A stretch of DNA of 64,000 bases from NCBI GenBank assembly GCA_000004985.1, contig GG738858.1; one strand, 5' to 3'. Below are positions 1 to 64,000 of the stretch, in pieces (the stretch's first letter is position 1; each line of letters opens with the position of its first letter). The stretch is from Naegleria gruberi (lineage: Eukaryota). The position numbers and the translations under genes are program-made. Below the pieces are notes generated by a model. It saw only the letters and a list, made by a program, of their open reading frames with translations, was not told the origin of the DNA and searched no databases.

Positions 1-982
1 TTCGGTTGAGTTGGATGGAAATATTTGTGATGAGAGAATAACTTCAATGATGAAGAGTCAATTTTTGGATAGTATTCAAAGTGTGAAAGTAAAAAGTGGT
101 AATAATAGTGGGTCAATTGGTTATTTATTGAATTCTCTGTGTTTAATGAGGAATTTACAAGAGTTGTATCTTGTTTCTAAAGAATTGGATTCGAATGATG
201 CACAAGTAATAAGTGAAATGAAGAGTTTGACGAAACTTGATCTGAATGGAAATAGAATTAGTGATGAGGGTGTTGATTTCATAAGTAAAATGAGCGGTTT
301 GACCTATCTTAGGATAGATTCAAATGCTGTTCATGATGAAGGAGCAAAATCAATTCAAGGAATGAAAGGATTAAGAACTTTAAAAGTTTCTAATAATTCT
401 TTTTTTGAAGTTGGATTTGAGGCAATAAGCCAAATGGGAAATTTAACAAAACTTGATATGAGTGAAAACTCATTGGGAATTGAGGGAACTAAATCGATAG
501 GTATAATGAAAAATTTAACATCCCTCAAGATTGACTATAATCATATTGGTTCAGAAGGAGTTAAATATCTCAATGAAATGAAACAATTAACAAAGCTTTC
601 AATTGTGGAAAATCAAATAGATGAAGAAGGAGCCAAGTACATTGGAGAGTTGAAACAATTGACAATACTTGACATTAGTTTCAATTATGTTGGGGAGAAA
701 GGAGCCAAATCAATTAGTACATTGAACAAGCTAACAATGCTTGATATTATTGAAAATAATATTGGTGAAAATGGAGCAATTTCATTAAGTAATCTTAATC
801 AATTAACCAAACTAGATATTAACTCTAATAATATTGGACATTTAGGAGCCAAATCACTTGTGAAATTGAATCAATTGAAAGAACTCAATATCAGCTATAA
901 TAATATTAATGACTTAGAAATTAACATAATAAGACAAATGAAAAACTTGAAGAGCTTAACAAATCATTCTCAAAATCGATAG
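1..982 (+). CDS. leucine-rich-repeat (ribonuclease-inhibitor-type LRR) protein, 5'-partial
   Basis: ORF 11..982; the frame is open back to the window edge. It contains ~12 tandem 24-aa units of LxxLxLxxNxIgdeGak type. Confidence 0.6.
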   Translation, partial: SVELDGNICDERITSMMKSQFLDSIQSVKVKSGNNSGSIGYLLNSLCLMRNLQELYLVSKELDSNDAQVISEMKSLTKLDLNGNRISDEGVDFISKMSGLTYLRIDSNAVHDEGAKSIQGMKGLRTLKVSNNSFFEVGFEAISQMGNLTKLDMSENSLGIEGTKSIGIMKNLTSLKIDYNHIGSEGVKYLNEMKQLTKLSIVENQIDEEGAKYIGELKQLTILDISFNYVGEKGAKSISTLNKLTMLDIIENNIGENGAISLSNLNQLTKLDINSNNIGHLGAKSLVKLNQLKELNISYNNINDLEINIIRQMKNLKSLTNHSQNR

Positions 983-1064
983 AAGAACGTATTGCATAAG
1001 TTTCAACCCAAATAAGAAAATTACAATTAATGATTTACCATCCCACACATAAAAACAAAAAAGT

Positions 1065-1137
1065 TATACCCTGTGGGACTCGAACCCACAACCCCCGGCT
1101 CCGTAGGCCGATGCTCTTCCAATTGAGCCAAGGGTAC
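1065..1137 (-). tRNA. tRNA-Arg (anticodon ACG), 73 nt
   Basis: Minus-strand cloverleaf GTACCCT-TG-GCTC-AATTGGAA-GAGC-A-TCGGC-CTACGGA-GCCGG-GGGTT-GTGGG-TTCGAGT-CCCAC-AGGGTAT-A. A GTTCGAGTCC T-arm is present. An A6 run lies on + immediately 3' of it (T6 pol III terminator on the gene strand). Confidence 0.85.
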
Positions 1138-1228
1138 TTATGTTCGAAGTAATTTGTATATTTCTTGTATATTATTTTTACCCATTTTGTGCGCTCTTGC
1201 TGTCCGTTTCTTGAACTATTTCCTATGA

Positions 1229-1582
1229 TTAATTCAACATTAGTTTATAATTCATTAATTGGAGGTGGTCGTCCTTTCCATTTGGATGGTAAGGAAGGAG
1301 GGATGACACTTTTTTCTTTTCATTTGTAACAAATAATGGCTCCTCCAATAACATGATAGCATGTTTAGATTTTGTATCATTTAAATGTTGCAAATAATTA
1401 GTAGAATTATATCCGAATATTCTTCTGATTTTTCCAATATTCATCACACTCAAAATATCCAACACTAGTTTCCATCTGTTTTTTGAATCCAAATTATTGG
1501 CAATCTTTGCTAACAACACCTTGTTTAAAAACAAAGTGCTTGCCAATAAAATCTGATAGAGAATTACGCCAGAAATAATCAT
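1229..1582 (-). CDS. hypothetical protein, 117 aa, ATG start
   Basis: ORF only; no recognisable domain. Confidence 0.2.
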   Translation of the reverse strand: MIISGVILYQILLASTLFLNKVLLAKIANNLDSKNRWKLVLDILSVMNIGKIRRIFGYNSTNYLQHLNDTKSKHAIMLLEEPLFVTNEKKKVSSLLPYHPNGKDDHLQLMNYKLMLN

Positions 1583-1837
1583 TCAATAAAATTCAATCAC
1601 AGTATGTAATCATTCGAATTAAAAGATTAGAAGCCTCTTCTGCAGCTTGTTGCAAACTTTAAAGTACAAGTGTGGAATATTTTTTAAATTGATTTTGGCG
1701 GTTTTTTGTCGTTTTTTAGTCTCTTTAGTTCGTCTCTGCATGTCCTTAATTATTATCTACGGTACGTTAAAACCAACATTTTTTAAAAAAGAAAACGAAC
1801 AATCATCATCACCCTTTAATTTTCATTCCTTAATTTT

Positions 1838-3752
1838 ATGACCGACGATATGAACCTTTCCTCGGGAGGAACCAACTCTCATTTAGATCATTCTGTAGTA
1901 AACGCTATGGATATTTCAAGGAACAGTGAGAGTGAGGGAGAACTTAGTAATGAGAGTGTAGATATGATTATGAATAATGCTACTGGAGACCCAACAATAG
2001 ATATGTGCGATGAAGGACACAGTGATGATGAGTTTGGAGAACAAGGACAACATTTTGACCAAGCACAATTCGAACGAATGTTGAGCCAAAGACACTATAA
2101 GGTTGTTAGAGAACGAGGCGAAGGAACTTTTTCTAAAGTACTTGAAGCAAAAAATCTCAAGACCAATCAGCGAGTGGCTATTAAGTGTATGAAAAGCAAA
2201 TTTAAGGATAGAGACAGAGTCAATAGGTTAAGGGAAATTCAAGCACTGAAGATTCTATCACCTCACGATAATGTCATTTCTCTATTAGAAGTTGTTTATG
2301 ATCCAAAGAATGGTAATCTTGCTCTTGTGTTTGAATTGATGGACATGAATATTTATGAACTTATCAAAAGAAGAAAAAAGTACTTTCCAGAACATCAATT
2401 GAAATCATATATGTATCAAGTTTTAAAGTCAATTGATCATATGCATAGACATAACATTTTCCATCGAGATGTCAAGGTAAGTTGGATTTGAATTGACTTG
2501 TTATTTACATTCTCAGCCTGAGAATATTCTTGTAATGAAAATCACAACACCTCCCTCAATACCAACATCGAGCAGTATGACTCAACCAAACCAAATACTA
2601 TCAACAAACTTTCTTTACTATTATTATCTCAACGGTACTGCACCAACAAGTGCTTCCCCTTCATCTAGTAGATCTGAAACACCAACAGATTCATTCAGTT
2701 ATCCGACTCTTAAATTGGCTGACTTTGGAAGTTGTCAAGGAACAAAAGGAAAGAGACCTTATACTGAATACATTTCTACGAGATGGTACAGAGCACCAGA
2801 GTGCCTGTTAACAGATGGTTTTTATGATCAAAAAATGGACATGTGGAGTATTGGATGTGTGTTTTATGAGCTAATTACTTTCGAACCATTATTCCCAGGA
2901 GAAAACGAATTGGATCAAATCCATCTTATTCACAAAGTTGTTGGAACACCAAGTGAAGACATTTTGAACAAATTCAGAAAACATGCAAGTAGATATTTGA
3001 GTAATGGTAAATTCCCAAAGCGAGCAGGAAAGGGTTTAAAAGCCATGATACCTAATGTTTCGAAAGATTGTCTAGATTTATTACAAAAACTTTTAATTTA
3101 CAACCCTGAAGAAAGAATTACTGCCAGTAAGGCTCTAAGACACCCTTATTTTAAAGAATTGTATGCTCTTGACCAAAGCTTTGGAGGAGGCCAGTCAATA
3201 CCTAGTCCATCTCCTCTCATGAACAACATTTCAACCAACGCTACTAATAGCCCCTCTAGCACACAAGGCCCAGGGCTCCAACAAGCACCTTTAATTCACC
3301 ACAATATTCAAAATCAAGCCCAGAATCATAACAATAATTCAAATATGGTTGTTTTACCAACAATATATGGTACCAAGCAAAAACCAACGAATAAGAAACC
3401 GGTTCAAAACCAACAAGGAATAACTTCATATGGAAAAAATATGAGCAATAGTAACCTTAATACCTCAAATCAAAGCAATGCAAGCGGTACAGGAGGTTCA
3501 CTGAATCAATTTTTCTCTTCTATGAAGAGGAATACCAATATGAAAACTGTAAACCTCTCTCCCTACATGAATGATCATCCTCCAGTTTCTAGCTCAATGA
3601 CCTACCAAACCACAACAACCTACAATAACTTCCAATCAAACAAAGCTCCTCCAATCTTCCAAAACAATGTACATGCGTCTCTTTCCAACTCCAATAAGAA
3701 TGAACCTATAGAAAAACAGCAGAAAAAGTATTCACTTCATTACATGATATAA
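1838..3752 (+). CDS. Ser/Thr protein kinase, CDK/MAPK-related RCK (MAK/ICK/MOK-like) family; join(1838..2476,2517..3752)
   Basis: The protein reads through the subdomain I-VIb motifs ...VAIKCMK...HRDVK in exon 1, then PENILV...DFGSC...WYRAPE...DMWSIGC in exon 2. A 40-nt intron (GTAAGT...CTCAG) at 2477..2516 joins the two ORF-track ORFs in frame. The activation segment carries an S/T/Y-rich insert. The C-terminal tail is N/Q-rich. Confidence 0.85.
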
Positions 3753-3890
3753 AGTTGTAAATTTATATAATCTCACAATATTTAAGCTCCCTAAAATTTG
3801 CACAACTAGATCAAAAACTTTGAAAAATTAATTATTAAATAATTTTTTAATTTTAAATTTTAAAATAATTTTTTTACAATAAATTTACAA

Positions 3891-4338
3891 TTATTCCTTC
3901 TTTTGTTGATTTTCGAAAAGAATACCAGCTTGATATTTCCTGCCCAATTGATATAAACCAGTACATCCAACGAAGAAGTTGACAGCAAACAAACCCCAGT
4001 TCTTTGGAATAATTTGAGTACTATATCTACTCCAAATAAATCCAGTAACAGTAAGAGCTACATTTTGGTTAGTGGAAACCAATTCAGGTGGCTTTGATAA
4101 ATCGGAAATACCAGCGATCACAAGACCCCACTTGAAAACCTGTTAACAATTAAAATTGAATTAAATTTTTTAAAGAATATTTTCTCAACATACTGGTGCC
4201 CAAAAGTGAACTGTAAAATGATTAAATAACAAAGATCACACAATGATGATGTATTAAATATTTACCTGTTCTAATACCAGCTTCTCCGTACCAAAGGTAA
4301 TGACGGAAGTTGGCAAACTTTTGTCCGAATGAAGCCAT
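3891..4338 (-). CDS. mitochondrial pyruvate carrier (MPC2-like); join(4338..4266,4210..4194,4139..3891)
   Basis: The translation ...GEAGIRT-VHFWAP-VFKWGLVIAG...GFIWSRYSTQIIPKNWGLFAVNFFVG matches the MPC2 core (FFWAPIMKWGL...GFIWSRYSLVIIPKNWSLFAVNFFVG). It needs a 17-nt micro-exon encoding (V)HFWAP. The introns are 55 nt (GTAAAT..TTTTACAG) and 54 nt (GTATGT..TTAACAG). Confidence 0.75.
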
Positions 4339-5207
4339 TTTTTTATTGTTGATGTATTGATGAGAGGCCGCCTCTATGTAAAATGGCGAATATTGCAGAA
4401 TGAAAAGCAAGTGACGAGATAAAGCGAAAAATTGATTCTTCTATGTGAACACCTCCATAGAATGGATCAAACATTTGAATTGCAACATTGATTTTGATCC
4501 TTGACTTTCTGCTTCAATGGTTTAGTTAAAATTTGAAGGAAACAATGTACTGTTAGTGCTTTTCAAATATAGACTGTTGTTTAAAGTTTGTTTGTTGGCA
4601 TACAAATTGTCAAGTGATAAAGATTTATGATTTGAAACATCTCAATTATTATATCTATCATTATAAATTCGGTCAAGACACCTCTATCACAAAAGATGAC
4701 AGAGAAATTGTTTCACGTTTTGGATGTCATTGTATATTTGAAAAGTTCTCTATTCTCTTAGTTTCGACCAAATTGAAGCACTTAGAGATTGCACACAATA
4801 CCACCAATACACGCATCTCGTTACCACTATTGGAGGATCAACAAAGAGCACGTTGGCCATTTCCCTGACCAGTGTTGCTCTTTGAGTCTGCAAGCTTCTC
4901 TTGTTGCTTGTTCAACAAGAAAAATTAAAACACTAACTGTTGTAAAGATATTCAGGCGCCATTTTCGAAAAAAATATTAGAGATCCAATTATTAGAGAGT
5001 GAAGTCATCAGCGCGTCGTTAAAATTCCACCACAATTCCCTCTTGCCCTTCACCACCATCCACTTCCTTTATTTCTTTTCGTGAATAACACACTACTTCC
5101 TGCCGCGGCTAATTCTTCATCTTATTGCTGCTCATCCTTCCTACCACAACAACAAAAATTAAATTCTTGAAAACTACAACAACTACTGCACCTCCTACAA
5201 CAACACG

Positions 5208-7919
5208 ATGAACAACATTCCAAACCCTTCTGTTCCACTCTCCAATTCAATCACCCCTAAAACTAACAATGGAACAACATCTTCTAATGTTGAACAAAAG
5301 AAGAAGCTTATTAGACACAATAGAACCACTTTAAGAAAGAAACCTTCTTCTTCTACCTCTCCTAATGGTACCAACCACAGCGTATCACCATCCAATGGTG
5401 GTAGTAACGCTTCGTCACCACCAAGAAATATGATTACATCTCCTTTAAATTTTGTTGCTATTAATCAAAACCAAGGTACTACACCATCTAAAGTTATCCA
5501 CTTTAGAAGAATTCCTATCGATACTACCCAAAATGATTTGATGAATATGTGCCAACCTTTTGGTACTGTAACAAACATTTTGCTTTTAAAGAATGGACAA
5601 GGATTGGTTCAATTTGCTGAAGTGGATGGAGCAATAAGTTTGATAGAATCTTTCAACAATAATCCTGATTCACCATCATTTGTTATAAGAGATACTAAAG
5701 TATACCCAAATTATAGCAGCCACACAGAATTATCAAAAGGATTAATTTCTAAATCTGATAATGGTCTTGCAAATAATGGAAAACAACAAGATCCAAACCA
5801 CATTCTATTAGTTACTATTAGCAAGTCTAAATCCACTGATGTTAACATTGATTCCCTCCATGAAATCTTCTCACTTAAAGGTTCTTGTTCAATTGAAAAG
5901 ATTGTAATGTTTAACAAGACAGCAGGTTTGCAAGCTTTAATTCAATACAAGAATGTTAATGATGCGCTAGAAGCAAGAAAAAAGCTTCAAGGAGAGACAC
6001 CATTCTCAACAAGTGAAAACTTGTTAATCCAATTTTCCAATCTAAAAGATCTTACCGTTCACCAAAACAGTGATAAAGCCAGAGATTACACAAAACCACC
6101 ACAACAACCCCAATCAAGCGTTTCCTCTCCAACAACTACCAACACTACAAATTCTACTAATACGGTCGCGGTTTCTTCAACCCTACCATCTACAAATAAT
6201 GCACCAACAACAGTAATGAAGAGAAGTGTAGCTGCTAACGTTCCAACTACAACAATTTCACCACAACAACCTCTTGTACAACAATTACAAGACCAACGTA
6301 GCCGCAGTAATTCTACTTCATCTGGAGCATTTGAACATGTTCAACATCAAGTTGTTATGCATCCAACACAACATGTTCCTCCAAACAATACTCCTATTTC
6401 CTTTATGAATAACCTTCCAACTTCTGCCATTAACAACTCACCTAATGTTACAAACACAAATAACTCAAATTCTCGTGTTTCAATGACTCATTTACCTGAT
6501 AATAATGCCAATCTCATGAGTGCTAGCTTCTTTTCATATGCACCTTTTGCTCCTCACAGAGAAACCTTTGGAGCATTCTCTCCTACAATACCATCTGCTC
6601 ATCATACGGCCCACTCTACAAATCATCAAAGTAATGGAAATCCTCACCATCCACATAATCATCATCATCACCATCATCCAACTAACTCGGTTCAAAATCA
6701 ATTTTTGAATCATTCTTTCCTATCTCCAACAACACTTAACCAAACATTCAATGATAAAATTGTAATGTCTCCTAATGGTGTTGTAGTTCAAATGCCAGAT
6801 AAGCTTGTTATGACTAATGTTGTTCAAAACCCAAGTTCCAACCCTAATGGTCAATATCACTTGTTGAATGGTGGATTTACTCATATGCAAAATTCCATCA
6901 GAAATGGTACTCCAAACACTGCCCCAAAGAATACTACTAATGGTACCCTTAATGGTATTATTTCTGCTCCATCATCTAGTTTATCAATTTCAAATGAAAA
7001 TGGTTCCTCTCACCAAATTCGTTTGAATTTGCAACCAAACAACCAACCTCCAACCAACCCTACTAGATCTCAACCTTCTTTGGGAACTATTGGTTCAAGT
7101 AGATTGCTTTCAAATCCTCAAACAACCTTACATACTCCAACTGAAGAAACAAATAGTATCGAAGAAGAAATGGCATCTGAAGAAAACATTGATGACCAAG
7201 AAGATGAAACTGCTGAAGAAGGTGATGATTCAAGGGATAATGGTGCTAATAATGAAAAATCATCAGTCCTTTTAGTTTCAAACTTTAATGATAAGAAGAT
7301 GAATTGTGATTTGTTATTCAATCTCTTCTCTTGTTATGGTTACATTCACAGAATCAAGATTTTCAAGACCAAGCCTGATCATGCTTTGGTTCAAATGGCA
7401 TCACACAAACAAGCACTTAATGCTATTAGCAGTTTGAAGGGTGTCCAAATATTTGGAAAAACATTATCAGTTAACTTTTCCAAGCACACTTTTATTAATA
7501 CCAATAAGAGTGATAACAATATGAAAGATTTTACAAAGACAAATCTTAATAGATTCCCAAGAGGTGCTTCTACTAGTCAAACCTCTCCTTCCTCCAACAA
7601 CTCACTCACAAATGGAAAGCAACACAATAAGCTTTATATGTGCCAACCAACTCATACCCTTCATATTTCAAATGTTCCATTTGAGAAAGATGAAAAAGGA
7701 AAGGAAATTCTTACAAACATTTTCTCACAATTTGGTGAAATTGAAGGTTTGAGAGTTTTCAGACATAATGACAAACCTATGGCCTTAATCAAATTCAAAA
7801 CAATCACTTCAGCTGCTGAAGCTCTTGCAACTCTTCATAACGAAACTATTTCTGGCAAACACATGAAGGTTGCCTTCTCCCTCAATTCTGTTATTCCTCA
7901 AAATAATAACAAGAAATAA
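5208..7919 (+). CDS. polypyrimidine-tract-binding protein (PTB/hnRNP-I/L family), four RRMs, single exon
   Basis: RRM1 is KVIHFRRIPIDTTQNDLMNMCQPFGTVTNILLLKNGQGLVQF. RRM3 is SVLLVSNFNDKKMNCDLLFNLFSCYGYIHRIKIF...ALVQMASHKQALNAISSLKG, near-colinear with PTB RRM3 ([55 protein letters not shown]). RRM4 is TLHISNVPF...MALIKF. Long low-complexity linkers lie between the RRMs, including a His run. Confidence 0.85.
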   Translation: MNNIPNPSVPLSNSITPKTNNGTTSSNVEQKKKLIRHNRTTLRKKPSSSTSPNGTNHSVSPSNGGSNASSPPRNMITSPLNFVAINQNQGTTPSKVIHFRRIPIDTTQNDLMNMCQPFGTVTNILLLKNGQGLVQFAEVDGAISLIESFNNNPDSPSFVIRDTKVYPNYSSHTELSKGLISKSDNGLANNGKQQDPNHILLVTISKSKSTDVNIDSLHEIFSLKGSCSIEKIVMFNKTAGLQALIQYKNVNDALEARKKLQGETPFSTSENLLIQFSNLKDLTVHQNSDKARDYTKPPQQPQSSVSSPTTTNTTNSTNTVAVSSTLPSTNNAPTTVMKRSVAANVPTTTISPQQPLVQQLQDQRSRSNSTSSGAFEHVQHQVVMHPTQHVPPNNTPISFMNNLPTSAINNSPNVTNTNNSNSRVSMTHLPDNNANLMSASFFSYAPFAPHRETFGAFSPTIPSAHHTAHSTNHQSNGNPHHPHNHHHHHHPTNSVQNQFLNHSFLSPTTLNQTFNDKIVMSPNGVVVQMPDKLVMTNVVQNPSSNPNGQYHLLNGGFTHMQNSIRNGTPNTAPKNTTNGTLNGIISAPSSSLSISNENGSSHQIRLNLQPNNQPPTNPTRSQPSLGTIGSSRLLSNPQTTLHTPTEETNSIEEEMASEENIDDQEDETAEEGDDSRDNGANNEKSSVLLVSNFNDKKMNCDLLFNLFSCYGYIHRIKIFKTKPDHALVQMASHKQALNAISSLKGVQIFGKTLSVNFSKHTFINTNKSDNNMKDFTKTNLNRFPRGASTSQTSPSSNNSLTNGKQHNKLYMCQPTHTLHISNVPFEKDEKGKEILTNIFSQFGEIEGLRVFRHNDKPMALIKFKTITSAAEALATLHNETISGKHMKVAFSLNSVIPQNNNKK

Positions 7920-8006
7920 TTTTCTTTCACAATTAATCATGACTGAAACATTATGTGGTGGTAATGTTTTCAGTCTTTTCAATAAAAATTTAAAATTTAA
8001 TTTTTA

Positions 8007-8804
8007 TTAATCAAATGTTATCTTCTTTCTTCCATATCTTGTGTAATGAGAATTAAAAGTTTCCAATGTTTGTCTTGAACCATATTCACCATTTGTTAGT
8101 TGATTCAAATCTTCTTTTGCCTTTCCATCTAACTTTCTTGTCATCATTGTATTAAAAGTTGTTTCAAATTGAGCATCATACTCATGTTCATGAGGAGTCG
8201 GTTTTGTTTTTGTTGCTTTAAAAGTTTCATCAATTTCCCTCTTTGTTTGAAGTTTCTTGTTATATAGATCCGATGTTTGAGCAGTTGTATAGGGATTAAG
8301 GGTATATTTCTTTCTATCTATTTCCTCTAATTGTGATTCATTCTTTTTCTTATCGACATGAAGGGTATTTGGATTAATTTTTTGGGGTGGTAAGGCATGA
8401 ACATAATAACTTTCTAACTTGGTTTTCTTTTTTGATGGAGATGGCACACGATTAAGAAGATGAGGTGGTTTAGGAAGTAATTCTTCGGAATTTAAAGCTC
8501 TCCTAACAGTTGCTGAATTTAAATGATCTCCTGTATAATTTAAATGTTGATGTTGTTTTTCGTGTGTCATTTCTGTTGCTCTATTCTCAAGTCGCTTATG
8601 CTCATCATCCACAAGGAAATCAAAATTCTGATTCCAAGCATTTCTACGAGATAATGAGTAAGATCCTACTCATCACAACACTTACCGAATGACTGATTCA
8701 TTCTTTATTGAATTTCTCCAAATTCTATCATTATTTACAATTAGTGAGGGATCCACATCTTTCCATCTCAAACCAAAGGTTCCATTTTCTTTATCCTTGC
8801 TCAT
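8007..8804 (-). CDS. hypothetical protein; join(8804..8686,8643..8007)
   Basis: An ATG exon (MSKDKENGTFGLRWKDVDPSLIVNNDRIWRNSIKNESVIR) is joined through a 42-nt GTAAGT..CGTAG intron to ORF 8007..8612. No domain recognised. Confidence 0.45.
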
Positions 8805-8930
8805 CTTTTTTTTTAATTGGTATTAGTGTTAAGCATCATCACTTCATTTTGATGTAACGGTCAGAGATGAAAAATCGCTGTAGATTTGTTTTGGCGGCTA
8901 AAATAAGATAACCCTTCTTGATTCGAGATA

Positions 8931-9386
8931 TTAAAGGGCAAGCTCTCTCTCAAGATTTTCCCCTTTTCCATTATAAAAGTATCCCTTCCATACTTTACCA
9001 TCATCACTTGTAAAACGACCTCTTCCGTGCATCTTATTATTCACCCAAGTTCCTTCATAACGTTGAGTCTTGTTTGGCCATGTATAAATTCCATTACCTT
9101 CCATCAATCCCTTTACAAAATCACCTTCATATTGAGATCCGTTTGCCCAAGACATCTTTCCTTTACCATGCATTAAATCATTCTCAAAGTGTCCTTCATA
9201 AACATTTGATCCATCTTTATAAATTCCGAATCCATGTTTTTGTTTTTGATTTGTTTCTTCATTAAGCATCCACTCTCCATCATAGATGATATCATCATTG
9301 TAGTAAAACAGTGCCTTGCCAGTTTTTTCTTCTTCTGGTACAACGTTCTTACCTGCAACAGGCTTCTTCTTTGGATCTTTGGACAT
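8931..9386 (-). CDS. MORN-repeat protein, 151 aa
   Basis: Five or more YxGxWxxGxxHGxG repeats (YDGEWMLNE..HGFG, YEGHFENDLMHGKG, YEGDFVKGLMEGNG, YEGTWVNNKMHGRG...). Confidence 0.8.
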   Translation of the reverse strand: MSKDPKKKPVAGKNVVPEEEKTGKALFYYNDDIIYDGEWMLNEETNQKQKHGFGIYKDGSNVYEGHFENDLMHGKGKMSWANGSQYEGDFVKGLMEGNGIYTWPNKTQRYEGTWVNNKMHGRGRFTSDDGKVWKGYFYNGKGENLERELAL

Positions 9387-9619
9387 TTTTCTTGGGTTTG
9401 TTTTTGGAGGTAAAATGCAAATACAATAATTTTTACATCACTTTCCATCATAACATCCAGGTGCACTGCGTATTCTCTTCATGTATTAACTATTGAAGAA
9501 TAGTATTAAAGAACATACTTTGGAAAATACTGTTATGATAACCTTCCTGATAAAGACCAACAAAGTAAATATTCTAATTTTTACTCAACTTAAAAAAAAT
9601 ATCAAAATTGTACAACAAC

Positions 9620-10371
9620 ATGTCATCATCTGAGGAGGAACCAATGAAAAAGTCCGTCAAGGGTATACTCAAGAAATATAAAGATAATAAGAGGAGGTAT
9701 GATTAAATAATAATAATATTATTGATGGATTAATATTTTCTAGTCAAATAACATTTCAATTTGATGAACAAAATCTTCAAGAGAATGAACATATCAAGAA
9801 ATTAATTAAAGAAAATTGTCAAACAATTAATGAAGCAAAAACACCATATAGATATAATTTTGATTCCGATTCGGAAGGAGAAAGTGATCCTAACATTCCT
9901 AGGAGAATGACTCCTGTTGAACATATGGATAGAATTAGTAGTGCTTTGGAACGAAAATTAGAAAATCTAAAATGTGGAAGTGATGAAGAAAGTAATGATC
10001 ATACTATGAATACAACAGATGATCATCATGTAACACCAACAAAATCAATTCCGATCAATAGACAGATTATTGAAGATAACGAATACGGAAGTTATTCACC
10101 AAAATTTGGAGAATTAATAATACCTAATGATCTTAATGGACATTCACCAAACAAACATATTGGATTTTCAATGGAAAACCCTTCACCATCATCATCTATG
10201 GAAACTAAACCTGAAGGGGATCATGAGCATGAAACCCCTGAATTCAAGCAAAAGAGAAAAGAACATTACAATGAATATTTAGTAATGAAGAGAGCAAGAG
10301 AAAGAAATCAACAATTTTTCAAAAATGGTGAAGTAAGCGAGGATGAAAGTGATAGCAGTGATGACGAATAA
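9620..10371 (+). CDS. protein phosphatase 1 inhibitor-2 (IPP-2) homologue; join(9620..9696,9744..10371)
   Basis: The N-terminus MSSSEEEPMKKSVKGILKKYKDNKRR matches the I-2 KGILKN motif. The C-terminal KRKEHYNEYLVMKRARE matches the I-2 KRKLHYNEG motif. The 47-nt intron runs GTATGA..TTCTAG and exon 2 is in frame with ORF 9907. Confidence 0.7.
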
Positions 10372-10589
10372 TTTTAGAATGAAGTTTCTAATAGATTCAA
10401 GATGTTTTTAATTTCAGATGATTTGATTTCTTTTGATTTTAAGCTGATACATTTAACAAATTCTTTTTGCAACAATTGGAATGGATTATCATTAGCAAAT
10501 CTATAAATTATCAATCTTAATGCGTTTAGTTTTTCATTTGGTGTTCATTAATATGTAAATCTTAAAATCTTATCTTTTTCATTATTAAT

Positions 10590-11510
10590 TTATATTGCAT
10601 CGATTTTGATATTTTCAAATAACTCATATCTTGCAATAACATCTTCTCTTTGTAATAATTTTGAAAAAAAGATAAATAATCTCTTAATATTCTCATTAAC
10701 TTCAAAGCAACACATCTTCAAAAGCTCATCACCTGTGTAGAGAAGGTCAATATGGTAGGGACGAACTATACCTTTATAACTAAGCTGAACAACAGTTCCT
10801 CCTTCCACGACTAATTGAGGAGCTTCTTTACCTTCTTTAGTCAACTGGCAGATGGTCCTAGATATACTTAATCTTAAATGAATTTGAGAAGCATTAATGG
10901 TGATTAATTTTAACTTTGGAAAAAGTGAAACATCAAATTCTTTAACATTCCAACAACCTTTCAATGAAATTTTCTCTAAATTTGGGTAATTGTAAATTAT
11001 TTTCATAAATGAATAATCATTCAATTTGTGAAAGCCATCCAAAATCAACACTTTCAAATTTTCAAATCCCTTATGTAAATTCAATGTCATATTGTTACAA
11101 ATCATATCTTGTCTTTCAAATTCAGCTTGTATTCCAGGATCATTCTCCAAAATCATTCCATCAGTCAACTCAATCCTTTGAAAGTTTGGATACTTTAAAA
11201 ATGCTCCCTTATTGATTCCTGTATTTATCTTTTGTATCTTTAGAACCAAACTTTCAGAAAATAAACAAGATAAATCCAAGATGGAAACTCCATATTTAAT
11301 TCCATCATGCAAGAGTCTGTTTTTACATCTTGTTTGTGTCCATTTCTTTCCTATTTCCTTTAACTGTTCTTTAGGATCCGAACTTTTAAAATAATGGATT
11401 ACAGTTGCTAACCATTTGGATTGATCAATCGAAGATAATTGAAAAGGTTCAAAGAAGGAGAAAATAAGAGCCCACACTTCAGATGGAAGCTGCAAAGCTC
11501 TTCTTGGCAT
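10590..11510 (-). CDS. F-box/LRR-repeat protein
   Basis: The N-terminal F-box reads LPSEVWALIFSFFEPFQLSSIDQ. LRR-like repeats lie downstream. ATG start. Confidence 0.65.
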   Translation of the reverse strand: MPRRALQLPSEVWALIFSFFEPFQLSSIDQSKWLATVIHYFKSSDPKEQLKEIGKKWTQTRCKNRLLHDGIKYGVSILDLSCLFSESLVLKIQKINTGINKGAFLKYPNFQRIELTDGMILENDPGIQAEFERQDMICNNMTLNLHKGFENLKVLILDGFHKLNDYSFMKIIYNYPNLEKISLKGCWNVKEFDVSLFPKLKLITINASQIHLRLSISRTICQLTKEGKEAPQLVVEGGTVVQLSYKGIVRPYHIDLLYTGDELLKMCCFEVNENIKRLFIFFSKLLQREDVIARYELFENIKIDAI

Positions 11511-11776
11511 TTTTTCAAAGGTTTTCGATCAGATTTAACTTGGATTGACTTTTAAACTCTAAAAGAATGTTGTAAAACTGTAACACATTATTTGTTGTAA
11601 AGTGTTTAGCAAGTTAACAGTTCCATAATTTCCTCTATTGATTCTGAAAGTTGAATGAATTCAGGTCCGTAATCTCTAGTTAAATTATCAATCCGCAACC
11701 TTACTCCTAATCCATCTAATCCATGAAGGCAACTTGTTGCCAATAATAAAAATTACATAAAGAATTAATTAAAAAA

Positions 11777-12226
11777 ATGATGAAATCAGTACTCAATAAG
11801 TTGAAGGGTCCAACTTCCGAGTTGATACACAACAAGACATTTCAAAATTCAAATATTATGATCACAAGAACATTTAAATGTAATTTAATTCAATTAAAAG
11901 TGGATAATCAAGGGAAGGAAAATAATTATTTTATTGCTTCAAGCCAACTGCGAATTTATCCCGATAATTTTTCATACCCTCTAGATGATAATGGAAATTA
12001 TGCAATTTTACAATTTTCCAAAGATTCAGAGAGTGGTGTGTATGAATTTTATCATGTTGAAGTACCAGTAGCTTTCAAAGGAAAGGGAATTGCAATGCCG
12101 TTTGCAAAGGCTTGTTTTGATCATGCACTGGAAAATAATTGGAAGGTCAAGGTAACTTGTACCTATTTGAAGTGGAAGTTTTTAGAGAAGTATTATGATA
12201 CTTACGAGAGAATTCTCGTAGACTAG
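11777..12226 (+). CDS. GNAT-fold N-acetyltransferase domain protein (NATD1/YjdJ-like)
   Basis: YHVEVPVAFKGKGIAMPFAKACFDHALENNWKVKVTCTY matches the NATD1 family core. 149 aa. Confidence 0.55.
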   Translation: MMKSVLNKLKGPTSELIHNKTFQNSNIMITRTFKCNLIQLKVDNQGKENNYFIASSQLRIYPDNFSYPLDDNGNYAILQFSKDSESGVYEFYHVEVPVAFKGKGIAMPFAKACFDHALENNWKVKVTCTYLKWKFLEKYYDTYERILVD

Positions 12227-12690
12227 GTGTTGAGAACTCATTTAACATCCTCTTCAATTACCACTTCGACTGGGCTAGAAAGAGATCAAAACAGTAGAAA
12301 TTTCAATTCAAGATACAAAAAGAATTGGGCTTGGGAACGATAATTATGAGAGCCGTTTCTATGATGGAAACGATGGAATATACAACACCACAATTTGGAT
12401 ATCCTAACTTTGTTAAATATTATCATTAAATATTGTTGTTACAATACTGTTAAACCAAGGTACCAACCAGCTGTTGTTTTTCCTGTTACGCGAAGAAAAG
12501 CGCTAAAAAACGCCGAAAACGTTACAAATTTATTCGACCAATCCAGCTGGGTTGTATTACAAAAAAATATTGTAACTGCCGTGTGCAGCCTATTGCTATC
12601 ATCATCCTCATCTAGTTACAACTCTTGTAACAAAACAAATAATTCCTGATTCAAAAGTAGTACACACAACATCAAAATAATTTAAACATC

Positions 12691-15406
12691 ATGAGTAGTA
12701 GTAAGGATAATTCATTACCTGTTCGGGAGGAAGAAGAAATGATGAACATGGACCACGAAGATGATGATGAAGAAGATGAAGAAGAAGAAATGATGGACCC
12801 TAACACTGCAGCCCAACATCACTTGTACCAAATGCAAGCTATGCAACAAGCAGGATATCCAATGCCAACACATGGAGAGATGGACCCTAACACTGCTGCA
12901 GCCTATGGTGTACATCCAGGATATTCGGGAATGGATTACTCAGCAGCTGCAGCCTACGGTGTTGATTATCAAATGCAACAATTATATTATCAACAGAGTA
13001 TGCAACGTTTCCTATCTTCTCTTCCTCCTTCACAACAACAACAATACCTTGCTCAAATGCAACAACAACAGAGAAATCCACAAATGATGAAAGCCTATGC
13101 AACTTCGGCCGCTACTCAACAAAAGTATTCCACAGCATCAACACCTTCCGGTTATGTTGCTTCATCAAGTGTTGATCCATCTGTTGCTCCTCCTTCACCT
13201 GAAAATTCATCACTCACTCCAGAGGATGGTGGAAAGAAGAAGAGAGGTAGAAAGAATAATGCTGATGGTGAAGGTAAAAAAGGTGAAAAGGCTAGACAAC
13301 GTGCCGTCAGACATAACTGGACTCAAGCTCAAGATGATGCTCTCAAGAAGGCCATTAATTCACAACAATACAGCGAAAATGGTCAAAAGATTCGATGGAC
13401 AAAGATTTCACAAGAAGTTTTCGGAAGCAAATTAACACCACANNNNNNNNNNNNNNNNNNNNNNNNNNNNNNNNNNNNNNNNNNNNNNNNNNGCTGCATC
13501 TGCAACAGGTGGAACAACTACAGGAAGTAGTAGTGCAACAACTCCAACACCAACCAAGTCAAAAAAGAAGAAGGAAGCTGCTTCTGAAGATGCTGTAGAA
13601 GGTGAAGATGGCAAGAAAAAGAAGAGTAAGAAAAAGGCAACAACCACTAAGAAGAAGAAAAAGAAAAAGGGTGAAGAAGAAAGTGAACCTGAAGAGGAAG
13701 AAAGTGCAAAGAGGAAGAAACTTGAAGATGATTCAAGTACTAGAGGAAAGAATTATAGTAGAAGAAAGAGTGCAAATCCAAGAAAGGGAAATGTCAGCGT
13801 TATTTTCTCTTCTGAAACAGTTAGTGTTAAACAAGAATCAGATGTATCCATTGACCCTATTTTAGGAGCTGCTTCAAGTATTGAACATACTGAAACAGCA
13901 CTTTTTGGAGAAAAGAAGAGACCTAAGGTTTATCTTTCAAGAAAAGTTCCAAAGAAAAATAGAAATGCTAAATATATTAATGTGGATGATGTCATGAATC
14001 ACATCTATGAAACTAATCCTCAAGAGAAATATGTTTCAATTAGTATTAAGAGTGCTGATATTTTCCGTAATTTCCAACCTATTCCAAACCACCCACTCAA
14101 AGTTGATTGCCTTCTTGGTTTATATTTCGGTACCAATGAAAGAAATATTTGTCTTTCATCTTATAGAACCATGGTAGAAAATGAACAATTTGGTCAATTG
14201 GATGTTAGCTTCCCAACTAATTTGGTTTCTTTCTTCTCAAAGTGTAGACTGAGAAGAAATACTAAGAATTCTCTTTTCCTTTGTGTTGCTCTTAGACAAG
14301 CTGCTTTAGTTCAATCTCTTGATGATGATCCTAGTAGTCAAACCATCCCTCTTTACTGGGATAAGCACAATTATGGAGCAACCGTTTTCTCCTCCCATGC
14401 CTTTGTTGGTTTCTTCTCTGGGCAATATCCTGTCCAATTAAGAACAGCAACTGGAATTTTACTTCAATCTCCACTGACCATCAATGTTAAATTCTCTGAC
14501 TCAACAGATAAGTTGAGTGATTATCCTCTTGAACTTTCTAAGGTTCACTATAGAGAAGTTTCCAATCAATCCAATCTTGCTTCCACCTCTAATACTCAAA
14601 TTAATCCATTAATACTAGGTAGTGAAACTCTGGATCAAAAAGATGATATTCTCCAACTTCACTATATGGTGTATAAGGTCAACTACATAAATACTCATAA
14701 CAGAGGTGTAGAAAGACTTTGGCTACGCTGGGATATGAATTGTCCATTAGAAGATGATTTTGAAGTCAACAATATGATGATTATGGGAACAAACACAGAT
14801 GAAGATACCTTCGCTCAACTCAAGAAACATCTTACAGAAAAACATGGTGATAGATTTGAGATTCAATTTGAAGGTAGAGAAGGTGAAGGAGAAACTGGAT
14901 CATACATTATCAGCATGAATCAATACAAGCACTGGTATCAAAATTATCAATACATGGACAGAAAGAGATTGATGCTTTTGGATCCATCAACAATGGATGT
15001 CAATCAACTTACTCATATTCAAAAACAATTTATGGATGTTTGGAATAGTTATCTATTGGAAAATTTCAAATTATTAATGACAGAAAACGAAGCTCATGAT
15101 GCTTGCCGTAATCTTTACATTAATGAAAGATCCAAGTTGGATGCTGATGAAATGAAAGAAATTCTTGCCCATCAATTCTTAAGATTGACCAGTTTGAATG
15201 TAATATCTATTGAACATTTTATGAATCTTTTGGGAGAAGCTAAGATTCCACTTACCTCAGCCCTAGAACAACAATTACAACATATTCAACAAATGCAACA
15301 AATACAACAACAAACTATCAATCAGAATATGCAATATGCTCAAATGGTAAATCAGTTAAGTGATCAACAACCTGAAGAAGAGGAAGAGGATGAAGAAGAT
15401 GAATAA
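12691..15406 (+). CDS. Myb/SANT-domain protein with Q/M-rich N-terminus and large C-terminal domain; one CDS spanning an assembly gap (N run 13443..13492)
   Basis: The SANT/Myb helix is RHNWTQAQDDALKKAINSQQYSENGQKIRWTKISQEVFG. After the N-gap the same strand stays open with no stop from 13493 into ORF 13982..15406. The apparent frame change is caused by the arbitrary gap length. Confidence 0.55.
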
Positions 15407-15493
15407 ACATTTTTGAAAAGTTCATAATTAATAGATATCAACAACTGTTCAGTTACATTTTATTGTTGCACCAATTTTTCTTTTTTGAAAAAA

Positions 15494-16720
15494 ATGACAT
15501 CAACAAGTGAACAAGTCCCACAACAACTTGCTGTTGTTGAAAGTGGAATCCCATTAATTAAAGAAGGAGATACAATTCTAGTAAAATTAAATAGTGGTTC
15601 AATGATTTTACAACAACATATTAAACCAGAAACAAATTTAAAAATCGGAAAGAAACAAACTTTTCCTTTAAAACTTTTAATAGGACAACCATATTATGCC
15701 TTCTATGAAATTTTGTCATCACAAAATGAAGGAGAGAAGCAACCATCAGTAGTTTTAAAACGTATGTTGTATGATCCTGATAGTGAGGAAGCTTCTGCTG
15801 TTATTCCTGGTGATGATGAAGCACCACAAGAAGAAATGCAAGATGAAGAAGGTGAAACTGTTGATGCTAATACAAAGAGATTAATTGATAATAACAAATC
15901 ACAAACTTTAACTCAAGATGAAATTTTAGAATTAAAAAAACAAGGAGTTGAAGGAAAGGAAATTATCAGCAAATTAATTGAAGGAAGTAAATCTTTCCAA
16001 GTTAGAACTCAATTTTCCCAACAAAAATACTTGAAGAGAAAGAAGAAGAAATATTTAACTTACTTTAAAGTTATTGATCCTTCTGCATATGATATTTGTG
16101 ATTTTTACTTTTCAAAGAATCCTGAGAAAATTAGTCATATGAGAGTTGATGGACTTGCTCAATTATTAACTTTAGGTTCTATTTATCCAAATAGAAAAGT
16201 AATGGTAATGGAAACTTGTATGGGTTTAGTTACTGCTGCTGTTTTTGAAAGAATGGGATGTTATGGTGAAATTATTCGTGTAGCTCCAGATGATATGCTT
16301 GGTAAACATGTTCATGCTGTTACCTATTTGAATATTAACAGAAATTTAGCTTCTAGTGTTGTTAGAGATGTTCCATTTGGAAAACTTGTATCTGGTGATA
16401 TGTCTGATGAAAATGCTACTGATGAAAATATGGTTGATTGTTTATTGATTGCTACTAATCAATATAGTCCAATCTCAGTTCTTACAAACTTGTATCCTTA
16501 TCTTAGAGAATCAGGATCATTTGCTATTTATTCTTCATACAGAGAACCATTAGAAGAATGTCACAACAAATTAAAGGATGACAAGTCAGCTGTTTTGGTT
16601 CAATTGACAGAAACATGGATGAGAGAATACCAAGTTCTTCCAAAGAGGACTCACCCAATGATGACAACGTCTAGTGCAAGCGGTTTCGTTTTGTCAGGTA
16701 TCAAAGTAAAGATTGATTAA
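15494..16720 (+). CDS. TRM6: tRNA (adenine58-N1)-methyltransferase non-catalytic subunit TRM6/GCD10
   Basis: DNNKSQTLTQDEILELKKQGVEGKEIISKLIEGSKSFQVRTQFSQQKYLKRKKKKY is colinear with human TRMT6 DDGKSQKLTQDDIKALKDKGIKGEEIVQQLIENSTTFRDKTEFAQDKYIKKKKKKY. The C-terminal ETWMREYQVLPKRTHPMM also matches (SETWLRNYQVLPDRSHPKL). Confidence 0.8.
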   Translation: MTSTSEQVPQQLAVVESGIPLIKEGDTILVKLNSGSMILQQHIKPETNLKIGKKQTFPLKLLIGQPYYAFYEILSSQNEGEKQPSVVLKRMLYDPDSEEASAVIPGDDEAPQEEMQDEEGETVDANTKRLIDNNKSQTLTQDEILELKKQGVEGKEIISKLIEGSKSFQVRTQFSQQKYLKRKKKKYLTYFKVIDPSAYDICDFYFSKNPEKISHMRVDGLAQLLTLGSIYPNRKVMVMETCMGLVTAAVFERMGCYGEIIRVAPDDMLGKHVHAVTYLNINRNLASSVVRDVPFGKLVSGDMSDENATDENMVDCLLIATNQYSPISVLTNLYPYLRESGSFAIYSSYREPLEECHNKLKDDKSAVLVQLTETWMREYQVLPKRTHPMMTTSSASGFVLSGIKVKID

Positions 16721-19683
16721 TCTGTGTCAATAATTTTCTTTGGAGATCCACCAAATGATTGTCTTCTTGTCAGTCTTCTCATGTTGGCTGAATCACTAAG
16801 ATTCTCACTTGTTGCAACTGGAGTTCTTGTTTGCTTAATAGGACTATTTCTTCTCTTGACTGTTTTTCTTATCTTTTTACCTTCGATTTTTTCTGCGGCA
16901 GGATCATTACTACTTGTGCTAGTGTCAACACTATCATCAGAATCAGCGTTTGGATTAAAGACAGATATTGGACTGATATCACTAATAGATCTTGGTGTTT
17001 CGTAAGCCTTCTTTTCCATGTCAGGAGTTTTGGTTTGTTGACTTGTGGTAGGTGGTTGTACTGGCTGAACCTTATCTTTAATTACACTACTTCCAGATGA
17101 AAGCAAAGGGGTATTCGTGTTGGTTTCAATATTTGGAGTTGATGGATTGGAAGTGCAAATCGTTAACTTTTCTGGTGTTGATTTGAAACTGTCAATAGTC
17201 GAGGTTCTAGATTCTATTTTTTTCTCCCTTACTTTATCTTTCAAGGACTTATTTTCTTCCATAACAGTTTTGTTAATCTCAAGAATTCTTCTGTTGGTAG
17301 TGTTCAAATGTTCTACTTGTTCTTCAAGCTCTTTAATTCTTTCTGAAGAGGAGAGTTGGGCTGAATTTTTGAGAGTTTGTCGCAACCTATCTTCACTGTC
17401 AGCAGCTTTTTCTTTTTCAAGCATCATCATTCTTTCGCTTGATTTTATCTTTGCATTCTTCGTTGATATTTCTCTTTCTAATTTTCTAATTGTTTCTTTT
17501 TGAGATTCCGTCTCAGTGTTCAAAAATGAAACTTGTTCCTGAAGCTTTTTCATCGAATCCTCAAGCTGTCGTTTTCTTTCAGTGGATGATTCCAAAACCT
17601 CAGTTGTTTGTTTAAGAGTTTCTTCTGTGTTTGAATTTTGTAATCTCACTTTGTTATAGTTATCCTTTAATTTGGCAATAACTTCTTGTAATTCACCAAT
17701 ATTTCTTTGCAATTCCGACTTATTTTCTTGTAAGATGGCTATTGTTCTTTGCAGGTTTGTGTTTTCTTCTTTAAGTGCATCATTTTCCAATCTTTCAGTG
17801 TGTAATTGATCTCCAAACTTATCTTTCTGCTCTTTTAGCTCTTGGAATGAGTTTTCCAAATCATTTCTGAGATTTTGAACGTCTTGCATCAATTTTGAGT
17901 TTTCTTGTTTGTAAACAACTATTTTGTCTGACTGCTCTTTAGTTAGAGTTTCTTGGGAGGTAAGATCTTTTTTGAGTTTCTTGATTGCATTACTTAAATT
18001 CAACATTTGGTCTTTCATTTTAGATTTTGAGTCAGACAGCTGCACAATCTCAAAGTTCATTTGCTCTTGTAATGACTGGAGTCTCTCCTCATAATTTTTG
18101 ATAATCTGTTCATTTTCCTTATTCTTTTCCATTATTAGTGATTCAATAAAATTGTTGTGATAGTGAGGCATTGTTTCATAAATCCAATTAGTCATTAAAT
18201 CCGCCAACAATGTGTTTTTATCTCCTTTTGCTTTTTCGTTATATGAATCCAAACACTCCCTAAATTTCAAATTCATTTCTTCAATATTTCGAAAACTTCC
18301 AGATGTTGAAATCTGTGAAAAGGAAGAGCTCAGAATCTTGCTGTTGTACTCATAATTTATACTCCTAACCTCCTCTCTCACTATTTTAAAAATTTGAACA
18401 ATTGAATCATGTAATTGTCCAACATGGAATTGAACATCTCTTACCACAAGCTTTGAATTTTCCAAGAAATAAGAAACTGCTTCTGATTCTGATTCGAAGT
18501 GAATGTTTTCCAACTCTGTTTGATCCACGTTCTGTCTTAACAGCTTTTGCATTTTTGTTTTGTAAATTTTGATAGATTCTGAATGAACAGCATCACATTC
18601 AGTTTTCACTACATTACTCCAACAAGAATCCACTATAATAGAGCCATCATTGATGGCATTACAATAGTTCTCACACAAACTTATGAACATCCTACCATTC
18701 AACATTCTTCCTCCCAGTTCTTTAGGAGCAACTGTGTCTAATATTTTTTGTTTGAGTTTTTCTATTTGATTCCTAAACTCTGGTCTTATTTCATAGGATT
18801 CCAATTTTGAGGCATTTTGTAATTTCTTTTCATCGTGAATAGGTCTTACCAGAGTGAAACAATCTCTATCTCGGAAATATTGTTTCAGAGAGGCCTTAAT
18901 TTGTTGCTTATTCCTTTCAGTTTCGGTGTATCTTTCCTCACTGGATAAGGCAAATTCAAGATAATTCTTTGGTGTAATTTGTAAATCCAACGAAAAGTCT
19001 CTCACAACCCATAAAAAAGATGGGAATATTGCTTGATTATCCAATCCTCCAAGTTTTGATTTAACATATTTTGAAAGTTCAGTTACCAACCTAATAGATT
19101 TAGAAACTAGTTCAAACCAACAACTTACCCTAATCTGGTTATTGCGTTGTCATCAATGCTTCCTTGACTATTATAAATAAACATTGAACTCATTAGTAAA
19201 GCAAGAGAGAACACCTAAAACTGTTGAAGAAATACAACCAATAACAACTTACTTGTGTATCATAGGTCTCATTTGCACTGAAGGATCCAATTCCCTCCGA
19301 ATCAACAATTAATAATCTAAAATCTGGATGGTTGTCATTGCTTACTTTCATCGGAACGCTCCAGACCCATAATCCTTTTGTGCAGGGTAAATGTGAGGGA
19401 CTGGTAGTAAAGCTGTATTATTATTTACTAATGAATATTATTGGTTTTTAAAAACATACCCATCATTCCTATCTAAAATTTGATTAAGTAAAAAGCTTTT
19501 CCCCGATCGATAAACTCCAGCTATCGAAAGTACAGCAACCGGTTCTTTAATTTTCGAAATCACAGAGATTGCTTTTTTATCCACTTGAAACTTTCCATCA
19601 ATGTATGATATCAAAGGAATTTGTTGTGGCTGCAGCGTTGACAGCGAGGGCGATGTTGAATAGTCTTGTAGTGATGGTTCCAT
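16717..19683 (-). CDS. guanylate-binding protein (GBP/atlastin-type dynamin-like large GTPase) with long coiled-coil tail; join(19683..19460,19412..19253,19214..19129,19090..16717)
   Basis: G1 is VLSIAGVYRSGKSFLLNQI and TKGLWVWSVP also matches. The stretch ...RLGLVTELSKYVKSK...FPSFLWVVRDFSLDL follows GBP1 AMDQLYYVTELTHRIRSK..FPDFVWTLRDFSLDL. There are three introns of 47, 38 and 38 nt with GTATGT/GTAAGT donors. The 3' end overlaps TRM6 convergently by 4 nt. Confidence 0.8.
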
Positions 19684-19949
19684 TTTTTACTAAGGATTGG
19701 TTCAAAAATATGGCGCCAAAACATGTATTTGCTTTTAGCGCCAAAAATAAATCAATATATTTGATGTATGGTGACATATTCTGAGGAGTGAATAAGAGTT
19801 AATACTATTAATATTAATTATTCTGAACAACAACATCATGAGATTGATTATTTATCTTTTTAATAGACTTAAAACAAACTATTTTGTAAAAATTCAAAAA
19901 GGTATTGTAATATCAATAGAATTTGTTATTTACATTTAGTGCCAAAAAA

Positions 19950-22900
19950 ATGCAACCAGCCAATCGAAAGCCAATCAAGGTCAAACCATCGAAAGGTTCT
20001 AGCACACAACAACCTGTAATTATAACAACCTCATCATCTAATCATCAACAAAATAATTCCGAATCACATTCTCCATCACCTCTAATTTTATCACCCACAA
20101 CCACTGGCACAAATAATTATGTATTTGAAAATGAAGGAGAACAAAACGAACAAAAAACCAACAAGAAAATCAGAGCAAAAAGAACAGGAGGGATATTGGG
20201 AAACTTTTTCGACGTTTCTAAAAATTTAAATGAAAATACACTAAATCAAATGGAATCCAAGATGAAAGAAATTATTGAATCGAGAAATTTGTTTAAAGAA
20301 AATAACTTGGAGTTGTGTGAAATGATCATGTCTGCTGATGTGGAATCGAAGAATGAATCAATTTCTCAACAAGAAATTCTCAAAATTGATTTGATAAATA
20401 GGCAAATGGCCGAATTGGAATCATTTGAAACAAATCTGAATAACTTTATTCAATCAAATGGCTCTTCTGGAATTACAAATCATCTTGTAAACGCTGTTAA
20501 TACAAGAAATGCTATGAGAAATGAGTGTATGAATAATCTTAACGAAGTTACTAACTTGTTGGGTGAAACATTGGAATCAATGAAAAATGACATCCCCGTA
20601 GAAAGGATTCAAAAAATAGATGAAATTCATTCAAAAATTCTTTTAGAAGAAGATGTTTTATCAGTTTCTGGTTCTGGTGAGTCTTTCAATATGTATGAGT
20701 TTAATAGGAGATCAAAGGAATACTTTGAGTGGGTTAAAAAATCCAGTCCAAAACTGATTATTCAATACAAGGAAACAAAGGCTGTTTTCAAGAAGTTTCT
20801 AGAAGCAATGGAAAAAGAGCTAAATCTTATGAAAGAGGTTAAAGAGGAGGAGAAGAAAATGATGGATAATTTTGAGTATATAATTACCTACACTCCTGAA
20901 TATTTGGAGGCAAAGCGACAAACAACTGCTGAGCCAAGTGAAAGAAAGACTCATATCAAGGAGTTACATAGCTACTATTTGAAACGTAAAATTGAAATGG
21001 AATCCAAAACACAACTACCACTTAAACCAGACCTTGAAAGCGTCAATCTATTTTACAATCAGCTTAACTCTTTGAAAACAGACTTGAGAGAGGCTAAAAG
21101 AAATCATCTAAAATTGAAATTTGAAAAAGAAAATCATGAGTTGGATGGAGTTTCTCAGTCTATTCTACAAATTTCAACACAAAAAGTTCAAGAAGCATCT
21201 GAGGTAGTTCATAGAATCGAAGAAAAGATTCAGCTATTTGAATCTAATCTAGAAAAATCCATCAAATTGCATCCAGAAATTTTAATTTACATTAACAGTT
21301 TCTCTAAGAATGATGATCTTATTCCTATATCAATTAAGGATACAAAGTTGGAGGTGAAGAGATCTATCAAAGATTATGAAATATTGAAAATAATCAATCC
21401 AAGGGTTTGCAAAGCAAAATTTGCTAACCAAATATCAATAATCAAACAGTACTCTTTTTCAGATAGCAAATCAAGAAAAGAGTTTATGAAGGAGGTTCAA
21501 ATTTTACACAAAATGAATCATCCTTGTATTGTAAAGATAGAAGCGTACTTTTGTGAGAATGACTTTGTATTTATTCAAATGGAACACAAAGGAGATTTAA
21601 CTCTAGCTGATTGGCTCCTTAAATCTCCTTCAGAATATGAAAAACGAAATGTATTTCACTCTGTGGCACAAACTTTGAAATATGTGCACGACTTTAATAT
21701 TATTCACTGTGACATCAAACCAGAGAATATAATAATGTCACCAATCGGTTCTAAATCAATTGGATCCGTACAGGAGATATATGAATCATATAGACCTATT
21801 CTTATTGACTTTGATATATCAGTTGACAAGAATTCCTTACAAAATTCTTTAGCAATCCGATCCACTTTAACTTACTTGGCTCCAGAAGTTGTTCATGCAG
21901 CTTCTACAGGTGCAGATTTCAAGAGTGTTTTGAATACATCAATAGATGTTTGGTCATTTGGTGTTATGATGTTTAAGGCATACTATCCAAATGATGAGGT
22001 GTTGCTTCTTCCAAACGAACACTCAGTAAGAATACCAGAACATGAAAATCAATATTTGCAAGATCTTTTATCAAATATTTTACAAAGAGACGCAAAAGAT
22101 AGACCTTGTGCTGAAGATATTTACTCTCATATCTATTTCAACTCGTCCATCATGAATGAACTAGTATCTCAAAAACAAATAGTTAGTACAGAAGACAAGA
22201 TGCAATCATTCAATAGATTTCTGCATCACTACAAGAAAAGAATGCAAAGGAACACTTCAGATGTTATTCAAATACGTATGAGAAGAGATGCAATAGTAGG
22301 TCACACATTACAAGCATTTTCATCTATGGAAATCAATGACTTACTTTTGAGACTTCAAGTGCAATTTGTTGGTGAAATTGGAATGGATTTGGGAGGAATT
22401 ACATCTAATATGTATACAGAGTTCTTCAGACAATCAATACAAAATGATCATAACATTTTTGAATGTGGTTCAAGCTCTAAAACTGGAGGTTACCTACCAA
22501 AGGCAGATGCACCAGTTGAGGTTTGTGAAAGTATTGGAAAAATTTTAATCAAAACAATTTACGATCAAAGAGTTATTCCAGAAGTGCTTTCTCCTTTCAT
22601 ATTCAAGTTTCTTTCACACAAATATTCATCAAGCGATCCTGATTACAATTCTTTGCAAGTAACTTTCAGAGATTTGGAACAATTTGATGAATCTATGGCA
22701 AGATCTTTGAGAATGCTCCTTACTCATGAAGGAGTGCACGAATGGGAAATTTCTTTTGATGGCCTGGGACAAGACTCTAATAGAATGGTAAATGATCAAA
22801 ATAAGCACGATTATGTTAAAATGAAAATGAGAAATGTTCTCTTACTCTCAAGATTAGAACAATTGAAAGCTATTAGGAAAGGTTTTAATTCGCTTGTTGA

Positions 22901-23309
22901 GCTTCAGCCTCAGCTGGCATTATTTAGTTGGAAAGAGCTAATGCTGCTTTGTTGTGGAAAGGATTATATTGATGTAAAATCAGTGATTGACCTATTGAAG
23001 TTCAAAGATTTCCCTACTAATAGTAGGACTCCTTTATTTTTCACTCAATTTATTTCTTCACTCTCTAGCATTCAGTTAAGGCAATTTATTGAATTCTCCA
23101 CTGGTCAATGTGGAATTTCCTACGGATGGCAATCCAAGGCTCTGAGCATCACTGTACAATACTCTTCCTCTTCAGTTGATTCATTACCTGTTTCTCATAT
23201 TTGCTCATTCATATTAGACCTTCCTGACTATAACAATTATCAACTTTTAGAAACGAAAATTAAGCAAGCTTTCGAATTTACCTCATCCTCCGGCTTTTAC
23301 ATTGCTTAG
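19950..23309 (+). CDS. protein kinase domain fused to C-terminal HECT E3 ubiquitin-ligase domain (coiled-coil N-terminus)
   Basis: The kinase core is HPCIVKI...IIHCDIKPENIIM...IDFDIS...LTYLAPEV...DVWSFGVMM. The HECT start is LRLQVQFVGEIGMDLGGITSNMYTEFFRQ. The HECT end is LPVSHICSFILDLPDYNNYQLLETKIKQAF...SSGFYIA*, with the catalytic Cys context. The first in-frame ATG is at 19950; the ORF-track start 19923 is a TTG. Confidence 0.75.
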   Translation: MQPANRKPIKVKPSKGSSTQQPVIITTSSSNHQQNNSESHSPSPLILSPTTTGTNNYVFENEGEQNEQKTNKKIRAKRTGGILGNFFDVSKNLNENTLNQMESKMKEIIESRNLFKENNLELCEMIMSADVESKNESISQQEILKIDLINRQMAELESFETNLNNFIQSNGSSGITNHLVNAVNTRNAMRNECMNNLNEVTNLLGETLESMKNDIPVERIQKIDEIHSKILLEEDVLSVSGSGESFNMYEFNRRSKEYFEWVKKSSPKLIIQYKETKAVFKKFLEAMEKELNLMKEVKEEEKKMMDNFEYIITYTPEYLEAKRQTTAEPSERKTHIKELHSYYLKRKIEMESKTQLPLKPDLESVNLFYNQLNSLKTDLREAKRNHLKLKFEKENHELDGVSQSILQISTQKVQEASEVVHRIEEKIQLFESNLEKSIKLHPEILIYINSFSKNDDLIPISIKDTKLEVKRSIKDYEILKIINPRVCKAKFANQISIIKQYSFSDSKSRKEFMKEVQILHKMNHPCIVKIEAYFCENDFVFIQMEHKGDLTLADWLLKSPSEYEKRNVFHSVAQTLKYVHDFNIIHCDIKPENIIMSPIGSKSIGSVQEIYESYRPILIDFDISVDKNSLQNSLAIRSTLTYLAPEVVHAASTGADFKSVLNTSIDVWSFGVMMFKAYYPNDEVLLLPNEHSVRIPEHENQYLQDLLSNILQRDAKDRPCAEDIYSHIYFNSSIMNELVSQKQIVSTEDKMQSFNRFLHHYKKRMQRNTSDVIQIRMRRDAIVGHTLQAFSSMEINDLLLRLQVQFVGEIGMDLGGITSNMYTEFFRQSIQNDHNIFECGSSSKTGGYLPKADAPVEVCESIGKILIKTIYDQRVIPEVLSPFIFKFLSHKYSSSDPDYNSLQVTFRDLEQFDESMARSLRMLLTHEGVHEWEISFDGLGQDSNRMVNDQNKHDYVKMKMRNVLLLSRLEQLKAIRKGFNSLVELQPQLALFSWKELMLLCCGKDYIDVKSVIDLLKFKDFPTNSRTPLFFTQFISSLSSIQLRQFIEFSTGQCGISYGWQSKALSITVQYSSSSVDSLPVSHICSFILDLPDYNNYQLLETKIKQAFEFTSSSGFYIA

Positions 23310-23867
23310 AGAGATATTATTTACAGCCAAGCCTGTATCTATTAAGGAAATAGATTTCGTTGATTTTACTGCCGCCGTTTTTATGCAATTGGAGGTAGCA
23401 CTTCATGGGCGCCAAGTTCCATTCAAAACAGTAGTAGATTGCACAGTAAAAACCAACAACAGCAGCAACTTTTGAAATTATTTTGATCAAAGAGGCCATG
23501 ATATTTAGTTTATTGCTACTGAAATATTCATGACACAACAACATTTCAAGGTTAGTTGTTTCCGTTGAGAGTTGACGTTCAACATTGTATTCCCCAACCT
23601 GTTTCTAAAAAGGTGAAAGACAAACCCGATCTTTTTCCCTCTCATCATAAATCTCCTCACAGAAAAAAATATTTCAACTCTGTAATCAAACTCTTTATTT
23701 CCTCGGTTAAAGAGAAAATTGTTACCCAGAGTTTCATTTGAAATCTTTTGGATTTCATCATCAAGTTGTATTATTATTAAAATATAAAAAGATCAACGTT
23801 TGATCCTAGAGTTTCATCATCAACACCATTTGTAAAATATATAGTAAAATAGTAAATATTGTGGACG

Positions 23868-26240
23868 ATGAGTGGCAATCCTTTTAACTTGTTGAGTATT
23901 TCTATTGCGGAATTTGATAAACTAAGTGGAAATAGTTTAACTCACACATACCCGACAGATGTTCACTTGGAAAAGTATTACCCTACCAGTAATATTGCTG
24001 ATAAATGTATTCCTGATGGAGCTCATATTTACCATGAAGATCAAACCGGAATAATATTACCAATAACCGAGGATAACACAGAATTAATTCAAGTGCTTCA
24101 CAAGTACATTTCTTCCTTTAAATTCACAACTTCACCTACACCACCCAAACCAATACCATCATCACCATCATCTAATATACCAAATAATAATGATAATGGT
24201 TTTCAAAATTCACAATACTTATATGGAAGTGTTTTCTTCAGGAACAAACTTGATGACAGAGTGCGAAGAGGAGCAATTCAAAAGAGTATTCTTGTTGTAA
24301 CAACAAAGCCACTCTTCACTCTCTTTATTCCTCTTATGAGGGATGCAATTGATAGGTTAGTATATTCATACATTGTTCAATGTTCATCATTTGATTAGAA
24401 TTATAAGTATTGAGGAAGCACACATAGAGAAATCTGAAAAGGAAGTAAGGGAAGTTTGCCGAGATCAAGTTACACTAGTGTTAAAAGATCTTTATGATAG
24501 CTTAAAGGAATCTATAGATGTTGCCTCAATGAACGCAACAAGAAAATTATCGATATCCTTCTCCGATAAGATTTATAATTTAAAAGTACCAAAGTAAGTT
24601 TATTTTAATATTTCCTTGTTAACACAGGAACTAGATGTAAAGAAGAGAATTTTAATGGTGCTTCTCTGATAGACCTTTTAACAATATTTGAAAAACACAT
24701 TTGTTATATTTGGGAAGCATTGCTCTTCTCGCGAAGAATTGTATTTGTAGGATCGCCAGCTAAAGTTGTGACGATGTGCTGTCTCTCTTGTCCTTTATTA
24801 ATTTCTCCTCTTAAAGGAATAACCAATAGGTAAGTTTTTGATTATTTTAAATGTGGAAACGAATTATATTTTAGGATTTCGCCCTATGTGACTATTGGAG
24901 ATCAAAAATTGAGTGAACATGTCTATGTGTGTGGAATGACTAATCCATTACTAGAAAATTCTAAATATGGATGGGATTACTATGCCAGTATTGCTGCTGG
25001 TAAAGTACAATACAAAAGACAAAAAATCTCATTAATTTCAAAATCAGATTTTAAAGATTTTATCAAACAAGTACTTTCTGGAATTAAAAAAGGAAAAAAG
25101 GAAAATTGGGTTCGTGAACAATTCACACAATTCAATTTAAATTTCCTCAAACACGTTCCAAACTCTAAGAAGAAAAGTATCACTCAAAATTTTATTCATA
25201 GTCATGTATATAAGAGATTTTGTAGTACAAATGTGTTGTCTAGCTCTCCACCCTCTCCAATTGCAGATAACACTCTTTCGGTGGGCAGTGTTAGATTTCC
25301 AAAGATTTCATTTGAGGGCTCTGACTCTCCTTTAAGAATATTCCCTCCAAAACTTGTGAAAAGCAAACATTCACAAAGTTATAGTGGTGAATTGAGATTA
25401 TCACCCAAAAAAACACCCACTTCTATTAAGAGTATATACAGGAAGCTTAACCCATTCATTTCATCCAAAAATGAATCACAATTTTCTCAAAAGGATCTCA
25501 TTTCTCAAGTCGTATCTGATGGAGAACTGGAGTTCCTTTGGCCATATATAATGCCTAACAGTGAATCCATGTTAGATTGGACTGTAACAGGGCATGTTAC
25601 ATTGTACAAAATGACATTATGTATCAAAGATGGTTTAAATACCTTTTATTCAAGACATAGTGGACCTTTGAGCCACAAATATGAAAAAGTGCTAGCAAAT
25701 ATTCATTTCATATTAGGAAAACTTTTTAAAGAAAACGAAGAAGTAATTTATTCACAGGAACAACTTGCTTATTTGGATAGAAAATCACTCGATGAAAAGG
25801 AAAAAATACTGAATGAACAAACAGCTAAAAACAAGAGAGATAGTTCATTCCTACATATCAAATTGCAAAAACCATTAGAACAAGAATATATGGTGATCAA
25901 CTCAGAAGTTAAGCAAACATCTCAAAGATCTTTGTTTGTACATAAGGTTGTTCGTCTTCAACTTGATTCTAACAAGCAATATACCTTTTTGGAGAACCCA
26001 GAATATTTTGTTTACGTTGTGAATCGAGTTAGTGAAGAACAAACTGAGCTCACACAAGTTCATGTAATAAGAGCAACTAATCTTAGTGAAAAACGAGACA
26101 AGTATACATACTTTAGTTCAGCTTTAGAAACTAGAAAATTACTAATCGAAAGATTGGATAAAGATGCAACAGATTATAGCAACATTGTAGTGAGTGATTC
26201 AGATTCGAGTGAGGATGAGGATTTAGGATCAAGTGAATAA
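23868..26240 (+). CDS. DENND6/FAM116-type DENN-domain protein; exons approx 23868..24354, 24398..24593, ~24627..24820, 24875..26240
   Basis: YLYGSVFFRNKLDDRVRRGAIQKSILVVTTKPLFTLFIPLMRDAI matches DENND6A [44 protein letters not shown]. ...IFEKHICYIWEALLFSRRIVFVGSPAKVVTMCCLSCPLLISPLK and ISPYVTIGDQKL...VCGMTNPLL also match. Introns of 43 and 54 nt are verified. The exon 2/3 junction cannot be made in frame with canonical sites. Confidence 0.6.
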
Positions 26241-26342
26241 AATTGTTTTCTTTATTTCCATAGCAATTGTTGAGTACCACATTCTCTCAACTTTTTTTCA
26301 TCATGATTTTTGAAAATATTTATTTTTTGAATTTTTGAAAAA

Positions 26343-27811
26343 ATGGGTGAGCGAACTGACAAACTCAAGGAATGGGCAAAGGGAGCCTGTTCTGTTGGAA
26401 ATTTCTACACACTTTTTCTGGCTTTGGCCATGTTGATCACCGGTACCGTCAACACTATTGGTATGTAGGAAATTTATGCGTAGGAAATATTCATTGTGGA
26501 ATGTTGATCAAATTATATATCGCTTGTTATTATGTAAAATTCTTCTTGTTGATTCTATTAAATAGCCACTAAATTACAGGATGTTAGTAATGCTAAGGGT
26601 ATTGGTGATGGGCCACCAACCGCTTTCCAACATGCCTTGTAGGTTTAATTTTTGTTATTGTTGTTAATTAATTAATTAATTTTCATATGATGATTTTAAT
26701 ATTACTAATTATGATGAAATTTTCGTTTTCAATAGTTTCCAAACTGCAGCAATGTTTTTGGGTGAATTGCTCTGTCTCATTCCACACAATCTTCAATTAT
26801 TATATAACAAAATCCGTGGTAGAGGAAAAGCTAAAGAAGAGGAATCAGACTCTTTGATGGATTCCGAAAAACCAAAACCAAAGCCATTCACAAATCCACT
26901 CATCTTTTGGATTCCTGCTTGTTGCGATTTGGGAGGTTCAACTTTGCTCAGTAAGTATTTTGGAAATTCATTTTGCATGATGAAATTCAATTATGTCACA
27001 AACAGATTTTGGTCTCTTCTATACTGATGCTTCTGTTTATCAAATGTTGAGAGGTATCTTGGTCGTTTTTACTGGTTTATTCTCAGTAATTTTCCTTAAA
27101 GCTAGATTGTACTATCACCACTGGTTTGGTTTATTATTAATCCTTGTTGGTTGTGTTATTGTCGGTTTGAGTTCATATTTGTATGCTGAAGATTCTGGAG
27201 CTTCTAGAAATGCTTGGTTGGGTGATCTTTTCGTTGTTTTGGCTCAAATTTTGGCTGCTACTCAATTCATTGTTGAAGAAAAGTTCTTCAGTAGATATGA
27301 TGTTGCTCCATTGCAAGCTGTTGGTTGGGAAGGATACTGGGGTTTGTCAATGACAACTATTGTTTTGTTTGTCTTGTATTGGATTCCAGGTAGCGATTAT
27401 GGAAGTGCTGAAAATGCTGTTTATGCATTTGCTCAATGTTTGAATAATTGGAAGATTGCTGTTTCTACTTTGGGTTCAATTTTCTCAATTGCTTTCTTCA
27501 ACTTCTTTGGTGTTTCTATCACTAAGAGAATCAGTTCTACCACTAGATCAACTATTGACTCTTGTCGTACTATTTTCATTTGGGCTATTTCCCTTATTAT
27601 TGGTTGGGAAGAATTCCATTGGCTCCAAGTTGGTGGTTTCGTCGTTTTGTTGTTGGGTACCTCTCTTTACAATGAAATTATTAAGGTTCCATATTACCAC
27701 AAGTGGTATTTGGGCAGAAAGGAACTTTATTTGCAAGAAAAGGAAAGAAAGGAAGCTGAAAAGAAAGCTTTGGCTGAAGAAAAGAAGAATAGAAAGAGAA
27801 ATATTCAATAA
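26343..27811 (+). CDS. solute carrier family 35 member F6 (SLC35F6/ANT2BP-like DMT-superfamily transporter); join(26343..26460,26566..26638,26736..26950,27006..27811)
   Basis: The spliced product ...GTVNTIATKLQDVSNAKGIGDGPPTAFQHAFFQTAAMFLGELLCL...VYQMLRGILVVFTGLFSVIFL is colinear with human SLC35F6 GSINTLSAKWADNFMAEG..SFQHPFLQAVGMFLGEFSCL..SFQMLRGAVIIFTGLFSVAFL. The introns are 105, 97 and 55 nt. Confidence 0.8.
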
Positions 27812-27885
27812 ATTAATTGTAAACTTATTCTAAATTATTTTCTGGAAATAATCTAATAATCACCATATTTAAACATTGAAAAAAA

Positions 27886-30668
27886 ATGAGTGAACATCAA
27901 ATCTCCCTCAACAAAGAGACAGACATGGCTGTTGTTCGTTTGGATCAAATAAATGATCATTATTACAAGCTTTTCAATCTTAATGTTCCGAAGGATTTGG
28001 TGAATAACATCAAGAAGGCAATCGTTTCTCAAGATTTAGTTTGGATCATTGATAATGACGGAAAATTGTACGAGTGCAAATTTTCTGGTACCATGTCACC
28101 TTGTTATTGCAAGTTGTTTGATACTAGGGAAATTAATGAGCCAATTTTAGATATTGTTGGAAATGACAATCATTTATTTCTCACCACCAAATCACAAATG
28201 TATGGATTGGGGGTATGTTTTATGATCTATTGATATTAATTATTGATTTAGGGAAATGGATTTGGACAATTAGGATTAGGTAGTACAAAATTTAAAGAGT
28301 CTACTTGTCAACCAATAACCTTTTTCGATAGAATTAATGTAAATAGTAGCAAATATAAGGATAGAGTTGTGAAGATTGCTTGTGGAGAGGCATTTACTTT
28401 ATTCTTGACAAATACTAATAAGGTTTACAGTTGTGGAAGGTAAGAATTGAATATTTAACAACATAAGTCATTTTGAAAAGTAATTATTATGGACAACAGA
28501 CATTCCCTATGGAATCAGCTTTTCTTCCAACTCCTCAAAGAATTACTGAAATTTTCAAAGAAAATCAAAAAGTTGTTAACATTCATTGTGGCCAAACATA
28601 TTCTTTATTTGAGTTGGATGATGGATCATTTCTTTGCTATGGAAGATTGGGTAGTTTTTTGGTGAAAGATCCTAAAATTGTTCCAAAATTGCAAGAATTT
28701 GACAGGTTTGTGCTATTGAATTGATTTATTAACCATTTCAGTATTGAGTCTGTGTATTGTTTATCAGAACGGATTATTTTCATAACTAAATTCATGAAAA
28801 GAATTGATGTGGTGATTAAGACAATCTCTAAAGCAAATCAAGACAATTTTTTTGTTGTCCATTCTGTCAAGGAAGGTTCATTTCAATGTGTGGAGAAAAA
28901 CTCTCAAGAAATTATTTTGAACTGTAACGAGCAACACTTTAAATTATTTCACATTCAATATAAAGCTACCAATTCAGTTAAAGTCTACCAAGGTGATAAA
29001 TTAATCAGAACAATAACTATTAATTCAGATCCAAGTAGATTGAGGGTTTGTTTTACTTCTGGCGAAAACATTCTCATTTATATGAGCAACAGCACTTCAC
29101 AACGTAAAAAAACAATTCATGAATTGATTTTGGGAAAATCTAAAGAGTTCAAACTACCTTCTGATACAATTAATGTTGGATCCTCACCTGTTTATGCATT
29201 CCTTCCATTCATTCAAATTAGAAATCCTCAATTTTATGATTTACTTAGAACAGGTGATTTATTCACTTCGGATAGATCGCCAACCATTATTCAAGATTTG
29301 ATTGATTACTGTTTTTCACAAGACTGTTCATTCTTGAGAAGTTACACATCACCAATGGTTGCTGAGTTAATATACTTATTAGAGAAAATGGGTGTTATCT
29401 ACAATGAATTCACTGCTCCATTAATTTTTCAATCATCAGTACAAATTTCAGCTAGTGAAGATTTTGCTCCAAATGCTGATGCATACGTTGTGAAGCTAAA
29501 ACAAGAGGGAATTACCCCAAAGCTATTTGGTAATTCTCAATTTTTCAATAATCAAACGCCAGCTTATCTACCACCAATTGGTTCAGTTTTGGGTAAACTT
29601 TTTAACTCTGAATCATCAGCAGATACTTCTATAGTCATTGACCAGTTTGGATTGGAAAAAGTCAAATGCCACAGAAGTGTATTGATTGCACAAAGCACCT
29701 TTTTTGAGGCGTTCTATACTGGACATTTTGCTTCAAATGAAATCAATCTCTTCAATGACGAAGATACAGGAGAATTGGATATCAACACTGAGGATATGAG
29801 CGAAGAGGAGAGACAAATGCTGATAGACCCTGAATCTCAAATCAAAACCAGAGCATTGAGAAATATTTTAATGATGTTTTATGAAATTGAGCCAACTGTT
29901 GAGTATGAATTGGTAATTCCAATGCTAGACATGGCTCACAAATTAGATTCTGAGAATTTGGTTATGAAATGCTTGAATATGTTTGAAAATAATTTGGATG
30001 ATGAAAGCTATCAAGTTGTTAATCAGTGGCTGGGAGGTCTTGAACAAAAGACCGATATTCAAAATATGATTTTGAAGACTGCAGATACTTGGGCAAGTCA
30101 AGTATCTCAAAAAATAATACTATTCGAAAATTATGAATTGGAAGAAGAATTTGGTAAATATATTAGAAAACTTAATAATTTCGAAATTTGCCAAGAATTC
30201 ATTCCAAATTTTACAACTCACTATGTTGCAACTAAGCTTGACAAGAAGGATTACAATTTCCTATGTGCAGTAGCTGGTAATTGTAGTATTGTTAAACCTG
30301 AATATTTAAGAAAATGTGGAGAAGAGCAATGTTGGATTGAGGAAGGGCCATATCTTTTAAATAATTGTGCTAATGAATTTGAAAAAAAGGTTCAACTTCT
30401 CTTAAAGGTAAACATGGATAACAAGTTATTGAAGAAATTTGCCTTCTCTTCATATTGTGCACATATATTTTTNNNNNNNNNNNNNNNNNNNNNNNNNNNN
30501 NNNNNNNNNNNNNNNNNNNNNNATGTTGGTGTAAAATGTGAAAAGTATTACATTATTGACTACCACAATTTGGTGGATGTTTTACTTGGCAGTCAAGCAT
30601 CAAAATTCCATTTTGAAAAGAAACGTAAAAGAGAAGATCAAGATCAAAATAGATTTCATTTTTATTAG
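27886..30668 (+). CDS. RCC1-repeat plus BTB/POZ domain protein (RCBTB-like); join(27886..28212,28252..28439,28481..28705,28742..30668); contains N run 30473..30522
   Basis: The RCC1 blades read MYGLG|GNGFGQLGLGS...KIACGEAFTLFLTNTNKVYSCGR and NIHCGQTYSLFELDDGSFLCYGRLG. The BTB core is SIVIDQFGLEKVKCHRSVLIAQSTFFEAFYTGHF...LRNILMMFYEIE. The introns are 39, 41 and 36 nt, and all exons join in frame. Confidence 0.75.
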
Positions 30669-32608
30669 TTAAATACTGATGATTTGGTAGGAATATTTGG
30701 GTTGGTAGATTTGGCGGTAATTGTTTGAGAAGTTAAGGTTGATGTTACAAGTGACTTTTCTCTTCGTAAAGCCATTTGTTTTCGTTGACTTATTGTTGGG
30801 CTGTGTTTCCTTGATACTGTCTGAGACAATGATACAGGATCTTTCCTAATGTGGAGTGAGTTTACATTAATAAATGTGAGATTATCAATTAATTGATAAA
30901 ATAAGCTCTGACTCATCATTGATAATGATGAAGTATAGCTGAAATAATAATGACAAGATGGTGACTTTACAAAAACGCAAATTTGTCCAATTTTGAAATT
31001 CTCCAACTTGTAAGTAAAAAATAATCTCTTTCCTGGATATTTCAAATTTCCAATTTCTATGTCTTCTGATGTAACAAGGGTACCTTCTGGTGATTGTAAA
31101 ATTTCCTTTACAACTGTGTTAACTTGTTCTTCAAAATTGAGTGGTAGTAATATTTTGGCATTGAAATTTTCTCGTTCTGAATTATTTGATAATATTTGTA
31201 CAGGGTGAAATAAAAATACATATCCATCTTGGACTTCCATGTGCATAATGGATGGGAATGACATTGATAACTCTTTTGAAAGTTTAACTTCTTTTGTATC
31301 TATTTCTAATAAAGACCTTGTGTAAAGTCCTTCTCTTATCATTTTGTCAAAAACTTGTTCATTTCTTTCCTCAGGATTGATATTAGTGGTATATTTGATT
31401 TGATGCATCAAGCCCATTCCATCTTGGATGATAACTATCTTTTGATAGATTGTCATCTTTACAGTATTGGTCTTGTTGATTGGTAATAACTGATCAAATT
31501 GTAAAGTACAAAATGCACACTGTTTTTCTGGTTGAATATTTCTCTCATTTGTAATACTTGTCATGGATTGTAAAACTTTGAAATTTGAAACCTTGGTGCT
31601 TCCTCTCTCCAATCTTTTAAATTGTTCTTCCAGAGAGGAATTTTTCGTGAATAATTGTGTACACAGTATATCTTCTTTGAGTTTGCCATTATCGAGTGGG
31701 GATGTGAATATTGGAGCTCCACTAGGAAGAGCCATTCCTTTTTTCCAAGTCGTTGGTAAATGCATTTCATAAAAATCCTCTCTGTGAATTACTTCACCCA
31801 CTGAATCATATTCAGTAGGAATAGATGGAAAGGATGATTTCTGTGAAATTTCAGTGGGTGAAATAGAATTCCCTGAAACTAATGACCGTGTCCCAACTGG
31901 TGATGAGGAAATTGAATTGGTTGGCGAACGAGGACTTGGTTTAATAAAATTGGGAGTGTTAGGTGAGGATGAGAGTGAGGGAGAATTAGGTGATGAAGAA
32001 AATTGAAATTCATTCTTGAAACTTTCAATACTATCTGCAAATAACTCCTTCTAAACATTTAAAATTCATTATTGGAAATTTCAAGAATTTACAAAATCAT
32101 GAAAATGCACAAAAAACACAAAACTTACCCACACATAAGTATTAAAATTCTCCAAATATTTAAAAAACTGTTCCTCACTAACGAGACCATCACCATCACC
32201 ATCCAAATCTTTCATCAATTCTGGGAGTTTACTCTTATACAATTCAGTGAGCATGAAAATCTCTTGAAATCTTGTCTGATACCTTTTTTGAAGAGAAGGA
32301 TCAATGGATCCTGCCCTCGTCTTTCTCAATCTTTTCTGATTTTCCAAATCTTCAATACTCCTATTATGAATTGCATTAATCAAATCGAGAAGAAATTGTT
32401 TAATTTCAACATCTTGCAAATAATTGTCTCCATCAACATCATATTTTCTCCATAATGTTTCAATTCCCTTCCTCGATATGAACAAGTCTCCTTCTCTATA
32501 TTTACCATTCTCCACTGCATGATTTTTTAATTGTTCATCATCCTTCTCCACAAATTGTCTCATCTCCTCCGAGGTTGACAGTGTTACTATTGATGATGAA
32601 TTTCCCAT
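30665..32608 (-). CDS. N-myristoylated EF-hand protein with ~460-aa C-terminal domain of unknown function; join(32608..32129,32050..30665)
   Basis: Exon 1 starts MGNSSS and carries EF-hand loops DVDGDNYLQDVE and DLDGDGDGLVSEEQF. It ends at ...NTYVW, followed by a GTAAGT donor. A 78-nt intron ends TGTTTAG and joins in phase 0 to an open frame running continuously into ORF 30665..31801. The ORF track splits this gene in two. Confidence 0.65.
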
Positions 32609-33298
32609 CTTTGTTGTGATTTTTCGGTTAGTTGTTGTTCTTCTTCTTGTGATTTTGAAAACTCTTAGGCTAGGAGTTAAAAAAGATCAATCGTTAATGA
32701 TGATGCAACCAACACACTAAAATTAGAAGTGGAGAGGAGAATTAAAGCTTCTTTTTTTTCTGTTGTGGATTTCTAGTTGGAGGAGTTTTTAATCGGTTTA
32801 ACAAAATATCTGTTCGCACTAACTTGTGGATGTTGTTGATAGATCTGGATTTTGTTAAAATTGGGATTTGAATTTATCGTATTGTTCAAGAGTGTGAATG
32901 GCACCAGTGAAGGTAGAATGGATTCAAAACGTGGTTGGTAGTTTTGGTTTGAAGGTGGTGGATGAACTGGATTGGTTTTTTTGGGATCGTTTCTAGATTG
33001 TACAGGTGGCTTTGGTTGCTTAGTGTGAGTTCTTGTTGTTGGCCTTGTTTATGGGTCTTTTAGCCAAAGTGAAATAATCCTTCCATAATTATTCTTCTTT
33101 ATTTGTTCATTGGCTTTACGGTGAAAGGGGCACCAAACTTTTTGAAAATGCAATTATTAAGGCCATGATAGTCACGTTGAAAGAGGTCTTATTTTGTTCA
33201 TTAGAATATTTGTTTGTAATTGTAAAGAATTTCAAAAAAGTGATAGAATTATCAGATAAATACAAGAGTTTTATGAGGAAGGTTGTGTACAAGTGGAT

Positions 33299-34066
33299 TT
33301 AATCTCTTTCAGCGAGAGCATTCAAAACAGTGTCAATTTCCTCAGATGACAATACTTTGAATTTACGATCTTCTCCAGAAACAATACAAACTTCAATATC
33401 AGCAGATTTGAGTTCAGAACTCAAAACACTTTGCAAACTACTGACAGTAAGTTGAACAGTTTCTTGAGTTGATAAGGCACATTCACTACCATCTTCGTTT
33501 TGTTTGATATCCTTCAACTTCTTTTCCAAAAAGTTTTGAGCTTCAGTTTCCTTTTGTCCAGCACTTGTTGCAAAATATCCAGCATAATAACCTGCAGGAT
33601 CGATCTTATACAATTGTGGTTCCTTTGTTTCTTCGTCAACACCAATTAACATCATGACAACACCTTGTGGTCTGATACCAGCATATTGAGTAAATAATTG
33701 AGCATTATCGGCCATTCTCTTGGCAAGGTAAGACACTGGAATTTCATATCCGAATTTGAAATGGAAAGAAGCAGCTTCATATCTGGCTCTTTGAACATTA
33801 ACTCTGGCATCAGCAATTCTACCAGTCATTACACATCCAATACGATCAGTGATTTTAAATACATGTGTTACGGATTCAGCTTTCAAGAGTTTATCAGGAA
33901 CTTTCTTTTGAGTAACAATACAACAAGAGTCTTTACCACGGACACCAATAGTAGTAATACCAGGTGTCTTTACGGCCTTAAAGGCATATTCAACTTGATA
34001 AAGTCTTCCTTCAGGAGAAAAGACAGTGATAAAACGATCGTAACCTGATGATGATCCACGAGACAT
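33299..34066 (-). CDS. 20S proteasome alpha subunit (alpha-1/PSMA6-type)
   Basis: MSRGSSSGYDRFITVFSPEGRLYQVEYAFKAV... carries the alpha-subunit N-terminal signature. 255 aa, ATG start. Confidence 0.85.
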   Translation of the reverse strand: MSRGSSSGYDRFITVFSPEGRLYQVEYAFKAVKTPGITTIGVRGKDSCCIVTQKKVPDKLLKAESVTHVFKITDRIGCVMTGRIADARVNVQRARYEAASFHFKFGYEIPVSYLAKRMADNAQLFTQYAGIRPQGVVMMLIGVDEETKEPQLYKIDPAGYYAGYFATSAGQKETEAQNFLEKKLKDIKQNEDGSECALSTQETVQLTVSSLQSVLSSELKSADIEVCIVSGEDRKFKVLSSEEIDTVLNALAERD

Positions 34067-34292
34067 TTTTTTATATTGTTTTCTATTGATAATCTATTTT
34101 TAATTCATCATTTCCAGCTTTAAATTTTTTGATCCAAGTCAAATACAACCATCATCAAATGAATTAAACTTGTTAATCCATTACGTAAGTATAGAAGATT
34201 AACAATATCAAAGAATAGTTGATAATTTTCAGTACGATGGGATGAGAGGAAAATTGTTTAAATCCTCATCTTATTTATTATTTTAAAAGAAA

Positions 34293-35606
34293 ATGCTCAA
34301 CACGAAATTTCGTATTAAATTTTCCACGATCAAACAATCAATAATAACCTCTAACAATAATGTTCTTTTAAATTATATTCTTCATAGTAATAATAATAAT
34401 AACCAAATTAGATGTAATCATCACAGATCTGTTCAATCTCCACCTTGGACAAAACAATTTTCAAAGGAATGGATAGTGGATATGAAAACTCCATGTTTTG
34501 TTGTGGATTTGGAGAGATTTGAGAGAAATTGTCAAAATATGATCAAGAAGGCTTCTGATTGTGGGATTTCATTGAGACCACATGTTAAAACTCACAAAAC
34601 ATTGGAAGGAGCAAGGCTACAAACAAAAGATATGCTAGAGAGAAAGATTGTTGTTTCAACATTGGCAGAGGCTGAATTTTATGGTTCCGATATGTTCAAT
34701 GATATTCATTATGCTGTACCTATTTCTTCTAAAAGTAAATTGGAACAAGTTGCAAAATTAACACAAAATCTCAAAGCTTTTCATATTGAGGTTGATAATG
34801 AAGATTCCTTGGATTTAATTGAGGATTATGCTAAATTGAATAAGGTTAAATTTTCACTGTTTGTTCAAGTTGACTCTGGACAACATAGAATTGGTGTAGA
34901 TCCAAATAGTGAGGCATCTGTTGAATTAGTGAAGAGAATACATAATTCTCCATATCTCTCATTTGCAGGACTCTACACACATGCTGGACATTCATATGGA
35001 TGCCAAGGGGTTGAGGAAATTAAAGTAGTAGCAAGGGATGAAGCAAAAATTATCTCAGATTTTGCAAGAAAGCTCATTAGTGTCGGAATTAAACCAAAGA
35101 CTGTTGCTGTGGGATCAACACCAACTTGTTCGATTGGTTCAAGAGATGAATGGAAGACTAGTGATAGTTTGGTAAATGAGCTTCATCCTGGAAATTATGT
35201 ATTCTTTGATTATATGCAAACAAAGATTGGAAGTTGCAGTGTTGACGATTGTTCTGCATATTTAGTTTCGAGTGTTATTAGTACTAGACCAAGTAAGAAT
35301 CAATTAGCTATTGACTGTGGAGCATTGTCTCTCAGTAAGGATGTTGGAGTTTCATCATCAGGAAACGCATCATATGGACTGATAATGGAAGATGAATCAT
35401 TACAACTAACAGGTCTCACTCAAGAAATTGGCATTGTGACAGGTGATAAACCAATCGATTTTAACAAATTTAAGGTTGGCACTAAGATTACAATCATTCC
35501 TAATCACAGTTGCCTTGCCGCTGCTTTATTTGACAAGTATTATGTTGTGGATAATTCTACAGATTTGAATTTGGTTGCTATATGGAAAAATGTTAGGGGA
35601 TGGTAG
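34293..35606 (+). CDS. eukaryotic D-serine dehydratase (alanine-racemase-N fold, PLP-dependent; Dsd1-like)
   Basis: The PLP lysine context is ISLRPHVKTHKTLEGARLQ. ...YTHAGHSYG and the C-terminal D-serine-dehydratase-like region are present. Confidence 0.75.
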   Translation: MLNTKFRIKFSTIKQSIITSNNNVLLNYILHSNNNNNQIRCNHHRSVQSPPWTKQFSKEWIVDMKTPCFVVDLERFERNCQNMIKKASDCGISLRPHVKTHKTLEGARLQTKDMLERKIVVSTLAEAEFYGSDMFNDIHYAVPISSKSKLEQVAKLTQNLKAFHIEVDNEDSLDLIEDYAKLNKVKFSLFVQVDSGQHRIGVDPNSEASVELVKRIHNSPYLSFAGLYTHAGHSYGCQGVEEIKVVARDEAKIISDFARKLISVGIKPKTVAVGSTPTCSIGSRDEWKTSDSLVNELHPGNYVFFDYMQTKIGSCSVDDCSAYLVSSVISTRPSKNQLAIDCGALSLSKDVGVSSSGNASYGLIMEDESLQLTGLTQEIGIVTGDKPIDFNKFKVGTKITIIPNHSCLAAALFDKYYVVDNSTDLNLVAIWKNVRGW

Positions 35607-35869
35607 ATGATAATTCTTTCACAAAGTTTCTAATAATGAACTTGTTCCTTCTCTTTGTCAGGCATTTACTTGTTAATTAAATCCCTTCATTCTCTTTAAA
35701 TATAATTCAATATTATTTTGGATTGGAAACGAACTGGTCCATCTGCACAAACTATAATGCATTCCCCTTAATTATGTTGTACATTTGCACTTTTTCTGGA
35801 AAGCGTGTAACATTTTAATGACAGCATTCAAGGTATGAATAAACTCTTGGGTTGATAAATTAATATTTT

Positions 35870-37400
35870 TTAATTGCTTTTAATAGGTCTAACAGACGAC
35901 AGTGAATCATAATCAATTTCCAAATCATCTTGATCATTTCTGAATACACACGATGTGAATTCATGATCTAGTAAAACATCATTCATAGTGTAAGAAAATC
36001 GTGCTTGGACATTTGCTGACGTAGCTTCATCAACAGCTTCCAAGCAGGCAATAATTTCAGTATTCTTACTAGTTTTCAATTTTCCATTTACCAAGTAAGG
36101 GTAAAGTGGTGATTCAATGGTAATAAAATGTACAACAGTGTACGGTAAACACAACAGTGGAGTTGATAAATCAATATCCATAGACTTTCCTGCTTGGTTA
36201 TTGATTTGGAAGTAGAGTTCTGAAACAACAGGATAAGTACCAACTCTCTTCTTTCTTCTCCAAAATGTGCTTAAAGCTGTAGTTTCTTGATCTTCGGAAT
36301 TTCTGTATAATTCAGCTTCCTCTACAACTGTTTCATTACTGTCAGCTATCTTGGGTTTCATTCCTGAAGATAATTCAACAAACTGCTGAACAACTCCCAC
36401 ATTAGATCTTTTAAGATCTAAGTTTTGGTGTTCCATAATCCGTTTAGCATGGTTTGTATTTACCCTTTCATGCTCATGTCTTTCATCTTCATTCTTCCAT
36501 TCAATGAATAGTAATCTCAGTTTGGTCGCAATAAATTGAGTTTTTCTCGAGTTAATAAATCTGAAAATCAAATACATTGGCAGAGTTTCCTTAAACGGTT
36601 GTGGTGGTATTATTGCTTGTTGAGCTCTTTGATTTACATCATTAAATATATCTTGTTTTGAAAAATATCCAATATGATTAATTACAGCATTCTTGCTGAA
36701 TAAAATTCTTTTCCTTAGTTTAGTAGGTCTAGAAAATTTAGCGACACTCAATGTAACGACAATTGTCGAAGTAAAAAGTCCTAAAAATGATTGTAAAACA
36801 ACCAAAACATTAGCATAGATGGATTTTGGATAGAGACCTCCATAACCAATTGTAAACATTGTTTGAACTGAAAAGAAAAAACATTGTAAAAAAGCATATG
36901 CTGTATAATCTCCTTCATCAAAATCAGGATTCAATCCACCAATAGTATCTTTACCAGCAACAAAATATGCCAATGCAAATACCAAATGGAGAATTAAATG
37001 AGACAAAATTATTAAAATTAGTAATTTCCACCAAGACCTATATATTGAATTTCATCATAAATTAACAATTCCACAAATGTTTCTTCATTAAAACATACCA
37101 AGATATCAAAAGGTGATACACTGATGTCAGATTCAATAAACTGCTCCTAATAACGTGTTGATTTTTTCTTCTCACTCTGTAGTGATTGGTTTTTCTTGAT
37201 ACTAATCTCGGTAAATCACGAACAAACGTTGGATAAGAAGACAAATGAACAGGACCTGTTCCTCCACTACTATTGTGATGAATATCTTCATTAGTCTTTG
37301 ATGTACTCAATTCAACCTTCTCCTCTCGAACATCATCCACATCCTCATAATCATCATCCTCTTTAAATTTACGGAATGCTTCTTTAATTCGTTTTATCAT
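35870..37400 (-). CDS. inward-rectifier-type (Kir-like) potassium channel; join(37400..37099,37037..35870)
   Basis: The selectivity filter is TIGYGG, preceded by an M1/pore-helix pattern (FLQCFFFSVQTMFTIGYGG) and followed by a Kir cytoplasmic domain. The 61-nt intron runs GTATGT..ATATAG. Confidence 0.65.
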
Positions 37401-37848
37401 TTTGTCTCTACTCTCTCAATATATTTTCCAACAAGTAAATTGGTGCAACGCAATTTTGAGAAGAGTGAATAAAGGATTTCTCTCGAAAAGTGTTGATGTA
37501 TTTTTTTATATGAAAGGCTTCTGGTATGATGAACAGACCAAACAAAAAGAAGGTTTTCCAAATTAGAACGAGTTTAATATTTCAAATATAATTTAAATAA
37601 AATTTAATGATATTTAATAAATATTAATTATTATTATTTTGTTATTATTTACAAGGAAAGTTAACCAATTTTGAAATTATTTACAAAAATAATTCACTGT
37701 AGCGAGATGATGAAAGAAGAGAGCAAACAACAAACCCTAGAATGTAGTTATTACTTCGTTACTAATAAAAACGTTTTTTAAATTGGTGATGATGAATTAT
37801 TAATCAACATCAATTAACGAATATTTAGTGTACTGATGAAGATAAAAA

Positions 37849-38208
37849 TTACAAGCCTAGAGAAGCGTTTGGAAAGGAAGAACCCGATCTAATACGATGT
37901 CTAATACGTGATGGAATAAACGTTGCGCTCTTTCCTCTCGATTTTACTGATGATTTTGTATTAGTGTTATTGTTATTGTTGTTGTTATTACTCTTATTCA
38001 TCAATAAGGATTGTTTTTTAATATTGGCAATAATTTCGTGTGCTTGGAGCGGATTTATTTCCTCACTTTCATCATGAAGAAGAGAAGGACGGATGAAGGT
38101 AGAATAATTAGCAAATTGATGATGGTGATGATTAAATAATTGTTTGGTGGTTGAGGTTGTACAACTGTTGAATTGCACTCGAAGCGAAAGCTTTCCAGAT
38201 TTGAACAT
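37849..38208 (-). CDS. hypothetical small protein with poly-N/H tracts
   Basis: ORF only. ATG at 38208. Confidence 0.2.
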   Translation of the reverse strand: MFKSGKLSLRVQFNSCTTSTTKQLFNHHHHQFANYSTFIRPSLLHDESEEINPLQAHEIIANIKKQSLLMNKSNNNNNNNNTNTKSSVKSRGKSATFIPSRIRHRIRSGSSFPNASLGL

Positions 38209-38370
38209 TTTTTTGTAATAATGCAATAAAAATATCTTTAGCTGGTTTTTGATTGAGGATCAACGATAAGGTTCAACCCTATTGAATTGAATTGGAATTT
38301 GTCTTTTATAATTAATTACTTTGAATGGAAGTTTATTTTTTAAATTTTACACTAATCTCATAATTGAAAC

Positions 38371-41300
38371 TTATTGAATCTTGTTGGTGACAATGAATTT
38401 GAATAAATCGCTGGCAAATGATTCGAAATGAGAACCAAAATCAATGACTTCTCTATATTCCTCTTCCAATTGTTCCAAATTATTCATGAGCATCATGTAA
38501 TTATTGTTACAGAGACGTGCAAGTTTTACAATGTGAACCATATTGTGCACATTGACAAATTCATCATTAGTAATGAGGAAAGGATACTTTTCTCTGATAA
38601 TTTGAAGGAATGGCAATGATTTGGCAATTAATTTGCTTTCACTTTCCTTTTCCTTCTTGAGAGTGTCTTCGTGTTGATCGACGTAGTGTTTCTCTGCTCT
38701 CCAAACTGGGAAACCACTCTTGAATTCTTTTGGTTCGAGTCCTCGTTCAACTTCATAAACTACAACTGATCTTGGGAATCGTGGAATTTCAGGAGCTGTT
38801 TCTTCACCTTCATACTTGTTAAGAGATTGAATGGTCTTGTTGTTAATTTCGAGTTCTTCTTCGGTTGGTTCTTCACCTTCTTGTGGTTTTGATTTTTCGT
38901 CTTCTTCAATTTCTTCATTCAAATCTTCTTGTAAAAGTGTGGCAACACCCTTGAGAACTAGTTGTCTCAAGGCAGTAGATGGAGTACATGGATACCAAAT
39001 AAAGATAACCTCAGAATAGTCGACAATCAAGATTTGATGTGAATTATTCAAATCTTGTTGTAAGAATTGTTGACCAACTTCACCAACACTCATTAATCTG
39101 AATTCATTATTTTGAATAATGGAACATTCCATGACTATACCTCTTGGATAGTTCAATCTTTCAGTAACATAATCAACATATTGATTATCGGATTCAGGGA
39201 ACAATTCCCAGAATTCTTCTGGTTCGAAACCTTCATCAATGGCAGAGACATCTCTGTTTCCAATTAAAGATTGGGCAAGTTTGAAGGCAATTTCCTTCTT
39301 CTTACCACTCGAGTAAATACCAACCCACAAATAGGCAGTTCTCAAGCCCAACAAGATATAGACATCATTTGAATTCAAATTGGTTCTCTTCTTTTCAACT
39401 TGAATGGCCTTTGAATTTCTAACAGTCTTACAATAGATTCTGTAGAGGGCAGAAACTGAACGCTTATTAGACATAGAACCATTGTGAATGGTCATGATAT
39501 GTTCAAAGATCTTCATAAAGTGATCGTTTTCTTTACCTTCCTTTTGAGTAACAATCTTAGCTGGATTGATTGGATCAGAGGCAAAGTTTTGGAAGTTTCT
39601 CTTCAAAATACGAGCACTGACAACTTGCTTACTTTCAGAACCTTCCCAACAATAGAGAATTCTTCTTGGAAGATAGAAAATCTTCTTCTTCTTAATATTG
39701 AGTGGTTTAACAATGAGTTGTTCCTCTTGTTCTTCTTGTTCTTCTGGTTCTTCTTGCTTCTTAATTTCATACTTTTTCTTTGGAACAACAACAGGTGCTT
39801 CAGCTTCAGAAACCTTAACACCCATACCATCAATGAGTTTCATTCTAGCTTCCAATGAATCGGAATCATCAGATTCATATCCCTTATATTTAGGTTCTGG
39901 ATAGTAATCATCTTCTGGTACTTCTTCTTCAGGTGGGGCTTCTCCTTCCTCTTCTTCATCTTCATCAGCGAATTGATCAGAACGATTCCATTCATAGAGA
40001 ATCAAGTAACAATCTTCAGAGTAAAAGTTACCCAATTCTTCTTCTGGAACTGGTTCAGCATAGTTGGCATCGACAACTCTCCAAATTTGAACAGTACCTG
40101 TACCTTCATCATCAGGATCAACATAATCCAATTTTTCCTTATAATCAAAGTCTTCAACCTTGATATCAATTTCTTGCTTATCAAATTCATCATCACAAAT
40201 TGTTGCCAATTCTCTTCTCTTCTTTTCATAAATTTCTGGGGTATCATACAAGTAGAAACCAAGTAAGAATCTCTCTCTGAATAAAACAGGTTCAGAATCA
40301 GAGAAACAACTGTGAGTTTCAAAAATATCAGGTGTGGATTCTTGAATGGTTTTAGCCAAAGCTTCACCACACTTTCTATCAACATATTTGGATTTCTTAC
40401 CAAACCATATATAAAGTTCACTCTTTGTTTCCAACAAGTAAACCTTTTCTTCGTCCAACATGTCACGTTTCAATTCACCAGCAGCAACTTTGGCAATATC
40501 ATACTTTTTATCTTCGACTGAGAGAACAGAAACACTGAAAAGGGTTGCAGCATCTTGTGAAGCATCAGTCTTTTCATGAACAATACCATATTCAGTGAAA
40601 GTTTGAATAATATCAGGATATTCAGATTCTTGACCTTGTGAAATAATTTTAACTTCACCTTTTCCTTTTCTATCATCGTGAATAATGTTACGAGCAACAT
40701 CGACACCTTTCAATTGTTCAAGCTTACTTGCTTCACTTCCAATCCAAACATAGACATTTTCTTCATTTTCAATAATAAAAACATCCTTATTGGATGATTC
40801 TGATTGAATTTCCTTGAGTGAAAGTGGAACTCTCTTTACAAGTAAACGACGTTTGTGATCGGCATCAACTTTCATTAAACGTGGTTTGAAAGCAGGTTTT
40901 GTAACTTTGAGCAAAGTTTCTTCAGTTGTGTTCATATCTCTATATTCAATGTGATGATCAAAATATTCGAGGAAATCCTCAGATTCATCTCTTTCTTCTT
41001 CTCTATAGAGAGAAGCTTTAATTCTCTTTGCCAATTCATCAGCCAAGAAGGCACAAACAGCTTGTTTCATAGTATTGGCATTCTTACCAATCCAATAGTG
41101 AATCCTCTTTAAACGATGTTCATCATCTTGAGCTTCAAAAGCATAAACACAAATATAACAATCAGATGAATTGAATTTTCCATGTTCTTCTTCAGGTACT
41201 TGAATTGGAATCATTTTCACAAGATGATAAATAGTTAAACCAGCACTTTCACCTGCACCCTCAAATAATTCATCCTGATTCAAGATAATATCTGGAGTTT

Positions 41301-41715
41301 CCAATGCTTTATCTAAATCCATCTTTTCTGCAACATCATCAACCAAAATTGATACACGTGAGTGCATTTCCTTTATCGAACGCATCACACGAATGGCTGT
41401 GGAAAATTTAGTAGCAGCTGGTTTCTCTTCAGAAGAAGAAGAAGTTTCTTTACCAGCAAATGTACTCATTGATTTCTTCAAATTTTTCATGGCTCCTCCA
41501 AAAAGTTGTTTTCTAGCTGCTGATCGATTGACAAGAGGTGAAGTGGTTGAAGTGGCAGCTGCAGCTGTGGCGACCACTTGAGGTGATTTATCATTTGTTG
41601 TTGGTTTCTCTTCTTCATCATCTGATGAGGAAGGGTTATTGTTATCTGTTTCTTCCTCATCACCTCCGTAGATGGCTGCCAATCTTTTACGTTCAAGTTC
41701 TTGTACGGATGACAT
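38371..41715 (-). CDS. gelsolin-repeat (villin/gelsolin-family) actin-binding protein with acidic inserts
   Basis: Several gelsolin segments are present: SDCYICVY...IHYWIGKNA, EKVYLLETKSELYIWFGKKS and TVQIWRV...YSEDCYLILY. The first ATG (MSSVQELERK) is at 41715; the ORF-track start 41775 is a GTG. Confidence 0.7.
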   Translation of the reverse strand: MSSVQELERKRLAAIYGGDEEETDNNNPSSSDDEEEKPTTNDKSPQVVATAAAATSTTSPLVNRSAARKQLFGGAMKNLKKSMSTFAGKETSSSSEEKPAATKFSTAIRVMRSIKEMHSRVSILVDDVAEKMDLDKALETPDIILNQDELFEGAGESAGLTIYHLVKMIPIQVPEEEHGKFNSSDCYICVYAFEAQDDEHRLKRIHYWIGKNANTMKQAVCAFLADELAKRIKASLYREEERDESEDFLEYFDHHIEYRDMNTTEETLLKVTKPAFKPRLMKVDADHKRRLLVKRVPLSLKEIQSESSNKDVFIIENEENVYVWIGSEASKLEQLKGVDVARNIIHDDRKGKGEVKIISQGQESEYPDIIQTFTEYGIVHEKTDASQDAATLFSVSVLSVEDKKYDIAKVAAGELKRDMLDEEKVYLLETKSELYIWFGKKSKYVDRKCGEALAKTIQESTPDIFETHSCFSDSEPVLFRERFLLGFYLYDTPEIYEKKRRELATICDDEFDKQEIDIKVEDFDYKEKLDYVDPDDEGTGTVQIWRVVDANYAEPVPEEELGNFYSEDCYLILYEWNRSDQFADEDEEEEGEAPPEEEVPEDDYYPEPKYKGYESDDSDSLEARMKLIDGMGVKVSEAEAPVVVPKKKYEIKKQEEPEEQEEQEEQLIVKPLNIKKKKIFYLPRRILYCWEGSESKQVVSARILKRNFQNFASDPINPAKIVTQKEGKENDHFMKIFEHIMTIHNGSMSNKRSVSALYRIYCKTVRNSKAIQVEKKRTNLNSNDVYILLGLRTAYLWVGIYSSGKKKEIAFKLAQSLIGNRDVSAIDEGFEPEEFWELFPESDNQYVDYVTERLNYPRGIVMECSIIQNNEFRLMSVGEVGQQFLQQDLNNSHQILIVDYSEVIFIWYPCTPSTALRQLVLKGVATLLQEDLNEEIEEDEKSKPQEGEEPTEEELEINNKTIQSLNKYEGEETAPEIPRFPRSVVVYEVERGLEPKEFKSGFPVWRAEKHYVDQHEDTLKKEKESESKLIAKSLPFLQIIREKYPFLITNDEFVNVHNMVHIVKLARLCNNNYMMLMNNLEQLEEEYREVIDFGSHFESFASDLFKFIVTNKIQ

Positions 41716-41891
41716 TTGGTTTGATGACTTTTTTTTGTGATTGTGATGGACAGTTGATTGGAGAAACCCAAGCACAGCAGTGAAGATGTTGAAACAGAAG
41801 GGTTAATTGACTGAAGAAACTCAAGTGAAAGTATTAGAAACATGTCAAATACAAATTTTAATGGATTAGTAAGGGTGTTCAAAATTTCTTC

Positions 41892-43569
41892 CTAAATAAG
41901 CAAATATGATATGGAAACTATCAGTAGAATAATTAAATAAACATTATTCGAAACAAACGAAAGTGAGGCCGAATTACAATTACAAATATTAATTCCCTTA
42001 CAATCTGGATCCATAACTTTTCCACATTGACAATCACATCCATCATTAGCATTCCAAAAAGATTTATCACAAGTCCACTCATCTGGTGCATCAGAGTATT
42101 CGTATTGACAAACGCCAGTGACATTATGACATCCACTCACAAACTTTCCTCTCACCTTTGGACAATTATTAATTTCAAAGAGTTTAGCATTGTCACAATC
42201 TGGATCATATGCTCCACATCCACAATGACATGATTTACCATCTAAATATTGAGAGGGTGGACATGTCCACTCTGACGGAACAGTTACCAATTGATTTTCA
42301 ATATTTCTTGAGGATTTTCTTGCAAGATTTTCTTCAGAGTAGAGAAAGGTTGTGTTAATTGACTCAATTAGTTGTGGAGAGGTTGTATTGTATTGGTATC
42401 TTTCAACTAGATAGGCAACTTCTTCACCAATTGACTCTTCATATCTGTAATAAATTTTCACATAATCATAAGATGATCCATCAATCCATGCACCTGTATT
42501 GACATGTAAAAATTGAGCACCTGATTTGCTTTCCAGTAATTTTAAAAGTGGTTTATGCGTATGACCCATCACCACAATCTTATCTTGTTTTGGATCGGTT
42601 ATTCTGGTCAGAATTGGTGAATAATCATCACAACTAGCTCTGACCATATCATTCACTTCACCACTTGTATAATTAGCTGTATATCTAGTTCTCAAATATG
42701 AGTATTTTCTATTGGCCAACTCAACTGTAACATCACAATTATCACAATTACCCCAAAAACAACCTCCCTTAAAGACAGTTGTACTATTGTAGGGATAATC
42801 TCCAAATGCCTTCTTAATGGCAGAAACATGAAGAACATCACCCCAAGTACCAGTTGCAAAGTTTCCAATGAAATAGGCCAAGAGTGAACAAAAGTTTTTC
42901 AATACACCTGGAGCTGATGTTACACCACTTGTTATGGAAGCTCTGGCAATGTAATAACCTATATCAAGTTATGTGAAATTGTTGTTACAAGGATGTCTCG
43001 AAGGACTTACCTAGTGGACGAATATTATCTGGATGTGGTGCATTGAAGAAATCACGTTTGTGTCCATGTTCAAATCTTACACCTGTATCTGAATATTCAG
43101 TCTTATAGAATAATCTATCAAATGCATATTCATTTCGTAACATTTCCAAATCAGAATTGGATATTTCCATATCGTGATTTCCTTGAGTAAGAACTACTCT
43201 TGCTTGATTGAAATCTGAGGCAGCTCTTAGTGCTTGAAGGATTTTCTTAATATCTGCTCCGAATCTTTCCGTACTCACAAAGAGTTCTGTATTTTTAATT
43301 GGCATTTCGTCTACTTTATCCAACCAAAATTCAAAGAAATCACCATTAATAACAATATTAGTAAGAGGAGGACCATTCTCTCCTCTTACCTTTGATTCCG
43401 TTCTTGCCAAATCATAGAGGAATTGCTTTAAATTATGTCTCGACTGTTTAGTTTGAAACCAAGGTCCTCCTATATGCAAATCACTCACAACAATAGTTTG
43501 CCTGTGTGCATGAATAATGATGACATGGATGACAAACAAAATGAAGAATAGGATAGCTCGTAATATCAT
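41892..43569 (-). CDS. secreted/membrane calcineurin-like metallophosphoesterase with C-terminal Cys-rich repeats and hydrophobic tail; join(43569..43011,42958..41892)
   Basis: A signal peptide (MILRAILFFILFVIHVIIIHA) leads. MPP motifs are present: VVSDLHIG, INGDFFEFW, LTQGNHD, VVMGHTHKP. The 52-nt GTAAGT..ATATAG intron joins the two ORFs in frame. Confidence 0.65.
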
Positions 43570-43694
43570 CGTGATGAAGTTGATGTTGTTTTTTTCAAAG
43601 TCTTCTTCATAAAATATTTAACATGTGACATTTTCAATTTAAAATAACATTAAAATTCTTTGGCGGGAAATTTTCCGTTAAAAAGTTGAAAAAA

Positions 43695-44672
43695 ATGAAG
43701 CAAAGTGTAAGGCAAGCACTTTTTGTTCGCTTCACATCAAAACATCATCAGGGTTTTATCGGAGCAGCATCATCAGGATTATCGGAAGGTGTTGTTGGTA
43801 ATACTTTTAATGCATTTGTGAGGAATGAATTATTTCCCAAATTTGTAGACAAGTATCAATTAAAATATGGAAATCAAGTGGATGATAATGCATCACCATT
43901 ATTTATTTTAAATGTTGAATCGGGTGATGATGTAAAAATGACACCTCTTTTATCAATTGTTCCAATGTTTGATTTACAAAAAATTCAGAATGGAATTATT
44001 GAAAAATCCAAGTTGAACAAACCCTTGAGCATTGATTTTATGAATGAGAATTCTAATAATTTGGCCAATCGAGGAATTTCAAAATCTAGTGCCTTGTTTA
44101 AAGCTTGTAGTGTAAAGAATAGAAAAGCTGAACAAGTGACAGTGTTGGATGCAACCACAGGTTTAGGAAAGGATACCAACATTTTATCTCAGTTAGGATT
44201 CAACTTGATTTCATGCGAAAGACATCCACTCATGTCTCTAATGTTGAGGAGTTCAATCAGTAGAGCAAAGGAAGAGGGTTATTGTAAAAATATTCTACAC
44301 TTATTTACAGAAACAGATTCCAGATTATTAACAAGTGAATCATTCAAAGAAACAGCGTTGCCTGATGTCATTTATATTGATCCAATGTTTACTCATACTG
44401 GTACAGCCCTCCCAAAATATGATTTACAAGTTTTGAGACAAATAATGACTCTAATAGATTTTGAAGAAATACATAATCCAGACTTTACAGTTATAGATTC
44501 TGCTAATTATGAGAAATCTATGGTTGAGTGGGCTTTAAATCTTCATCCTGGAATTAAGAGAGTAGTTCTTAAACGACCAAAGAAATCACCAACTATAATG
44601 GAAGACAAAATTGTTCATAGCTATTCTGACGGCCCAAAAGGTGATATTAGATATGATCTTTATATTTCGTAG
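43695..44672 (+). CDS. RsmJ-like (bacterial-type rRNA m2G) SAM-dependent methyltransferase with N-terminal presequence-like extension
   Basis: VLDATTGLGKDTNILSQLGFNLISCERHPLMSLML...DVIYIDPMF matches the RsmJ core [35 protein letters not shown]...VVYLDPMFP. Confidence 0.55.
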   Translation: MKQSVRQALFVRFTSKHHQGFIGAASSGLSEGVVGNTFNAFVRNELFPKFVDKYQLKYGNQVDDNASPLFILNVESGDDVKMTPLLSIVPMFDLQKIQNGIIEKSKLNKPLSIDFMNENSNNLANRGISKSSALFKACSVKNRKAEQVTVLDATTGLGKDTNILSQLGFNLISCERHPLMSLMLRSSISRAKEEGYCKNILHLFTETDSRLLTSESFKETALPDVIYIDPMFTHTGTALPKYDLQVLRQIMTLIDFEEIHNPDFTVIDSANYEKSMVEWALNLHPGIKRVVLKRPKKSPTIMEDKIVHSYSDGPKGDIRYDLYIS

Positions 44673-45080
44673 ATAACATTTTCCATTTCTTCATATGGAT
44701 TTGTTCTTGCTCTCCAATGGCAACATGGTTCTTTGGCTAGATAATGAACTTTTAGTACTCATCTACAATAAGAATAACATTCATTATCAGATCATGGTTG
44801 GAATTGAATCAATATCTTCTTCCATACAACAAGATTTCTTATCTCCAATGAAATCCTCAAGTAATAGAGATAATATATTGAAATCACATGTTCAGTTACA
44901 TTTGTATTAAGGTTCATCAGCAACAAAACTTAAAAAAAAAACAATTAACGCACCAAAAGTCCCGAAGGTGTCGATATCTTTTTTGATCATACTCTTGTAT
45001 TTCAAAATCATCAATTGATTTAAGTTTAAGGATCACAAAATAATTTGTAAATTACACCTTTGAAGGTTAAATAATACAAT

Positions 45081-48000
45081 ATGGGAGCATCAGGATCAGT
45101 ACCCTCAAAAAACAGAATTCAAAGCTCGGATCAACCACCAACCTCAGCAAGGGTTACTGGTAAAATTACAAACACTGTAACACAAGTAGAACAAAATCGT
45201 TCTGAGATTCCAATCATTCCCGAAGCTGTTCTTCAACACACCAAAACATCTTCACTCCGTAGATTCAATATTAAAAGTTATGAAAAACATGATGAAGAGA
45301 TTTTGAATGATTGGTCGAACATATTGCATAAAGGTCATAAGGCAAATATAATTCCTGGAGATGGTCTTGATTATAGTGCAAATACGTTAGAACCACACAT
45401 TCTATTTTCTGATCTTGTTCAATCTGTTGATGAGCATGACATATTAAAGGGTGTAAGAGTGAGGGAACACCAGGTTGTACTTATAACAGTTAAGGGATAC
45501 GCAAGTCCTATTGCAAGTTGTTTGAGAATGGAGAGATATTGCGATGGAAGTGATAATGAAACTACTACAGTCTTTTCAAAGGTGCAAACACTTGCTTGCA
45601 TTGCACACGACCAAAAACTGTCATCAATTTTACAAAACTCTATTCTCCCATCTATTACTATTGATCAAACCAAGCTACCTTCAAACAGAGTTAGCGATAC
45701 TTCTAAGCCAATAGTAAGCATTCCAACTGTTGGAGAATTTGAAAAGATTATGACTTTTACTGAAGAGTGCTTGATAAAAATTGAAGCTGGTATGGAATTT
45801 TCAATAGAAAATATCAGTACATATATGTGGACATCTCTTGGTATTCCTTTGCTTCATTTTGCAGTCTCAGTCGATAATATTGCTGCCGTTAAAAAACTAT
45901 TGGATTGTGGGGCAAGAATTGAAAATAAGGACTGCTTTGGGAGAAACGCCCTTTTCTATATTAGAAGTCACAATGTTGCAACAATATTGATCCAAAAGCT
46001 AACTGAATTGGATTTGCTTGAGAGCGAAATATGCTCTGTAGATACAAATTCACAATTGATATCACATGTGTTGGTCTCTAATTATTACACCAATCCTGGA
46101 TTGACCAAATCAGTGTTATTAGAAATTTCAAAGAGTATTTCAAAAGAAATGTGCATTAGTCTTTTTAATTCTCTAAATGGTAGCTCAAAAACAGCAATTG
46201 ATGTTTTGAATTCTCAAGTTTATAATTATGCCAAAAAGTTCAAAAATACTTCTCATCACACCCTAATGACTTATTTATTTGAAGAAATCAAATGGCAAAT
46301 AGAAAACAAGATGAATTTTCACCAATTACTTCAAACCAAATTGATTACTGGAGGATCGTTGTCCTTCTTTTCAGAGGCTGCTAGCGAAGAGAACATAGCA
46401 CTTTTGCACTACTTACTTGAAAACAGAATAATTGATAATGATATTGACATTTCTGAATACATTACTAGTGTACATGTAGCTAAAATGGTTGTTCAATTGG
46501 TCCCTGAGATTTTTGATAGATATATACATGATAATACTGAAAATACTTCTTCAAGTAGTGCCTTGTCGAGAGTAATTCTTAATATGCGATCAGGAAATAT
46601 TCCTCTAATCAATTTTATAATTGAGCAATATGACTACAAGCTTTTGCCCCAAGAAATTAATCAAATTATTGAACTTGCAATCAATAAGAGGACACAAACC
46701 AAGATGATGCCTGTACTTGAAAAGTGTATCAGTAATGTAACTGATTCGTCATTAATAGTTCAAACCAATAGCAAAGGAGAGATTTTTTCCAAACTGAAAA
46801 AAGCAAATACTTTCACCCTTTGTTCTCCATTTGAGTTCATTTTGTCTTTGGATAGATCAGTTTCAGATGGTGTAGCAAAGATTGAGAAAGTAATGTGGGA
46901 TAGAATCAAATCGATAGCAGCAACAGATGATTCTACTCGCTCTTTGCTACTAAACTCGTGCGGATGCATACTTTCTGTATTAATCAAAAACAAGAAGCTT
47001 GATATGATAGAGGATGTTGTTGCTTACTTGCTCAAATTTGGATTAACAGTAGGAAATCTATCTTCTAATACTGGCCACCACAAATGGTCTCAAGAGGATA
47101 TGATTTATAATTCAATTAGTTCATTATTTCACAGAAAAGAAGATGTAATTTCCGGTCTCACCTTACCGCTCTTAAAATCCTTGATATCAGTTACCAGAAA
47201 CAGAGAGGATCTTCAAACTCATATTCTTATTTTAGCTCTTTACATTAAGAAAGCTGATATTTCGACATTGAAAAAGCTTCTGACTTTAACCCTTTCATTC
47301 CCTTGTTTTGGCAATGAATTCGAAATAACTGACGATTTGAAGGTACAATTTCTTGATTTTGATGACCTCAAATTGAAAAAGTTTGTTCAGCCATGTACTA
47401 GACTTGAAAATCTTCCTCCAGTATGTGAATCTGTTCATATTGAGTTGAGTCTAGACAAATCAAGAAAATCAGAAGTTTATCCTCTATTAATTAAGGATGG
47501 AGTGGTTCAAAAAGACTACGATATTTTCATAGAAAAATGTGATATCACATTCTTCAAGAAAATGGCTGACAATATCTATACTGAATATTATTGGACTGAC
47601 TTAGTTCAGGATTTTTGTACTTTGGTTCTAGAGAAAAATTTTAAAGATGTCACTAAATTGGAGTATTTAATTAAGAAAGATCCCGAATGTATCAATGACA
47701 CAATGAAATTGTGTATTATTAAGGATTATTTGGGACAAAATATTCCAATTGATATATACACAGAGATCGCATCTCTTGGTGAGGTAAATGAAAGCTCTTT
47801 CGAGATGTGGAAAAAGTGCTATGCAAAAAATAAGAATATTAGTTGGAATTCTGTTAAAACTCTGCTGTTAAAAGGTAATATCCCCTGTGCAATAGCCACT
47901 GGATTGTATAGATTGGATCTTTTGGAAAAGATAATCCCTGATATCAAATTGTTAAAACAATCAGAATTGATGGATATTTGTCAATATTTAATACTTTCCA

Positions 48001-49739
48001 TCAAACCAAATACAGAAATTAAGAGGCGGCAAATTGAAACACTTACTGATACCATAGTGCAAACACTTACAGAAGAGTCAATTTTAAATTTACTTCCAGA
48101 TGCAATCAAGAAAGCCAATTGTGATGCCCTTCAAAAAATAATTCACAGGATTGAAGAAATAGGGTTGACTATTAATTGGGAAGATACTGGAATTATAGAG
48201 GGAATTCTAAACTCTCTTAGAAGTGGTTGCGACAACTTACTGTTTACTCTTCTCTCAAGTAAGAGTTTGACTTTGGAGAGATTGCTTAACCTTAAAAGCC
48301 AAGAAAATATGGCTGAGCAACCGATTCATGCAATTTGCTTTGGTGGGTGTGTAAAATCGCTACAATATATTTATGAAACACTCCCCAAAGATTTGTTGGT
48401 GCCATATTTTTTCAGTGTACTAGAGTTATATCCTCAATCATCTAATCAAAGTGGTCAGGATGATGAATTTGAAGACTATGAACACCTGCCATTCAGAGAA
48501 CTATCTGTGCCAACATTTTCCCTTCTTAGTTCAAATGTAAAAATGAACAATTTAGTGTTTGAGATTATGAGGGATATTGCTATGACAACACCTATTCCAA
48601 AATCAATTTTTGGAAATTGGGATTACGACCAAAACATTTTCCAAAGATTGATGACCTCTAAGAATCAAGTTGTTTTTAATACATTCAGACCATATACAAT
48701 TGGAAAATCTTGTAAGTTATAGTCTTGCTGTAATATTTACATTATATTAGTGTGGATGCAACATTTGGTTGATCATGAAGAAATTTACCTTAAATCTGTT
48801 GAAGAATATGGAGAAAACGCGAAGGTCTTTATTAGAATGATTATAGTTAATCTAATATTTGGAGATGAAACCTCATTTAAAGGATCACCTGAAGACAAGA
48901 AATTATGGGTTGATTTCTTTAGATGCTATTTCAGGTTAAAGTGTTTCAGAGATGGCGATTTTAATATTTTCTTGCAAGGTTTTAAGAACTTAACAGAAAA
49001 GGAAGTTCTCTTTGCTTTGCAAGATTATTTCTATGATATGGAAAAATCAAAGATAGCCACCGAATTATTAGAAATTATGAAATTCAACCCTAAAGGTAGT
49101 TCAGAAGAAGTACCAAGATCTTACTATTTAGTGGATATAATTGTAAAAGAATGGGACAACCTTCTTAGATATATTTTAGATGTAGTGAATGAGAGTGAGG
49201 AAATAGAAAATCAATTCTGGACAATGAGAGAAGATTTAGAACTCTCTGTAAAATATCTTAATCCAAAATATGAGAACAAATGTGTAGAATTATTGTTTGG
49301 AAAGTGTAAATTTTTGGGAGAGGAAACTCATGATTTACTTTATTGTGAGAATCAAAGCAGAATTGTAACAGTTAGTGATGAAATAAGAATTGCTGAGTTG
49401 CGAGGAAAAGTATTAAGAGGCAAGGTTTGGAGCTACAGAAAAGCTGAACGAGATGTTGGTCAATATGTTTATCAAAAAGTTAAATTTGAACCTCCTCTTC
49501 CTAAATTCTCTGAAGAGCAAGCTAAAATTCTCACAAGTATTAGTGTATTTGGAGATGTTGAAAATATGATTGGGCACGACAATGACATTACTGAAATACA
49601 TGTCATTGTTACAAATTCAGCACAAAATCTAAAGAGCAGTATTGAAAATGGCATCTTATTACTAAGAGTTTATTTAGAAAAGGAAACCATCCAAGTAGGA
49701 GAATTAGAAGGTGGTAACAAATACCATGGTTTTAATTAA
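45081..49739 (+). CDS. large N-myristoylated (MGASGS) ankyrin-repeat protein; join(45081..48711,48751..49739)
   Basis: An ankyrin motif reads LLHFAVSVDNIAAVKKLLDCGARIENKDCFGRNALFY. The 39-nt GTAAGT..TATTAG intron joins ORF 45081..48722 to ORF 48750..49739 in frame (...K S [C/L] W M Q H L...). Confidence 0.6.
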
Positions 49740-49778
49740 TTTCAATTAAAGTTAAATAAATTTCCAAATTACACAAAA

Positions 49779-50545
49779 ATGCTTTTAAACAACGATAGTG
49801 GTTGCATTTCCCATCAACAAAACGGATTGAAAGGATACTTTAATTTAGAAACATCAAAGGGAACTATAAGAATTGTTGAAGATTATAACGTCGGAACTTG
49901 TGGTTCGAGGCTTTGGTCATCAGCACCTGTTCTTTGCAAATATTTAGAAAAACAAGCCAACAAATTAAAACTCCAATCTAAAAACATATTGGAAGTAGGA
50001 GCAGGATGTGGCATATCATCAATTTTACTTGCAAAATTAGGATGTAAAAAAGTTGTTACTACCGATAGAGAAATTGTTCTTCCGATTTTAAAACAAAATG
50101 TTTCTTATAATTGTAGTGATTTATCAATTTGTCAAAATATTTCAGTTGAAGAGCTTGAATGGGAATGGGCTAATGAAGATCAAGTGGATAGAATGAAAGA
50201 ATTTAAAAAGAAAATGTTGGGTGATGAAGAAGGAGTTTTTGATATGATTATTGGATCTGATGTTGTCTATGAAGAATTATGCATTGAGCCATTGTTAAAA
50301 TTATTGAATGCACTTGCAGGAATGTCAACAACCATTTTGATTGCCTATGAAAGTAAGTAGTTGAGTTTTTATTGGAATACAAGATTCAATTTATTTCACT
50401 GAAATCAGTCCGTAATGATACAGCTCATGAAATGTTTGTTGAAAAAGCTTCCAAACAATTTTCAATGAAAAAACTTCCAACCAAACAACAAAATCCAGAA
50501 TGTTCAGATGACAGAGTATTTATTTATCAATTAAAGAAAGAATAA
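49779..50545 (+). CDS. METTL21/FAM86-type protein-lysine methyltransferase (Methyltransf_16); join(49779..50352,50409..50545)
   Basis: The SAM motif is LEVGAGCGISSILLAKLGCKKVVTTD, followed by GSDVVYEE. The intron is 56 nt, GTAAGT..AATCAG. Confidence 0.65.
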
Positions 50546-50668
50546 TTATATGGACCTTCCAGAATTTTCTATTACATGTTAATAATGGTATTATGGACAA
50601 CCATATCAATATCATTTTCTCCATAACTCATATAGATACCCCACAATCCATTGGATTGTTGGGCGATT

Positions 50669-51455
50669 CTAATTTCTCCTAGTTGTTTGAGGTGAATCTG
50701 ATTTAATGATAATATCTTGAGCGTTTAAATAAGTAGACATTAACTTCTCAATGGATTCAGATTTGATATTTGCCACAATCTCATCAAACTCCAACTCGGG
50801 GCATACTTCTCCAAAATTTGCAAACCATGCAAGTATCCATTTATCTTCATCTTCTTTCCTATACAATACACTCTTCTCCGAAACATCAAAATTCAAATTT
50901 CCAATGTAATATTCATCAAGAATGAATAACTCTACAGAATTATCTCCAAATGGATATTCAATTGAATACTTTTCCATATTATTAATTTCCTTAGCAAGAT
51001 AACTCTCATATCTGTACTTGATTGTTATTGTTCCAGAAGTTGCCTCCTTTAATTGTATCGTTTTTTCATAGTCTCGAGATGTCTTTAATTCTTCTGCTTT
51101 TAATTTCAAACTTGCTTTTCCAATAGTATCCTTAATATTTAAGAATTAAATATATTATATAAATAATTCTTACATTCTTTGTGAATTTATCAAAATCAAA
51201 TACTGTAAATTTAATCTTAATTCCCTTTCCGTAATCATCAATCTTCGCCAACTCACTCTCAAAATCACAATTCCAGGTTGGATTAAGGCTCTTCATCACG
51301 ACTGGAGTTTTCCCTGAGAAGGCCAAAGCCTTGCAATCTCTTCCAATGATAGACACTTCCACAAATCCATCACTTGTTCCTCCTACATCCGATACCATCA
51401 AATTATTTCCTCTAATAACGGTCAAATGGAATGTGTCTTTACGATGAAATGGCAT
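50669..51455 (-). CDS. C2-domain protein; join(51455..51174,51130..50669)
   Basis: The C2 signature is HLTVIRGNNLMVSDVGGTSDGFVEVSI...LNPTWNCDFE...IKFTVFDFDKFTKN. The intron is 43 nt, GTAAGA..TATTAAG. Confidence 0.7.
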
Positions 51456-51537
51456 TTTTGTTTTTTAATTCTATTGTAATTATGTACATTATATTTAATA
51501 ATTTTGAAAACTTAATAGGAAAACAAATAGATCTCCA

Positions 51538-53166
51538 CTAATTTGATGTTCTCAATTTAAAATCACTAAAGTCAATACCCATAACACTATATCTAATCTT
51601 CTTAATGGTATCTTGATCTTTTGCTCCGTTAAGTGAGAAGAAACAATTATCCCTCAATCGACCATTCTCCTCAATTACTTCAACCTCTGTATCGCCAATC
51701 ACAACAAATGATCTGTCGAATGCTTTCAATAGCCAAAAATCTTGATTACCTTCAACAGTTTTGAAATATTCGAGTGAGTCGATAAAATTGCAAAATATGT
51801 TGAGTGATTTTCTATTCTTAAAAGTAGAGGAGTTCTTGTTGGTGTAATCATTGGAAATATTAGTCTTACTAATCATATCTCTCAAAATTTCAGAGAAATA
51901 GAATGTTCGGTCAACTTTTCCATTCCTTAAATTATCAAAATACTTGTCAAAGCATTCACTCTTTGGAAGTTGCAAATTCAAAGCAGATAGTACCTCAGAT
52001 GTGAAATGTTGGCAATTGGCTTTGAATTGGTGATATTGAACTGATCCATTATATTTACAAATAATTTCAGTCAACTTTCTAAATGTTTGCTTAACATTCT
52101 CAGCACCACGTATTTCTCCAATGTCAATTGCTGCAATTGTCTTGTCAGATTTGATTTGTTGAATAGAGTCACTCCTTACAATAACAGTTGATGAGTTGAA
52201 CCATTCAATCTTCCATTCACCAATTAAAAGGCCAGTATGAACAATTCCCATATCAGCATTTGAAAAGTAGCTCATTAACTTGGTCATAAAAGGACTATTA
52301 CCTAAATCAGAAATCAACAACTTGACTCGCAGAAATGGTTCACAATTAAGCTTCTTTGAATTTTGCTTAACAATAGAACTCATAAATTCCCTATTCAATA
52401 ATCTATCTTCACACACCAAGTTTTGAGCATCCACTTCCAAATCGCCTGTCATTCTAGCATCTTTGGGAGTTCTATTATTCTTTCTCAAGAAATCATAATA
52501 TTTCTCTAACTTTTTCTTGGCCATTCCAACTCGATCCTTTTCTAAAAGAGTTAATCTGTTTGCACTATATTGGACATCGGTTGTGGTTGGGTACGCAGTA
52601 GCATCAATAATAGCAGGTGTTGGAGAAATACTTGGCTTTGAGAAAAGTGTTTCATTGATTGATTCAAAAGTTTTGTTGGGTTTGTTCACTGGGTTGACAG
52701 AGGTAGAATTCTGGCCAGCTTGACCATCTGATTCCAAAGTATCTTCCGAGACATTTAGTACTAATCTATTCGAATCATCTTCAAACTTGACTCTTCCACT
52801 CTTTTCATCATCAATTTTCTTCTTCATGATAACTTGTTCCAAAAACACAATTGCAGAAATATTATCAATCTTGTACTTGGACATCTTTTGTTGCAACAGT
52901 TCCTTTTCTTGTTGAATTTTGGCATAATTAGTTTCCTTTGCCAACCCTTCGAATAACTTTCCATTAAAATCATTGTTCATTGTTACAGCATTTATGACAG
53001 TATCGTTCTTGAAATTGTAATGAATACATAAACAAAACAAGTCCCTATTGCTACATTCTCGAAGAGGTTTTGCCTCTGCCTCTTCAATCTCATCACTGGG
53101 TGGACTGATTTCTTCAGAGAATCTAATAATACTTGACGTGTTGCCCATTTTTTTAAATTGTATCAT
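51538..53166 (-). CDS. PPPDE/DeSI-type (Peptidase_C97) cysteine peptidase domain protein with ~170-aa conserved C-terminal extension
   Basis: The His motif is VHTGLLIGEWKIEW and the Cys motif is KANCQHFTSEVLSALNLQLP, matching DeSI-1 WHTGIVVH and [21 protein letters not shown]. A second ATG (MGNTSS, 53148) is a possible myristoylated start. Confidence 0.6.
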   Translation of the reverse strand: MIQFKKMGNTSSIIRFSEEISPPSDEIEEAEAKPLRECSNRDLFCLCIHYNFKNDTVINAVTMNNDFNGKLFEGLAKETNYAKIQQEKELLQQKMSKYKIDNISAIVFLEQVIMKKKIDDEKSGRVKFEDDSNRLVLNVSEDTLESDGQAGQNSTSVNPVNKPNKTFESINETLFSKPSISPTPAIIDATAYPTTTDVQYSANRLTLLEKDRVGMAKKKLEKYYDFLRKNNRTPKDARMTGDLEVDAQNLVCEDRLLNREFMSSIVKQNSKKLNCEPFLRVKLLISDLGNSPFMTKLMSYFSNADMGIVHTGLLIGEWKIEWFNSSTVIVRSDSIQQIKSDKTIAAIDIGEIRGAENVKQTFRKLTEIICKYNGSVQYHQFKANCQHFTSEVLSALNLQLPKSECFDKYFDNLRNGKVDRTFYFSEILRDMISKTNISNDYTNKNSSTFKNRKSLNIFCNFIDSLEYFKTVEGNQDFWLLKAFDRSFVVIGDTEVEVIEENGRLRDNCFFSLNGAKDQDTIKKIRYSVMGIDFSDFKLRTSN

Positions 53167-53317
53167 GTATTTTGATCATCTGCTGTCTTTTTCACGTTTT
53201 GGAAACGTGATCGGACCTTTTGAAGCATTGTAATGAACAATTTTGTCTGATAAGAAGAAAATTCCAATCGAGAAGTTTGGGACTCAATTCTTTAATGGCA
53301 TGGTTAAGTAATTGAAT

Positions 53318-53322
53318 AAAAA
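53318..53322 (-). terminator. pol III T5 terminator immediately 3' of the 5S gene
   Basis: AAAAA on +, that is TTTTT on the gene strand, directly after the 5S 3' end. Confidence 0.6.
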
Positions 53323-53440
53323 GACTACAGCACCACAGGTTCCCAAGTTGTCTCCAACCTCAGTACTGATGTGGCTCGACGATGCTTAACTTCTCAAATC
53401 GGACGGGATGAGGTGCATTCATCGTGATATGGCCGTAGCC
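53323..53440 (-). rRNA. 5S ribosomal RNA, 118 nt
   Basis: The minus-strand sequence is GGCTACGGCCATATCACGATGAATGCACCTCATCCCGTCCGATTTGAGAAGTTAAGCATCGTCGAGCCACATCAGTACTGAGGTTGGAGACAACTTGGGAACCTGTGGTGCTGTAGTC. The universal eukaryotic 5S blocks are present, and helix I closes with 9 bp. It is followed by T5. Confidence 0.85.
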
Positions 53441-53553
53441 ATTCACATTCTTAAAAAGTTATTCATAAACAACTACCTTAATGATTAAATTAAGAAATTG
53501 GTTAAATCAATGCAAAAGGAATATAAGTTGAAAACGATTTCAATTGTTAATTT

Positions 53554-53599
53554 GGACGGGAAGCCTGCCAGGAATATGGCGACAATCCCGCTACAGTCT
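53554..53599 (-). pseudogene. degenerate 5S-like remnant upstream of the 5S gene
   Basis: The minus-strand GACTGTAGC-GGGATTGTC-GCCATAT-TCCTGGCAGGC-TTCCCGTCCA resembles a 5S 3' end (GCTGTAG) abutting a 5S 5' portion (GCCATAT..TCCCGTCCGA). Confidence 0.35.
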
Positions 53600-54187
53600 T
53601 TGACTGTATGAACAGTGAAGTCAAGAGTTCTTGGACGAATCTTGTTTGTTCAGGTTATTGAAGAAAGTAAAAAGGTCGATCACTCTTCTACTTATTGATC
53701 ATTTGATATGATGAATTGTTCCATGAAAATTGTTGAATTAAATAGAGGTCACTATTTTCCCTTCCATTTATATATTCTTCATCATGATCCTTAATAAAAT
53801 CTATTAAACCGTCACGAATGTTTAAAAATACATCTGCCTCATACCATGATAAGCAAATATTTCCATGTTGTTTTTCAATATAATATGATATTTGATTTGA
53901 AATTATTTCAAATTGATAAAGAAATACAAGCATATCAATATTTTAATCTTTAACTTGACATGATAAAATAGACTTGTTAAAAAAATCAAATCATATATTG
54001 GCGAAGGTTCTTCCTCATCAATATATTTTATTAACAAAGATTCAACTTTAATTTGTAATATTGTAAGTCTTATCACCTTAATATCTGAATGAGAAATATT
54101 ATTATCTATAACAAATTCTTAATACAATTATTCTTTTATCACCAAAGTAATTGAGCAATTGTTGAAAGAGTAAATAACAATCATTTA

Positions 54188-54670
54188 TTACCTCTTTAAT
54201 ACACAATCACTGAAATCAACATCTTTAACACTGTACTTGATATGAGTGATGGAATCTTGATCTCTTCCTCCATTAGTTGTGAAGAATCCATTCTCTTTGA
54301 CTCCTGTAGAATCAAAAGTAAGACAAATTTCATCCTCCCCAACCAAAACAAATGACCTATCAAATGCCTTCAAAAGCCAAAAATCACTTTGACCTGCCTC
54401 AATGTCAAAATATTTGATATGTTCAAGAAAATGACAAAATTCATCCAATGATTTTCTATTCTCGAATCTAATGTTCTTCAAACCAATATAAGGGTTTGTA
54501 ATGTTGCATGTTTTAAATAATGTTGCCAAATTTTCATTCACAAAGAAAGTTCTGTCAGTTTCTCCTCTTTTCAATTTGTCAAAATAAATTTTGAAAGATT
54601 CACTCACTGGAAGTGTCAAATTCAATGCCTCTAATAAATCTGAAACGAAATGTTGGCAATTAGCCCCCAA
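54188..54670 (-). pseudogene. N-terminally truncated paralogue of the PPPDE-domain gene (Cys-motif half plus conserved C-terminal extension only)
   Basis: ANCQHFVSDLLEALNLTLP...FWLLKAFDRSFV...IKYSVKDVDFSD aligns along the last ~160 aa of 51538..53166. An in-frame TAA lies directly upstream, and no plausible intron is found. Confidence 0.5.
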
Positions 54671-54782
54671 TAATGAATAATCTTAGTAATACCGTTTCAG
54701 TTTTACCTAGTTGTAATAAACACCGGAAATTTATTTATGATTTTAACAATAAAAGCTGAAAGTAGTTAAATGATGATATTTG

Positions 54783-54784
<2 letters not shown>

Positions 54785-54818
<34 letters not shown>
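54785..54818. repeat. (AT)17 microsatellite
   Basis: atatat... run. Confidence 0.9.
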
Positions 54819-54821
<3 letters not shown>

Positions 54822-54962
54822 AATTGATGTTAGATATTAGTTGTTCCATTTATTTTTAAACTACTCCATCAACCTCCATGAATCTAGTTGTCTATTTCTT
54901 GTTGTAAGAGTTTTTCTTTGTTTTAATTAACAACTATCACAACTCTACTTTTACTACTTCTA

Positions 54963-55067
54963 ATGTTCTTATCGAAGTTTACTGAGATAAAGTAGTGTTT
55001 CTTGAAAACAACAATTGAATAAACTAATAATAGAAAGTATGCTCAAAAAAATTGTCATACTATGGTC
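54963..55067 (+). repeat. split direct repeat A1 (105 bp; contains gag ATG at 55062)
   Basis: Identical copy at 58999..59103. Confidence 0.85.
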
Positions 55068-56189
55068 GCTAAGAAGCCTCAAGATATTGACTCCTCTTCA
55101 TCTGATGAAGATCTCCCAGCAGTTGAAGTAGAATACCCCACAACACCAGTGAAAGCAAGAAAACAACAAGCTGCTAAGAAGCTTAGAAAGTTAAAGGCCA
55201 TGTCACCTGTAGCTAATAGAAATAAGCGCAAACAATCTACTTCAGTTTCATCATCTAACAGTGCCTTAGATGATGGTATTTCAACTGTTGTTTCCAGTTC
55301 GTTGCTAAGCAATTCAACTTTGTTGGATAGTTCTTCAACTGCACCCTCTTCGTCAAACAATTCGTCTTCTTCCAATTCAGGTAGAGATAGTTTTGCCAGT
55401 AGTTCATCTGAACATGATATCATGGCGATCAAAGCCCAAATGCAAGAAATGATTGGAGTTTTGAGAACCGTAACAGGAAATATCTCTGAACTTACTAAGA
55501 AAGTTCAGGAGAGAGAAGAAGAATCAGATGATGATTTTGTTAATCCAGAAGCTATATCTCCAGAAGTTTGGTTACGTCAAACTTATAGAGACCTTAGAAG
55601 TTCTTACAATGTTCCTTCATCTATTGGAGATGATTTATTACTTTCTGCAGTATCCTCCGAGATACTTAAAGACCGTAAACAAGAGGAGACCAAGAGAAGA
55701 ATTCAATATTTGCTCCTTAAATACAAGGATGTGATTTCCAAGTTTGCCCCAGACATTAGATTGGATGAGATTAACAGTATTGGTTATTCTAAACTAGTAG
55801 AGTTAACTCAAATCAAAATTGAATTGTTGGAATATGCATTGAATTCTCCACTTGATTTTACAGTCATGACAGAGATTACAGAACTTTGTAGAATGATTTG
55901 CAAAGTTGAAGCCCTCTTCCTTAAAGAAGGTTTACAAGTTTCCACTTTCGATGTTGGTAGAGAATTCCTTAACAGATACATTTCTACTAATAGTTTCGAA
56001 ACTGCTGCCGAAAGTGAACTTCATAATATTAGAACAACATATCATTACTACAAAGCAACCAAGCAGCAACAAGGTCCAAAGGGAATTACCAAGAAGTATT
56101 CTAAGAAGAAACCGTTTCAAAAGAAAAACAATAAGGGTCAAGGAAACGGTGGTAAATTCCAAGGAAAAGATAAGGATAAGTCAGAATGA
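55062..56189 (+). CDS. retroelement ORF1, gag-like (S-rich N-terminus, basic KKNNKGQGNGGKFQGKDKDK tail)
   Basis: The first ORF after A1 starts on the ATG inside the repeat. It overlaps the pol frame by ~280 nt. Confidence 0.65.
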   Translation: MVAKKPQDIDSSSSDEDLPAVEVEYPTTPVKARKQQAAKKLRKLKAMSPVANRNKRKQSTSVSSSNSALDDGISTVVSSSLLSNSTLLDSSSTAPSSSNNSSSSNSGRDSFASSSSEHDIMAIKAQMQEMIGVLRTVTGNISELTKKVQEREEESDDDFVNPEAISPEVWLRQTYRDLRSSYNVPSSIGDDLLLSAVSSEILKDRKQEETKRRIQYLLLKYKDVISKFAPDIRLDEINSIGYSKLVELTQIKIELLEYALNSPLDFTVMTEITELCRMICKVEALFLKEGLQVSTFDVGREFLNRYISTNSFETAAESELHNIRTTYHYYKATKQQQGPKGITKKYSKKKPFQKKNNKGQGNGGKFQGKDKDKSE

Positions 56190-58062
56190 CTCTTCCACTC
56201 CCTCCTTCCAAGGAGGAAGATTACAACAGTTTTGGAAAAAGTGGCAAATCTTCCCCAAAACTGTTGCAGAATGGATAAGAGAGGGTATTCCAATCCATTC
56301 AGAAAAAGAAAAATGGATCGATATTCCACTAAGATCTCATTTTTCAGAAAAGGAAGATTCATGGTTAAAGAGCGAAATCTCAGATTTACTCAAAACCAAT
56401 ATTATAGAAATTGGAAACAAGGACACTGTCATAAATCCGATTCACGTGGTTCCGAAGAAAGGCAAAGACCAGTTTCGTCTAATCCTAGATTTGAGATCCA
56501 TAAATGCTGGTATAAACAACGACTCATTCAAAATGGATCATATTCACAAAACTCTAAAGTTTCTATCAAAAGACATGTTAGGAATCAAAATAGATTTGAT
56601 GAAAGGTTATCATCACGTTCCAGTGAAGGAAACAGATCGAAAGTTATTGGGATTCAGGTACAACGGCCAGATTTACCATTACAAGTGCCTACCATTCGGT
56701 CTGAACATTGCTCCAAGATTATTCTCCAAGATAATGAAGGTCTTAGTTCAAAGATGGAGAGTAAGAGGAATCTCGGTATTCATTTATTTAGACGATATCT
56801 TAGTGGTAAATCATTCAAAAGATCAGTTGATCTTAGACAGAGATATAGTTCTAAAGGATTTAGAAGAGTTTGGATTCCTCATTCAAAAAGACAAATGTTG
56901 TTTAAATCCAACTCAATTAATAGAATACCTAGGAGTTTTGTTAGACTTTCATCAAGGTTTGGTAAAAATTCCAGAAGACAAAAGGATTACAGCTTTAGAA
57001 TTCATAGAGGAGCTACTCAATGCTTCCCAGAAACGGCTTTATGTTCCATGCAAGAGAGTTGCCAAGTTCCTAGGAAAGTTGGAATTTCTAACAATTGCCA
57101 ACAAGTACCTTTCACCATTCATGTGTCGTCTTCGAAAGAACATGGTTTCAGTAGTATCAGGAAGAGGTTGGCACGCATCAATGCAAATTCACAAAGGCGC
57201 ATTCAAGGATTTATTGATTCTAAGGGAGTTAATTCAAAAGAACGATGGTCATCCGTTCGAATTGGATTGGATTCTCCCAGTGATTGTGAATTCAGATGCA
57301 ACACCTCAAGGTTTCGGCATTCACTCAGGTTCAATCGTTACTGTTGGAAAGTTCAATGGAGAAGAGCACATCAATGTCAAGGAACTAAGAGCCTTACTGC
57401 TTTATTTCAAACAAGCAGACGAATTAAATCTTTATCCAGATTTCACAAATTTCGAATTGAGAGTAGACAACATGGTAGCCGTGGCATATCTAAAGAAGGG
57501 TTATGGATCAAAAGACGATCTCGCAAAGATAGCAAGAGACATCTCAAAGATTCTAATGAGAAGAAATTGGTGGATTTGCAAAGTGATTTACATCCCATCC
57601 AAACAGAATTTCCTAGCAGACAGGTTGAGTCGATTGATGGATTGGGGATCCACCAAGGAACTAATCGAATTAGTCAACCAAGAATTTGGAATACACCATG
57701 TGGACAGATTTGCAACAACGAGTTCGGCAACTACCCTTGTATTCAATTCATGGAAAGAGAACGACGCGTTCAAAAGTCTTTGGGAAAAAGAACTAGTGAG
57801 TTATTGTGTTCCTCCAATAGGATTGATCAGTCAAGCTCTCATTCATCTTATCAAATCCAGATCAATAGCGACATTTGTAATTCCAGAATGGAGCTCCTCG
57901 ATTTGGTGGCCTCTACTCTTAAAGCTATTAAAGAAGAGAAAAAGTATCACAAGAAGGATGCTTTTAATCAAACTATTATCCGAATTATGGATCAAATTCG
58001 AAGGAACGACGTTCATAATTGCTCATCTGGATGGAAACTTATACTTCAAACCAGAGATTTAG
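55906..58062 (+). CDS. retroelement ORF2, reverse transcriptase/RNase H (pol)
   Basis: The RT motifs are LDLRSIN, FGLNIAPRLF and VFIYLDDILVV. The RNase H end reads IPSKQNFLADRLSR. The frame overlaps the end of gag, so the true pol start is probably upstream of the first ATG, via frameshift. Confidence 0.75.
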   Translation: MKPSSLKKVYKFPLSMLVENSLTDTFLLIVSKLLPKVNFIILEQHIITTKQPSSNKVQRELPRSILRRNRFKRKTIRVKETVVNSKEKIRISQNDSSTPSFQGGRLQQFWKKWQIFPKTVAEWIREGIPIHSEKEKWIDIPLRSHFSEKEDSWLKSEISDLLKTNIIEIGNKDTVINPIHVVPKKGKDQFRLILDLRSINAGINNDSFKMDHIHKTLKFLSKDMLGIKIDLMKGYHHVPVKETDRKLLGFRYNGQIYHYKCLPFGLNIAPRLFSKIMKVLVQRWRVRGISVFIYLDDILVVNHSKDQLILDRDIVLKDLEEFGFLIQKDKCCLNPTQLIEYLGVLLDFHQGLVKIPEDKRITALEFIEELLNASQKRLYVPCKRVAKFLGKLEFLTIANKYLSPFMCRLRKNMVSVVSGRGWHASMQIHKGAFKDLLILRELIQKNDGHPFELDWILPVIVNSDATPQGFGIHSGSIVTVGKFNGEEHINVKELRALLLYFKQADELNLYPDFTNFELRVDNMVAVAYLKKGYGSKDDLAKIARDISKILMRRNWWICKVIYIPSKQNFLADRLSRLMDWGSTKELIELVNQEFGIHHVDRFATTSSATTLVFNSWKENDAFKSLWEKELVSYCVPPIGLISQALIHLIKSRSIATFVIPEWSSSIWWPLLLKLLKKRKSITRRMLLIKLLSELWIKFEGTTFIIAHLDGNLYFKPEI

Positions 58063-58967
58063 GGATGTTGGTTTCGATTAAGGAAGAAACCTTCAAACTT
58101 TACACTAGAAACTATAATGGTTTCTTATGGTTTATTACTGCATTCAATATTTCAATGGATGACCCTTATGCTATTGAGTATTATGCAGCTTATCTTACAA
58201 TTCAAGGTCAAACATCTCGTGTTGAAGCCTTGAGACCATCCCTTCAATTTTGGGCCAATATTGAGAGAAGAGTTTTTCCAATTTCATGGTCTTATGATAA
58301 GATTAAAAGAGGAATTACTCTTATTTGGTCCTTGATTGATAGAAAAGCTTTGAAACGTGATCCAATTTTCTATCATCATATTGAAGGTTTCATTCAGAGA
58401 AAAGATCATTATGATCCTTTCATTTTCAAACTCACTAGTGCCATGTTAGTCATTGGTTTCAGACTTTTCGCTAGACCAGGTGAATTAGCTAGACTCAAGT
58501 GGGGTTATGTTACAAAGCTTAGAAATGGTAACATCAAATTAGATCTCAGTGGTCACAAAACAGATTTCTTTCTACTAGAAAAGCCGATTACTATTGACAA
58601 GCATCTTGAAAATCCTTCAGTGTGTCCAGTGAAATTGCTTTTTGATTACATAGACACTGTACAGCATTTCAAAAAAGCAGATTCACCATTGTTTTCATTG
58701 CAGGACAATATTTTCTTCAACACTGAAGATGTTTCTCAACTTATCAAGAATGCTATGTTCTCTGTTGATTCAGAAATCACTGTTTCTGGTCACAGTTTAC
58801 GTATTGGTGCAACTACTGAGAGTATTATCAAGGGAATTCCTACTCAGGATATTATTATGGGGACTAGACATAAGGATGTGAAATCTTTACAACCTTATCA
58901 AAGACAAGAAGCTCTTGCAGCTCGCCACTTGTCTACTACTCTCCTTTCTCGGGACAATATCCATTAG
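56232..58967 (+). CDS. retroelement ORF3: 911-codon frame overlapping pol, C-terminal 300 aa (58065..58967) is the tyrosine recombinase
   Basis: The YR box I/II reads ARPGELARLKWGYV...GHKTD...HSLRIGATTE...GTRHKDVKSLQPYQR. The upstream ~610 codons are a basic R/S/K-rich frame with no stop, although they overlap pol in AT-rich DNA. Confidence 0.6.
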   Translation: MEKVANLPQNCCRMDKRGYSNPFRKRKMDRYSTKISFFRKGRFMVKERNLRFTQNQYYRNWKQGHCHKSDSRGSEERQRPVSSNPRFEIHKCWYKQRLIQNGSYSQNSKVSIKRHVRNQNRFDERLSSRSSEGNRSKVIGIQVQRPDLPLQVPTIRSEHCSKIILQDNEGLSSKMESKRNLGIHLFRRYLSGKSFKRSVDLRQRYSSKGFRRVWIPHSKRQMLFKSNSINRIPRSFVRLSSRFGKNSRRQKDYSFRIHRGATQCFPETALCSMQESCQVPRKVGISNNCQQVPFTIHVSSSKEHGFSSIRKRLARINANSQRRIQGFIDSKGVNSKERWSSVRIGLDSPSDCEFRCNTSRFRHSLRFNRYCWKVQWRRAHQCQGTKSLTALFQTSRRIKSLSRFHKFRIESRQHGSRGISKEGLWIKRRSRKDSKRHLKDSNEKKLVDLQSDLHPIQTEFPSRQVESIDGLGIHQGTNRISQPRIWNTPCGQICNNEFGNYPCIQFMERERRVQKSLGKRTSELLCSSNRIDQSSSHSSYQIQINSDICNSRMELLDLVASTLKAIKEEKKYHKKDAFNQTIIRIMDQIRRNDVHNCSSGWKLILQTRDLGMLVSIKEETFKLYTRNYNGFLWFITAFNISMDDPYAIEYYAAYLTIQGQTSRVEALRPSLQFWANIERRVFPISWSYDKIKRGITLIWSLIDRKALKRDPIFYHHIEGFIQRKDHYDPFIFKLTSAMLVIGFRLFARPGELARLKWGYVTKLRNGNIKLDLSGHKTDFFLLEKPITIDKHLENPSVCPVKLLFDYIDTVQHFKKADSPLFSLQDNIFFNTEDVSQLIKNAMFSVDSEITVSGHSLRIGATTESIIKGIPTQDIIMGTRHKDVKSLQPYQRQEALAARHLSTTLLSRDNIH

Positions 58968-59000
58968 TTTATTTATTGTTGGTTTTCTTTTAAGAAACAT
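58957..59000 (+). repeat. split direct repeat B1 (44 bp)
   Basis: Identical copy at 59778..59821. Confidence 0.8.
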
Positions 59001-59103
59001 GTTCTTATCGAAGTTTACTGAGATAAAGTAGTGTTTCTTGAAAACAACAATTGAATAAACTAATAATAGAAAGTATGCTCAAAAAAATTGTCATACTATG
59101 GTC
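58999..59103 (+). repeat. split direct repeat A2
   Basis: Identical to A1. Confidence 0.85.
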
Positions 59104-59777
59104 CCACCCTTGCCCACCCTCTATTATTATTAGTTTATTCAAATCAAAGGTTCTAACCTTTGTCCTTAATACTTTGGAATGTGATTTTTTAACCAATCCT
59201 CAAATATTTTCTCAATTGATTGAAAGATTTCACTCTATTTGTATTATTGAAAGATGATTGTTATCATCTTTTTATCTTTGTATTATTATTTGATATTTGA
59301 CATCATTTATTGATGTTTTTTATCATGATTGGTGATCTAAAACCAATTGTTGGTGATCTAAAACCGACAGATCAACTTTATGTTGATTAGAAGGTATCTG
59401 ATACCTTTCCCTTACTATTAGTAAGGCAATATGTACTGAACATACCTCTTTTCTCATTCTCGTTTTGATTCGTAAGTGTCAAGACGGTTGAGTAGGTTTT
59501 TTAATTCTTAACTTTTTAGTTTTTACCGATTTTTTTTTTTTTTCCTACAAGAGTAGGTTTTTTTATATGGGAGTTGTTTCTCCAAAAAACAACTTGGTTT
59601 ATTGTCAGATTGCTTTAATTTAGTTTAGTTTTTGCTTTTTGTTAAGAAATCATAGTATGATTGTATTGATTAGTTTATTTAATTTCTGGACCTGCTGAAT
59701 AAAGCTTAATGCCTAAAAACAGCAGTAACCAGGCTACAAACTACCTAAGAATAGGTAGAAGTTGTAGTGTGAGCTTT

Positions 59778-59821
59778 ATATCCATTAGTTTATTTATTGT
59801 TGGTTTTCTTTTAAGAAACAT
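59778..59821 (+). repeat. split direct repeat B2
   Basis: Identical to B1. Confidence 0.8.
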
Positions 59822-59878
59822 ATCAACTGATGGGTAAAAACCACAAACAAACCAACTAGCTGTGACCTTTCAAAAAAA

Positions 59879-61813
59879 ATGCAAAGACCAAACATTTCAC
59901 AGGATTTAGAGTCTCACATTTCCAGCAGCACATCAACAGCTTCATTTTCCAACTTACCTTACGTTAATTCAGAGAAACATCTAATCAAGTCAAATGTCAA
60001 TGGCAAGTCAAGATGTAATTTACCTACAATTCTCTTACTATTATTCATCCTCACAAGTTTGGTGATGATTTTTTATTTGACGTCCAAGCGAGGAGTAAGA
60101 GGAGAAGCCAGAGTATTCCCTGTCACTTATCTAGATGTCGATTTCACAAATTCTGAAAATTTAAAACTCAACCGAGTGAGAGGTCTTTGTAAAATATTCT
60201 TATCAACCTATTATTTGTTTAATTATAATGAAAAATCACCTAATTATGTTCCACCAACAGTTATTGGTGCTGACGGTGCTCCTGAAGCAAAATATAGTAA
60301 GTTTGATGGTTGGCATTTAATTAGTGAAAATTGACATGTGAAATGTAAAGCTCATTGGAAGAAGATTGAGAGGACTTTTCAATTTTTATCGGGTGGAGAG
60401 TCTAACTATATTGATGATCATGATATTATTGTTTTCAGTGATGCAACAGATGTTTTATTCATCAATAATATTGAAAATGTCAAGAAAGTATACGAAACTT
60501 ACTATATCAAGGAAATTGCTAATATTGATTTGAAAGATAGTGAGAGAGATTGGCCTATTGTGTTTATTGCTGAAAAGAATAAGTGGCCACCAAATGATTT
60601 CATTCAAAATATGTTTACAGTAAGTGTTTCTAATAGAATTTACTAATTTTCTCGATTCATACTCTAGGAAGATTGTCATAATTATGTGGGGGTGGGTGGG
60701 TCGTGAAAAAAGGATGTCCATAATTACGTGGTCCAGAGTGGGTCAGAAAGTAGAGCAGAGCAAAAAACAAAAATTGGCAAAAGTAGAGCCGAAGGTTTAT
60801 TAGCCAAGAGTGAGACAGTGTTCAAAGTATCAATTATCACTTGTTCTGCTAGCAACAAGTACTTCTGGGTTCTTGATTGTTTGTGTACCAACAACTTTGG
60901 GCAGGCATTCATCTAGATTGTTATGGTTGAATGTGCTATGGCTGATGTGGAAGGAAGCAAAGGGAGAACTCTCCTCCTGGTACTGATGAAGGTTGGTAGT
61001 TAGCAGGGTGATGAAATCATGAGTAATTGTTGTTTGTTGTTTTTTTTTGTTGAATATAACGGTCAGAACATTCAACTTTCAGCGGTAACATGTTTGGTAG
61101 TGTGAAAAAACTCACATGCAGTGGCCAGGATTTGTTGGGACGATCTTACAGTGAGGTTGGGTGGGTCAAAAAGTGAGGGTCGTAATGACAATCTTCCCTA
61201 TTAGAAAACACCTGAGGAGGAGAATATGGTCGAAAAATACTACTATGACATTAATGGCTATAGAGTTAAGAGAAATTGTGCATCAGCAAATGATAGAATT
61301 TATTTAAATAGTGGACTTTACGTTGGAAGAAAACGTGATATTAGAAAGGCACTTTCCATTGGATTGAATGTGAAAAGAGGTGAACCAAAGGAAAGAATTG
61401 AAGATCAAGCGCTATTCCAATACATTTATGCCACCAATAAGTATCCAATTCTTATGGATTGTGAAAAGAAAATGTTTTACAGTCCATTCTCAGCTTGTGA
61501 TACAATTGTTAGTGAGGAAGAGAAGAAGTGGTCGTGTTCTATTCGTGATGGTCAGGAGGAGACACCAGATAGTGTTGTCTACGTTCATTCAAATGGTGGA
61601 TTTTGTTATTCACTTTGTAATTGTTTCACTTCAATGAAACAAAAAGGAATGTTCAAGAATTTAATGGAACAGTATCAGGACAAGTTGAGTTTCAAGTCGT
61701 ATGATATTAATTCTAGAAAAGTGAGAAGTGTTTTGATGAAATATGCTTGTGGACACTTTGTTGATGAAGATTTCGCTTTGGATTCATGTAATACTCAACC
61801 TCCTCCTGCTTAG
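59879..61813 (+). CDS. type-II membrane GT-A glycosyltransferase, PLOD/LH3-GT-like; join(59879..60619,61205..61813) with an in-frame TGA at 60335..60337
   Basis: The TM anchor is LPTILLLLFILTSLVMIFYL. KAHWKKIERTF..HDIIVFSDATDVLF..PIVFIAEKNKWP..RIYLNSGLYVG..VVYVHSNGG is colinear with the PLOD3 GT domain QKVRWLKKEM..DMIIMFVDSYDVIL..RLLFSAESFCWP..RFLNSGGFIGF..VVHGNG. The 585-nt intron 60620..61204 contains the MITE-like element. Confidence 0.65.
60667..61197. mobile_element. 531-bp non-autonomous TIR element (MITE-like) with 13-bp terminal inverted repeats and 3-bp CTA target-site duplication
   Basis: The left end is GGAAGATTGTCAT (60667..60679). The right end is ATGACAATCTTCC (61185..61197). 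CTA flanks both sides (60664..60666 and 61198..61200). Internally GGGTGGGTC/AAAAAG motifs repeat, and there is no coding capacity. Confidence 0.6.
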
Positions 61814-61839
61814 ATAAAAAGATTTGTTTGATAAAAGGA

Positions 61840-61928
61840 AGGGTGGTACGTGGATCGAACACGTGACCATCGGATGTCTCCTGCAATTAACTTTGCAATC
61901 CGGTGCTCTACCGCTGAGCTAACCGCCC
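61840..61928 (-). tRNA. tRNA-Cys (anticodon GCA) with 17-nt intron after position 37
   Basis: The minus-strand sequence is GGGCGGT-TA-GCTC-AGCGGTA-GAGC-A-CCGGA-TTGCAA[AGTTAATTGCAGGAGAC]A-TCCGA-TGGTC-ACGTG-TTCGATC-CACGT-ACCACCC-T. The intron contains AATTGCA complementary to the anticodon loop. There are C4-A69 and C27-A43 mismatches. Confidence 0.7.
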
Positions 61929-62242
61929 TTGTGTTGCAGTCATAAAATATTAACTTATTGCTGTTAGCATTTATTAAGGTTAAATTGTATTGATGAACAA
62001 TTTATTGTGCTCCCTATGATTTTTCTTCTTGTTAACCATCATTCTCACTATTTTCCCAATCATATTGAGCTAGTAATTCTGTAATCTTTTCGTGTAATTA
62101 AAAAATTAGGAAAAGCTATCATCACACCATGCCATGGATGGCTGGCCTGTTTATCAGGAGGAATCAGTAATTCCTTTATTCACAGAGGCACCACTCTGGT
62201 CCAACTCTGCTGATAGTAATAAAGAATAAGAAAAAAGGTTAG

Positions 62243-62315
62243 CTCCCCCTGGTGGGCTCGAACCACCGACCTGCAGATTAACAGTCTGACGCTCTACCGA
62301 CTGAGCTAAGGGGGA
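62243..62315 (-). tRNA. tRNA-Asn (anticodon GTT), 73 nt
   Basis: The minus-strand sequence is TCCCCCT-TA-GCTC-AGTCGGTA-GAGC-G-TCAGA-CTGTTAA-TCTGC-AGGTC-GGTGG-TTCGAGC-CCACC-AGGGGGA-G. A T6 run lies directly downstream on the gene strand. Confidence 0.85.
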
Positions 62316-62375
62316 TATATCGTTCCAAAAAATTTTATCATTAAAAGCCAAATTATATTAAGGAACCTTTTTTAT

Positions 62376-62750
62376 TCACAACAAGGAAGCCAAACAAGCC
62401 CTATTAATTCTCTGATTATTTCTAGCAAATGTTGATTCTTCATAAAGCTTGCTATTCTTATCAGCTCCACTCAACGTAAAATCAGATTGTTTAGCTAAAA
62501 ATTCAACAAAAGCTTCCTCACTAGCAAACTTTTCAATCGGATCAAAATCACATCCATCATTACAATAAGCCAATACATATTCCGAATTTTCATAAAACAA
62601 CGCCAATCCACAATAATCACGATGATTATTAACAATGTTCTTTCCGGAAACCAAAGCTTTTGCAACTTTAAGAGCAAATTCACTTCCGTATTCAACATTG
62701 GAGAGTTGGGCAATTCTCTCATCAGAGCACCAAGCATGTTCGTTCGTCAT
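62376..62750 (-). CDS. hypothetical protein, 124 aa, ATG start
   Basis: ORF only (MTNEHAWCSDERIAQLSNVEYGSE...). No domain recognised. Confidence 0.3.
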   Translation of the reverse strand: MTNEHAWCSDERIAQLSNVEYGSEFALKVAKALVSGKNIVNNHRDYCGLALFYENSEYVLAYCNDGCDFDPIEKFASEEAFVEFLAKQSDFTLSGADKNSKLYEESTFARNNQRINRACLASLL

Positions 62751-63854
62751 TTTTTTTCTTTAATTGAAGTGGTTGTAAGTACTAAATGTTGATGTATTTT
62801 TTTTAAAGTTCCTAAGGTAAAGTTGCGCAAACATTTTAAATACCTTTTTAAGGTGAGAAGTTCAAATATAGAATTTTTATTGGGAAAGGAAAATTTAATG
62901 AGAAGTGAAATTGGTTGATGATTTATGTAACTTTGAGAAGAATTTTTTCTCAACGAGTAAACTATCTTTTAGACCCTTTATGTTACAGGAAGAGTTCCAA
63001 AAGTTCCAAGAATTTCATCCATGTGCTTTTTTACAATTTGATATATGTCAACAAGAGCTGAAATTACCAATTCGACTGTTTTCGTACAAAGCAAAATGGG
63101 GGGTTCCAGAACCTTCTATTGGTGGTTCCAATGTAAAGTTTTGAATTCTGGAAATCTCTTAATAAAACCTCTCAATTTCTTAAAATCTTACAACCAAACT
63201 TTGCTTTTCGTTTATTATCATGCATGAGATTGAAGGATAGAATACCAGAATTTCATTAATTAATCATGATTACACTCACGATCACAAATTCGTTCAATAC
63301 AATCAGATGTTGATCATGTGTTAGCCATGATGGTGATTAATCATGCCCGATCTCGATTCTTTAATCAAAATTCTGACCCGTATCATGTTAGTAAGGTTAT
63401 GCTGTGGTGTTGAATAGTAACCATTACCTGCTGTTGAGGAATCGAATCGTGTATAATAAGGTATAGAAAGCCACAAGAGAAGTTATGTTGAATTCATTAG
63501 TAATATTACTAATAATAATATTAATGTATTGTCAAGTTGTAACTCTTTGATTTGTTTCATTATTGGAAACTCTCTAGAATTAATAAAAGGTCCTTGATTC
63601 TACTTCTTCAGTAAACTCAATAGGGAAATAATGGCCTTATTTGTTTTGGTTGTTGGACCCAAATTTCAATTCATCAATAACATTAGTAGGAACCAACATC
63701 TTGGAGAAGAATTTCAACAATATGAAAGCATGAAAGTTCTGAATTGAAAATATGAGATCTTATCGGATAGATAATGCAGAACTTTACTGAACTCGTTCAT
63801 TTCAAGTAACGAAACTGACTGTTGACAGGGTTTAGTCTGTTAAAAAAAAAGAAC

Positions 63855-63951
63855 ATGCTCAAGAATACATTGGCTCTATCAGGCGTTGAATTTGATGATG
63901 AAGATCCAGTGTTAGATAGTGAGAACCCTAAAATTCTCTTGTTGGGATCAA
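63855..63951 (+). CDS. first exon of a gene running off the window (MLKNTLALSGVEFDDEDPVLDSENPKILLLGSS, then GTAAGT donor)
   Basis: ATG plus a 32-codon ORF ending at a consensus GTAAGT. A possible P-loop GTPase start (KILLLGSS). Confidence 0.3.
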
Positions 63952-64000
63952 GTAAGTTCTTGTACATTCGCATACAATAAACGAAAGTTCAGATGATTGT

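Follow-up and report, generated by a model that had tools for sequence, protein, structure and literature searches.

A MITE-like insertion, very probably a non-autonomous TIR transposon, in an intron of a putative glycosyltransferase gene of Naegleria gruberi

The second intron of a gene in Naegleria gruberi contig GG738858.1 is 585 nt long, compared with 54 nt for the first intron of the same gene, 51 nt for a shorter allele of the same intron found in two metagenome contigs (L003 and L011), and 111 and 58 nt for the corresponding introns of N. fowleri and N. lovaniensis. This raises the questions of what the additional DNA is, when it was acquired, and how it affects the gene that carries it. 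All positions given below refer to the window, i.e., the whole stretch of 64,000 nt that was analysed.

The host gene lies on the plus strand, and its exons (59879-60296, 60351-60619 and 61205-61813) splice to give a product of 431 aa. A first-pass annotation of this DNA had described the long intron as the only one of the gene, but there are two, the other being the short, phase 1 intron at 60297-60350. The parts of the gene are as follows.

59879-60296, + strand: exon 1, with the start codon and an N-terminal membrane anchor (from the reading frame)
60297-60350, + strand: intron 1, 54 nt, phase 1, GTAAGT...AAAG (from the reading frame and splice-site sequence)
60351-60619, + strand: exon 2, with the motif FSDATDV (aligns with the N. 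fowleri protein; GTAAGT donor after 60619)
60620-61204, + strand: phase 0 intron 2, 585 nt (filled allele) or 51 nt (empty allele) (junction matches homologues)
61205-61813, + strand: exon 3, with the YLNSG...GRKRD region, a weak GT_PLOD match and the stop codon at 61811-61813

The exon 1 product is identical to the N-termini of two N. gruberi gene models, NAEGRDRAFT_65410 and NAEGRDRAFT_76241. The first of these joins ...EAKY to THWKK across intron 1, and the same intron is still present in genomic contig L003. Parts of the 431 aa product are identical to predicted proteins of N. gruberi, while the complete spliced protein is absent as a single entry from the protein collection. It shows 47% identity to a protein of N. 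fowleri and 31% identity to one of N. lovaniensis, and no homologue was found in the PDB by sequence. The Pfam family GT_PLOD matches residues 258-362 with 25.4 bits (E = 9.9e-6), which is below the gathering cut-off of 27, and a GT_PLOD match at E ≤ 0.01 is common to one or two of the three homologues. Going by these matches, a PLOD-like glycosyltransferase label is plausible, not firm.

Within intron 2 lies a block of 531 bp, bounded by terminal inverted repeats (TIRs) and flanked by a short direct repeat.

60664-60666, unstranded: left CTA of the target-site duplication (CTA occurs once at this site in L003 and L011)
60667-61197, unstranded: inserted block, 531 bp, very probably a non-autonomous TIR element (lacking in L003 and L011, which show its exact boundaries)
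60667-60679, + strand: left TIR, GGAAGATTGTCAT (13 nt, 100% complementary to the right TIR)
61185-61197, - strand: right TIR, ATGACAATCTTCC on the + strand (exact reverse complement of the left TIR)
61198-61200, unstranded: right CTA of the target-site duplication (from the sequence; single in the empty site)

The TIRs match at 13 of 13 positions and abut the CTA repeat on both sides. The bases immediately outside and inside the CTA differ between the two sides, which limits the direct repeat to exactly 3 bp. The coordinates and sequences given previously for this region (exon ends, the 585 nt intron, the TIRs, the CTA repeat and the 531 bp block) were all exact, and the description of the block as G-rich and non-coding also holds: it contains 150 G and 71 C residues, has a G+C content of 42% against 33% in the window, and its longest ORF is 81 aa, without protein relatives. 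A further claim, that the block is internally repetitive, stands only in part. The heptamer GTGGGTC is indeed present three times, but 22% of shuffled sequences also hold a 7-mer in three copies, and the repeat is not significant after multiple testing. TIR-like subterminal motifs within the block, which would be possible transposase-binding repeats, were found at chance level.

Taken alone, the combination of TIRs and a 3 bp duplication does not convincingly mark this block as an element. Perfect inverted repeats of at least 12 bp, within 1.5 kb of each other, occur 22 times in the window compared with 18.8 times in second-order Markov simulations of the window composition. Inverted repeats of at least 13 bp that are also flanked by a repeat of at least 3 bp are expected 0.17 times per window, and were present in 15 of 100 simulations. 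What establishes the feature as real is an independent allele in which the site is empty.

This allele was found by searching public assemblies for exact matches to the ORFs of 195 aa (exon 3) and 102 aa (exon 2). The look-up returned two contigs, both from metagenome run ERR1078381 (PRJEB11402): L003, from the ENA assembly (1237 nt), and L011, from the Logan assembly (1047 nt). They represent two assemblies of the same reads from one sequencing run, and not two samples. Both contigs keep both introns and extend into the downstream tRNA gene, and are therefore genomic DNA rather than spliced RNA. Contig L003 spans window positions 60167-61937 and aligns to it without gaps once 534 bp (the block plus one CTA) are removed, with 8 substitutions in 1237 nt. 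SNPs at 60409 and 61231 distinguish the two alleles. At the insertion site it reads ...TTTACA GTAAGTGTTTCTAATAGAATTTACTAATTTTCTCGATTCATACTCTATTAG AAAACACC..., giving a 51 nt intron with one CTA, and L011 is identical to it at this site. The empty-site sequence is ACTCTATTAG, in which the CTA has the context ACT CTA TTAG. The first-pass annotation had predicted that removal of the block and one CTA would leave a 51 nt intron ending in TATTAG, and this exact sequence is present in both contigs. All five coding differences between the empty and filled alleles are synonymous and both ORFs translate identically, indicating that the gene is under constraint in both lineages. A literature search with accession PRJEB11402 returned nothing.

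The allele pair also defines the two ends of the additional DNA. For an arbitrary indel, the probability of ending precisely in a perfect 13 bp inverted repeat on both sides is about 4^-13. The ends of this indel coincide exactly with the 13 bp inverted repeat and the 3 bp duplication, as is characteristic of a TIR transposon.

A presence/absence pair gives no direction by itself, and the long intron could be ancestral, the short allele having arisen in the ancestry of the metagenome strain by a 534 bp deletion between the CTA microhomologies, or by precise excision of an old element. Microhomologies of 3 bp are typical of end-joining deletions. Against this, the ends of such a deletion would have to equal, by chance, the outer ends of a perfect 13 bp inverted repeat, and if the loss was by precise excision then the block would still be a transposon. 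The outgroups also have short introns. The N. fowleri orthologue carries an intron of 111 nt at the same codon boundary (L001, positions 3917-4027), where ...QNMFA joined to KTEKEEQMV aligns without gaps to ...QNMFT joined to KTPEEENMV of the gene described here, and the N. lovaniensis homologue has one of 58 nt at the equivalent place (L002, positions 3694-3751). No similarity to the block was found at the N. fowleri and N. lovaniensis loci. This comparison of orthologous introns, which had been suggested in the first-pass annotation, makes an ancestral long intron very unlikely: the introns of the relatives are short and unlike the block. By outgroup comparison, a short intron 2 is the old state, to which the block was added in the line leading to the N. 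gruberi reference. The insertion is evolutionarily recent, since the reference scaffold carries it while another N. gruberi-like genome lacks it, and the element is polymorphic among N. gruberi-like genomes. The empty site and the N. fowleri intron together uphold the original reading, that a non-coding TIR element entered a pre-existing short intron and produced a 3 bp duplication.

The block is, with high confidence, a non-autonomous class II (cut-and-paste, TIR) DNA transposon of N. gruberi, and MITE-like in its size and structure. Structure and mobility justify the label MITE; abundance does not yet do so. A blastn search of the 64 kb window with the block gave only the self-match, i.e., one copy, and a search of the same window for the TIRs, allowing up to two mismatches, found 6 sites compared with 3.75 expected, which is the chance level. 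No transposase is encoded among the nine ORFs of the window that were scanned (38371 to 58967). Six-frame pieces of the block had no relative among proteins at E ≤ 10, and the 81 aa ORF, compared with 1.84 billion representative sequences, matched only tandem-repeat junk. Exact look-ups of the block ORFs and of ORFs spanning its junctions returned nothing. All of these protein-level negatives carry little weight, given that the N. gruberi genome is not ORF-indexed, and one protein search overlooked three N. gruberi proteins that the collection does contain. In JGI metagenomes a degenerate 23-mer fitting both termini gave seven hits, about the number expected by chance and none extending past the pattern, and a scan for the termini in the IMG/VR viral collection gave no matches. 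A literature search for Naegleria MITEs also found nothing.

Duplications of 3 bp are made by PIF/Harbinger and its PHIS relatives, CACTA, Zator and AcademX (PMC4482050, PMC2213677, PMC10045372). The 3 bp duplication and 5′-GG terminus of the block suggest the PIF/Harbinger (PHIS) group, with Zator and AcademX as alternatives. A GG terminus fits PIF/Harbinger-type elements, and the duplication has exactly the 3 bp length of this group. Among known elements, the block resembles Tourist-like MITEs and other non-autonomous PIF/Harbinger elements, such as rice mPing, in being short and non-coding, with short TIRs that start with GG and a 3 bp duplication, and in sitting in genic, AT-rich non-coding DNA. 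A further likeness is the single target copy of the empty allele, which fits either the state before insertion or that after a precise excision, an event typical of the PIF/Harbinger (PHIS) group. The block differs from these elements in several respects. Its size of 531 bp is towards the upper limit for MITEs, and it has no known transposase or Myb-like partner with matching termini. The duplicated triplet CTA fits none of the PHIS target consensuses, neither TWA nor CWG, ANT and C|TNA|G of the Nuwa and Pangu groups (PMC4482050), a weak difference as judged from a single insertion. Zator and AcademX (DDD/E; 3 bp or 3-4 bp duplications, PMC10045372) match the block in duplication length, the one feature on which the comparison is made, and both superfamilies are defined by their transposases. 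CACTA/EnSpm was rejected, the termini being GGAAG...CTTCC and not CACTA/CACTG.

Stowaway-like MITEs, which derive from Tc1/mariner and duplicate TA, are also similar to the block, as a short TIR element in an intron with a target that contains TA. It could be argued that the true duplication is TA (Tc1/mariner/pogo, Stowaway-like) and that the shared C is coincidental, giving an element at 60667-61198 with ends GGAAG...CTTCCC and inverted repeats offset by one base. The empty site ACTCTATTAG fits equally well a duplication of TA with one further base belonging to the element, and such a base would match by chance in one of four cases. In AT-rich genomes no other transposon target is nearly as common as TA, and the lack of fit between CTA and any PHIS consensus also favours this parse. 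It requires unequal termini, however, whereas the 3 bp parse is the cleaner one and gives symmetric 13 bp TIRs from the first base on both sides. The block termini are probably unlike the usual ends of Tc1/mariner elements. A TA duplication is, on balance, unlikely, though it deserves some weight. An origin outside the DNA transposons is much harder to sustain. The block could be a solo LTR or other retroelement remnant, perhaps kin of the tyrosine-recombinase retroelement upstream, given that 531 bp is within the size range of LTRs, that LTR elements generate 3-6 bp duplications (PMC10045372), and that a young retroelement lies 0.9 kb upstream of the gene. The block is, however, unlike that element or anything else in the window, and it ends in GG...CC and not TG...CA. 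DIRS-group elements are not known to make target duplications. Measured against what is expected of a solo LTR (TG...CA termini, a 4-6 bp duplication and a matching full-length element), the block shows GG...CC termini, a 3 bp duplication and no similarity to the neighbouring retroelement, and a retroelement origin is highly improbable.

Least probable of all, and scarcely credible, is the view that the block is not selfish DNA but serves a function within the intron, for example as a non-coding RNA gene or as a nested or self-splicing intron. The position of the block in an intron and its strong G-over-C skew on the sense strand would be consistent with such a role, but the best Rfam match (12.5 bits, E = 0.86) did not exceed chance, no tRNA was detected, the block boundaries are not GT...AG, and a closely related genome lacks the block and has an intact gene, all five coding differences being synonymous. 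An RNA gene, a tRNA-derived SINE and a group I intron were each rejected, as neither Rfam nor ARAGORN gave a signal in the block. Introner elements are TIR transposons that create new spliceosomal introns, and occur in Micromonas, Aureococcus and others. They share with the block a non-autonomous TIR structure, a short duplication, a position within a gene, and a junction of duplication and terminus that forms a splice-site dinucleotide. They differ in that the ends of the block are not used as the ends of the intron, and there is no terminal 5′ splice site. An introner was rejected, the intron being present without the block both in L003 (51 nt) and, at the same codon boundary, in N. fowleri.

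A non-autonomous TIR transposon would have been mobilised in trans, with an autonomous relative supplying a transposase that binds the 13 bp TIRs. The transposase would make a 3 nt staggered cut at the CTA within the old, approximately 51 nt second intron of the putative Golgi-type (PLOD-like) glycosyltransferase gene, and repair of the gaps would then duplicate the CTA. The position of this cut within the intron has consequences for its splicing signals, two of which are given below.

60641-60647, + strand: branch-point-like TACTAAT of the original intron, with the putative branch A at about 60646 (from the sequence)
60666-60706, + strand: new AG (60666-60667), 12 element codons (EDCHNYVGVGGS) and a TGA stop at 60704-60706 (from translation; end of NAEGRDRAFT_65410)

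The block sits between the branch-like TACTAAT and the original acceptor, and the branch A lies 558 nt from the true acceptor in the filled allele, whereas in the empty allele 24 nt separate them. CTAAT-type motifs occur in the filled intron at just two positions, 60630 and 60643 (the latter inside TACTAAT), and the last 60 nt of this intron contain no yTrAy motif. The new AG, which joins the final A of the left CTA to the initial G of the element, is 21 nt from the branch A. It is used by gene model NAEGRDRAFT_65410 (241 aa), which ends in ...NMFTEDCHNYVGVGGS, i.e., ...NMFT followed by EDCHNYVGVGGS and the stop. The adjoining model NAEGRDRAFT_65411 (195 aa) starts at an internal ATG at 61226, and both models are on the 782 kb scaffold. 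Because of the AG made by the insertion, one gene of 431 aa has been annotated as two, and the insertion thus explains the annotation error, including a first model that ends in 12 transposon-encoded residues. The first-pass annotation had regarded use of an acceptor near 60666 as evidence against an insertion; this AG was itself built by the insertion, so its use in NAEGRDRAFT_65410 is a consequence of the event. A second N. gruberi model, NAEGRDRAFT_76241 (XP_002668835), is on a scaffold of 36,111 bp and is spliced from QNMFT directly to KTPEE. Apart from a 46 aa gap in the model it is near-identical, with three substitutions and one missing proline, and fits an insertion-free haplotig. Searches of the literature for the three locus tags found nothing.

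Much of the transcript of the filled allele would probably be spliced to the new AG, and be read for 12 codons into the element before reaching a stop. The predicted product would be truncated, without the conserved C-terminal half of the enzyme, and the same as that of the reference gene model. The reference gene models may be purely ab initio. Judging from the positions of the branch-like motif and the two acceptors, the filled allele is likely to be a natural mis-splicing allele and, if so, a natural loss-of-function allele.

Read outward, each terminus of the block is ...ATGACAATCTTCC, which is pyrimidine-rich and, with a CTA/TAG target, forms TAG at the junction in either orientation. A more speculative view, and one to which we give little credence, is that the element belongs to a still-active Naegleria family with 'splice-aware' ends that produce a junction TAG whichever way it inserts. 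Insertions of such a family would either be tolerated in introns or hijack splicing, could in principle seed new introns, and the allele described here would be a natural, possibly heterozygous, glycosyltransferase knock-out in the reference strain. One junction AG and one gene model are consistent with this view.

As a TIR transposon insertion the event is ordinary in kind, and leaves the understanding of how such elements work unchanged. N. gruberi is a model free-living amoeba in which repeats make up about 5% of the genome and are barely described (PMC9928731), and the filled and empty sites provide direct evidence of recent DNA-transposon mobility in this species. The insertion would also be a handy presence/absence marker for strain typing.

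Immediately 5′ of the glycosyltransferase-like host gene lies a young tyrosine-recombinase retrotransposon of the DIRS group, PAT/Ngaro-like in type.

54963-59821, +, tyrosine-recombinase retrotransposon (DIRS-group, PAT/Ngaro-like)
54963-55067 and 58999-59103, split direct repeat A, copies 100% identical
58957-59000 and 59778-59821, split direct repeat B, copies 100% identical

Its three long ORFs overlap, and were matched by Pfam to RVT_1 (5e-26) and, weakly, to Phage_integrase and a Dam-like methyltransferase. The second copy of repeat B (59778-59821) ends 57 nt upstream of the ATG of the host gene, and the window allele therefore carries two transposable-element insertions. The status of DIRS-like sequences in N. 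gruberi is given as uncertain in PMC3266345.

The reference proteome has annotation problems at this locus (59879-61813). The single host gene is annotated as two, NAEGRDRAFT_65410 (P0007) and NAEGRDRAFT_65411 (P0004). In the model NAEGRDRAFT_76241 (P0005), on a 36-kb scaffold, a 46-aa piece of exon 2 is left out. On a 7.3-kb scaffold, the protein XP_002668313 (P0003) is a fusion in which the first ORF of the retroelement, at 55062-55598 of the window, is joined to a portion of exon 1. Both scaffolds look like redundant haplotigs of the host-gene locus. A word-indexed homologue search with the 431-aa host protein as query returned only three proteins, and missed P0004, P0005 and P0007 of N. 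gruberi. All three are present in the database searched, and each matches the query, or segments of it, at 88-100% identity. Negatives from this search, such as the six-frame search of the intronic transposon, need caution.

Intron 2 of the host gene also contains one arm of a 10-nt perfect inverted repeat, TTTCTAATAG (60627-60636) and CTATTAGAAA (61198-61207), the other arm lying at the acceptor. Pairing of these arms could join the 5′ portion of the intron to the acceptor region; the repeat may be a matter of chance. It does not belong to the transposon, because the empty allele carries it too.

Downstream of the host gene, and elsewhere in the window, are the following RNA genes.

61840-61928, −, tRNA gene (Rfam, 50 bits)
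62242-62315, −, tRNA-Asn(GTT) (Rfam/ARAGORN scans)
53322-53440, −, dispersed 5S rRNA gene (Rfam/ARAGORN scans)
1065-1137, −, tRNA-Arg(ACG) (Rfam/ARAGORN scans)

The first of these, positive by Rfam, was not detected by ARAGORN; by eye it is an intron-containing tRNA-Cys(GCA), and a substitution between the window and the empty-allele metagenome contig (L003), at 61880, falls inside its presumed intron. The other three are interspersed with protein-coding genes.

Two segments of 460 nt each, 51561-52020 and 54205-54664, share 65% identity in the same orientation and may be a diverged duplicate; the ORF containing the former has a weak PPPDE peptidase match. Scaffold gaps of exactly 50 N occur at two places.

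13443-13492, scaffold gap
30473-30522, scaffold gap
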